Assembly: GCA_964016885.1 (NCBI GenBank) | Contig: OZ024740.1 | Location: 256,432,001-256,496,000, forward strand | Direction of reading: 5' to 3' | From: Eledone cirrhosa | Taxonomy: Eukaryota | Length of the DNA: 64,000 nucleotides | Part shown: positions 1 to 64,000 of the stretch, in pieces | Layout of the letters: each line of letters opens with the position of its first letter | How positions within the stretch are numbered: the first letter of the stretch is position 1 | The notes under the pieces: model-generated | Database searches by the model: none | What the model was told of the DNA's origin: nothing | The model's input: only the letters and a program-made list of their open reading frames with translations | Program-made: the position numbers and the translations under genes

Positions 1-1405
1 GATGATGGTGGTGATTGTGGTGGTGATGGTGGTGATTGTGGTGGTGATGGTGGTGATTGTGGTGGTGATGATGGTGGTGATTGTGGTGATGATGGTGGTG
101 ATTATGGTGGTGATGGTGGTGATTGTGGTGGTGATGGTGGTGATTGTGGTGGTGATGATGGTGGTGATTGTGTTGATGATGGTGGTGATTGTGGTGGTGA
201 TGGTGGTGATTGTGGTGGTGATGATGGTGGTGATTGTGGTGATGATGGTGGTGATTATGGTGGTGATGGTGGTGATTGTGGTGGTGATGGTGGTGATTGT
301 GGTGGTGATGATGGTGGTGATTGTGGTGATGATGATGGTGGTGATTGTGGTGATGATGGTGGTGGTGATTGTGGTGGTGATGATGGTGGTGATTGTGGTG
401 GTGATGGTGGTGGTGATTGTGGTGGTGATGATGGTGGTGATTGTGGTGGTGATGGTGGTGGTGATTGTGGTGGTGATGATGGTGGTGATTGTGGTGGTGA
501 TGGTGGTGGTGATTGTGGTGATGATGATGGTGGTGATTGTGGTGATGATGGTGGTGATTATGGTGGTGATGGTGGTGGTGATTGTGGTGATGATGATGGT
601 GGTGATTGTGGTGATGGTGGTGGTGATTATGGTGGTGATGGTGGTGGTGATTGTGGTGATGATGATGGTGGTGATTGTGTTGATGATGGTGGTGATTGTG
701 GTGGTGATGGTGGTGATTGTGGTGGTGATGGTGGTGATTGTGGTGGTGATGATGGTGGTGATTGTGGTGATGATGATGGTGGTGATTGTGGTGATGATGG
801 TGGTGGTGATTGTGGTGGTGATGATGGTGGTGATTGTGGTGGTGATGGTGGTGGTGATTGTGGTGGTGATGATGGTGGTGATTGTGGTGGTGATGGTGGT
901 GGTGATTGTGGTGGTGATGATGGTGGTGATTGTGGTGGTGATGATGGTGGTGATTGTGGTGATGATGATGGTGATTGTGGTGGTGATGATGGTGGTGATC
1001 GTGGTGATGATGGTGGTGGTGATTGTGGTGGTGATGGTGGTGGTGATTGTGGTGGTGATGATGGTGGTGATTGTGGTGATGATGATGGTGATTGTGGTGG
1101 TGATGATGGTGGTGATCGTGGTGATGATGGTGGTGGTGATTGTGGTGGTGATGGTGGTGGTGATTGTGGTGGTGATGATGGTGGTGATCGTGGTGATGAT
1201 GGTGGTGGTGATTGTGGTGGTGATGATGGTGATTGTGGTGGTGATGATGATGGTGGTGATTGTGGTGATGATGGTGGTGGTGATTGTGGTGGTGGTGATG
1301 ATGGTGGTGATTGTGGTGGTGATGGTGGTGGTGATTGTGGTGGTGATGGTGGTGGTGATTGTGGTGGTGATGATGGTGGTGATTGTGGTGGTGATGATGG
1401 TGGTG
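1..1405. repeat. Degenerate GGT/GAT trinucleotide minisatellite punctuated by GATTGT
   Basis: Continuous units of about 21-27 bp such as GGTGGTGATGATGGTGGTGATTGT. The V/M/I and SPPQ ORFs are by-products of the repeat. Confidence 0.9.
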
Positions 1406-1636
1406 TTCGAGGACGATGATAATAGCTGTGGTGATGGTGATGGCAGAGATGATGAGAATGAGGATGGTGATGGTGAGGAGGATGATTATGATTATGAAGA
1501 TAATCGATAGTAAATAATATCAACCAACAATAATAATAGTGATAACAACAACAATAACTGAAACAATAACGATAACAACATCATTGGTAACAGCAATAAT
1601 CCTAATAATGATAACAACAACAACTATAACAGCAAC

Positions 1637-1692
<56 letters not shown>

Positions 1693-3274
1693 CTATAGCA
1701 ACAACAACAACAGTTAGCAAATTCGATCAGGACAAGGTAGTTTTAAACAAAGTTTTTCTTCCTTTTCAATTGACCTTTCCGATTGAGTTCTCTGCTTGAC
1801 CTCTCCTAAAATGACCTTCCACACCGAACTTTTATGATTGATTAGACTGAGTGTTTCTTATTTATGTCCCTCCCTCTGACAATATCAGTGGATATTTATG
1901 ATTCTCATTGGCTAAGGTCAATAGAAGTTTGGCACACATAGAACGTAAAACGTCTGTTAAATGTTTGCTTCACGTTCTGCTTCTGCTGAATGGTTGGTAC
2001 TTTGGGTGAAATGGTGGATCCATTAATAATTTCTAGACGGAAATAACCATTCCGTCCTTCTTTTACTTGCACCAGCAAATCCCATTCTTCCGACCTTATC
2101 AGTAGCTTTCGTTCCCTCCACTCCCTTCTCCTCTTCACTCTCCCCCACAAAAGTAAAATCAACAGACTAAACTATTCGTAGGTTCACCCACAAAGAGATC
2201 AGTTTAGTCTCAAATATAAATCTACATTGTCATTGTTTTTGTTGTTGTAGCTTTTGTTGCTGTTATTATTGTTATTGTTTTTGCAGTTCTTGTAGCATTT
2301 CTTGTTGTTGTTGTTGTTGTTGTTATTGATGATTATGTTTTAATCTTTGTTTATGTTTTTGTTGTTGTGTTCAAGTCCTACTGAAGTCAACTTTACACTT
2401 CAACTTTCCGGGTTTGATACAATAAAGTACCAGTCATGTACTGGACACGATTTCATAGACGTTTCTCAGCCCCTAAAATTACTAGCCATGTGTTGTTGAA
2501 TACCACGCTAGCCGTAATGTAGTAGACCTGCCACCAAAGGTGTGACCATCAAACAGATGAGCATTTCGTTTTATTTGAATCAAAGCAAGTATATCTTAAA
2601 GAAGGGTTGTGAAATGGTAAAGTCGTTAGATCGTCGGATAGAATGTTTTGCGGTATTTGTTCCGACTCAACACTCTAAGTTCAAATCCCTCCGAGGTAGA
2701 CTGTGGCGTTCATCCTTTCGGGGTCGATAAATATGTATTAGTTAAGTATTGGGGTCGATTCTTCCTCTTTCACACTTACTCTCTATCTCTTTCACACTTA
2801 TTCTTTATCTTTCCCTTCTCTTCTCTGGATGAAATCGACTGTGTTCAGTTTTGGAGAGGAGATAGACTCTATCGGGTTTAAACATGCCCAAGAAATGCAG
2901 CGTGTCACTATGGCACCCTCACGTCACCATCAGAAGTTATGTTTGAAAATATGTGGGATAATCATCGCTGGATCTTTTTCAACGATCGATTTTTTTGATC
3001 AGGGATCACTTAAGGCATAAGGAATATGATTAAAAGTATAAATCGTTGAGTACCATCTATAAATAAAGATGTTAAGACCACTATTCAAGTTACTATTTTA
3101 TACTGTAAGGAATGTTGTGTGTAGATTCTGAGTTCAAATTCGCCGAGGTTAACTTTGAATTTTCATTCTTACAGAGTCGATAAAATAAGGTACCAGTGAT
3201 ACAATAGAGTTCTGACGGTCAAGCTTAAACCACTGTAATGCATTTTAGTTAGACCGCAGGGCCTATATGTCTAT

Positions 3275-5320
<2,046 letters not shown>

Positions 5321-6719
5321 CACACTTCTAAAAGTTTGTTTGTCCTTATAAGCTATTGTTTGTGTTGTAATGTAGGTATTATGAGTTATTTCATTAATTA
5401 AATCGAACGGAACTGCTTATCTATGTAGAATGGGGTGGAATTCCGGATAGCTTATGTTGTGTGATTCCAGTAGTTTGATAGTTTTAAAGGGTGGGTATAT
5501 GGGGGTTGTTGGCTCTCTGAACAAGGAGATATATTGATTTGGGAAACAACACCACCAGTAGCAGCAGCAACGTTAACACCACTTACAACACCTGCACTAA
5601 CATCAACATCAACCTCACTAACAATACAGCTACCAACACTTACCAACATCACCAACAACATCGACCTCCCTGACACCATAACTATCATCACCAACGTCAA
5701 CACCAACACCAATATACCCACTAACACCACAATCACTAACACAGCGCTATCACAAATACCAACACCACTACTATCAACATCAACTTTAACACATCATTAT
5801 CATCATCACTAACACCAACACCACTAATGTCAACATCAACATGAAGACCAAAATCAACACTAACGCTGCACTGTCATTATCACCGACACTACCACTGTCA
5901 AGACCAACACTAACACAGCACTACCTCCAACACCAATGCCATCATTACTATCAACATTACGCCAATAATAACACAATCATTACAACTACTGCTATTATTA
6001 CTATTAACACCACGTCTAAATAAAGGTGGGATGTCAGATGTAAAATACTTATGACCATAGTTCTGCTCGGTAAAAGGCATATTGACGATTGAAATAGAAG
6101 ATTCATTGTCGGAATCGCCGGAAGTCCAACGCAGTATATTACAACAATACATGTCGAAACACTGCCTTGTCATATGAGGTACTACAAGAACATCCACATT
6201 TTAAAGATTATATATTTAAAACCTACAAGTATAGAGAAGACACCGCACTCAAACATTCTTAGTATTCTTCAGACAATGCTACACAACTACTCCAACACTT
6301 CTTGAATCCTCTAGAAATCTGGTTCAATAATAACACACGTTAGGGGATAAGAAACAAATTTAATGTCTAGCGTCTTAGGAAGAACACTAGAAAAGTTAAA
6401 TGCAATCCGCCACCACACTCGGCAACAGAAACATATCTCACATAATCATCATCCTCATACTGCGGCCTCGTGTGAAATAGACTCAACGCTAGATATCCAC
6501 ATGGGTCTGTCGCTCATGGCAGTAGCTAAGTTCTGAATGTGAACACCAGCATCCCTGGCTACAACATCTGGATATGAGAGCTTGCTGCGACCCTTTCGTC
6601 TTGAGACAAGTGCAGGTTACCAAAGCATCAAAGAGGACACAGCTTATTTGAGGCCCGATGACAATGACCAGCAAAACCTACCCTCCTACGTACATCCGTT
6701 ACCTCACATACATAGAAGA

Positions 6720-6990
6720 CACATAGACTACAATTGCTCCACAACATTCACAACACACATAGGAGACATAGCAAAGAAAGCCAAATGATATACAGACATA
6801 TTGAGAGCAATCATAGGTAACACATACAGAAATATTGAGAACAAGAAGAAACAACCAAAGAGTTATACACACATACTGTAATCACAGGCAGAATATTTCA
6901 CCAACGGAAAGAAACAGCAACAGTGATGTACAACCAATACGCATTAGATCAATCATGGGCTATGCTAGTCTTACCTGGGCTCTGGGCCCA
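6720..6990 (+). mobile_element. Highly decayed LINE fragment, region C-terminal to RT (I/Jockey-like)
   Basis: Translated pieces TTFTTHIGDIAKKAK*YTDILRAIIG and IRSIMGYASLTWA resemble the post-RT helical region of non-LTR elements. Confidence 0.45.
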
Positions 6991-7734
6991 CAACAACAAC
7001 AATTTTCCACAAAAATATATTATATCATTGATTTTTAAACACCCAATTCATATTTTTCCCTTTATAATCCCATGTTTCTTTAATTCCTCAACATTTCAAA
7101 TAGTTATCTAATGATTTTTCACCCCTATTAACACGAGTGGGATTTTGAAGCCTCAATAATTATATAGTAGAAATTAAGACTGAAGCAGCATTTTTTTTCC
7201 CGTGTTTGTGATCGCCATTATTGTTGGGTATATGAGTATGTCATTTGATATAAACACAGTATACACACATATATATATATACATATATATATGGGGGGGG
7301 GGGGGTATAGGTATGTTTCTATGTATACACTACCATAATACCAGGAAATATGATGGTGTTATAGTTAATAAATATATGATTTAATTATTCCTTGATTACA
7401 CTATATGTGCAGACGTATGACTGCAAGTCCACTTATATTTTATAAAAACCAGAAAGAGTCAAATGTAACCGACACCGAAATAGGTTGTAAATGTCACAAT
7501 ATGTAGACAGAAGACTCTGGAAATGTAGTCAGTTAAAACCAGTTAGTATATGACCGGAAATTAATTTATTGATCTCAGGAAGAATGGAAATCAGAGTCAG
7601 GGCAAGATTTGAACTAAAAAACGTAAAATTATGTAACAAACTAATGGAAATCATTTAACCCATCACAACATATTTTCTTCTACCACCTACCACCATGATG
7701 TGGATGTTTAGCCTCCGCCGGTTTTGTTGTTCAA

Positions 7735-7975
7735 ACAATCGAGCATCCTACTCATGAAATTAACCTTCGAATGTTTGAGCATTCTACAGACACGAGTATC
7801 CTTAATGTAGTTCTCAGGCAAATTCAGCGTAATCCAGTGTGTGATAAGCTGGCTCTTTTGTATTGCAGGTATAACTAAATTTTTGCCAGCTGAGTAGACT
7901 GGAGTAATGTGAAATAATGTGCCTCAAAGTATCGAACTCATGGGCTGAAAACCTTAACCGCTAAACTACGCGCCT
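7735..7975. mobile_element. Second, older SINE-like family; related fragments at about 18130-18360, 19245-19350, 35565-35760, 53400-53580 and 54800-54950
   Basis: The motif GCTGAGCATTCCACAGACACGTGTACCCTTAA(C/T)GTAGTTCTC or its reverse complement recurs in several copies. A tRNA-like head is seen at 35570-35630. Confidence 0.6.
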
Positions 7976-8462
7976 TCAAAATGATTATGATTATGGTGGG
8001 GGTGGGGGTGATGATATGATAATGTTAACGGCAAAGATTCAATGGCATGATAGTACACACTTGGCGGTGTGACGTGGATAGCAAAACGAATCATGAAAGC
8101 GTCCATAGGAAAGTTTTCCGAAGAGATAAACATCATAATTAGTTAGGTTTGTAATTAACAAACGAATATATCTTATAGTGTGGTTTATGAATTAAGATCT
8201 GTCTTAAGATAAATGGTAAAAATTAAGAGACAGCAACCGTCGTTCGTTTCTAAAACTACTTCGTATCTCCCGCCCCTCTATCTCCCTCTCTTGCGCGCCA
8301 GATGTCGCCACAAACAGCAAAACGGTATTTGAATAACTTAGAGAAGTTTTACATGATAGCAAGTATTAAGTTCGCGTGCGCGCATATGTTACTGCTTGTG
8401 ATTCTATATGTGTTGTGCGTTGGGTGGGGTGTTGAGGTGGAGATGGAAGTGTGAAGATGTCT

Positions 8463-8508
<46 letters not shown>

Positions 8509-9035
8509 GTAGTAATAATAATAATATTATTAATAATTGGAGTATTAAAACTGCATTATTGGATGGTTGAAAGCTTAATGCAATGGAGTTCACGCAGAGC
8601 TGTTAAATATTAATTTAAAAAAAACGAAGATTCAAGGAATTGTTAAACTGGCATATGTTTCTGCCGGCCTAAACTCACCCTAAGGTCATAATATTACAAT
8701 TCGAAAATTCGAAAATTCAAAATTTTTAAATTTTATTGTTTTATAACTTAACCTTCAGGTGTTGGTTCAAGGTCGGCACCATCAGAGTTTATTAATGCAT
8801 CATCAACATTTCACATAGATTGAAAGTTGATTACTCATTTTTCATTCACCATAACAGCAGATTACAAGGATACTAAGAAAATTTCAAACTTTCCATCAAA
8901 GTATATTAGAAAAATCTACCCGTATGTTAATGGAAAGAAATTTTGTCGGCTATATAAATCAGAAAACTGGAATATACTCTCTCAAGTACCTGTATATATC
9001 ACTGTTGTAACTAATTATGTATATATATATATATC

Positions 9036-10760
9036 GGGTGGACGGGAAGCACGGGACCTCATCCCACCCCTAAATCTCTCATGTGGCGCCAAGCACCATT
9101 CCCTGGTAAACCGTTTCAGCTGGTGGACTAAACCATGTGAAGGGGCAGTGTTAACTGGGCGAAGATCCTCCTGATGTAGGTATTTAGCCAGGACGGATGA
9201 ATTCCCAGACGAACTACAATGAACGGATCACCAATGACAATACCAGCTCGATTATCGCTCGGGTTAACTAGGACCACACCATCCGTTGTACATCAGGTCT
9301 TAGGTGTTAATTGTGCAACTGAAATCTCGTCGAAAAAGATCCTTATGAGGAAGAACATCACATCTGCCACATTGGAACGTGAGAACACTTTCCCAACTTG
9401 GCAAACTGCAGGAACTCACAGATTAACTGGAAAGATACAACTAGCACATCATCGGACTTTATGAGGTCAGATGAAAAAATGTCGGTGAACACTTTACCGA
9501 TGAAAGTCATGAACACTACTACAGTGGTGAACCTGACAAACATGTGCATGGCGTACATTTTCTTGTCAACAAGAAGATCAAGAATGCTGTACTTGGGTGC
9601 CACCTAGTATCCAGCAGGCTCATCCCCATCCACCTTCGATCAGCACCATTGAACATTATAGCGATACAAGCCTACGCACCAATTATGGACTATGAGGATG
9701 ATCAGATCGAGGAATTCTACACAAAACTCCAGGACATTATCTATAAGGTTGATAAAAAAGATATCTTTACCATACAGGGAGACTGGGATGCCAAGATGGA
9801 CGAGGATGCACTGAAACACTGGCGGAGATTCTGTGGACCCACCTGTAAAACTGTAACCAACGAATGAGGACTAGACCTGCTTGAATTTGCCAGTTACAAT
9901 GACATGGTGCTTGCTAACATACTTGACGAGGACAAGGTATTACAGTACTGGACGTGACACTGCCCCAATGGAATACCGCACAAGATTGATTACATTATGG
10001 TGAAGAACCGGTTTCGGTCTGGAATCAGCAGGGCCAGAACAAGAACTTTCCCAGGTGCAAATATAGGGAGTGTCAATGACTTGGTGTTGCTGAACTTCAG
10101 TGTCAGGTTGAAGAAGATCATGGAGCATAAGAACACCAGGCTGAAGTTCAACATGAGCAGGCTGAAAGACCCCTACATCGCCAAATCCTTCCAAGTAACT
10201 GTTAGTGGAAAATCTGCAGCTCTGCTTAGACTCGAAGAGGATGTTGAAATGATAACAGCAAAGTTGAAGGCGGTGATGACAGAGTCAGCAAACAACATTT
10301 TAGGGAAACACCAGAGGAAACCTTAACCTTGGGTCACAGAAGAAGTTCTTAAATTGTGTGATACAAGAAAAGAACAACAAAAAATCAAGAATACACCACC
10401 TGTAACACCATCTTACAAAGAGATCAGTAAGAAGATCAGGAAGGGGATGAGGAAGGCCAAAGATGAATAGATAGAGAAGCAGTGTACAGAGATGAAAGAG
10501 TTCTTGAAAAGGAAGAACAGCAAGAGGGCCTTTCAAATTGTGAAATACCTCACAAAACACTATCTACGACATGCAAGGAAAGTGCCTCACGGAAGAAAAC
10601 GTCATCACCGAGAGATGGATAGAATACTGCTCAGAGTTGTACAGCCATGAGACCCATGGAGACCCCAGCATGCTCATCAGTCAGGAAGCATCAAACGAAT
10701 ATGACTTTCCAGTCTTGCATGAAGAAGTGGAGATATCAGTAAAATCGCTGAAAACACAAT
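9036..10760 (+). mobile_element. RTE-clade LINE, 5' region with AP-endonuclease domain; frameshifted and 3'-truncated
   Basis: TWNVRTL-like start, GVHFLVNK, IQAYAP, IQGDWDAK, IDYIMVKNRFRS, PGANIGSVND and ERWIEYCSELY. The sequence stops before the RT. Confidence 0.88.
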
Positions 10761-10764
10761 AACT

Positions 10765-11730
10765 TAACAAACCCAACTAAATTAAGATGAATAGTAAAAA
10801 CAGGCGTAGGTAAAATACATTCTTCAATCCTCCGTTCAACCTAGATGTTTCAACTAAGACACACAAAATATTTTCTTTCTGTTAGATAGGAATTTCCTGC
10901 CAAGACATAAATATCATAAATTAATTAACAAGAACACCATAAACCTATCTTTCTCGACTAATACTAATACAGCCACACACTTAGCATTTAGCTAAAAAGA
11001 CAAAAATAAAGAAACATACGCAATCCTCCACATTGAATAAACTTGTTGAACAGGTTTATGGAATACCTCATTGTAGATGTTAATTTCCATACTGAAAATA
11101 TAAATTTAGACACCAGACCTAATGAGATCATCTCCCTTAACACCATGAATACACAAAGGAATTCTAATAATATAGGTAGGGATAACATTCCCCCAAAATA
11201 GTACAGATATTAACCCAATAAACAATATATCTAACCGCAATGGGACTAAAAACCCACCTAGTAACAACCAACCTAAACAAAACTCCTATAATAACCTTAA
11301 CTGTAATTGTAGAAATAAGGTAAATTACCTACTTAAGAATAGATGCCTAACTAAAAACATTGTGTACGGATGCATAGTAGCTGCAAAGAATACATCCAAA
11401 TTATATATAGGTGCAACTGCCAATAATTAAAAAAAAAAGGATAGTATGCCCACACCCATTCGTTTAGAAAAAAAAAACAACTCAAACATGTAACATCTTT
11501 ACTTAGTGTTGCCTGAGAATTAAAAAGTAAAAATATACCGAACGCATTACACAGGGAATTTTTAACTAGGGCACCCTCATACAGTCCCACAAATAAAACT
11601 TGTATATTATGCCTGTTAGAATCTCAATTAATCATTAAATATAGCCCGGATATCGTGAACCGTATATCTGAAATCGTTACAAATTGCTCCAATAGGCTGT
11701 TCCGATCGTTTGAATACATATCGGTTATCT
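10765..11730 (+). mobile_element. Decayed Penelope-like element (Naiad-type): thumb, linker and GIY-YIG endonuclease
   Basis: FFNPPFNLDVST, HKYHKLINKNTINLSFST, NCNCRNK..LKNRCL, IVYGC..LYIGATAN, YAHTHSFRK and CILCLLES, with stops and frameshifts. Confidence 0.85.
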
Positions 11731-11866
11731 ACCAATCCTAGCTCCATAAGTAAGACTACCCAGGTATGGCAACTTTAGATATATAGAACAATAACAGTAT
11801 AATTAAACACGTAATAAGAGTGGAAGGTTAACCTAAATGCGAACTTCTAAGTGGCTCCATTTGACA

Positions 11867-12051
11867 TGGATTGGCAGTATCGGTAGAGAGTCGGACGCCA
11901 TGCTTAGCAGCAAAAAGTTACGGCCCTTTATGGTCTGAGTTCAAATCCCGCCGAGGTTAACGTTGCCTTTCATCCTTACGGGGTCGATAAAACAAAGTTT
12001 TCAGTAATGTACTGGGTAATTGCTGGCCTTGTGCCAAATGTAGAAACAATT
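11867..12051 (+). mobile_element. tRNA-like SINE of about 185 bp (SINE family 1)
   Basis: A box TGGCAGTATCGG, B box GAGTTCAAATCC, central GCCTTTCATCCTTACGGGGTCGATAAAA and tail GTAGAAACAATT. Confidence 0.9.
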
Positions 12052-14014
12052 ATATTAGGCAACATTCCTCCATTGAACATCGCAGGTAGAGTGCCCAAAT
12101 GTATAAAGTATAAGCAATGAACTATTCCCTCACAAATTGAGAACCCTAAAGTGGCCCCATTTAGCATAAGTATATGTATACACACACAGTGATAATATTA
12201 GGCAATATTCCTCCACTGAATATCGCAGCTAGGGTCCAACATAGGGCAATTTCATCAAAATAATGATCTAGTAAACAGTACTAACCCAAAATATAATCCC
12301 CTTAGACAAGGAAATCACCCATATTTTGAGCGTGCATATGATTCAGGTAGATAATCGACCTTGCCGTGAACCCTTATGATACCTTAGTGCATTTAGTATA
12401 AGCATCGGACCAGTGCCCTACAAATAAATATTAAATCGTGCATGGTATAATTGGGGGTATCTTCCTCTAACTCAAGGTAAGTTAGACACCAATAAACCTT
12501 GTAGCACTAAACACTAGGTATTGCCACAAACATTTAATCAGGTCGATAGATTACCCCAAATTGTTAACGCTAACACTCTAATTTAGAAAATACCTTCAGT
12601 ATACTGATCGCTTAATTTAAACCCTTTATCATTTTTGCTGCCACCCATAGTAAAACTGTAAATATTATAACTAAATTAGCTGGAGTATTTGGGAATCTTA
12701 ACCTCAACTAAAACACTTCTTGTATTGTAGGCTTTATATCCTAATCTCCCTAGGTGACATTCCTTAGGGAACTACCCCTGGAACATCATCAATAAATTCA
12801 CTGATATTAACTTTGTATAATGAAACCTTAACAATTAAAAAGTTGAATTAAAACATCAACCCTATATCAAAATCCCGAGCAACGCCGGGCCATTCTGCTA
12901 CTAAAAACTAAACCGTGTAGTAACTTATATTTATAACTATATGAGGAAATTCACTGCCCATATATGGTGTGAGGGATAACTGTAAATTCCCGAATTACAT
13001 GATTACTCCCATTTCACTATTTCTCAAGTAATAATTTGTTGTTATGACGAACTATAGACCACCCTCTGTCATCTTAACAATACTAAAAACTGGGACAATT
13101 AGTAAAACTATAAAGGTATAATTAATTTAATTAAGTAAAATTCATAATTTATAACAAGTGTGAAGTATATACTGGAGCAAATTTGTCAAAATAAGTACTG
13201 ATTTTTTGTGATTAGATTTAGTAAAAATACGGTAAAACATTTCTATATTGTAAATAATAATAGAAGAGTATTTAATAAACAAAACGAATAATAGTTATCG
13301 TTATTACGTTAAACAAAACTATATAGTTGTTTTTGCCCCTTCATGTCATAAGCTATGTTACCGGTGCTATTAGAGGCAACACCAAAATCAACCTGGAGTA
13401 TATCAATGAATCAAAACAACGAAGTGAATTACGGCCTGTTGTAATTCATGTAAACAGACCCACTTGTGTACTTCGTCGAATATACTAAATTGTCGGTGAT
13501 AAACTAACACATACTCTAATATATATATATAATAAATATTTGCTCTACGGTTCTTATATATTTGATATATATTTATCCTTATCGAGCCCTCTTTGGATTT
13601 TAGTCTTCAAATTTATTATCATACATATATATACATACATATATACATGGTGACTGCCAACTCGTTTTCGAGTACGGCCACTACTTTATATCCGTGTAGG
13701 AGAACCCCTACCGATGCGCTGAACGAGTGTGACTTTTTAGTCCAGCCAGCGACTTGAAAACTCTGGTACAAACACTACACTTGTGACAATTATTGACACA
13801 TAGTGCTGGGCCCATGGTACCATGTGACGACAAGTGCAGAGAGATATCCAGATATAAAGCAATGCCTGTGCCGTGAAGCTTTTATAGTGAGCAAAGGCAC
13901 TGCACAAAGCCAGTCCCACTCTCTTAACCAAGATGATACATACATACGTATATACATACATATATACACGAAGGCAACGTATCGGGTCATATTTTGGTCT
14001 CTATATTTTTCTTG

Positions 14015-14440
14015 GATTTGGGCAGACCATGTCTCGTGCATGAATGATTCTAGGATGCCAAGGTCAAGTACGGCGAATTACCTCAATGCAAGCGAAAACA
14101 AGAGGCACCACAAAAACGCTTCATGGTCCAACTTAAGCCCCAGCTAGTCCAAAGCAATATTGATCACAGGGAATGGGAACACCTGGCAGAGAGAAATGGA
14201 GAGCGATCATCAAAGCAGCAGCAGCTAGCTTTGAAGAAAACAGGGAGGCTACAGCTGAAGACAAACATCAAAGAAGAAAGCTGTCCGCCACCCAACCACC
14301 AACTGACCAAGCACACACTTGCTCCAACTGTACCAAATCATGCGGGTCCAGCAATTAGTCTCTAAATCCACCCCAGGGCGTGCCGCCACACATAACAGGA
14401 CAGCAACTTTCCCACTGATCTGCGCAAGCGAAGAATTCCC
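14015..14440 (+). mobile_element. RTE-group LINE 3' fragment with C-terminal zinc-finger-like motif
   Basis: WADHVSCMNDSRMPR, IDHREWEHLA, WRAIIK and HTCSNCTKSC. Confidence 0.75.
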
Positions 14441-14804
14441 TATTCACACATTCATTCACGTATATATATACATAAATAAATGCATACATATATATATATA
14501 TATATACATATACATACACATATATACAAACACACATACATACATACACATAAACACATATACACACACACATAAATATATTTATATATGTGTAATGGTA
14601 TCGTGTCCCATGTACGTCAATACTCATTCATTTTTCCCTTCAGGGTTTTTTTTTTTATTTCAACTAACAGACTAATTCTATTTAGTCAATCAAATACGGC
14701 GTAAGCACATGTTACCACCTAATTTTCAAATTCGCTAGCCGCTTCTAAACAAAGCTAGCTTTGTGTCTCCCTATTTATACACACACACACACACACGCAC
14801 ACAC

Positions 14805-14883
<79 letters not shown>

Positions 14884-15021
14884 AATAAATATACGCGGGT
14901 GTGTATGATTGTGTATAGAAGATTATATTAATAAAAAGGAATTCCAACTTTGTCTGATTTACTCGTTTTATTTACAATCCTTTAAAATTTATAATGGTAT
15001 TAGAATGAAATAGTATGGTAG

Positions 15022-15988
15022 AATATTAAATGTTAATTGAGCAAGTACTTTCATGCTTTCGCAATTTTCAGGGTCATATTCTGTGGTGACAGTCAAGTTT
15101 GCAATTTTCAACTGTAATGAGATGGGTAAATTGTGTGCCTTATATACAGTGAAAAGTGGCTACAGAATGCTAGTATTTCGACCAATCGGTGTGTAGTTTC
15201 ACTGGATTACTAAAGCTGATTGGTTTAGGCGTCACAGTTGGTTGAGCATATCTAAAGACTACTATTTGACCCTATCCAAAGCATCAATTGTTTTGCTATT
15301 TTTTGAAATGATGAAAATAGGATTTTCTAGTAATCATCACCATCAACATCACTTTTATTATTATTATTGTTGTTGTTGTTGTTAGTGGTAGTAGTAGACA
15401 TGGTCATAGTCATAGTCATAGTAGGAGTAATATCCCATTATTATTGCTCATTTAGCTTGGGTTTGAATTTATCAATAAAATTCTTTTCTTTGGACTGTGT
15501 AATTTGTAGAATGGAAATATAATAAATATTCTCTGTCCATATGTTGTTAGATGGTCACTCAGGGATATCTAACAGACATTTGGGTCTCTGATTTGCTGTC
15601 GGTGCACCCATGCACGTTCCGATAGTGCGTCTCCAGTTTGACCGACATATAATACTTCACAATTCGGGCATTTAATGCAGTAAATTAGATTTCTGCTTTT
15701 GCAGTTCATATTTGCATTTGGGAATATTTTTCCAGTTTTTGTGTATGGATTGACATGCTCAACCAACCGTGACGCCTAAACCAATCAGCTTTAGTAATCC
15801 AGTGAAACTACACACCGATTAGTCGAAATACAGTTTGCAGAATATACCATTCTGTAGCCCCTTTTTACTGTATATAAAGGCACAACATTTTTCCATCTCA
15901 TTACAGTTGGAAATTGCAAACTTGACTGTCACCACAGAATATGACCCTGAAGATTGCGAAAGCATGAAAGTACTTGTTCAATTAACAC

Positions 15989-15995
<7 letters not shown>
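15022..15995 (-). mobile_element. 5'-truncated PLE: GIY-YIG fragment between inverted pLTR arms of about 230 bp (15022-15249 / 15755-15995)
   Basis: The minus ORF reads NCKSRNLIYCIKCPNCEVLYVGQTG..VHRQQIR. The arms are reverse complements of each other. Confidence 0.85.
15942..15980 (+). ncRNA. Candidate minimal type I hammerhead; mirror copy 15038-15076 (-) has G8A
   Basis: tgacc CTGAAGA ttgc-gaaa-gcat GAAA gtac TT gttca. Stem I has one mismatch. Confidence 0.55.
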
Positions 15996-16069
<74 letters not shown>

Positions 16070-16070
<1 letters not shown>

Positions 16071-17117
16071 AACGGAAAAAATGAAACGAAATTTCAATTC
16101 TCACTCTTAGTACGGCTGTTACTTAAATATAAGTATGCATACGCGAATTAAGGCGTACAGTGTCTAGCAACCATCGTTGCTCATTTGTTCAACACTGACA
16201 AATGAACGCTGTACTAGTTACAAGCTTATTCGCTATCGTCAGCAACGTATACCTTCCTGCCAGATAATTGAACGTCTGAAAGTATATACTTTCCTTATGC
16301 ATATTAACGGCTGAGCACCCTAATTTGCATATCGAGTGAGTTAATCGGCCGGGCGCACCGAAAACGATAAACGGAAAAAAATGAAACGAAATTTCATTTC
16401 TCACTCTTAGCACGGCTGTTACTTAAATATAAGTATGTATACGTACATACATATATGTATACAGACGTACAGTAGTATGTATATATATATATATATATAT
16501 ATACATACATGCACACATATATATATATATGTACGTATGGATTCACTGAACAATTATTATAATGCTCGGTGTGTTTGCAAACAAACATCCCGAATTAAGT
16601 CGTACAGTGTCTAGCAACCATCGTTGCTCATTTGTTCAACACTGACAAAGGAACGCTGTACTAGTTTCAAGCTTATTAGCTACCGTCAGCAACGTTTACT
16701 TTCCTGCCAGATGATTGAACGTCTGAAAGTATATACTTTCCTTATGCATATTAACAGCTGATTAACTCACTCGATATGCAAATTAGGCTGCTCAGCCGTT
16801 AATATGCATAAGGAAAGTATATACTTTCAGACGTTCAATCATCTGGCAGGAAGGTATACGTTGCTGACGATAGCTAATAAACTTGAAACTAGTACAGCGT
16901 TCCTTTGTCACTGTTGAACAAATGAGCAACGATGATTGCTAGACACTGTACGGCTTAATTCAGGATGTTTGTTTACAAACACACCGAGCATTATAATAAA
17001 TGTGCGGTGAATCCATACGTACATATATATATATGTTTGTGCATGTATGTATATATATATATATATATATACATACTACTGTACGTCTGTATACATATAT
17101 GTATGTACGTATACATA

Positions 17118-17120
<3 letters not shown>
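16070..17120. mobile_element. Non-coding retrozyme-like array: two tandem (-) units plus one inverted (+) unit, each with an HHR motif; related HHR-less copy at 34890-35340
   Basis: HHR motifs at 16206-16248 (-), 16653-16695 (-) and 16858-16900 (+). The two tandem motifs are 447 nt apart, and the array is flanked by (TA)n. Confidence 0.8.
16858..16900 (+). ncRNA. Type I hammerhead ribozyme
   Basis: acgttg CTGACGA tagct-aata-aactt GAAA ctag TA cagcgt. Stem I has 6 bp, the core is intact, stem III is palindromic, and the site is GUA. Confidence 0.8.
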
Positions 17121-17209
<89 letters not shown>

Positions 17210-17400
17210 CATATATGTACACACACAGATATACATACGTATATATATATATATATGTATCTATGTGTATGTGTGTGTATAAAATGTAGAAAATTATGTT
17301 TAAGAAGGCTAAGTCAATGGGAAATGGAGGGTAAAATGAAGGTGACGAAAAAGTTTGTGGTATTTATTATTATTTTGTGCCTAAAGTAGAAACAGTTATT

Positions 17401-17579
17401 TTGGCAGTATCGGTAGAAGTCTGGACGCCATGATTTCCAGCATTGTTCCGCTCCGTTATGGTCTGAGTTCAAATCCCGTCGTGGTTAACTTCGCCTTTCA
17501 TCCCTACGGGGTCGATAAAATAAAGTACCAGTAATGGACTGGAGTAATTGCTGACCTTGTGCCAAAAATAGAAACAATT
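17401..17579 (+). mobile_element. SINE family 1 copy
   Basis: Same A box, B box, core and tail as 11867-12051. Confidence 0.88.
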
Positions 17580-17830
17580 ATTATTGTTGTTGTTGGTCTT
17601 CCTAATATTTTGGGACTTACAACTCCTCCACAGAGTATGGAGAACACTCAGCGGAAAATGTTCCGGTCTTATCACTTTGAAATTAGATTTAGATTAAAGT
17701 AGAATGAAAGGTATTTTGTTATTTGTGCACTTCGGTTTCAAATACCACCGACTTCAACTTTGTTTTCCATCATTCGATGAATCGATAAATAAAGTGCCAT
17801 TAAAATACTGTAGTAGATTCTTCCTCATTA

Positions 17831-17960
17831 ACGGCCCTTGCCATTCTGAGTTCAAATCCCGCCGAGGTTAACTTTGCCTTCATCCTTACGGGGTCGATAA
17901 AAGAAACTACTAGTAATGCACTGGGTACTTGCTGGCCTTGTGCCAAAAGCAGAAACAATT
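17831..17960 (+). mobile_element. SINE family 1 copy, 5'-truncated
   Basis: B box, core and tail present. Confidence 0.85.
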
Positions 17961-19128
17961 ATATCTTTCTCGCCCGCACTTTCCCTTTCACTCTTTCCTT
18001 CTTTCTTTCACTCTCTTTTTCTTTCTTTCTCTGGACGATGAACTTGAGCAAATATTGCACCTGATGTAAATTCCACCTTCAGTAGTATATGTGAAAGTAT
18101 CTGTGCCTTGTATTCCGGATTTTGTCGCAGAAGTTTAATTCCCCGGCGGGACGTTGCATCCTTGAGCAAGAGCCTTTATTTTAAAATGCACTAATCCATT
18201 CAGCTGACAAAATGAGTCGTACGCCATGTTACATTGAATCTCCCTGAGAATTAAGATAAATGTGCACGTCTCTGTGGAATGCTCAGCCACTTGTACGTTA
18301 ATTTCATGAGCAGGCTGTTCCATTGTTTGAACAACTGGAACACTCGTCGTCGAAACTGACAGCGATCCATCACATGCACACCCAACCAACATACACATTT
18401 GTGTAGATATATATATATATATACACATATACACATGCTCACACACTCACACACATACCAATACACACACACCCACACACCCCAACAAACACTCACACGC
18501 AGATACTCACTCACACTCACACTCACATACACACACTCACACACACTCACACACACTCACACACGCACATACACATACACAATTTAGAAAGGAAATAAGG
18601 AAAAAAGAAAGAAAAGAAAGCAAGTACTAAAGATAAAGAGAGAAATGCTAAAAGAGGGCGGAAGATTAACTGAGAATGAGAGAGTGGGGCTTAGGAGGAG
18701 AGAGACAGACTAGGGAGTGTGAGGGGACCGATATATATAGGAGAAAGAGAAAGAAAGAGAAGGAATAGGAAGAAAGTAGGATACATTAGTGCGGGAGAGA
18801 GAGAGAGAGAGGGGGGGGGTACGGAGAGAAGGACAGAAAGATTCAGAGAAAGAAAAAAAGAGAGAATGAGAGAGTAGGAGAGGAATCAGTGGAATGGTGG
18901 GGTAGTGTTGGTTGGAGATGGGACATAACGCAACTAGATTCGGGCTACGTACGTCTGACTGAAAAAACGATCTGCTCTAGGCCTGGCGGCATAGCGGCCC
19001 ATATCGTGGCCATATTATAGACAGAATGTCTAAACTAAGGTAATTCGAGCCTCACTCTACCTCTATATACTATATACTGTGTATTATACTGTTTAGAACA
19101 ATATATATATATATAATGTGTGTGTGTT

Positions 19129-19174
<46 letters not shown>

Positions 19175-19520
19175 CACACACACTTTCGCTAAGTCATCGC
19201 ACCACACAAACTCACTGTCTATAGCTCTGTCTCTATATGTGTGTGACTACTGGTTAGTGTGTGAGACTCACGATCATAAGGTGGTGGGTTCCATTCCTGG
19301 ACCTATTGAGCTGTATTCTTGAGTAGAATATTTTATTTCCCCTTCTTCCTTCCGCCAGATGTGACCAATAGATAGAATTAGTTATGTTCTTGTAAATAGT
19401 TATTTCTCCAAATTTTCTCAGACATTTAATTCTGAATGTTACTTGTTCATATATTCTCAACACTTATGTCATTATGTCTATTAGTTATTATGTATATGTG
19501 GTCTGGCAGTATCGGTACCG

Positions 19521-19703
19521 GTGGATTGGCAGTATCGGTAGAGAGTCGGACACCATGCTTTGAAGCATAGAGTTACGTCCCTTTATGATCTGAGTTCAAT
19601 CCCGCCGAGGTTAACTTTGCCTTTCATCCTTACGGGGTCGATAAAATATAGTACCAGTCATGTACTGTGTAATTGCTGGCCTTGTGCCTAAAATAGAAAC
19701 AAT
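19521..19703 (+). mobile_element. SINE family 1 copy with duplicated 5' head (19498-19518)
   Basis: Full motif set, preceded by GTGGTCTGGCAGTATCGGTA. Confidence 0.88.
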
Positions 19704-20166
19704 TATTAGTGAAGGAGAGAGTGAGTAAGAGAGAGAGAGAGAGAGAGAGAATGGAAGTGAGAAATAGATAGAGACGTATTGACCCCAGTACTTGCATGGT
19801 ACATTTTTATAGACCTTGAAGGGATGAAACGTAAAGTTGACCTCGGCGGGATTTGAACTTGTGAGTGACCAAATTAGTCTCTGTGTGTGTGTGTGTGTGT
19901 GTGATCAAGTGGTAGAGATAACATTTCCTGAGAAGAAGCGCTCTGCCTGAATTGTGTATGTACAAGTGGTGGTGGTGGTGGATACGTTGGTATGGTTAGT
20001 AGTGGTTGCATTTGATTTAGTTGTGGTAGCGGTGGTGGTGGTGAAACTAAATGAAACGATGGGAAAGAAGGCAGTGTGGGTGCTGCTGGTGTGATGTTGT
20101 GTATGCGTGTGTGTGCTGTGTGCCAACCAACTGGTCTTAAACATATTATAACAGCTTTGCTATATA

Positions 20167-20330
20167 ATAATTGTTTCTACGTTAGGCACAAGGCCATCAA
20201 ATTACTCAGTGTATTACTGGTACTTTATTTTATCGACTCCGTAAGGATGAAAGGCAAAGTTAACCTCGGCGGGATTTGAACTCAGAATGGCAAGGGCCGT
20301 AACTCTATGCGCCAAAGCATGGCATCCGAC
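20167..20330 (-). mobile_element. SINE family 1 copy
   Basis: Reverse complement of the family sequence. Confidence 0.88.
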
Positions 20331-20479
20331 ATATGGAGGTAGGTAGTGATTCATATATATATATGAATCCTTAGCTCCTTACGGAGACTAACACAGCACA
20401 TCAGGTCCGAACACCAAAGAGCCAAACTCCCACTGGCATCGCCTCTATGTCTCTCGCCCTCCACATCTCTCCATATTAT

Positions 20480-20700
20480 TAGCAAATGGAATCCCACTTG
20501 CTGGCCACCCCACGACCCCAGAGGACAGAATGGAGAAGGTATTCCCCAGAGGATGGTAAGGGAGATGAGCTGGAAGAGCCATTCCATCTCACGAGGCTTA
20601 CACCTGCGGCTAACCAGCTCAGCGCCTATGGTAGGAAGTAGGGAGGTAGCCCTTGGACCAAGGACACCAGAAGTCTCCAATACTAGGGGCTCGACTGCAA
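20480..20700 (-). mobile_element. CRE-like non-LTR retrotransposon fragment (C-terminus of restriction-like endonuclease)
   Basis: ETSGVLGPRATSLL..IGAELV..PREMEWLFQLISLTILWG resembles the ET.G..G...LFQR.S..I.RGNA pattern. Confidence 0.7.
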
Positions 20701-20874
20701 CAGTCTGAATATGGTGGGTGAGAAATATGTTAATTCATGATATTTGTGATTTAAATATTGAAATTTCATTTCGACTTGCTCACAAAAAAGAAAGACAAGC
20801 AAAGTTGATCCAAGACTTTTTGTTATTGCCATATTCAAACTAGGAATCTCTGTGTCTATGTGTGTGTTGGGGGT

Positions 20875-20918
<44 letters not shown>

Positions 20919-20919
20919 C

Positions 20920-21108
20920 GAAGGAAATGTGGTAAGGAACCAGGTGGACCATAACGCACCAAAGTACTCAATACTTGAGGTAGTAGAGTGGGTAATAGGA
21001 ACCAGTAAGACCCCGACAGCTGAGCTCAAGCCGTTTCGACGGCTAATTCTGGACTCCAAAATTAGCCGTCGAAACGGCTTGAGCTCAGCTGTCGGGGTCT
21101 TACTGGTT

Positions 21109-21111
<3 letters not shown>
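20920..21111. mobile_element. pLTR-derived fold-back element with near-perfect palindrome of about 115 bp (20997-21111)
   Basis: The arms match 40837-40887. Relatives lie at 25520-25680, 42841-43021 and 47300-47460. Confidence 0.8.
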
Positions 21112-21167
<56 letters not shown>

Positions 21168-21954
21168 GTATGTACGTCCGTATGTATATATACATACGCA
21201 CGTACATAAATAAATACACAGACGCACACATATACACACACATAATCGCACTCACACATACACACACACATAGACACACATATATTGATATATTCATGCC
21301 AGTGTGTGTATGGATATCTGAATGTGTATACGTATTTGAGAAATTTAGCACTGATTGACTGCCGACTATACCTTTGTGGGACACGCTCTAGTAGCTCCCT
21401 TTGACCATTGTCCAAGCTAATGGTGGCGACAAGCTTGACCAGTTGACACAGTGATTGTAAAAGTACTGGCTAGACAGGGCAGCCAATTTTGGCTCCTTGT
21501 TTAAATAGTCTAAACGGCATTACCGTCAACACTGTTATCTCCACCACCAACACCAGCAACAATGGCAACACTACCACCATCAACAACATCACCAACACCA
21601 CAAACAAACCGGCTTCACCATCACCATCAACATCATCATCAATGTCCACATCACCATCAACACCAGCTGTAATCTCAACACTGTCACCATCATCATCACT
21701 TCCAATCTGACCAAGAGCATCACCACCATTATCATCAGTACCACGAACGTCATCATCATAGACGACATCGCCAACATCATAACCACCCAAACCAGCACCC
21801 TCATTGCCTTCACGAGTCTTATACACGTTTATTACACATAAACATACATACACATATACACCGCTATTCTGAATTATGGTATGTTAGTGCTGCTATATAT
21901 ATATATAGAATAAGTAAAAGCGAAGTAGTTTCAGATGTTCAAGTCCTTTAATTA

Positions 21955-22138
21955 TAATTGTTTCTACTTTTGGCACAAGGCCATCAATTATCCAGTGCAT
22001 TACTGGTACTTTATTTTATCGACCCCGTAAGGATGAAATGCAAAGTTAACCTCGGCGGGATTTGAACTCAGACCGTAAAGGGACGTAACTATGCTGGAAA
22101 GCATAGCGTCCGACTCTTTACCGATACTGCCAATCCAC
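21955..22138 (-). mobile_element. SINE family 1 copy with TSD CAAGTCCTTT (21940-21949 / 22139-22148)
   Basis: Full-length copy with a flanking direct repeat. Confidence 0.9.
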
Positions 22139-22229
22139 CAAGTCCTTTTATAATAATGCTGTGATATATATTTCAATGACGACACTGGCCACACTGTTCC
22201 GTGTGCGAGTGTCGTGTCATCATCAGACA

Positions 22230-22303
22230 GCTGTCTGATGATGACACGACACTCGCACAAGGAACAGTGTGGCCAGTGTCGTCATTGAAATATATATCAC
22301 AGC
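22230..22303 (+). ncRNA. Type I hammerhead with extended stem II; mirror copy 22158-22231 (-)
   Basis: gctgt CTGATGA tgac-ac-gacact...agtgtc-gtca-tt GAAA tatata TC acagc. There is a 2-nt irregularity at the base of stem II. Confidence 0.7.
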
Positions 22304-22351
22304 ATTATTATTAAAGGACTTGAACATCTGAAACTACTTCGCTTTTCCGAA

Positions 22352-22888
22352 AATTATAGAGGCTGGGTTCTTAGAGAATTCCAGTAATAATCAGGAACTG
22401 ATTATACAGAGCAATTGCCGGTCCAGGAAAAATTATAAATTAGGATTAGTGCTCTGAAATAGCGATGTATACATGAATGTATGTATAGTATATTTGGCAA
22501 TATACCGTATGTTTAATTAAAAAAATTTTGAAGACCTTGCGCTATCATTTTTAAAGCAGTGAATATGTCACTTCTAATTTTTGCTGGACCGGCAATCGCT
22601 CTGTATAATCAGTTCCTGATTATTACTGGAATTCTATAAGAATCCAGCCTCTATAATTTTCGGCAAAGGCGGGGAGTACGATGCTCTGAGGTTCGCCAAC
22701 AGCGTGAAACAGAATCTCTCAGCTTCTCTCCCTTCTCTTGCCGAAAAAAGAAGTAAGTGACATAGGCACTACTTTAAAAATGATAGCGCAAGGTCTTCAA
22801 AATGTTTTTAATTAAACATACTGTATATTGCCAAATATACTATACATATATACATGTATACATCGCTATTTCAGAGCACCAATCCTAA
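22352..22888. mobile_element. Retrozyme-like family with 313-nt unit: partial tandem (-) plus inverted (+) unit with a degenerate HHR at about 22683-22724
   Basis: Homologous to 49068-49393. The core here reads CTGAGGT..GAAA. Confidence 0.75.
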
Positions 22889-22898
22889 TATATATATA

Positions 22899-23436
22899 TA
22901 TCAACTAGAAATCGATTGACATATATATATATAAAATAAACATATGAAACAATCACAGGGGTTAATTTGTAAAGAGTGTAAGCACACAGAGCTAGGTAGG
23001 TAACTAATTAAAGTTTAACTTCAAACATAGATACCTTGGCTGCTATTTCTAGCTGTCGATAATCCTATTCATGCCACTGGGATGACGCTGGTACGATGTA
23101 TGTATTAAAAAAAAAAAATGCAACACGTGCTTCTAGTCATTCACAGATTTGCATTTGTTGTGTAAACACAGATAGTTAAATCTTCTCCTTTGCTGAAAAT
23201 TCGTATTTGACTACTGTGAGTTTACGGATTGATGGTGAAATATATTTCTTTATTTAATGAAATATATACAAAGGGGATTAATCATTTTTAAAAGGCATCT
23301 ATATTTGAAATTCTCGTTAAACTTTAATTACTTACCTACCTAGCTGTGTGTGCTTACACACTTTACAAATTATTCCCTGTGATTGTTTCATATGTTTATT
23401 TTATATATATATGTGTCAATCGATTTCTAGTTGATA
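22899..23436. repeat. Inverted repeat pair of about 120 bp (22899-23019 / 23316-23436)
   Basis: TCAACTAGAAATCGATTGAC... and its reverse complement. Confidence 0.75.
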
Positions 23437-23965
23437 TAAATACTCGGATCTATTCATTGGAATCTTTCAGCATATTCTACAGTGGATATGGCGCATGTCT
23501 CTAATTTTGGTTATATATATACACACACAAAAGGTAAACAGAAACAACACATTACAATGAAGACATTTATTAATTTAACGTTTGATGTAGTAGGAAAATA
23601 GTTTTAACCTTTTGGACACTAGTCCTTCATCAGCACATAGAGTTAGAAAGAGAAGATAAATAGAAAGTAAATAGTGATAAGAGGAAAAAATTGGGGAAAA
23701 AAAACATGCGTGCGTATTCAGTCGGCCATCATACATCAGAAGTAAGCACTTCACGAGGTGGGTACTTTTAGGTTATACCTAAATGACATCAGACATTAAT
23801 CAACTGACAGCATGACTGCTAATAATACATATATGTATCAAGCTTCATTGTACTATGTCGTTTGCTTTGTTATTTGTTTGCCTTTTACACACACACACAC
23901 ACACACGCACACACGCACACACGCACGCACACGCACACACGCACACACGCACGCACACGCACACA

Positions 23966-24046
<81 letters not shown>

Positions 24047-24050
24047 TAAG

Positions 24051-24184
24051 TTATAGTGTCTAAGTAGTAGGTCTTGCTACTCTAGACTTTCACCTGTGCA
24101 CTTAGAAGATCATCGTTTTCCGGTGATCCTAGAGTCTGCGGGTGAAACTCCAGAGTAACAAGACTTACTACATAGCCACTATAA
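24051..24184. repeat. Imperfect fold-back; each arm carries an HHR 3'-half (GAAA ctctagag TA consensus)
   Basis: Arms ttatagtgtctaagtagtaggtcttgctactctagactttcacc and ggtgaaactccagagtaacaagacttactacatagccactataa. Confidence 0.65.
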
Positions 24185-24897
24185 GAGAGTTGATAAAAGG
24201 TCTAACACAGCCCTGTCGGAACTGATTTGGACGTTAACAAATAACTAAGTACAATACTCCCTTTCCTGGTTATAACTTTTATATGCTTTTCCTTATATAA
24301 ACGGGTCTATATCTTCCAGGTGTGACCTCTGCAATTCTAAGACTTTGCATATCATAAATAGTTGACACAACATCAATAAACGCTTCGACATATTTAAAAC
24401 ATGCTTACACACCATATATACGCGGAATATATAATTCAAACTCCCATAAGTAATATAAAATAGACCATTAACTAATTAATAAACCATACATAGATATATA
24501 GATTCATTGTAGCCTCACTATCAAATTATTAATACATACAATTGAAATTAAAGTACGTAAAATTAAGTCCAAAAATAAAAACAAACAAATTAACAGTACT
24601 AACAAGCCATTCTAAGAAACAAATGAACCTTCTGGTAACTTGATACCCCCACCAGCTTTCAAAGACCAACGCCAGCAACAATATTGTCTTCCACACTTCA
24701 ATAGGAATCTATTCATATGAGTACTAGATAGAGAGGGTAACGACATCTTAAACTAGTAGCATATCAATGAATAGATAAACACATCTTGATTCATCTGTAG
24801 AAAACGTGCAAAGTGGTTATTATTACCTTTGCATCTTTGAAATACGTATAATGAATTAGATAATAAAATGAAGATGTACAAATAAAACCGTCTCTTT

Positions 24898-24942
<45 letters not shown>

Positions 24943-25678
24943 CAACTAGTTATCGCTTTACATGGCTGAATACAATAAATGTAGTCATGTATATATATAT
25001 ACAGTAGTGTAAGTTTGGTATAAGTACCTGAATATTTCACTATCGTAACTAATTATATATATATACGTTGAAGTTGGTGATTCACCACGGACAGAACTGG
25101 TCATTCCATATAGTTAACCATGATGCGATAGTAGAAAAAGCACTCAACGTAACGCAACTCATCCATATTTGATGTAAGATTCTGTTGGTGATACGGGAAT
25201 ATAGTTAGTTATTATTAAATAAAATGACAGGAGACCAGATTGTTGAAATTCCTTTAAAGTTTTATTCCTGCAGCCACTATATATATTTTAATGGCCAGTA
25301 AAATCTCAGTGATATCATCAGCTGTATGGCATAACAGTTATAAAGGAATTATGGTAAACACAAAACTGAGAGGGAAGAATTAGAGAAAATTAGAAAATAA
25401 GAAATAGTCCATGTTGTCAGTTAGACTGGATGCCTCAATAATCATTTTATTCAATTATATATGTGTGTGTGTGTCAGGATTTAACCAGTTTTAAACTAGT
25501 AAGACGTATATATTTAGCTCAGAGTACTTGAAACTTGGGATAGTAGAGTGTGGCTGTATTAGAAAGAGTTGGATCCCTACAACTGAGCTCTTGCTGTTTC
25601 GACAGCTCATTCCAGACTGTTCTGTAATTAGCTGTCGAAGAAACGGCAAGAGCTCAGTCGTCTGGACCCGACTCTTTT

Positions 25679-25747
<69 letters not shown>

Positions 25748-25801
25748 AATTAATAAAAATAATGAATAAACAAAGAAACAGTTCCTTATATTAAAAAATT
25801 C

Positions 25802-25931
25802 ATCATTTTACGATCGTTTCTAGGATATATATGTTAGTGTTGGTATGCATATCCTATAGATCTATGTAACATTTTTACAAACTATCAGAAGGAATATACC
25901 TACACATATATATGCTGTCTTCAGAAATAAT
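25802..25931 (-). ncRNA. Candidate type I hammerhead with stem II insertion of about 100 nt
   Basis: attattt CTGAAGA cagcatatatatgt...acatatatatccta GAAA cgatcg TA aaatgat. Confidence 0.55.
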
Positions 25932-26282
25932 TTTCATGATATTCGGATTACATTGAGTTCTTCATACGGATTGGACACTACCGTACATTTAGGTAGATTT
26001 ATCTATCTACATATATATAGGGAAAAGCGGACGTAAAATGATGATGATGATGATAATGATGATGATGATGATGATGATGATATATATATATCAAAATAAA
26101 CGAGATATCGTTTAAGGTTATCTAAGGTCAGGTTACGAGTAATCTGTACCGAGGAATATTTCAATGTGCGGGGTTTGTTGACTCAATAAGATGTTTACTT
26201 AGTTAAGTTTTTCGGAGGATTGATTCCGGAAAATTCCGAGGTAAGTACTTCTTGGAGTATTAATAACGAATAAATGATGATT

Positions 26283-26546
26283 AACACGGATAAGCGATAT
26301 AATAGGGTTATATTTCAAGCATTAACATATGTTTCATCGCTTAGTATGCAATTGATTATGTCTTAAAATCGCTATCGACAATAGTTAGTTATTGCGAAAT
26401 TCAGTTTTAAATACTGCAGATACTAGGCGAATTATCAAAACACTAACTATTGTCGAAAGCGATTTAAAGACGTAATCGATTGCATACTAAGCGATGAAAC
26501 ATGCTAGGGCTTGGAATAAGACCCTATTATATCGTGTATCCGTGTT
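26283..26546. repeat. Imperfect fold-back with arms of about 105 bp and a GAAA catatg TT half-HHR-like motif
   Basis: The arms are visibly reverse complements. Confidence 0.65.
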
Positions 26547-26564
26547 ATTCCTTTATTCGTAATA

Positions 26565-26623
<59 letters not shown>

Positions 26624-26624
26624 G

Positions 26625-27352
26625 AATTCATATAGCGTCGAAATCAACACAGTGCTGAACTCGCTGCAGAGGCAAGGAGTCGAGGCGCAATACGTTCAAC
26701 TGCTCAGGGAGGCGAGTTCCCGATGCACCACCGACATAGCTCTGCTGTCATCACCCGTATGAGTGCCGGTCGAGAAGGGAGTGAAGCAAGGAGATACGAT
26801 CTCTCAAAAATTTTCACCGCGTGTCTCGAGAAATCATCAGAGGCATTGACTGGCAAGGCGGTGTCAACATCAACCGCGAGATACTTACCCACCTCCGTTT
26901 CGCTGATGACATCGTACTCATCGCTGAAACCACGGATCAGCTTCAGACCATGCTGACGGAGCTCGACATCAAAAGCTCTGCAGTAGGCCTCAAGATGAAC
27001 CGCATGAAAACGAAGTTCATGCGGTCCGACAACGTACAAACAGGTCGAATGGTGGTTTGCGGTGATGAAATAGAGGAGGTGGAGGAATAATTCTACCTAG
27101 GACAAGGAGTGAACATGCGCCGAGACATTAAGAGGGAGATCTCGCGGAGAGTAAGGGCCGGATGGAAGGCGTTCAACGGCATAAGGGATGTGCTCAAGGG
27201 GAGGTTGGACAAGACCACTCGCGCCAACTTCTTCAATAGCACAGTTTTACTTGCAATGTTATATGGCAGTGAAACTTGGGCTACAATGAAGAGAGAAGAG
27301 CAGAAGCTGGTAACGGCTCAAAGAGCCATGGAGAGATCAATGCTAGGAATCT
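26625..27352 (+). mobile_element. RTE-clade LINE, C-terminal RT fragment
   Basis: KGVKQGDTIS, LTHLRFADDIVL, GLKMNRMKTK, YLGQ, MLYGSETW and AMERSMLGIS. Confidence 0.9.
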
Positions 27353-27696
27353 CTGTGCCTCTCCTTTGTTCTGTCCTACGCCATTTTGTAATGGCGAAGG
27401 ACAGAACAAAGGAGAGGCACAGAAACAAAGAAAGGAATCCCCAGTCACTGAAGAGGTCACAGAGTGTGTGACGAAAGAACTATGACAATATATAAACAAC
27501 TATCTGGTTGTGGAACCAACCAACCAACCAGAAATTTATAAATTTATAAATTTATTATAAATTTATTATAATAAATTGAAGTGAAACAACTGGTGCGTGT
27601 GTTTCTTATTGGCAACATGACCCTCCCAAAGTATAACAATATCGGTTTCAACACACGATTTCAGATAAAGAATCTTGCTAAACAAATTCAGAAACG

Positions 27697-27700
<4 letters not shown>
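27350..27700 (+). mobile_element. HHR-bearing non-coding repeat with 5' hairpin (27352-27423); relatives at 36200-36505, 37002-37130 and 62640-62830
   Basis: Three homologous copies; HHR at 27444-27486. Confidence 0.75.
27444..27486 (+). ncRNA. Type I hammerhead ribozyme; degenerate paralogs at 36320-36362 (-) and 62761-62803 (-)
   Basis: gtca CTGAAGA g gtcaca-gagtg-tgtgac GAAA gaac TA tgac. Confidence 0.7.
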
Positions 27701-27749
<49 letters not shown>

Positions 27750-27760
27750 CATATATATAT

Positions 27761-27945
27761 AATTGTTTCTACTTTAGGCACAAGGCCAGCAATTACCCAG
27801 TACATTACTGGTACTTTATTTTATCGACCCCGTAAGGATGAAAGGCAAAGTCAACCTCGGCGGGATTTGAACTCAGATCATAAAGGGACGTAACTATGCT
27901 GGAAAGCATGGCATCCGACCCTCCACCAATACTGCCAGTTGACCG
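27761..27945 (-). mobile_element. SINE family 1 copy
   Basis: Reverse complement of the family sequence. Confidence 0.88.
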
Positions 27946-28023
27946 CCTATATATAAATATAATATTATTCAAAATGTTAATAAATGAAAAATATACTCAT
28001 AATCATTCTCGATGACTAGTTTT

Positions 28024-28085
<62 letters not shown>

Positions 28086-28425
28086 TGTATATATATATAT
28101 ATCCTCACATTCAGTGTGCCTATTTTAATGGCTCTTCTGCAGTACAAAACTGTATTCTTTATATTGCCTCAGAGACAGCTGATCCCTCATCCACTTGCCC
28201 TCCCTGTGGCTCTAAACCAGCAGAGTCATAAACCAGACTGCTCCTTGACAATGTAGTTTGGGGCTCTTACCGGCTCTTACCGGCACCACTCGAATAAGGT
28301 AATTATTTAACCCATAAATGACCTAGGAGTGTTAACAACTAAGGAGTAACTCCACATTCCCCACAGCTCCTGAACTCCCGACCGGACCCTTGCCACTGGA
28401 TGCAGTTTAATGTCATACCCAGGAC

Positions 28426-31197
<2,772 letters not shown>

Positions 31198-31236
31198 TAT
31201 ATACATATATATATACGTATATATACATATATATAC

Positions 31237-31319
<83 letters not shown>

Positions 31320-31364
31320 CATATATATATACATATATATATACGTATATATACATATATATAC

Positions 31365-31436
<72 letters not shown>

Positions 31437-31496
31437 GCATATATATATATATACATATATATATATACATATATATACATACATATATATATATAT

Positions 31497-31592
<96 letters not shown>

Positions 31593-31594
31593 GT

Positions 31595-33900
31595 AGTGGC
31601 AGGGCACTCAGTCGATGAGACGAGTTAGGTAGAAGTGGTTACACAACAGTTAGTTCACCATACCGAGAACAATTGCTTCACCTTAGCGGATCCTCAGCTC
31701 GGAATGGGCATGGTTATAGGAACAGTAAGGATAACCGTACGAACACGCATGCGCAGAAACCCGGTCACTTCACACTGGCAATACTAGACTGCGTGCGAGA
31801 GGTGTAAGGGATATAACTGCGAAAGTCCGAAACGTTTTTAGGTTGAAAATAAAATTACAAAGAATCAGGCCGAAGCCTTGTAGTTATGCAATAGGTGTTT
31901 GGCGACGTGTGGACAACGTGTGAAAAATTCATTTCTCGTGTTTAGGCAATCACTAGCGTAATCTCTTTAGAATAGTTATTCGTTCGTCAATACATAAGCC
32001 ACACGTCAGATTTCCCCCTGCGTATGGCTTGGACTTAGTGATGGCTTTCCATTGATGGAGTAGTCTATACTTGAGTCCTTGAGGGACCATACGTGGCTGT
32101 CGAGTTTCGTGGATGAACGTCTGTCCAGGTACCTGAAGTTAGATTGGTGGTTCGGGAAACGTTCCTTAAATCGACCTTCCGCCATGCCCACTGAGGATTT
32201 GACCTCCTGTGGTTCGTTTGGACGGTTGGAAGTGACTGGAGCTTCATAAATTACAGCTGGTGTGTTGCATTGCTGTTGAAGGGGGCAAGCTTCAGGCTTA
32301 CGGCAAGAACACCCTGGTGGGGTGTTGCTCCTAGGGCTGCTGGTGATGTAGGCCTTCATGTTCTTAGCGCAGGAGTATGCTAGTTTAACTGTGTGTCGGT
32401 TAAAGATGGAGCGGTATTTATGACCTATGGGAAAGTGTCTATCTAAGAGGGCTAGAAATTTTTTTCCTACATTGGTTTTAACGTTGAGTGAAAAGGGAGG
32501 AGAGAACCAGATAGTTTGTGTATTGTTGCGCTTACTTTTCTTAATGGTGTTGTTGCTAGTGGGAGAGTAGGTGATAGGTTGTGAGAAGCCGATGTAGCCA
32601 ACGCCGTGTTATAGTAGGGTGCCGCGCTGTCAAAGATAGCCTTATTAGAGGAGAGGTTTGAGATTCTAGTACTGATATTCTTAACAAAGTCTCTAAAAAC
32701 AGTGGGAGGGTGGCATGAGTCCTTGTGAATGTAATTGAGGTTCTCGTTTAGATTATGGAAGGGTCTGTCAGTGTGTGTGCGAAGGTCTAAATTAGTCTCT
32801 AAGAAATCTACGCTAGAGAAGTTGGTGGCTACTGTTATCCTAAGTCCTAACTCATTGAAGCTAGAAGCTAAGTCTTTTTTAAACCGGTCGAGGTCGTGAC
32901 CACTTTTATGGCTCGATAAAGTCAGCCCATCGTCGCGGTATATTCCCGTGTGGACATCCGGACATCTAACACGTAATATGTCTAAGATAAATAGGCCAAC
33001 CAAGTCACATACGTCAGCACTGTCAAACGATCCCATGGAGACGTCGAATAGGTCTGAAGTTGTAGACTTCTTTTCCCAGGCTACTCCGTCGTTGAAGAGG
33101 AGGGTTTTCCGGCAGTGAGCGATGATTTCCCTGTCTAAACCAGCGACGGTGGTAGCGAAGTCCAACGCTTTGTTAACAGGGTCTCTGAGATCGATGGGTA
33201 AATATCGACAATGTCAAACTGTGTGAACTTCACTTTTTTGGATTTTAAGTAGTTAAACCACTTAATTACGGAGTTGCTGTTCTCCCACTGAAACAGGTTG
33301 GACTTGGTCCTAATGGCCTTAAATATGTTTCTAAGTATGGCCTTACTGACTAGTCCCATATCTGTGCGTGCCGGGTTTATTAGTCTACATGTGGGGTTAG
33401 AAGTGAAGTCTACCTTGTGATCTTTCAGGGTGAGGAACGTCTCTCGCTTAGCTAGATATTGTAGCATCTTATCTACCTTAAGCTCGGTGGAAAGTTCTTT
33501 GGCTTCTGTATTAATGTCGTGGTAGGCCATAGGGTTAGGTTTCTTATATTTAGAAGTAATAGCGTTATGGGCCAGGTGGCGGAAAGTGGTGTTGACGACT
33601 TCGTAAATATTATTAGTTTTGTCGGAAAGAACGAAGGTGTTATTAGAAGACCTAAATTTCTTAATATCATTTCTGAGTTTAGTTTGAAAGGTGTTAGGGT
33701 GTTTGCGAAAGGAAATGTTAGCGACTACGTCAAGAAGGTCCGTCTCGAAAGGAGCAAGTTCAGTTACCGTAGGAGGGTAGGCTCTCAATTTCAGGTTGAA
33801 GGTGTTGTTGGTGCCTGTAATTTTGCCGTTAAAATCTAGGGTTCGCTATCTTAAGCGTCTGACGACATCTTCCGCTTTTTGTAGGAGGAGCTTTTAGTAA
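31595..33900 (-). mobile_element. Penelope-like element (Naiad-type), RT + GIY-YIG, frameshifted
   Basis: FLTLKDHK..CRLINPA, QFDIVDIYPSI, MGSFDSADVCDLVG, IYRDDGL, YIHKDSCHPP, CSCRKPEACPLQQQC (CxCx5Cx5C), VIYEA..VGMAEGRFKER and CGLC. Confidence 0.93.
31658..31707 (-). ncRNA. Hammerhead at the 3' end of the PLE, on the sense strand
   Basis: ccatt ccgag CTGAGGA t-cc-gctaa-gg-t GAAG caattg TT ctcgg tatgg. Stem I pairs 9 of 10 positions; A15.1 is replaced by G. Confidence 0.7.
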
Positions 33901-33941
33901 ACATGGTTTATATATTTATATATATTTATATATATATGTAA

Positions 33942-34012
<71 letters not shown>

Positions 34013-34038
34013 CATATATACCAATATATATTCACACA

Positions 34039-34079
<41 letters not shown>

Positions 34080-34562
34080 ATACATACATTAGTATGTATG
34101 TATACAAATTGATACATACGTATGTATGTGTGTGTGGCGAGATTAGGAGTTAATAAAAGCTGTAAAATGAATTCATAAAAGTATAAACAACAAATGACAA
34201 GATATATAAAGCAATAACAACAATGATAGCAACGTATAAATATAGTGAAGGTGACAATAAAGGAGGAAATAGACTGTCTTTAGGGTGTATGACACTAAGG
34301 ACATGTCTGGTCACCGAGGTGCAGCAAGTCTGTATTTATGATGGACTCTCTGATGACCTCTTCATTTCCACACCATTTACAGGACAACGTATCTCTCTAT
34401 CTATATATCCCTGTCTATCTCTCTATCTCTGTCTCTGATTTCTGTCTCTGTCAGATCCCCCCTCTCTCTCTCTCACTCTCTCTCTCTATATGTATGTATA
34501 TATATATATATATTTATAATATATACGTATATGTATGTAATGTTTCTCAAGCATCTGGCTTG

Positions 34563-34623
<61 letters not shown>

Positions 34624-34692
34624 ATATATGTGTGTGTATATATGTGTATATATATATATATATATATGTGTGTATATATATATATGTGTATA

Positions 34693-34733
<41 letters not shown>

Positions 34734-34784
34734 GTATATATACATATAATATATAACATATCTATATCTATATAACGCACCTGC

Positions 34785-34892
<108 letters not shown>

Positions 34893-35420
34893 GGAAATAA
34901 TGAAATTTCATTTGTCACTCTTAGTACGGCCGATACTTAAATATAAGTATTATACATATATGTATACAGACGTACAGTAGTATGTATATATATACATACA
35001 TGCACACATATATATATATATATGTACGTATGGGTTTACCGAACATTTATTATAATGTTCAGTTTGTTTATAAACAAGCAGCAGCCCGAAACAAGCCGTA
35101 CAGTGTTCGGCAACCATATTAACGGCTGAGCAGCCTAATTTGCATATCGAGTGAGTTAGTCGGCCGGGTGTACCGAAAACGATAAATGGAAAACATGAAA
35201 TTTCATTTCTCACTCTTAGTACGGCTGATACTTAAATAAGTATGTATACGTGCATTCATATGTGTATATAGATGTACAGTAGTATGTATATACATACATA
35301 CATGCATACATATTCGGGCTGTTTGTTTACAAACAAACCGAGAGTATATATATATATTTATATAAATATATATATATATGTTTGTATATATATTATATAT
35401 ATATATGTTTGTATATATAT

Positions 35421-35457
<37 letters not shown>

Positions 35458-36056
35458 GTGTGTGTGTTAGGTAATTCCGAAAGAAAAGCAAGGGAAAAGA
35501 GAGTGGTCTATGTATAGTACAGAGGTATTTAATTCTATTTTATATCTAACTAACTATATACATTTGGGTGTGTGGCTGAGTGGTTAGAGAATTGGATTCG
35601 CAATTGTAAGGTTGTGAGTTCTATTCCCGGACCGGATGATGCGTTCTGTCCTTGAACAAGACACTTTATTTCACGTTGCTCCTACTACCTGGAGTTGCGA
35701 CTGATAGATAGTATTAGCAACTGGAAACATTGTTTCCTCAGTCCGATTTGACGGAAGTCGATCGTTCCTTTTATATATATATAAAAGGAACGATCGACTT
35801 TGATTTTGTACCTAATTGAAGTATGGTTGGCTATATATCTAATCGATTTCTACGGGCTATTAGAAATACTGGGTAAATCTTCTGTGGCTGTTGATCGCGT
35901 ATAAAATAGCTATCATTTATTTATCTATTGTTTCTTCATAGGTGCTTTTTAAACTTATAGCATCGTTTAATTGATTTTTTTGTGTGGTTAATTATGCTGA
36001 TTGGGAGAGGAAATACTGTATACATTTTATCAAATGATTCTATGGACTTACTTTCT

Positions 36057-36203
<147 letters not shown>

Positions 36204-36511
36204 ATCCTTTGGGAGGGTCATGCTGCTAATAAAAAAAACACGCACCTGTTGGTTCTCACTTCAATTTATTATAAATTTCCGGTTGGTTGGTTCGATAACC
36301 GGATGGTTGTTCATATATTGTCAAAGCTCTTTCGTCTCACATTCTGTGACCTCTGCAGTAACTAGGTTTTTATTGTGTGTCTCTCCTTTGTTCTGTCCTA
36401 CACCATCTTGTTTCAAAAACAAGATGGTGTAGGACAGAACATAGGAGTGTTACAATATATGAACAACCATCCGCTTATCGAACCAACCAACCAGCTAACC
36501 AGCCAACGGCA

Positions 36512-37001
36512 ATTTCTGTCTGTTTGTGTGTTTGTTTGTGAACCTAAAACTCAAAAACTTCCAAACCGATATTGATGAAACTTGACACGTGTGTGGAGCT
36601 CATGCCCATTTCATTTCTTACGTATATTTCATTTTAATCAAAGGGTTAAAAATAAATAGGAAATGTGTATGCAAATGCTGATATGAATGTTATTTTCTGC
36701 CATAATTTTTAAAGCTATCAACCGATTTCCTTCAAACTTGAAACACAGATAGATTATGTGTTAAGGATGGTCTTTGGCTAAGGAGAATTATCCAGATCAC
36801 TCGAGCAAAGCGTAAGGTGATTTTCGATTAACTGATAAGCGAAATTTGGCTTCAGCTGTTGTGGGTTTAAAATGTTCTCCATAAATCAACTTAATATTCT
36901 CTGCTTGCTGGAACATATATGTTTGGTCTGAGAGGCATTGGACATTTTAATGGGAACCGGGAATACCCCCGCTCCCGGGTATTACCGGGTACCTCAGCTA
37001 G
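36512..37001 (+). mobile_element. Probable non-autonomous Helitron-like element nested in an HHR repeat
   Basis: 3' hairpin CCCGG..CCGGG followed by CTAG then T, and a 5' CTGTCTGTTTG/AAACCGATATTGATGAAACTTG motif. The host repeat resumes at 37002. Confidence 0.55.
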
Positions 37002-37232
37002 TTTAAAATAAATTGAAGAGAAAATCAACAGGTGTTTTTATTGGCAGTATGACCATCTCAAAGTATTACAATACTTGTTTCACCACACGTTTTCAGATAA
37101 GAAATCTTGCAAAACGAATTGAAAAACGAAGTATATATATATATATATATATATTATTAGGGTAAACATTGATGCAATTCAATTCAAGCACTTAACGTAC
37201 TTTTTCCACATAGGAGTGAAGGAGTAAATATC

Positions 37233-38321
37233 GAATAAGGAAAAGCGAAGTAGTTTCAGATATTCAAGTCCTTTAATAATAATGGTGTGATATATATTTC
37301 AATGACGACACTGGCCACACTGTTCTGTGTGCGAGTGTCGTATCATCATCAGACAGCTTGTTACATAATAAGGTTGTTTCCGAGGCTATCCAAATTGTTT
37401 TTGCATTTATTCACTATTGGTTCTGTTCTTTTCTTTTCTTTTGTGTACTTTATGTCTGTTTTTCTTTGATTCTGTTCCATGTGATGGAAATTATGACCGT
37501 GTAACAGATTGATTAATGCCTTGAACCATGTGGTTTGCCCTCCGTTATAATGTACGGCACTGTCGTTCAATATGTGGATAGAGTAACTGTAACACTAGAA
37601 TCCCTCCCAGAACTTATTACTTAAACTTCTCTCTCCATATTATTTACTCACTTCAATCTATATTTTTACTCAATCCGAATTATCACTTTGAAAAAAAAAA
37701 AATCTTTGAATTTAGAATTTTTTAATTTTTAATTGTTTAATTTATAATCTCTGATATTTGATTTAGGATTTTAACTTTTATTTTTAATTTTTATTTCCAA
37801 CTCTCATTCTTAACTTACAATGTAAAACCATAGTACCTAGAATTAAGTTTATTTTCCCTTATGAGTTGATGGTCAGTCTTACTGTCAACGCTTAGTGAAA
37901 GGCAGTATTATGACCTATAAAAACTAACACCCTCCCATCCCCTCTGGCTTTCGGCTGACTGCCACAGTAGTGATGGGTAGCAGTAAACTTTGGCAGGGCA
38001 TAGGTGGGCCACTGACAGCGAATTTCATTGAAATCTGCGGTGCTAATGGTCAACTTCCTTCGGACATGCGCTTGCGCAGACCGGTGGGGGTGAATTTGTA
38101 CTCACAAGGGAACGGATGAAAAACCCAAAAGCACGAACTTCATCCGTTCCCATGTCGATTCAATTTGGGTTGCCTCGGAAACAACCTTATTATGTAACAA
38201 GCTGTCTGATGATGACACGACACTCGCACACAGAACAGTGTGGCCAGTGTCGTCATTGAAATATATATCACAGCATTATTATTAAAGGACTTGAACATCT
38301 GAAACTACTTCGCTTTTCCTT

Positions 38322-38326
<5 letters not shown>
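37233..38326. mobile_element. Element with inverted arms of about 165 bp, each carrying an HHR (37284-37357 -, 38201-38274 +), around about 770 bp of non-coding DNA
   Basis: The arms are reverse complements, belong to the same family as 21905-22348, and are flanked by (TA)n. Confidence 0.82.
38201..38274 (+). ncRNA. Type I hammerhead with extended stem II
   Basis: gctgt CTGATGA [45-nt hairpin] GAAA tatata TC acagc. Confidence 0.7.
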
Positions 38327-38362
<36 letters not shown>

Positions 38363-38458
38363 ATAAAGATACTATTTATAGTTATGTATATACTATACTA
38401 TAAATAACTATAAACAGGAAAGGTCAGTAATTAATTACTACCTTATTACCAGTAAGAG

Positions 38459-38539
<81 letters not shown>

Positions 38540-38747
38540 TATACATATACACATACATATATATAAAACACCTGCTTGAGAAACACAACCAGGATTGAGC
38601 AATCAATACATCTCCTACGTAACACAAACTTTGTTCTTATTATATATATATATATATATATATACGTTATTCCGGGTTGAATCGGAGGTAACCACAGTAA
38701 GTAAGGTACTCAATACATTGCAGAGTATAAAAGTTTTAATATAGATG

Positions 38748-38798
38748 AGATTCTACAGGACTAGAACTGTTTCATTCTTTAGAAATCATCAGGAATCT
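38748..38798 (-). ncRNA. Type I hammerhead in inverted pLTR (38665-38812)
   Basis: agattc CTGATGA tttc-taaa-gaat GAAA cag-ttctagtc-ctg TA gaatct. Confidence 0.8.
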
Positions 38799-38812
38799 GG
38801 GTATCAAAAAAT

Positions 38813-39548
38813 ATGTTTAATGCATCTGCCTCCTACTACAATGACGCCCTCGCCCGTGGCGGATTTAAAGATAAGATAACTTACCTAGAAACCACCGGAA
38901 GATTGCAGAGGAGGAATAGACATAGGCAGATTAGCTGGTACAACCCTCCCTTCAATAGAGAGGTATCTACTCCGATAGCTAGGATTTTCTTCACTTTGCT
39001 GAAATTACACTTCCCCATACAACATAGGTACCACACCATCTTTAATAAGAACACAATAAGACTGTCTTACTCCACCACACCTAACCTAGCTAGGAATATA
39101 GCCAACCACAATTCTAAAAAATTAAATAGGCCAACCACCTCCGAACCCAATCCCCGGACTGGGGCTCTATGTAATTGCCTAAATAAGGAAGCATGCCCAC
39201 TTGAAAACAAATGCCTCACAAATGATATCGTATACAAATGCGATGTCATCTCAGGCACCGAGGATTGCAAAAAAACTTACATCGGCATGACCTCGAACAA
39301 CTTTAAGACCCGTTGGTATGCCCATACCCACTCCTTCAGAAGACCGGACAAATCAAATCAGACAACACTCGCCTCCTACGTTTGGGACCTCAAAAGGAAC
39401 TCCACCCCCTTCACGCTTAAACGGAATATACTCCAGAAAGCGCGCTCTTACAACGGAGGACACAAGGGCTGCGACCTTTGTATTTCAGAGAGCTACGAAA
39501 TTTTATTCGCCAAGGGCCCGCTACTGAACAAACTCTCTGAACACATTT
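38813..39548 (+). mobile_element. 5'-truncated Naiad-type PLE with an uninterrupted thumb + GIY-YIG frame
   Basis: WYNPPFN, IFNKNTIRLSYST, CNCLNKEACPLENKC, IVYKC..TYIGMT..FKTRWYAH, CDLCISE and LLNK. Confidence 0.92.
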
Positions 39549-40884
39549 AGTTTACAAATGCTGTTTTCGACGGACCAACTCCTAAACAAGAAAGATGAAC
39601 TGGTTACTGCATGTAAACATAGATTGCGTAGGACTTACCTCGCCCTCAAACCCCATAATGACCCGGGGGGGTAGACTAGGGCTATAACACCCCACTTGCC
39701 GATTTTGCAATGGGTAACCCCTGCTTGCCAAGGAAGACGTAAGATCTTCTTTGTATTCTTTTATCGCTTCCTTTATTTCCTTCCCCCCTCTCTCCTTAGT
39801 CCTTCTACCCCAGCTCTTCTCCTTTGTCGGCGTCTTTTCTCGCCCACCCGAGGCTACCCTTTGGCCCCTTGTAGCCTTAGTACCCCCACCCCCTCCCCTA
39901 GTCTATGCTAGATTTGGCGGACTCCGCCCTTTATAGCAGTTGGCTTAGACCCCGGATACTTGCCCCCTTTTTCCGACCGCTCCCACTATTCTCTGTGCCC
40001 TCTATATTTCTTAGTGGCACTTATGCCTTATTTTTTCGTTTCAGTATTTCTTTCTTCGCTTTTCTTTTGGGCGGGGCGGATTCTGAATTTATTTTTCCGT
40101 ATTCTACCTTTATTTCGTGCGAACTTTCATGTAGCTTGTTTTAGATCTTTTAGAGTTAGCATTAGTATATATTTTTCTCGGGACTCAGAATTATTATCTC
40201 GTACAAGTTCACTTTGCTGCACTGGGTGGTTGCTGGCATTGTGCCCGGGATGGAAACCTTTATTGTTTATTTCGTGGTAGTCTCTTTAGTATTTTGGCCC
40301 CTTTTGTTGACCCGTCACCGTATCATTTACGTACTTATACCTCTTAAAAGGGTCCTTGCCTTATCCGTCCCACCTAGTTCTTTTACTTATTTCGTTATTT
40401 CTTTATTTCTTTCTTTACTTCTTTCTTTCTTTATTTTATTCTAGCCTAACAATAGCTAGAGACCTAGGTCGTAGAATTTAATTTACTTTACTTTTTTCTT
40501 TATACTTATTTGCTTTTCTTCACTCTCAGTATTTTTCTTTCCTATATATTTCTACCCCCCATTGTTCTACCTACCGTTCCGACTTCCTCCCCCTCCCCCT
40601 CCCCTGTATCTTCTTTGACCTCATGCCCAGCTGTAGCTGGCACTACCAACGCTTGATTGGGTCTACTCCACCCCCTCCCCTCTTTCTCCTACTGGCAGGT
40701 TTAGCCACCATCTCCCCTACTAATTTGCAACCACAGAATTACTACTGATTTTTGACAATCACTTTGACCATATATGGAATTACCCCTTGAGAAGATCGGC
40801 TATTTAAATACCAGGATAATTTTCATTTAGTCCAGAATTAGCCGTCGAAACGGCTTGAGCTCAGCTGTCGGGGTCTTACTGGTT

Positions 40885-40887
<3 letters not shown>
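39549..40887 (+). mobile_element. 3' end of a second PLE: extreme C-terminus, pyrimidine-rich UTR of about 1.2 kb and terminal HHR
   Basis: SLQMLFSTDQLLNKKDELVTACKHR repeats the preceding ILF..LLNK motif. The segment ends with an HHR and then (TA)n. Confidence 0.65.
40782..40874 (+). ncRNA. Type I hammerhead with U3:A8 covariant core
   Basis: acccc TTGAGAA ga-t-cggcta...tagccgtc GAAA cggct-tgagctc-agctg TC ggggt. All three stems pair. Confidence 0.75.
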
Positions 40888-40969
<82 letters not shown>

Positions 40970-41034
40970 TTGTGTGTATGTGTGTGTATATGTATATATA
41001 TGTATATATGTGTGTGTATATATATATATGTATT

Positions 41035-41065
<31 letters not shown>

Positions 41066-41168
41066 TATATATATATATGTCTATGTGTATATATATGTAT
41101 ATGTATACACATGTATATTTGTGTGTATGTATGTATGTGTGTGAGTGTATTTATATGTGTATATATGA

Positions 41169-41199
<31 letters not shown>

Positions 41200-41211
41200 T
41201 TTGTGTCTGTG

Positions 41212-41246
<35 letters not shown>

Positions 41247-41808
41247 ATATAGATATATTTATATATGTGTGTGTGTTTTTATGTGTGTATATGTGTATGT
41301 GTATGTGTGTTTATGGTTGCGCGCGAGTGTGTGAGTGAGTGTGTGTTTTTTTTGTGAATGTGTCTGTTGATTTTTGGCATATAGTTGATTAGTTTAAGAG
41401 AAGTTCGAAGATAATTGTAAGATATGCACTCAGTATTTTGAATCTGTCTACAGAATTCTCTAAACCTTTGTCACTTAGTAGAACCTTAATGAATTTAGCT
41501 TTTAAAGAATCTCCCTTTCCTTTAATTCTATCTACCATGATTGACCCCCCACTGATCTTATAGACATCTGTTAGCTTAAGAGAAACTTAATGACAAGGAA
41601 TGGTATGCCATCCGGAACCTGTTTATAGAATTATGTCTGCCTTTGTTACTCTAAAAACAAAAATTAATAAAAATAAACTATAGCTTTGTAGAATTAGCTT
41701 TTAATGAATTCCCTTTTCTATCAACCAATGACCTACACCCATCCCACTCCCCACCCTCTCCTACCACTTGTAGAGACCTATAAATACCATATTTATTTTT
41801 TGATACCC

Positions 41809-41859
41809 AGATTCCTGATGATTTCTAAAGAATGAAACAGTTCTAGTCCTGTAGAATCT
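41809..41859 (+). ncRNA. Type I hammerhead, identical to the reverse complement of 38748-38798
   Basis: agattc CTGATGA tttctaaagaat GAAA cagttctagtcctg TA gaatct. Confidence 0.8.
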
Positions 41860-41871
41860 CATCTATATTAA

Positions 41872-41904
<33 letters not shown>

Positions 41905-41906
<2 letters not shown>

Positions 41907-42810
41907 AATCTTCGCATATGTTTCCAAGCTCCAGAAGTTCATCAATGGCGTGGGTGAACGGATATACCTCCAATCAGACCTACTGGCTGTTATCCAATCG
42001 GCGGAAAAGAACAATATGCTACTGAACGAGGATGTCCTGGAAGTCCCATACTCCCTTCATTCAGGTGAAACTCTCGTGACATCCAACAACATCAGAAACT
42101 TGGCAGTAATTGTGTACAACAGCATAAGCTGGGCTACTCATATAAAGAGCAAATGGCCCGCAGAATATGTTCCTGAATTCGCAGAACTTTCCTTCTCTTC
42201 TCCACTTTTGTCCGACCCCACCTTGAATACTGTTGTCCACTGTGGTCTCCCCACACAAAGCAAAGTTTCATGAAAGTTGAAGCAACTCAAAGGTCAATTA
42301 TAAAAAAGATAGACGGCATGTCAGGCCTTGAATATTGGACTCGACTAGAAAAATTCAAACTTTATTCTCTACAACGCTGGGGCGAGTGCAACATTATCTG
42401 CATGATGTGGTAAGTATTTCCGAAATGATGTTGGCATCACCTTTAAGGTACACCCAAGGCTTGGGCCCCGTGCTATCCGCCCACAACAAAAATCAAACAC
42501 GCATCTTATAACAACAATACGGCACAATTATTTCACCTCAATTGACCCCGTTCTCTGTAACATTACACCAAAACACATTAAAACAGAAACGACCCCATAA
42601 AGTTCAAGAAGTCTTTGGACAAATTCCTTCAGGAAATCCCGGATAAACCTCCTACACACGGACATGTCTCTGCAAACAATAACTCTCTATTTGAGAGGAT
42701 CGTGGTTTCTAAATCCTGATTTTAAAGACTTCGCCAGGCGTGCTATTAAGTTAGACATGGCCTAGGCCATTACTGGCCAAAACCTATCAAAGTCAAAGTT
42801 AAGTTATCAA

Positions 42811-42815
<5 letters not shown>
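41905..42815 (+). mobile_element. CR1-group LINE 3' fragment
   Basis: LQSDLLAVIQ..NNMLLN, VRPHLEYCCPLWSP and YWTRLEKFKLYSLQR, with a short tandem TCAAAG/TTAAG tail. Confidence 0.75.
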
Positions 42816-42841
<26 letters not shown>

Positions 42842-43094
42842 GTAACTAAGAAAGTGTGGCAAAAATCCAGGTGGACCATAACGCACAAGGGTACTCGATA
42901 TTTAGGATAGTAGAGTGGGTAATAGGAAAAAGAATCAGAACCCCGACGGCTGAGCTCCGGACGTTTCCGATCTGGCTGTCGAAATGGCCGGAGCTCAACT
43001 TTCGGGTCCTGACATTTTCCTATACACACACACATAAGACGCCCCCCCACCCCCCCACACACACAAACACACACACAAACACACAACCACACGC

Positions 43095-43197
<103 letters not shown>

Positions 43198-43239
43198 CAT
43201 ATATATGATGGCTGCAAACTTTGCTAAGAGTATTGCAAT

Positions 43240-46232
43240 CGCTTGTCAGATTCAGGTGTGGGACGCTCGGGTATGGCTTTTAAAGCCTGCTAGAGACTTG
43301 CACTCCTTTACACACTGACGACAACTATGGATCTCTCTGGCTTGAGGTCCTGCATCAGGTTGCCCGTGAACACTCACAACACCATGGAGATCATAGTTCA
43401 CTGGTTCTCTTTGAACATGGCTGCGACTGTGGCTCCTGAGACCAGATTTGTTCAAGCAATTTTTCCACACTCAGGGCACTTCAATTCAATGGAGACACTG
43501 ATAGTTTCGAGAGATACACCAGGGCATTGCTTACGCACATTCCGTTTGACTTTCTGGTGCTCTATGCGTCTGTCCCCAAAATTATGGACCCCATCATTCA
43601 CTATTCCACGCCAAGTTTCTCTTTCAAGAGCTTCTATCTCCCAATCAGCCATCATCAAACCAGTTTTTTTTCAATGAGTCCTTTACACAATCCTTGAATC
43701 AGAGCCTTGGCTTGTGAGATGGTCTCTTACCCTCACAAAGCTCGCCATACAAGAGTTGTTTTGGGATTCGATCATCCTCCATTCTGCAGAGGTGTCTGGT
43801 CCATCGCAAACGCCATTGGTGGATGATACTCTCAATGCTCCGACACTCACTTCTCTGAAGGACCTCAACATCACTCACATGCATCTGCCACTTGATACCG
43901 AGTATCTTTCTGAGACACTGTTGGTGAAACCGTTCCAGTCTGTGGATATGCCATTTTTAGGCAACCCATGTCTCACATGCATACAGCAAAGCTGACAGTA
44001 CACATGCAGCATACACTTTCACCTTGGTGCTCATTGTGATTCCTCGCCTGCACCAAAGACGGTCGTTGAGCCTTCCAAATGACTCACTTGCCTTACTAAC
44101 ACGTAGACCAACTTCTGCATCCAGAGAGCAGGTCACACTCAGAGTACTCCCCAAATACAGAAATATATCAGCAGCCTTCAGCTTTTGACTGTATACGTGT
44201 ATGGAGGGTTCATTGAAAACTTTATCCGGAGCAGGTTGGTACATGACGACAGCCTTCTTCTGACTGATTGTCAGTCCCAAAGCACTGCACGCATTGGAAC
44301 AAGAATCCATAAGGGGTTGCATGTTACTCTGGGAGTGTGCAAAGTGATCAGAATAATCTGCATATAAAAATGTTCTGATCAAGGTACTCAGTACCTTAGT
44401 GTTGGCAGTGAGACGCCTAAGGTTAAACAGCCTGCCGGAAGTGCGATATCTGAGATAGATACCGTGTTGACAATCCTTGAAGGCCATGAAGAACACCATC
44501 GCGAAATACAAAGCAAACAAAGTCGCTGCAGGTATATCACCCTACTTGACACCATTTTCAACCGAGATTGTCTCAGATAGTTTACCTCCATGCCTGCATG
44601 TCATCGTGGAAGCGTTTCAGAATGTTCACAAACTTTTCAGGACAGCCCAATCTCTCCAAAATAACCCACAAAACCTTCCGATTAACGGTGTCAAATGCCT
44701 TGGTCAGATCGACAAAAATTTGGTATAAGTCCATGCGCTGCTCAATGCATTTCTCTTGAAGTTGTTTGGCCTGGAAGATCATGTCAACAGTGCCTCTGCC
44801 ATTCCTAAAGCCACATTGGGACTCAGGAAGTACCTCAACAGCAATGTGCTGTATCAATCTGTCCAACAATATCCTGCACAAGATCGTCCCAGCCACAGAT
44901 AGCAGTGAAATACCTCTGTGGTTGCCACAGTCATCTTTGGCTCCCTTTCCTTTGTAAAGTACCACCATCAATGCATCTTTCCTATCCTGTGGCACATCTT
45001 CTTCATTCCAAACATTCACAAAGAGATCAGTGAGGCGGTTTAAGAAGTTATCACCAACATACTTGAAAATCTCGGCACTCTGTCCATCCATTCCAGGTGA
45101 CTTGCCGCTGTTTAATTTTGCAATGGCCTTCGCCCCCTCATCAAATGAAGGAGGATCAGCCATTGCCAGCTTTGTAGGTCTGGATGTAATCGACCGGATG
45201 AACTCATCATCAATTTCTGATGGTCTGTTGAGAAGCTCATCAAAGTGGTCATGCCACCTGATCAGAATTTCCTTCGGATCTCTGAGCAATTCCTTGCCGT
45301 CCCCTGAGCGAAGTGGTGATATTTGTGAACCGGTCGGACCATACAGCTCCCTGAGCAGACTGTATAGGAGCTTTGTATCATGTCTATCTGAGGCCTTCTG
45401 GATTTCATCAGCCTTTTGGCTCCACCAGGTATCCTGCATGGCTCTCAATCGATGTTGCACATGTGCCTTGATCTGCCTGAAGGTCCGGTCACTCCCGTCA
45501 GAACGTGTCTCACACAATAATGATGTCAGCACTTTTTGTTTCTCTTCAAGTAAGGTCTGGATCACTGGATCCTTTTCATCGAACCTGTCTTTATGCTTTC
45601 TATTGGTATGACCCAAAACTCCAGCACTAACATCATAGACGGTTTTATTCAATGATTCCCAAGTGTTTTCACATTCCACGGACTTAAGGGAACTCGACAG
45701 CTCAGCTCTGACTTTCTCTGTTTTCAGACGAGCCACATTTAGTTGTTTTGGAAGTGCAACCTTCTTCCTCCTTACTTTGGGCTTCGCAACACATTGAAAC
45801 CTGGCGCGCACCAGCCGATGATCAGTCCAACATTCCGCGCCTCGCAATACACGAACCAACGTGATATCCCTGATATCACGTTTTCTCGTTAAAACGAAGT
45901 CAATAAGGTGCCACTTCTTGGAACATGGATGCATCCAAGTAGTCTTGTATTTGTCTTTCTGCTGAAAGAGCGTGTTCCCAAAGACAAGATCCATCTCAGT
46001 GCACATCTGCAACAGAGGTAGGCCATTGTTATTGCACTTACCTACTCCATGCCTGCCCATCACACTCCAAGCTTCCCAGTCATTACCAAAACGTGCATCA
46101 AAATCACCAAGGATTACAATCTTGTCTGCATAAGGTATACCATGGATGACCTCTCTCAAAGACATGTAGAAACTTAGTTTTTCATCATTAGTAGCACACA
46201 TAGTAGGAGCGTACACACTGACCAGAGTCACA
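43240..46232 (-). mobile_element. RTE-clade LINE (APE C-half + RT + C-terminal zinc-finger-like motifs), 5'-truncated with few frameshifts
   Basis: VYAPT, ILGDFDAR, LIDFVL, WTDHRLV, KSPGMDG, RGISLLS, ESQCGFR, FVDLTKAFDTV, LYADY, YLGSTLS, LLYACETW, CPECGK and CRQC. Confidence 0.95.
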
Positions 46233-46405
46233 TATATACATATATATATATAAATACACTTAAGTTCCATGGTTCACCACTGGCTAGAACTGGTCTTGTC
46301 GCATAGTTGAACTTGATGTAATAAGGGGAAAAGCACTCTACATGGCGTAACTTATCCATCTTTGATGTTGAATCCTGTTGGTGGCCTCCTGTCATTCTAT
46401 TCTAT

Positions 46406-46540
46406 AATTGTTTCTACTTTAGGCACAAGGCCATCAAATACCCACTACATTACTGGTACTTTATTTTATCGACCCCGTAAGGATGAAAGGCAAAGTTAAC
46501 CTCGGCGGGTTTTGAAATCAGACTCAGACGTAACTATGCT
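46406..46540 (-). mobile_element. SINE family 1 copy, truncated
   Basis: Core and tail present. Confidence 0.85.
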
Positions 46541-46562
46541 AAATTCACTGCCTATTGTATAA

Positions 46563-46616
<54 letters not shown>

Positions 46617-47032
46617 AATTTCGTAGTTCAGAAGAAATACGGTATAGTTTAAAATAAATATTTGGAGAGCCGTAGCTATGCCAAAACACCAATGACTAAC
46701 GCAAGGGGGACAATCGTGGATGCGCATTTCCAATTGAACTGGTTCTCATCAGCACATCCCTCCCACTCCTGAAACTGTTGGACTTTGAAAACAGTCGGGA
46801 ATATATGTTTTTTTTTCGTCTGTGTAAATGAGGTGATTAATCTCATTTGCATATGAAGCTGTATAAGACGCTTCAACTTATAATAGAATAGAATTAAAAT
46901 TTAGCTTCAGGCATAACTGTATACATATATATATATATTGTAGTTTCGTATTTCAGAAGAAACACGGTATGTTTAAAACGAACATTTGGAGAGCCGTAGC
47001 TATGCCAAAACACCAGCGACTAATGCCGTCGT

Positions 47033-47097
47033 AGTTGACTTGCTTGTTCGGAGAGCAGATTTAACTTAAATCTGCTTGCCAAACAAGCAAGTCAACT
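47033..47097. repeat. 65-bp hairpin next to a direct repeat of about 90 bp (46612-46702 / 46937-47026)
   Basis: AGTTGACTTGCTTGTT..GCAGATTTAA C TTAAATCTGC..AACAAGCAAGTCAACT. Confidence 0.7.
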
Positions 47098-47459
47098 CCG
47101 ATCGATCTTTTAAGTCTCTCAGGGATATTCCTTTGATAATGTGTTTTTTAAAATATTTGGGATTATCAAATTTGCTAAGGTAAGATCTTTGCAATCTTGA
47201 TTTTCTTTTTCCTATGCATTGTATGGTTTCCTATTCAACAAAGGTTCAAGCAAACTACAACACTCTGCTATATATATATGTATATAAATATATATGAAAA
47301 GTTCGGGACCCCGATGTCTGAGCTCCTGCTGTTTCAACAGCTAGATCTGAACATAGCTGTTGAAATGGCAGGAGCTCAGCCGTCGTGGTCCTGAATTGTT
47401 CATATTACTCACTCCAAGTATTCCAAGTATTCGAGTTCTCTGGTGTGTATTGTCTAACT

Positions 47460-47624
<165 letters not shown>

Positions 47625-48088
47625 GAGGAAGCTTAGTAAAATCGAAGCTTTGGCTGTGGCCAAGCAAAGTCGACCTACAATAGTAATGAGTTAGCAAAGC
47701 ACTCAATAATGCTGGGTCCTTAGAGTAATAACATACGTTTAAATAGCTTGACAAATTGAACATTGCGGTAGGCAAAACCCAACCATACAATACCAAAGTA
47801 ACGAAAGAACTAACAGGTTAAAAAACAGACCTGGACAAATCAAACGATGTACGTCTGACGTGTTTCTATGAAATCCGAAATCATTTATCCAACTTACGTA
47901 ACACGCAAGCTTGTGGTATTCCATGATCGAACAGAGGATTCATTTCATCAACAGGGATCCCGTTCTGCCTCAAACTGGTGTGAACAAACTAAATGCGAGC
48001 GCTACAGAAGGCAGCCTTCAAACATTTCGTTGTCATGTGTTATTCCAACAAGGGAAGCAACCCCCGGTTTATGGCGGGTAAATTCAAA

Positions 48089-48145
<57 letters not shown>

Positions 48146-48399
48146 CTCGAAGATGTCCGACTGAATACGTACGGGTTTTTTTTCTCCTTCATTTTTTCTC
48201 TCTTTACTCGTTCCTTTCTCTTATTACTATTTACTTTGTATCTATCTTCTATTTCTAACTCTATCTTCTGATCAAGGACTAGTGTCCAAAACGTTAAAAC
48301 TGTCTTCCTGTTATTTCAAGCGTTAAACTAATATATTTCTTCCATGTATTGTGCCGCAGGTAACGAGACTGCGTGTGGTGTGTGAACTATGAGGGAAAG

Positions 48400-48915
48400 A
48401 GAGGCATCGTCCGCAGTGAGTTCTTGCTGCAGGACTAGACAATCAACCAGCATATCTATAAAGTGATCCAATGGCATTTGCTTCGTTCAGTGCGCACAAA
48501 GAGACGAGAGTTGTAGCAGGAGTACTCGTGGCTACTTTATCACGACAATGCAACTGCTCACAACGCCCTGAACATCTGGTAGTTCCTGGCTGAGAAGAGC
48601 ATCGGTGTACTGGAACAACCTATTTATACACCTGATCATGCTCCGTGAGACATTCTTCTTTTCTGTAAGCTAAAGGGGGTCATCAAAGGTACCCGTTTGC
48701 AAGGCATAGAAAACATCAAGGGGGTCGTAACGAAGGAGCTAAGGGGCATCCAATAATAATCCTTCCAGCAGTGCATAGATGCTTGGTAGAGAAGGAAGGA
48801 TAAATGCATTAGACTCGAAAGGAATTACTTTGAAGGGAAGCCATGTAGTTTCTTGTCTGGAATTGAAATAATTTCTTTGTGACACCAATCCCTTTACTTT
48901 TCAGACAAACCTCGA
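48400..48915 (+). mobile_element. Decayed mariner transposase 3' half with right TIR
   Basis: HDNATAH, YTPDHAP*D (from YSPDLAP.D), KLKGVIKG.R and KCIRLERNYFEG. The segment ends in TTACTTTTCAGACAAACCTCG. Confidence 0.85.
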
Positions 48916-49067
48916 TAGAGGTGGTGGGGAACTAGTGTGTGGGGAGACTCACCAAGGGAAATATTGAATTGAGTGGTGGTTAAGTGGTCAACATATATAT
49001 AAGTGTGTGTGTGTATGTATATATATATATATATGTGTGTGTGTGTATAAACTATATATATATATAT

Positions 49068-49393
49068 TAGGATTGGCGCTCTGAAATAGCGATGTATACA
49101 TGAATGTATATATAGCATATTTGGCAATATAGTGTATGTTTAATTAAAAACATTTTGAAGACCTTGCGCTATTATTTTTAAGTAGTGACCGTGTCACTTC
49201 TTTTTTCAGCAAAAGAAGGGAGATAAGCTGACAGATCTGTTTCACACTGCTGGTGTTCATCAGAGCCTAGCACTCGCCGACCTTTGCCAACAATTATAGA
49301 GACTGGATTCTTATAGAATTCCAGTAATAATCAGGAACTGATTATACAGAGCGATTGCCGGTCCAACAAAAATTGAAAATTAGGATTGGTGCT
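49068..49393 (-). mobile_element. Retrozyme-like monomer (313-nt period) with an intact HHR
   Basis: TAGGATTGG(C/T)GCT recurs at 49068 and 49381. Homologous to 22352-22888. Confidence 0.8.
49225..49268 (-). ncRNA. Canonical type I hammerhead ribozyme
   Basis: aggct CTGATGA acac-cagca-gtgt GAAA cagatctg TC agctt, with a GUC site. Confidence 0.87.
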
Positions 49394-49429
49394 TATTAGG
49401 ATTTTAATCTTCACATTTATTATTATTAC

Positions 49430-49574
<145 letters not shown>

Positions 49575-49599
49575 CTATCTATCTCTATATATATATATA

Positions 49600-52245
<2,646 letters not shown>

Positions 52246-52984
52246 TATAATAACTTGTGTGTTACACCTCTATTCTTTTAACTATATATATATATATATA
52301 CATATGTATGTATATATATGCCGTACAATGTCATGAAACCTGAAATGTTGTTACTATCTTAGATCATATATTAAAAACTTCTCGTACTTGGCCATTAAAT
52401 TACACATAGATATTTTTGTATGTGACGTATGAAAAATCTTTAAGATCGCATGGGAAATATACAATCACGAATGAAGGTGTTCATTTGTAAAGCATGTCCC
52501 AGGCACTGCAATCATCGTGATGTGTCCTCGATTTCTCTTGGCAGGCCACATTTTGCGTCTACTAGACATTCGGCCCGCAAGGATTTGCAATGTCATGGAC
52601 ACTGGTGAGAACTATGACTAAAATATATGTAAAGGAAATCAAAGGATTGCAAAAGTTTCAGGGTCCTTGTGATCAAGATGGTGGACGAATTATACGGGAG
52701 GTTGTCGAAGAAAACTCATTGAGAGAGGTACTCTTGCTCGCGAGGTTTCTTCTTGTAAATCATTGCTTGCTGAACATTCCATACGAAGGATCTTTTTTAA
52801 CGAAATGAATTTACCTCAACTCCTCATTGTCATTAATTCTCTCCTAGATTGTTTTATAGTTAGAATAACAATCGAAACAGAGAAATATTTATACTTAGAA
52901 AAGAATGGATATCCAATGGTTGTATCACAAGGAACTTGAAGTTTTTTTAAGTTAGCTCAGGGTCTCCTTAGTGGATCTACTGAG

Positions 52985-53012
52985 TTTCGCGGGCCCTACG
53001 TTGGGAACCGCT
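52985..53012 (-). mobile_element. Possible hAT (Charlie-like) terminus remnant
   Basis: The reverse complement reads CAGCGGTTCCCAACGTAGGGCCCGCG. No partner end was identified. Confidence 0.3.
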
Positions 53013-54496
53013 GTTATACATACTAATCGAAGTGAGTAGGTAGGTTGTTTAGTGACTCCGGGTGTCAGATATTTCTACTGCTATTGTTTCGATAACACCC
53101 TATTAAATAGCAATAGAAACTGTGTCGAGTGAAGATTCCTGAGTCTGATGCTAAGTTTACTTGGTCACTGGTTCATATCTTAAATTAGCAATGCCCCGAA
53201 ACGGACGATTGTGATACCATCCGTTGTTTTATCGTCTCCTCGATTTTGTACCACAGATTTCAACTGTATGGGGAAGCCAGTTGTTGTGCCATCCACGTTT
53301 AATTATATCGTTTAGAGCGATGTGTCATGGAATGTGGAAAGCACCGAGGAAGCATGGCAGCGGAAATAAATAAAAAGGAGCAGATTGGCAAGTATAATCT
53401 AAGACTTGTGAATGTTTACTAACTCCTCGGATCAACTGGGTTTGTCATTCCAAAGACCAATCTAGTCACATGCTCTGTCACGCTGAATCTCCCGACGGAT
53501 TAATTAAGGATACATGTGTCTGTTAATTTCACGAGTAAGCTGTTCTGTTGATCCATCTAGAATATTCACCGTCGAAATCTATGAAGATCCACTCCATTCG
53601 ATTCGGTATACACGGGAGCGGGGAGCGAGTAAACGCATAGCTAAATGCCATGCGAGTTTTTGCCTGTTGAATTACGAGTTAAAATTACTTTATTTAGGGT
53701 GTGGAAATTAAGATGTCTGGTTCACACGCCCCTTTACAATTGACGGTATTTGAACGATCGGAGTGAAGGCTATCTTCAGATCTTTCTTAAGCAAAATATT
53801 CCAAATAGTATTGCAATGAAGAATTTGTACTAAATTTATGAAGTGTCTTCTGAATTTATAGGAATCGTTTTCCCAGTCCTCATTTTTTCGTTCTCTCTTT
53901 TCTTCTGTCTTTTTTATTCTCTTTTTCCCTCTCTGCTCCACGTCAAATCACTGTCTCTTAAACCCACTCCAAATATATATTTTAATATCTCTTTCCTGTC
54001 TTTATAATACGACCCCCCACATCACCCTCTCATTCTACCATCACTATATCTGTCTATCTATTTATCCTTTCCCTTCTTCCTATCTCTCCCCATTTCCTTT
54101 TTTCTTATCTAAATAAATCTTTCCCTATATGTGTGAAATAAATGTAAACTTTTATACAGTTACACTAATATATATATACATATACATATACATACGCGCC
54201 CGCGCGCGCACACACACACACATATACATATGCGCGCGCATACACACACTTACATATATATATTTTTTCTTTTTGTGTATATATATATATGTTCATATGT
54301 ATATATACATACACACACACACATATATATATATATATGTATATATACATGTATGTAAGACTGTGCATTTACATACACCTACATATATACATTGTATATA
54401 TGAACGCGCATATCAACGTGTATATATATATATATATATGGGGTTGCAAATGAACGAACAAAACACATGAGGCAATTGTACACACACACACCTTTT

Positions 54497-54576
<80 letters not shown>

Positions 54577-55145
54577 TCAAAATAGGAGCATACAGGACAA
54601 AGGTACTAGAAAAAAACAAGCACGACGGACAGTCCCATATCCTTTGTCAACCTTTGAAAATTACTACGGTTTCGGTATTTTTGGTTGGCACCTTTCATTC
54701 TAGTGTTCATTGGGCCATAACAACATAAGTAGAGGCAAGTTATGCTTTTAGTTAAATTACACAAATATAGAAGAAAAAGCTATCAAAAATGAGTTGTGCC
54801 TGTTTTCACATTCTAAGTCACACTGAATCTCATTGAGAACTACGGTAAGGGTACGTGTGTCTGTGGAATGCTCAGCCACTTGTACGCTAATTTTACAAGC
54901 AGGCCCTTCCGTTGATCGTATCAACTGGAACATTCGTCGTCGTAATCGGTGTGACAATATATGTATGTGCATTCTTGTGTTACTGTATATCTATATACGC
55001 ACGGTTGTATGGTTGTACGTACATATACGTATGTGTTTTCTTATGTTACTGCACATATCTATACGCATGTTTATACGGATGTACGTATATGTATGTATGT
55101 GTATTATTGTGTTGCTGTAATCTCTATACATATATTTGTATGGAC

Positions 55146-55247
<102 letters not shown>

Positions 55248-58203
55248 ATACCCGTGTTACTGCATATCTGTATTTGTATGGATGTGTATTCTTGTGTTAC
55301 TCTACCTCTCTATACCTTGTGTGGATGTATATATTTGTATGTGTTACTGTAAATATATGTGTATATTTGTGTGGATGTGTATATTTGTATGTGTATTCTT
55401 CTGTATCCTATGTTCACATGAATGTGTCAAATGTGTAAAAAAGTGTAGTGTGTACTTAGCATTAGGATTTGTATTCAACTTGGCTTCTGGGGGTTTAGCG
55501 TCTGTTCTAGCTTTGTCGGGATTCACAAAAGACTGAGCCAAAAAAATACAGAAAAACCCCATCATCCTCCAGCACAACAATAATTGACAGTAACCACCCT
55601 CGTCAACAATGACAGCAACATAACTAACATTGCCTTCACTATCACCAACACTTACTCTCACCATCGCTACCATCAACAGCTAACCACAGCTCACACCATC
55701 ACTACCATCTCCAACCATCTATGACCTACACCATCACTATCATCAGCAACGAACCACACCATCTCTACCATTTACAACTACCCACAACACACTACCCATA
55801 CCACCCCTACTATCAATGGCTAATCACAACCCACACCATCACTACCACCTGTAACTACCCACGACCCACACCATCACTACCATCAACAGCTAATCACAAA
55901 TCAAGCCATCACTAACATAAACACTATCAACAACAGCTGTGCAGTGACACACAACAGAGACCAAAGACGTGTGAAAAATCAGGCGAAATACTTGTAAGTG
56001 AAAGCCGCACTATAAGACAATCCTTATTGATGACTGACGGCTTGGGGTCTGATAAAGGCATACACACAAACAGGAGCATTAAGTCTATCTAATCAGGTTT
56101 AGAATATTCTTTGTTGTTACGATAATTCGGATGAGATTACGACTGGTGATCGTGTTGGTGGTGCTCTTGTTGTTGCAGGAAGTGGGGTTGTCTTGGTGGT
56201 GCTCCTGGGGATTTTGATGGAAGTTTGGGTGTTGGTGGGGCTATTGATGGGAGTTTGGGTGTTGGTGGGGCTATTGATGGGAGTTTGGATGTTTGAGATG
56301 GCTTCAATGTTGCTGGAGACTTGGAGAAGGTTCTCGTGTTAGAAGTGGTGTGGATTGGAGTCTTTGTGTTGGTGGTGATATTTGGGGTGTTCTCTGTGAT
56401 ATTGGGGCCGTGACTTTGGTTTTCGATGTTAGTAATGACATTAGTAGGGATCGTGTTGTTAGTGGTTTCCTTCATGCTGGTCTTGATGTTTGTGTAGGTT
56501 TTGGTGGTGTTTATCCTTTTGGGTCTGGTTTTAATGCCTGTGTAGGTTTTGGGAGCGTTTGCTCTGTTGGGCTTGATCTTATTGTTCGTGGGACATTGAT
56601 GATCATTTTCATATTAACTGGTTTTGAGAGTGATCTTGCTTTTGGTGTTGGTTTTAGTATTGTTATTTGTGCTGATACCTGTGGTCACTTTGTGTAAGGG
56701 TTAGTAGTGACGTTGCTTGTGGTGTTGAAGGTGGTAATGGTCATGGTAGTATGTTGTTGATAAAGGGTTGGTGGTAAGATTGGTGTTCGTACTGCCGTTA
56801 GTGGCATTAGTGGAGTTATTAGTTATGGTGTTAAAGTTTATGTGGGCAGCGTTATGAGTTTATATATATGTATATGTGTGTGTGTGTGTGCGTGCGCGCG
56901 CGAGTGTGCGTGTGTGTGCGTGTGTGCGTGTGTGCATGTGTGTGCGTGTGTGCGTGTGTGTATGTGCGTGTGTGTGTGCGCGTGTGTGTGTTAGAAACAG
57001 AAATTAAGAGTAAGAGAAAAACTATGAGATTTACAGAAGGCAAAACCTCCCCCACAAGAATGATGGTAATTATTATGCTGATACTGATGAAGACGACGAT
57101 GAAGAAGATGAAGAATGAAGAAGATGATGATGACGTGGGTGGAGGTATTAGTGTTGTTGGTTGCTACTGCTTCTAATTGTTGTTGGGGTGGTATAAGCTG
57201 TTGGTGGGGCTAGTCTGTTAGGGTGTAAGGTAAGAGGTGTGTGAAGAGGGGATAATGCTGCAGGGGGGGGGGGTACACACAGGGGGTGGAGGGTGGAGAG
57301 GAGACATAAGATTCAAGTTTGCCCAAAGACGTCACTAATCTAATTTCGCTATTAACAAAACATCTTTTGTATGTTTTTAATATATATTTTTTATATATTT
57401 GAAAACATTTTTATGCCAAAACATAACTAGTTGTTATTGTTGTTTTTGTTACTGACGATAATGTTGTTGCTTCCGTTGTTATGAATACAGATGATGATGA
57501 TGGTGGCAGCGGTGGTGATGGTACTGGTGGGAGTGGTGGTAGGGGTGCTGATGGTGTTTGTGGTAAAGGTGCTGGTAGTGGTTGTTTGCGGTAGAGAGCC
57601 TGTATTGGTGGTGATGGTGGCGTTGTTGGTGTGATGATAGTGAGCATGGTGGGGAAGTTTGTGCTGGAGCTGGAGGTGTAAAATGGGGTGGTGTAGATAG
57701 TGGTGTGATGATGGTGGGCGAAGTGGGGGAGTTTGTATTAGAGGGTGAGGTGTAAGTTGGAGTGGTAGAAGTGGTGTTGACGGCGGTGGTTCCAATCCTG
57801 CTTCTAAAGCTTCCATGATTGACACTTGCATGAAAAACATTATCAATCATTTCGCAGTTTTATTCAAATATTACATCTCTCTTGATTATTTTTTTGGGGG
57901 GAGAGGGGTATTTTTTACTTCTTCCAAAAATATCAATCCGCACCGCCCCCCTCACTTTCTACATTCTAGCTTTTCTTCCCACCGCCCATCCTAGTCCGCT
58001 TAGGCAGACACATGCATAAACACACTCACATACACATCTAGACATATGCATGCATATCTATACGTATGCATGTATATATACACACAGACAGACACACACA
58101 CACACATATACATATATATACATGTAAATATATATATATATGTATATATATATGTATATATATATGTATGTATATATATAATGTATATACATGTGTATGT
58201 AGG

Positions 58204-58256
<53 letters not shown>

Positions 58257-58360
58257 AACAATATAATTCTCTCGTCAGTCTTCCTTGTGTTATGTCAGCT
58301 TTCTGACTTGTCACTATCTTCTTTTCATTACTGCTACTGCTGCTGCTGCTGCTGCTGCTG

Positions 58361-58439
<79 letters not shown>

Positions 58440-58570
58440 AACCGCAACCACTACCATGCATAAGCTGAGATATTTTTTCATATTTTTGTAGGGCATTTTT
58501 TCTTTTTCCTTTATTTTCATTTTCAATAGTCTTGTAAATCACCCATCCTGCCAGACACGGAGACACATGA

Positions 58571-58611
<41 letters not shown>

Positions 58612-58648
58612 CATGTATATACATATATATACATACATGTTTATACAC

Positions 58649-58679
<31 letters not shown>

Positions 58680-59654
58680 CATGTATATACATATATATAT
58701 ATATATGCATATAGATACATTCATATATATATACATACATATATAAAGATATATACACACATATATATATGCACATTTATATGTGTGTATATGTATGAAT
58801 GTATGTATATATATACATGTGTGTACATGAGTGTTTAACGTGTGCTGTATTGCAATGGTATCTTTTCATGAGTTACTTCCCATTGTCTTTGTTCTCTGTT
58901 CAATGGCTAAGAACAAGATTAAACACTGGACTTCACCGTGCGCTGCGAGACTAATTGAAAACCTTCTGAACACATTTTCTTTGCCAAGATTTCTTATAGA
59001 AGATTTTCCCCAGTCTATTCACACACAAGTACATTCACACATATATACAGATGTGAACATTAGCATACATTGATGTATCTGTGTGAGTGAGTGAGTGAGT
59101 GTGCATATATATATATGTATGTATCTTTCATAAATGGCTAACTGAACACGAACGTGGTTTTTTTTCACAAATATTTTTTCCGTCCCTTCCTCTTCTCACT
59201 TTCTATCTTTTTATTTCGTCTTTTATTTCTCATTCTATTCTGATGAAGGACCTGAAACCTTACGACTCTTTTCCCGTTATTTGTATCGTTAAACTAATAT
59301 ATTTTTTCATTGTACTGTCTCATTTGCTTTGTCATTTCTGTTTACTTTTTATATACATACATATATATGGGCAAACAGAGACGTTAGGACAAGTGTGTGT
59401 CAGTGTTCATATTTATCTATATATCAGTATATTAAATTTTAAGCAAAGGGTGTTGGTTGAACAAGCTATCGACTATCTGCAGTGTAATCAGAAGTAAGCA
59501 CTTCGCGAGGCGGGTACCTTAAGGTATTAAGTATACCAGCAGAAAAACCGCCCACGGCAGGTTTTCTGCTAGTATATGTAGTGTGTATATAGGTATTATA
59601 CGCAAATATATATGCATATAGATGTATGTAAATTGAAAAGTAAATTGACAATAT

Positions 59655-60075
59655 CTTCTTCTTCACCCACTTATTTCTGAGAGGGTCGTGGGGGCAGAGT
59701 CCTTCTCAAACACTCCTTCCAGCGAGTCTGTCAGTAGGAAACATTTCTAACTGATCCAACTATCTTACTCAGGGTCTACCTCTGGGTCTCTTGCCGGTTG
59801 CTTTTGCCTGTAAAATGTGTCCAGCGATTCTTTACTGAGACATTCTATCCACATGCTCATAATATCGGAGTTGTGATCTCTCAATTCGGAGAAGTAACGG
59901 CTCTACCAGGAGTGACTCTCAGGTCTCTTAGCTATGCACTTTATCGAGTAACGTTACTCCAAAGACCCTTCGGAGGAATCCCATTTCTGCCACTATTATT
60001 TGCAATTGTATTCTTTGGATCATTACTCAAGATTTCATGACCCTCGGTAAGGGTTAGCAAGAATAGCAGGAAGAC
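59655..60075 (-). mobile_element. RTE-clade LINE 3' fragment
   Basis: AEMGFLRRVFGVTLLD, EPLLLRIERSQLRYYEHVDRM and GKRPRGRP, with a (GAA)n-like tail. Confidence 0.8.
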
Positions 60076-60354
60076 AGCGAGTTTGGCTTTACACCTATTT
60101 GAAGGAAATCTGTCCAACCGTCCATCAAGCAATATGTATGTGTGTTTGTGTGAATGTATATGTGTGTAAAAGGAAGGAAAGGGATACACACATATATGTC
60201 TCTAACTTAAAAACAGTGACACACACACATGAACGCCGACAAACTCACGCGTCAACAAAGTCACGCCGACAAACGCACACTGTCCTATTACCACTCAAGA
60301 GTTTTGGCCCGGGCAAATATCCCCTCAAATTTGGAACCGTCTGGGTTGTCCTGA

Positions 60355-60741
60355 ATTGATGGGAAAAAACCTCACGGTCTTACTCTGTGCTCCTGGTCAA
60401 GAGGCAGGTGCCTTACCTGGGACCTCACAGTTACTGATTCTTTTTCTTCTTTCCACATTCTGGATGCAGCAGTAAGGGCGAGAGCTACAGCCTCCGCAAC
60501 TGAACGGAACAAAATCCTAAAATACCGTGTTCTGTTAGCTAACTACATTATCCAGCCTGTGGCGTTCGAGACGTTTGGGGGAGTCGGGCTACTGACAACG
60601 AGGTTCTTATCTTCACTGGCAGCTCGCCAAAAAGAGGTAACTGGTGATGCTTGTGAGGGTACTTGCTTGTTCCAGTACCTCAGCGTCACCATCACCCCAG
60701 GTAACACTGCGAGCGTGTTGCCCCCCCTCAAAAATTATTAG
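60355..60741 (+). mobile_element. CRE-like non-LTR fragment (restriction-like endonuclease)
   Basis: DGKKPHGLTLCSWSRGRCLTWDLTV and PVAFETFGGVG..VTGD..LFQYLSVTITPGNTASVL. Confidence 0.78.
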
Positions 60742-60897
60742 AGAAGTTTCCCAGTGCTTCTCTCTATATTGCTATCTTTTGCTCGTTTCCACTCTTTCCC
60801 CTGCATATTGTTCTGGGGCCTAAGATGTGTGTATTACCTGCTTGTGTATTTTTTCTCTTTCTTTTTCCCCTTTCCCTTTCCTTTGTATATATTATAT

Positions 60898-61080
60898 TGA
60901 ATTGGCAGTATCGGTGAGGGTCGGACGCCATGCTTTCCAGCATAGTTACGTCCCTTTACGGTCTGAGTTCAAATCCCGTAGATGTTAACTTTGCCTTTCA
61001 TCCTTACGGGGTCGATAAAATAAAGTACCAGTAATACACTGGGATAATTTGCTGGCCTTGTGCTAAAAGTAGAAACAATT
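60898..61080 (+). mobile_element. SINE family 1 copy
   Basis: Full motif set; possible TSD ATTATATT. Confidence 0.9.
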
Positions 61081-61711
61081 ATATTAGTTAGTGTTTTCGT
61101 TCTGTAACCATTATGTTAAATGAGTTTTTAAAAAAAGAGTTAATAAATAAATAAAACGTTATACTTGTTTTACACTCCCATTTCCAATTCACCGAACGCT
61201 ATCATAACTGTATGTGTGTGTTTGTGTAAATGTATATGTGTGAATGAATGTATGTTTGTGTGAAAGTATGTGTATTTATGTGAATTATGTACGTGAGAGT
61301 GTATTTTTTATAAGTTTGTGTTTGCGCGATTATAGATATATACTCATAATAGTTATATACTCATACATATAAATGTATGTCCACACTCATACGCGTCAGC
61401 GTGTAGAAAATCATAATCTCTTTATCTCTCTCATCACACACTTTCTCTTTCTATATATATGGTAGTTGAAGTGGTGTTGGTGGTGACGATATACCGGAAG
61501 TGCAACTTTGAAAAGAAGTCAATTTGAAATTATTTATTTTTACGAAATTATTTTTTTTTACGAAATTGTGTACATAAATTATGTAATAAAGTAATCCAAC
61601 TTACAGTTTACTAACTGGATTAAAAGAAATAAACCGCACGCAGTCCCGCAGATCTTCCTTTATTATAATTTAGATGATAGCTTGTCAGTATATAAGCACA
61701 GACACACACAC

Positions 61712-61749
<38 letters not shown>

Positions 61750-61751
<2 letters not shown>

Positions 61752-62325
61752 CGGGTAAAATTCCCGAGATCCATGGACGAGTTTTCACCAGCAGTCTCTG
61801 TCCTTCATTATGGCTGCTATGTCCTGCGTCTCCCAGAGACGACTGTCTGTCCTTAGAGCATCAACATACGTCATTCTCAGTCTCCCTCATTAAGTATGTC
61901 CGTGTAGGGACTCCCATAGGCCCATTGAGTGCAGTGCCAACTCTAGCTAACTTTCGGAAGACACCTGTACAGCTCTGACTTCTTCATTCTCACTGCATAC
62001 CGATTATGTTCAGAGCCATCCTCAGCATCCTCAAGTAGCACTCATCCACCATCTGAGTGAGCCTATTTGTGTGCAAGTCTCAGACCCGTAGAGCAGCACA
62101 GACTCCACTGTAGCGACGAAGAGATGGGTTTTTATGAAGGTCCGACTTCCACACCAGTCTCAAACCTTGACACGCTGCCGTGGCTTTATTCTTCCTCTCC
62201 AACATATCATCTTCTATGTTCCCAATCTTTGCTTTTAGATACAGGAATTCCTCAAGCAGTTCTAGCGGCTTCCCGCCCGCATTCATAATCTTCTCTGGCT
62301 TCTTGATGTTCTCTACCAAATACTT
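61750..62325 (-). mobile_element. 3' fragment of the same LINE family as 28426-31093
   Basis: KYLVENIKKPEKIMNAGGKPLELLEEFLYLKAKIG closely matches 30600-30720. Confidence 0.88.
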
Positions 62326-62333
62326 AAAAAAGA

Positions 62334-62415
<82 letters not shown>

Positions 62416-62417
<2 letters not shown>

Positions 62418-62495
62418 GGGTGGCCCACCAGAAATGTTTACAAACTTCAACAGCATTTTCATGAAAGTGTGTATACATGTTTTGGGGTCACCCTG
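62416..62495. mobile_element. 80-bp Tc1/mariner-type MITE remnant
   Basis: Imperfect TIRs (T/C)AGGGTG(G/A)CCC, flanked by TA. Confidence 0.55.
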
Positions 62496-62526
62496 TATAT
62501 ACATACATACATATATATATATATAT

Positions 62527-62590
<64 letters not shown>

Positions 62591-62592
62591 GC

Positions 62593-62646
<54 letters not shown>

Positions 62647-63059
62647 ATACTTTGGAAGAGTCATGTTGCCAATAAAAACACACGCACCTTTTGGTTTTCA
62701 CTTCAATCTATTATACATTTCCGGTTGGTTGGTTTGATAACGGAAGGTTGTTTATATATTGTCAAAGCTCTTCCGTCACACATTCTGTGACCTCCCCAGT
62801 GACTAGGTTTATATTTTGTATGTCTCCATCTTGTTTTTGTGTGTTGTGTGTTGTGTGCTTAGCTCCTGCATGCGTTACATCGAAGTATATAATCGGAGTA
62901 TATAATAAAGGTAAAAACGTAAATATGTTACCAGAAGTTTGTCATAAGAACATTGGGAGGATAGATGATATGGGAAGTAAGCATAAGTATCAATATTTAT
63001 ATAAGAAAAGATAGCAAAGGCTATATCAGATTTTCAAAGAAAAGCACATTATATATAGG

Positions 63060-63337
<278 letters not shown>

Positions 63338-63525
63338 AGATCAAAAGATGGTTAAAGGAGTTCAATGTATTTTATTATGCGCATTTCAAAAACAAACATC
63401 ATCATGCAATAATATTTGTGTTTTCATCAGATAAAACAGGAGAACATGATATGAAGGCTACATATATATATATATATAGATGAGATTCTGCAGGACTAGA
63501 ACTGCTTCAATATTTAGAAATCATC

Positions 63526-63692
63526 GGTAGAGGGTCAGACGCCATGCTTTCCAGCATAGTTACGTCCCTTTACGATCTGAGTTCAAATCCCGCCGAGGTT
63601 GACTTTGCCTTTCATCCTTACGGGGTCGATAAAATAAAGTACCAGTAATGCACTGGGTAATTTTCTGGCCTTGTGCCTAACGTAGAAACAAT
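63526..63692 (+). mobile_element. SINE family 1 copy with 15-bp TSD TATTTAGAAATCATC, splitting a (-) hammerhead
   Basis: TSD at 63511-63525 and 63693-63707. Confidence 0.9.
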
Positions 63693-63715
63693 TATTTAGA
63701 AATCATCAGGAATCA

Positions 63716-63768
63716 GAGATTCCTGATGATTTCTAAAGAATGAAACAGTTCTAGTCCTGTAGAATCTC
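63716..63768 (+). ncRNA. Type I hammerhead (same family as 41809-41859)
   Basis: gagattc CTGATGA tttctaaagaat GAAA cagttctagtcctg TA gaatctc, with a 7-bp stem I. Confidence 0.82.
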
Positions 63769-63826
63769 ATCTATATTAAAACTTTTATACTCTGCAATGT
63801 ATTGAGTACCTTAATAACGAAATAAC

Positions 63827-63945
<119 letters not shown>

Positions 63946-64000
63946 CGATATTAAATAAATGGAAACTATATTTATAAAACCATATTTATTTCATTATATA

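Follow-up and report, generated by a model that had tools for sequence, protein, structure and literature searches.

Organization of the array

The window, i.e. the whole 64-kb stretch of Eledone cirrhosa DNA that was analysed, contains a small array of three partial copies of a repeat with (TA)n on both sides. Two copies are arranged head-to-tail on the minus strand, the third is inverted, and each carries one type I hammerhead (HHR) motif with one or two lesions (H1, H2 and H3 from left to right). A coding remnant of a Penelope-like retrotransposon (PLE) is located next to the array, and a second locus of the array's own family was found at higher coordinates of the window. The features are:

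15023..15995 (-): coding PLE remnant, 5'-truncated, with a C-terminal GIY-YIG endonuclease (15450-15742), stops and a frameshift; tail-to-tail with the array across (TA)n
15992..16069 (no strand): left (TA)n target tract, common to the array and the neighbouring PLE remnant, which lie tail-to-tail
16070..16368 (-): 3'-terminal (left) copy, 299 nt; 22-nt 5' segment, HHR region and 3' end present
16206..16248 (-): H1, type I HHR; A13U lesion (GUAA), shortened stem II, U10.1-U11.1, predicted cleavage 3' of 16212
16212..16658 (-): predicted cleavage-to-cleavage monomer, 447 nt, 35.6% GC, predicted to be self-paired
16369..16761 (-): middle copy, 393 nt, 5'-truncated by ~54 nt; joined to the left copy in head-to-tail orientation at 16368/16369
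16427..16545 (no strand): internal (TA/TG/CA)-rich, microsatellite-like segment of the unit; long hairpin in the predicted fold
16653..16695 (-): H2; A9G lesion (CUGACGG), U10.1-U11.1, predicted cleavage 3' of 16659
16760..17122 (+): inverted, 5'-truncated copy, 363 nt; head-to-head with the middle copy, with a 2-nt GA microhomology at 16760-16761
16858..16900 (+): H3; conserved core bases all intact, stem II C-A mismatch, U10.1-U11.1, no same-strand partner
17123..17264 (no strand): right (TA)n target tract
34890..35345 (-): second locus of the 447-nt family; same 3' end on (TA)n and same tandem junction (~35184)

The core of H1 begins at 16242(-), that of H2 at 16689(-), at a distance of 447 nt, and that of H3 at 16864(+). 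The inverted arms are 95% identical over 336 columns. The earlier note on this DNA had described a tandem plus inverted array with one HHR per unit, two of them on the same strand at a distance of 447 nt and the third in an inverted unit, and all of this was found. Its monomer of about 447 nt agrees with this spacing, but none of the copies (299, 393 and 363 nt) is a complete unit; 447 nt is a permuted stretch between the cut sites (16658 to 16212), and the head-to-tail template amounts to ~1.9 units. TRF reported no array of 447-nt period. The internal (TA)n that had been ascribed to the unit is present as a (TA/TG/CA)-rich segment in the middle copy but not in the left copy, which lacks a 147-nt microsatellite segment (deletion point 16143/16144, with a CG microhomology). 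The inverted copy lacks ~22 nt at its 5' and ~50 nt at its 3' end. The left end of the array is ~50 nt longer than the right one, which could stem from the one-sided tail of 30-40 bp of PLE insertions or from subsequent loss into (TA)n. Both outer ends run into (TA)n, where no target-site duplication is readable; where non-LTR retrozymes have such a duplication, it is longer than 4 bp. Over the ~170 common columns, leaving out two columns past the inversion junction, private changes number 4, 4 and 3 in the three copies, with one three-way site in addition; decay amounts to ~2-3% per copy. The near-equal branch lengths of the three copies fit a single insertion event followed by neutral decay.

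Hammerhead motifs

In H1, H2 and H3 alike, a core of the CUGACGA type is combined with a short stem II, GAAA and the ACUAGU palindrome, and the cleavage triplet of each is GUA. Stem I has 6-7 contiguous pairs and a predicted internal loop; in the mussel retrozymes described in PMC7229834, most canonical contacts between loop 1 and loop 2 are missing. Since helix III consists of the ACUAGU palindrome only, a dimer is needed, and helix III palindromes are described to permit cleavage as a dimer (PMC4209133). The lesions are located at 16220 (H1, A13U), 16683 (H2, A9G) and 16881 (H3, C-A in stem II). That each copy carries a different single lesion (GTAA, CTGACGG and a stem II mismatch) had been recognised before and the three changes are as described, but H1 has a second change at 16231 which shortens stem II. 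The stems of the consensus had also been taken to be paired; this has to be corrected, because U10.1-U11.1 is found in all three HHRs and the majority state of stem II is thus not fully paired. U-U is described as the best-tolerated mismatch at the base of helix II (PMC3088659) and is also found in the axolotl retrozyme HHR_Amex2, with better cleavage as a dimer (PMC7229834; PMC3088659). Mutations of the HHR core are generally regarded as making HHRs non-functional, as stated in PMC3088659.

The HHR motif of the unit is beyond chance. An HHR descriptor gave no match in 3000 shuffles of the unit and six matches in the whole window, compared to a mean of 0.375 (maximum 2) in 40 block shuffles. 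The descriptor was written after the motifs had been seen and was relaxed from a stricter form that missed H3 and both HHRs of the neighbouring PLE remnant; moreover, H1, H2 and H3 are copies of one motif and not independent matches. No hammerhead family was among the 47 Rfam matches at E<=10 over 16072-17020, nor was one among the 150 matches listed, out of 240, for the whole window, which were mostly microsatellite-driven miRNA matches.

Coding capacity and composition of the unit

The longest ATG frame of the unit has 64 aa and the longest stop-free stretch 77 aa, wrap-around included, so that the unit contains no real ORF, in line with what had been noted before. By tblastn, neither a PLE RT-EN protein nor three peptides from the Hydra-type PLEs of the window had a match in the array, and the RT plus GIY-YIG ORF that characterizes autonomous PLEs is absent from it. 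An exact 26-nt pattern had no matches in prokaryotic genomes, which was expected and is uninformative.

The motif ATGCAAAT, which we take to be the octamer of newt satellite 2 promoters, is found at 16323-16330, 16776-16783 and 35138-35145, i.e. in all three copies that span this segment, ~110 nt upstream of the cut site. An snRNA-type promoter based on this motif is not supported: the window has 8 matches compared to 5.8 expected, at least 8 were found in 25 of 100 shuffles, and no relevant literature was found.

PLEs and further HHR families of the window

The PLE remnant next to the array is bounded by inverted terminal repeats. Both of these carry one type I HHR (15071-, 15947+), which has U10.1-U11.1 and a palindromic helix III. 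Its layout is the same as that of the array and its HHRs are similar, but it has no DNA similarity to the unit at E<0.01. The endonuclease matched the C-terminal GIY-YIG domain of an RT-EN protein in tblastn (62% identity, E 9e-29); this protein has a CX4CXXC linker and is Neptune/Nematis-like. Altogether, five coding PLE remnants are present in the window. The one at 49601-52246 is a young inverted insertion whose arms are 99% identical over 946 columns; it contains a GIY-YIG remnant (50590-51024) and several microsatellites in its 3' region, and a relaxed scan found no HHR core in it. The other three are located at 32006-33845(-), 38783-39550(+) and 10784-11672(+); a DKT motif, as described for the Hydra clade, is found in the first of them, and the endonuclease region of this remnant is matched by the second and third. 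Downstream of 32006-33845 and 38783-39550, no HHR core was found.

A wider scan of the window, in which pairing of stem II was not required, revealed nine perfect-core HHR motifs of six families, compared to none in 200 shuffles. A second non-coding HHR monomer family of ~321 nt has copies at 49070-49395 and 22342-22890. The former lies between (TA)n tracts and comprises one unit whose ends are redundant over ~15 nt; it has an intact core (49263(-)) and a z of -4.0, and is a better bench candidate than the 447-nt array. The latter shows a tandem plus inverted layout, and its HHR is degenerate. The HHR-like unit of ~325 nt at 46615-47101 (core 46752-), whose stem II is not predicted to fold, forms a partial tandem; (TA)n marks the junction, and a short inverted repeat lies at the 5' side of the unit. 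Another family (22140-22330, 37233-37397 and 38161-38325) has a perfect core, a branched stem II of 45 nt and the palindrome ATATATAT; its copies are 95-98% identical and form a head-to-head palindrome and also inverted ends that are 763 nt apart without an obvious ORF between them. Finally, a single perfect-core motif with a long stem II is located at 63430(-), in a short fragment between (TA)n tracts.

A second locus of the 447-nt family

Masked blastn with the unit as query returned two loci of the window at E<0.01, the array and the second locus, and an intact HHR pair is missing from both. The second locus (34890-35345) is 19 kb away from the array and 81-88% identical to the array family. 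A deletion of 128 nt takes out its HHR, its 5' truncation differs from that of the array, and it has its own short inverted piece of ~30 nt (35314-35343). A partial tandem with an adjacent inverted 5'-truncated copy is thus present at both loci, and all four outer ends run into (TA)n, which is weak evidence by itself since the window is TA-rich. At both loci, the 3' end of the unit joins the same 22-nt segment, and this segment is directly continuous with the HHR region, without an intervening ORF. This junction, which leads into the HHR region without coding sequence at either locus, is the main evidence that a closed monomer moved as a unit; as judged from the sequences of these two loci only, it favours a family of closed, non-coding monomers over the stub of a coding element.

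The array could also be explained as the pseudo-LTR (pLTR) stub of a coding PLE whose 5' truncation was so extensive that no ORF remained, the unit never having been mobile alone. The layout of the array is indeed that of the coding neighbour at 15023-15995 and of the PLE at 49601-52246, the 3' region of which also contains internal microsatellites, and truncated PLEs with paired opposite-strand HHRs 100-700 bp apart are described in PMC4209133. We nevertheless regard this explanation as rather unlikely, because the same 22-nt junction at both loci leads into the HHR region without an ORF, coding similarity is absent from both loci and a Hydra-type ORF located 1 kb from the second locus does not have the unit at its own 3' end. 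The possibility that the unit is the pLTR of this Hydra-type ORF or of the PLE adjacent to the array was rejected, as it has no DNA similarity to either, and a search for a partner PLE by masked blastn (E<0.01) gave no match of the unit to PLE ends inside the 64-kb window. The earlier note had named a unit that only ever occurs attached to coding PLEs, as a plain pLTR, as a finding that would speak against a retrozyme; no coding PLE sequence is joined to the unit at either locus of the window. The note sets retrozyme and pLTR against each other, but animal retrozymes are proposed to be derived from PLE pLTRs in a 2026 preprint (bioRxiv 10.64898/2026.07.22.740005) and the inversion and (TA)n of the array are marks of PLE insertion.

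The recurrence of the tandem junction and of the 3' end 19 kb away also argues against a solo HHR-bearing repeat that was duplicated and folded back locally as DNA, by slippage or recombination among microsatellites and with no RNA step. Microhomologies of 2-3 nt at the junctions and the very microsatellite-rich region would fit such a history, but tandem plus inverted layouts are found in two other HHR families of the window as well, and we consider it improbable. With two further non-coding families (~321 and ~325 nt) in this layout, the arrangement is common in the window. Besides, the inverted arms of ~340 bp with 95% identity and the TA flanks are reminiscent of a DNA transposon of the fold-back or MITE type, bounded by long inverted repeats, that inserted at TA. 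Such an origin is extremely improbable: an extra tandem copy is present on one side, the ends are unequal, the HHRs point outward, the inverted arm of the second locus has only ~30 nt, and the two loci differ in 5' truncation but have a fixed 3' end.

Predicted folds and activity of the locus

The monomer is predicted to be strongly folded, with z of -6.4 as a circle, -7.6 as a linear molecule and -3.5 with the microsatellite held fixed. For the short 300-nt unit without the microsatellite segment, z was only -1.9, and the HHR domains folded alone gave -0.5 to -2.6. Among 12 random microsatellite-free stretches that served as control, 10 had z between -1.3 and +1.1; outside this range were two, namely the array, at -4.4, and a region of tandem repeats, at -3.3. 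The HHR core was not adopted in unconstrained folds. The double hammerhead fold of H2 and H1 was calculated to have -173.9 kcal/mol, compared to -177.1 kcal/mol for two monomer folds and -181.9 kcal/mol for the unconstrained fold, so that the model allows H2 and H1 to fold together in this way. In a transcript of the whole array, the inverted arms are predicted to pair as a ~340-bp duplex that covers H2 and H3.

A same-strand HHR pair one unit apart, intact GUA sites in both and a dimer fold that is feasible in the model would be in accordance with an array locus that is itself an active retrozyme and releases and circularises the 447-nt monomer. This is very improbable: A13U and A9G affect conserved positions in the two tandem cores, a read-through RNA is predicted to be trapped in the duplex described above and no promoter was identified at the array. 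In a double hammerhead, each catalytic centre relies on its own core. Since both tandem cores are mutated, release of the monomer, and with it of a circle, from the array locus is unlikely as far as its sequence can tell. Of the retrozyme-like release of a unit-length RNA that had been proposed before, the assignment to a retrozyme-type family is supported, but release by this locus is not.

Proposed origin of the array

We think that the array probably goes back to one old insertion, now decayed, and that the inserted element was non-autonomous and non-coding, had 447 nt, belonged to the non-LTR retrozyme type and was pasted in trans by a PLE reverse transcriptase-endonuclease. A retrozyme-type family is supported by the sequence features, i.e. 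a non-coding unit with 36% GC, a closed 447-nt monomer with one type I HHR, its predicted self-pairing and a junction common to two loci. PLE insertions are described to be marked by partial tandems, by an inverted and 5'-truncated copy next to them, by a tail of 30-40 bp at one end only and by a bias for (TA)n or microsatellites, and non-autonomous PLEs are known (PMC8557442).

In the model that we propose, an intact master array elsewhere would be transcribed, and two HHRs would pair via their ACUAGU palindromes and cut after GUA. A host ligase may close the monomer into a circle; circularisation of retrozyme monomers by RtcB in vitro is described in PMC7229834. The PLE endonuclease would nick (TA)n, and the reverse transcriptase would start at a fixed point ~290 nt downstream of the cut site and copy more than one unit, which would require a circular template, a multimer left uncut or a jump between templates, three routes that the sequence cannot separate. 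The inverted copy may have been added by a PLE-type 5' event. The copies would have decayed after insertion, so that the array locus is probably inactive. In the 2026 preprint, only one of nine predicted retrozyme dimers cleaved, and an HHR motif thus does not imply activity. The more general idea that the genome harbours several independent families of small, circRNA-forming HHR monomers that are copied from circles by PLE proteins is possible, although we put it forward as a tentative one that we doubt more than we trust.

Comparison with known elements

In metazoan non-LTR retrozymes (Cervera and de la Pena 2020), units have 350-390 nt in mussels and 353 nt in the axolotl (HHR_Amex2; PMC7229834). 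The unit described here resembles them as a non-coding head-to-tail repeat in the range of 150-450 bp with a GC content below 50%, no apparent LTR/PBS/PPT organisation and one type I HHR per unit, as judged by the 447-nt spacing, the 35.6% GC and the junction of two loci, with ~1.9 units in the array. Short palindromic helices III, a predicted self-paired monomer and, as in HHR_Amex2, U-U at the base of helix II are further similarities. Unlike these retrozymes, the array has only ~1.9 units and every HHR is damaged; further differences are the inverted copy in head-to-head orientation, the (TA)n at the ends and the microsatellite inside the unit. The words "inverted" and "microsatellite" are absent from the main text of PMC7229834. 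Active retrozymes are recognised by two consecutive complete HHRs in the 2026 preprint, a definition that excludes the array because of A13U in H1 and A9G in H2.

With the non-autonomous PLE derivatives of the same preprint, the array shares a non-coding head-to-tail unit, a PLE-type layout and the presence of coding PLEs in the same genome, but no homology to the pLTR of an autonomous family was found within the 64-kb window. MRC1-type non-autonomous Chlamys is another non-autonomous PLE derivative (PMC8557442). The array is also similar to the pLTRs of PLEs with a C-terminal endonuclease (Neptune/Nematis; Cervera and de la Pena 2014, PMC4209133), in the type I HHR, the palindromic helix III and the need for a dimer as well as in the partial tandem with an inverted 5'-truncated copy and the microsatellite target. 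It differs from them in the absence of an RT/EN ORF, and its HHRs have neither the G10.1-C11.1 pair nor the extra base after A9 of the minimal PLE HHRs described there.

As a locus, the array is ordinary debris in a window with nine perfect-core HHR motifs of six families and five coding PLE remnants; its value lies in its use as evidence. In the retrozyme papers considered, PLEs were proposed as mobilising partners from co-occurrence and pLTR homology. This proposal predicts a footprint such as the one seen at the two loci, where a non-coding HHR monomer is combined with a 5' inversion, a fixed 3' end and a target in (TA)n. The mobilisation of animal retrozymes by PLEs and circular templates as the source of PLE tandems are both claims that are still unproven. 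If circles are indeed copied, this process would have left its footprints directly in the genome, namely the fixed internal start ~290 nt from the cut, the copy of more than unit length and the inversion at the 5' side in (TA)n, and if intact masters are expressed as circles, a further host and family would become available for testing circle-templated retrotransposition. The added value is modest and consists of PLE insertion marks on a retrozyme-type monomer, which are not discussed in the texts of PMC7229834, bioRxiv 10.64898/2026.07.22.740005 and PMC7761336 that were searched for "inverted". In the openly readable papers on PLEs, hammerheads and retrozymes of octopus and other cephalopods and on non-autonomous inverted HHR tandems, no description of the 447-nt family was found.

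Other repeats of the window

A SINE-like repeat of ~180 nt, presumably of the octopus type, is present in more than 10 copies (17400-17960, 19520-19710, 21950-22130, 27760-27930, 60900-61090, 63520-63700 and others). LINE remnants (AP-endonuclease/RT) are located at 9475-10326, 26785-27471, 28440-30900 and 43957-46273; the frame at 44582-46273 has homologues in diverse animals with identities of up to ~51% over the full length. Furthermore, an inverted repeat with arms of ~140 nt was found at 22902-23433, and a near-perfect hairpin of 80 nt (27348-27427) lies inside a LINE frame.

What the first reader, a model, noticed from the sequence alone, without database searches (positions are those of the whole stretch)
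49068..49393. Best test candidate: 313-nt monomer with a textbook hammerhead and a head-to-tail junction
The HHR is fully canonical (GUC site, predicted cut between 49230 and 49229 on the minus strand) and lies inside a unit whose terminal sequence repeats at a 313-nt period. The same junction appears at about 22440 in a differently permuted copy. Circular permutation between copies is expected if the template is a circular or multimeric RNA.
Basis: partly seen in the sequence, partly recalled or inferred. Interest (0 to 1): 0.75.

Follow-up and report, generated by a model that had tools for sequence, protein, structure and literature searches.

The report
Hammerhead retrozyme copy in animal microsatellite
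A 313-base non-coding repeat carrying a self-cutting hammerhead RNA motif is one copy of an abundant animal mobile-element family of a known kind (a retrozyme that appears to be spread by Penelope-like retrotransposons); this single copy could not make an RNA circle on its own, and neither cutting nor circles have been shown.

Summary
A type I hammerhead with an intact core lies on the minus strand (GUC, cut 49230|49229), inside a unit whose 14-nt end repeats at 313 nt. The head-to-tail junction recurs at 22434-22453 and in 4 of 4 runs laid, from three organisms. The family is abundant: 4,581 contigs in one run.

The interpretation needs three corrections.
1. The window's two full copies are not permuted. 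Both end at CCAAUCCUAA|(TA)n, about 161 nt after the cut, and start within 20 nt of each other. The 'permuted copy' is the inverted 5' piece of one composite insertion, a Penelope-type footprint.
2. This copy has one ribozyme, so it cannot release a circle. No two-ribozyme dimer was seen.
3. The ribozyme is not fully textbook: A10.1-U11.1 replaces G-C, helix III is a palindrome, and folding favours a double hammerhead (-60.4 against -54.2 kcal/mol). A monomer assay may therefore fail falsely.

Verdict: a new family of metazoan non-LTR retrozyme, most likely copied by a Penelope-like reverse transcriptase that starts at a fixed internal site. Whether the template is a circle or an uncut multimer is open. 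No RNA data were available.

The parts
49068..49393 (-). Copy A1: one full 313-nt unit plus a 14-nt terminal redundancy; non-coding; 3' end at 49068-49066, abutting (TA)n
   Evidence: (six-frame translation shows stops in every frame)
49207..49290 (-). Type I hammerhead with extended helix I: 5' strand 49290-49264, core 49263-49257, helix II 49256-49244, GAAA 49243-49240, palindromic helix III 49240-49231, C17 49230, 3' strand 49229-49207
49229..49230 (-). Predicted self-cleavage site (GUC|A), 151 nt after the unit start and 161-163 nt before the 3' end
   Evidence: cleavage not shown
49381..49393 (-). Repeat of the unit's 3' end joined to the unit's start (head-to-tail junction; a miniature partial tandem)
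49394..49403 (-). A further 10-nt copy of the unit's 3' end just upstream of A1 (second tiny truncated copy or target duplication; unresolved)
48993..49067 (.). (TA)n/(TG)n microsatellite tract: the insertion target at the 3' end
22576..22888 (+). Copy A2: full unit, same 3' end at (TA)n, starts 6 nt after the junction; ribozyme degenerate (A9 replaced by U, C-C at the base of helix III)
22342..22582 (-). Piece A3: inverted 5' segment of the A2 insertion; about 240 nt spanning the junction (22434-22453); no ribozyme; in sense it starts 23-28 nt after the cut site

Best explanation
A dispersed copy of a non-autonomous, hammerhead-bearing retroelement (metazoan non-LTR retrozyme) that borrows the enzymes of Penelope-like elements (PLEs). 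Proposed cycle: (1, inferred) head-to-tail copies elsewhere in the genome are transcribed as multimers. (2, predicted) Neighbouring ribozymes pair through their palindromic helix III into a double hammerhead and cut at GUC; monomers may then be ligated into circles of about 313 nt. (3, inferred from the DNA footprint) A PLE GIY-YIG endonuclease nicks (TA)n DNA, and its reverse transcriptase starts at a fixed internal site about 161 nt downstream of the cut. It copies through the ribozyme and stops near the junction, giving one unit plus or minus a few bases (A1: +14, A2: -6), sometimes with an inverted 5' piece (A3). Shown: the sequence anatomy, junction read-through, high copy number, fixed 3' end, (TA)n target. 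Not shown: transcription, cleavage, circles, the identity of the partner PLE, and whether the template is a circle or an uncut linear multimer.
For: Intact core and helix layout 6/4/2 bp with a palindromic loop 3, the 'canonical' metazoan type I layout of PMC4209133. No long ORF. 4,581 contigs of run X1 and 7,451 of 12.47 million reads of X7 lay on the 354-nt stretch. The 313-nt joint is listed in 4 of 4 runs; in X1, 42 contigs read on head-to-tail at 49393 and 24 show a variant junction at 49374. Both full copies end at the same base against (TA)n; only 5.8% of window positions lie within 10 nt of a (TA)>=4 tract. Partial tandems, an adjacent inverted 5'-truncated copy and microsatellite targets are PLE hallmarks (PMC8557442 passages). 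A purified PLE protein nicks AT-rich DNA and starts reverse transcription at fixed internal sites downstream of the ribozyme on unprocessed RNA (PMC11167929). PLE-type RT/GIY-YIG ORF fragments lie in the window. The predicted circular monomer is well folded: -73.4 kcal/mol, z -3.7, 0 of 100 shuffles as low. A1 and A2 differ by a two-sided change in helix II (A-U to G-C).
Against: No tandem with two complete ribozymes was seen: none in the window, and no listed contig spans the whole stretch. No sequence link to an autonomous PLE was found in the window (BLAST of the unit hits only A1-A3). The fixed 3' end rests on 2 of 2 full copies only. The single motif is predicted to misfold by 5 kcal/mol, and A2's core is broken. 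In Xenopus only 1 of 9 retrozyme dimers tested cleaved (bioRxiv 2026.07.22.740005). Summed depth over the ribozyme is 16- to 300-fold lower than over its flanks in X1, so many copies carry a diverged ribozyme or none.
Confidence: 0.8

Rival explanations
1. It is the pseudo-LTR or 3' remnant of an autonomous Penelope-like element, and 313 nt is only the length of a truncated piece.
For: Same target and inversion footprint as PLEs. Two other hammerhead families in the window look like such remnants, one of them inverted against a GIY-YIG ORF fragment at 38783-39550.
Against: After its 3' end the unit loops back to its own start in 4 of 4 runs. No ORF-like continuation is among the loose ends shown (401 further rows were not shown). 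Its ribozyme has 6-bp/4-bp helices I/II with no bulge after A9, unlike the PLE minimal type (PMC4209133).
Confidence: 0.1
2. One reading: genomic copies are randomly permuted images of a 313-nt circular RNA, and this locus is a direct source of the circle.
For: Unit length plus 14 nt, and A3 crossing the junction, show a template longer than one linear unit. Related retrozymes do make circles in coral, mussel and axolotl (PMC7229834).
Against: A1 and A2 have the same ends. A3 is an inversion within one insertion. A1 has only one ribozyme. A2 and A3 differ at 13 of 223 shared positions against 3 of 133 between the arms of the older neighbouring palindrome, which leans towards two different units rather than one circle but is not significant (Fisher p 0.18).
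Confidence: 0.07
3. A satellite or minisatellite unit spread at the DNA level, with a ribozyme that is now only a relic.
For: A2's core is mutated. The ribozyme region is the most diverged part of the unit: 73 of 93 columns identical between A1 and A2, against 80 of 82 upstream and 121 of 137 downstream.
Against: Dispersed single units with a fixed end at (TA)n and a 5' inversion are retrotransposition marks. The changes keep the helices paired. None of the 40 variant rows shown hits an invariant core base (88 further rows not shown).
Confidence: 0.03

Closest known systems
Metazoan non-LTR retrozymes (Cervera and de la Pena 2020, PMC7229834; Li, Clavereau and Pollet 2026, bioRxiv 10.64898/2026.07.22.740005)
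   Same: Non-coding 150-450-nt unit, one type I hammerhead, low GC, head-to-tail junctions, many copies, highly folded predicted circle, solo monomers alongside, PLEs in the same genome.
   Different: New sequence family. Only monomers and a junction are seen here, no two-ribozyme array. A10.1-U11.1 (U-U in a subfamily) replaces G-C. No clear long target-site duplication. Copies are anchored in (TA)n with a fixed 3' end and a 5' inversion, a footprint not described in the sections I read.
Penelope-like elements and their pLTR hammerheads (PMC4209133; PMC8557442; PAc biochemistry, PMC11167929)
   Same: Type I hammerhead upstream of a fixed 3' end, partial tandem, inverted 5'-truncated neighbour, AT-rich/microsatellite target.
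   Different: No RT/GIY-YIG ORF. The ribozyme is of the canonical rather than the minimal layout. The distance from cut to 3' end is about 161 nt, against 85-92 nt in PAc (computed from the paper's +26 and +111 to +118).
Amphibian satellite-2 / axolotl retrozyme hammerheads that act as dimers (PMC7229834 passages)
   Same: Short palindromic helix III, predicted double-hammerhead activity; a U-U at the base of helix II occurs in a subfamily here as in HHR_Amex2.
   Different: Helix III has two pairs plus a tetraloop, like invertebrate motifs, some of which cleave well as monomers; sequence relatedness was not tested.

Membership tests
Type I hammerhead ribozyme | Core CUGANGA / GAAA / NUH around three helices, helix I open | tested here: met
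Type I hammerhead ribozyme | G10.1-C11.1 closing pair of helix II | tested here: not met
   A-U in A1; U at 10.1 in about 38% of covering depth in X1. A typical, not an invariant, feature (PMC4209133)
Type I hammerhead ribozyme | Match to an Rfam hammerhead model | tested here: not met
   0 hits at gathering score; no hammerhead among 9 hits at E<=10
Type I hammerhead ribozyme | Self-cleavage at NUH | not testable with these tools
   Folding only: monomer misfold -27.1 against active -22.1; the dimer's minimum-energy fold is the double hammerhead, -60.4
Non-LTR retrozyme | Non-coding unit of about 150-450 nt, GC under 50%, with a type I hammerhead; no LTR/PBS/PPT | tested here: met
   313 nt, stops in all six frames, AT-rich; no long terminal repeats flank the unit
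Non-LTR retrozyme | Head-to-tail organisation | tested here: met
   Junction at 22434-22453; joint 49390->49078 in 4 of 4 runs; 42 contigs read through in X1
Non-LTR retrozyme | [quoted passage not shown] 2026) | tested here: inconclusive
   Not met by this locus or elsewhere in the window; short contigs cannot show it; no genome held
Non-LTR retrozyme | Many genomic copies | tested here: met
   4,581 contigs in X1, 2,904 of them under 95% alike; not a copy count
Non-LTR retrozyme | Expressed as linear and circular monomer RNA | not testable with these tools
   No RNA run was offered
Autonomous Penelope-like element | RT + GIY-YIG ORF between pLTRs | tested here: not met
   No ORF in or joined to A1-A3; the unit returns to its own start
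PLE-mobilised insertion | Fixed 3' end downstream of the hammerhead, AT-rich/microsatellite target, partial tandem, inverted 5' piece | tested here: met
   2 of 2 full copies share the end at (TA)n; a 14-nt tandem in A1; an inversion in A2/A3. Small sample
PLE-mobilised insertion | Homology of the unit to the pLTR of a resident autonomous PLE | tested here: inconclusive
   None within the 64-kb window; the rest of the genome was not available

The most novel reading that the evidence does not exclude
The insertions record reverse transcription of a circular RNA. A PLE enzyme starts at one fixed internal site, runs once round a 313-nt circle through the re-ligated cut, and stops when it returns to its start. 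This would explain why both full copies are one unit long to within -6/+14 nt and why sequence on both sides of the cut is equally abundant. A family with thousands of dispersed copies would then allow a genome-only test of the untested step of the retrozyme model, namely that circles are the transposition template.
Probability: 0.3. Interest if true: 0.6.

Novelty: new member of a known kind. Interest (0 to 1): 0.3.

Why it matters
As a ribozyme repeat it is ordinary: such units are known from many animal phyla. Its use is as a test case. Retrozymes are proposed to move by borrowing Penelope-like enzymes and by using circular RNA as template, but the papers read here leave that mechanism open. 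This family shows the PLE insertion footprint directly. Its 5' ends, counted genome-wide, should pile at the junction if a circle is copied once, or at the cut site if a cleaved linear RNA is copied. If the host is a cephalopod (my recalled impression, not tested), I found no retrozyme report for that group in two searches of the open-access library.

Tried and rejected
Rfam, whole window at gathering score: 0 hits. Rfam, region at E<=10: 9 hits, microsatellite-driven or weak, none a hammerhead. Whole genome: none held, so no genome-wide count of copies or ends. Exact-pattern scans for relatives: 0 in metagenome contigs with two patterns, 0 in viral contigs. Sequencing runs: no RNA holder listed, which is no evidence on expression. 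X1 may be the sample behind the window. The read-end piles in X7 at 49317 and 49142 match EcoRI and MseI sites (49316; 49140/49144), and the one at 49374 probably a variant MseI site; I rejected them as library artefacts, not molecule ends. Most X7 reads over 49078-49164 belong to a sister family (2,694 reads diverge at 49164), so X7 depth was not used for family structure. The 14-nt repeat as a target-site duplication: rejected, because the same letters are internal at 22434-22453. A 38-codon ATG frame starting in the ribozyme core: rejected, because the core supplies the ATG and A2 lacks it. The A2-versus-A3 divergence test of 'one circle or several units' was not significant (p 0.18). Earlier-findings look-ups by sequence, by place and by a six-word query gave nothing.

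Full report
Setting. The window is AT-rich animal-type DNA full of (TA)n/(CA)n microsatellites, SINEs and broken LINE and Penelope-like ORFs. It looks cephalopod-like to me; that is recalled, not tested. No whole genome is held.

Observation. On the minus strand, 49290-49207 forms a type I hammerhead: core CUGAUGA (49263-49257), helix II of 4 bp with loop CAGCA, GAAA, helix III inside the 10-nt palindrome ACAGAUCUGU, GUC with C17 at 49230, and helix I of 6 bp plus a long interrupted extension. My scan found 10 type I motifs in the window and 1 in 20 shuffled windows altogether. Rfam does not see this one. The 14-nt end at 49068 recurs at 49381 with 13 of 14 matches. All six frames have stops.

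The ribozyme is less textbook than claimed. Pair 10.1-11.1 is A-U; PMC4209133 (parts 1-2 of 4 read) calls G-C typical. The 88-nt motif alone is predicted to misfold (-27.1 against -22.1 kcal/mol for the active fold). Two copies together have the double hammerhead as their minimum-energy fold (-60.4, against -54.2 for two misfolded monomers). These energies ignore tertiary contacts and Mg2+. The same paper describes this dimer behaviour for metazoan type I motifs with a short palindromic helix III, but coral and mussel motifs cleave as monomers (PMC7229834, sections 13-14), so monomer activity is not excluded.

The second locus. BLAST finds only three family pieces in the window. A2 (22576-22888, plus) is a full unit with a damaged core. 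A3 (22342-22582, minus) abuts it in inverted orientation, crosses the junction at 22434-22453 and lacks the ribozyme. A1 and A2 end at the same base, CCAAUCCUAA followed by (TA)n. A1 starts 14 nt before the junction and A2 6 nt after it. So the full copies are colinear, not permuted. A2 plus A3 is one insertion with an inverted 5' piece, placed at the end of another hammerhead element. A3's sense start lies 23-28 nt after the cut site, which fits a cleaved RNA end but is a single case. A2 and A3 differ at 13 of 223 shared positions, and the neighbouring palindrome's arms at 3 of 133 (p 0.18); this does not decide between one circle and several units.

Beyond the window. Of 9 runs listed (none on record as RNA) I laid 4. 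In X1, 4,581 contigs lay on the stretch, 2,904 of them under 95% alike. In X7, 7,451 of 12.47 million reads lay on it; X4 and X5, from two other organisms, gave 26 and 2 records. The joint 49390->49078 (313 back) is listed in all four runs. In X1, 42 contigs run on head-to-tail at 49393 and 24 show a variant junction at 49374 (period about 310). Summed depth in X1 peaks at similar values on both sides of the ribozyme (431,372 and 419,234) and falls to 1,315-26,135 over it. The tool warns that this is no copy number. Read with that caution, it suggests that copies usually contain both sides of the cut and that the ribozyme region varies strongly between subfamilies, as A1 against A2 also shows (73 of 93 columns identical, against 80 of 82 and 121 of 137 on either side). 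Variants shown inside the motif fall at N7, 10.1, loop 2, loop 3 and helix I. None of the 40 rows shown hits an invariant core base; 88 rows were not shown. No listed contig spans the whole unit, so arrays with two ribozymes were not seen. A sister family matches over 49078-49164 and has a junction-like upstream sequence.

Mechanism. A linear cut-to-cut monomer cannot give A1 in one pass, because the cut lies 151 nt from its start and about 161 nt from its end. The fixed end, (TA)n target, short partial tandem and inverted 5' piece match Penelope-like elements (PMC8557442, passages). A purified PLE protein nicks AT-rich DNA and starts reverse transcription at fixed internal sites downstream of its hammerhead, using unprocessed RNA (PMC11167929, parts 1-2 of 4). 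That explains constant ends without permutation, and it also means the DNA cannot by itself prove a circle. PLE-type ORF fragments are present: GIY-YIG at 50590-51021 (E 3.6e-7) and 38783-39547 (E 0.004, below the Pfam cut-off), while 3 of 5 fragments scanned had no relevant Pfam hit. Atlas look-alikes carry GIY-YIG, RVT_1 or HTH_animal in 17-45% of members. None of these fragments shares sequence with the unit. The modelled circular monomer folds well (-73.4 kcal/mol, z -3.7, 0 of 100 shuffles as low), as reported for retrozyme circles.

Known kind. Cervera and de la Pena 2020 (PMC7229834; passages and sections 13, 14, 17 read; supplement unreadable) define metazoan non-LTR retrozymes and propose PLEs as helpers. 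Li et al. 2026 (bioRxiv 10.64898/2026.07.22.740005; parts 1-3 of 5 read) link them to pLTRs, describe solo monomers, require two intact ribozymes for an 'active' element, and saw cleavage in 1 of 9 dimers tested. This locus is a solo monomer of a new family of that kind. Searches for 'hammerhead ribozyme'+'octopus' and 'retrozyme'+'cephalopod' listed no such report. An Octopus vulgaris repeat annotation has 0 occurrences of 'ribozyme' or 'retrozyme' in its main text (PMC13282606, passages). The library lacks most subscription papers, and the host is not established.

Verdict. A real feature, correctly located; a new member of a known kind. It is a fair ribozyme to assay as a dimer but not itself a source of circles. 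Interest 0.3. The boldest open reading, that unit-length copies record one lap round an RNA circle, has probability about 0.3 and is testable from the genome alone.

Noticed in passing
window 21908-22346, 37230-37358(-), 38200-38328(+): A second hammerhead family (long helix II, palindromic ATATAT helix III, PLE minimal type), with its 3' end about 59 nt after the cut; 2 of 3 uninterrupted ends abut (TA)n. 21908-22346 is an inverted pair centred at 22230 with a SINE inserted at about 21950-22139, and A3 joins its right arm through a short microhomology.
   Followed up: partly
window 38641-38813(-), 41794-41875(+), 63717-63828(+), 63474-63525(-): A third hammerhead family (GUA site, longer helix III) whose four copies end at (TA)n at different distances from the cut; one is inverted against a GIY-YIG ORF fragment at 38783-39550.
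   Followed up: partly
window 32006-33845(-), 38783-39550(+), 50590-51024(+): Broken Penelope-like RT/GIY-YIG ORFs; the last lies 1.2 kb from the finding, inside what appears to be a large inverted duplication (49596-50070 matches 52249-51759 at 96%).
   Followed up: partly
runs X4, X5, X7, against window 49078-49164: A sister family shares this 87-nt segment and a junction-like upstream sequence, then diverges; it is abundant in X7 (2,694 reads) and X4 (one 340-nt contig of depth 410). The shared segment may be the RT recognition element.
   Followed up: no
window 49207-49290 against 22658-22749: The ribozyme is the fastest-changing part of the unit, yet helices stay paired; PMC4209133 noted the same unexplained hypervariability in PLE hammerheads.
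   Followed up: partly
window 63430-63376(-), 25924-25809(-), 16864-16894(+): Three further single hammerhead-like matches from my scan, not examined; the last two may be chance.
   Followed up: no
window 1-1405: A 1.4-kb G/T-rich tandem array with 12/24-nt period.
   Followed up: no
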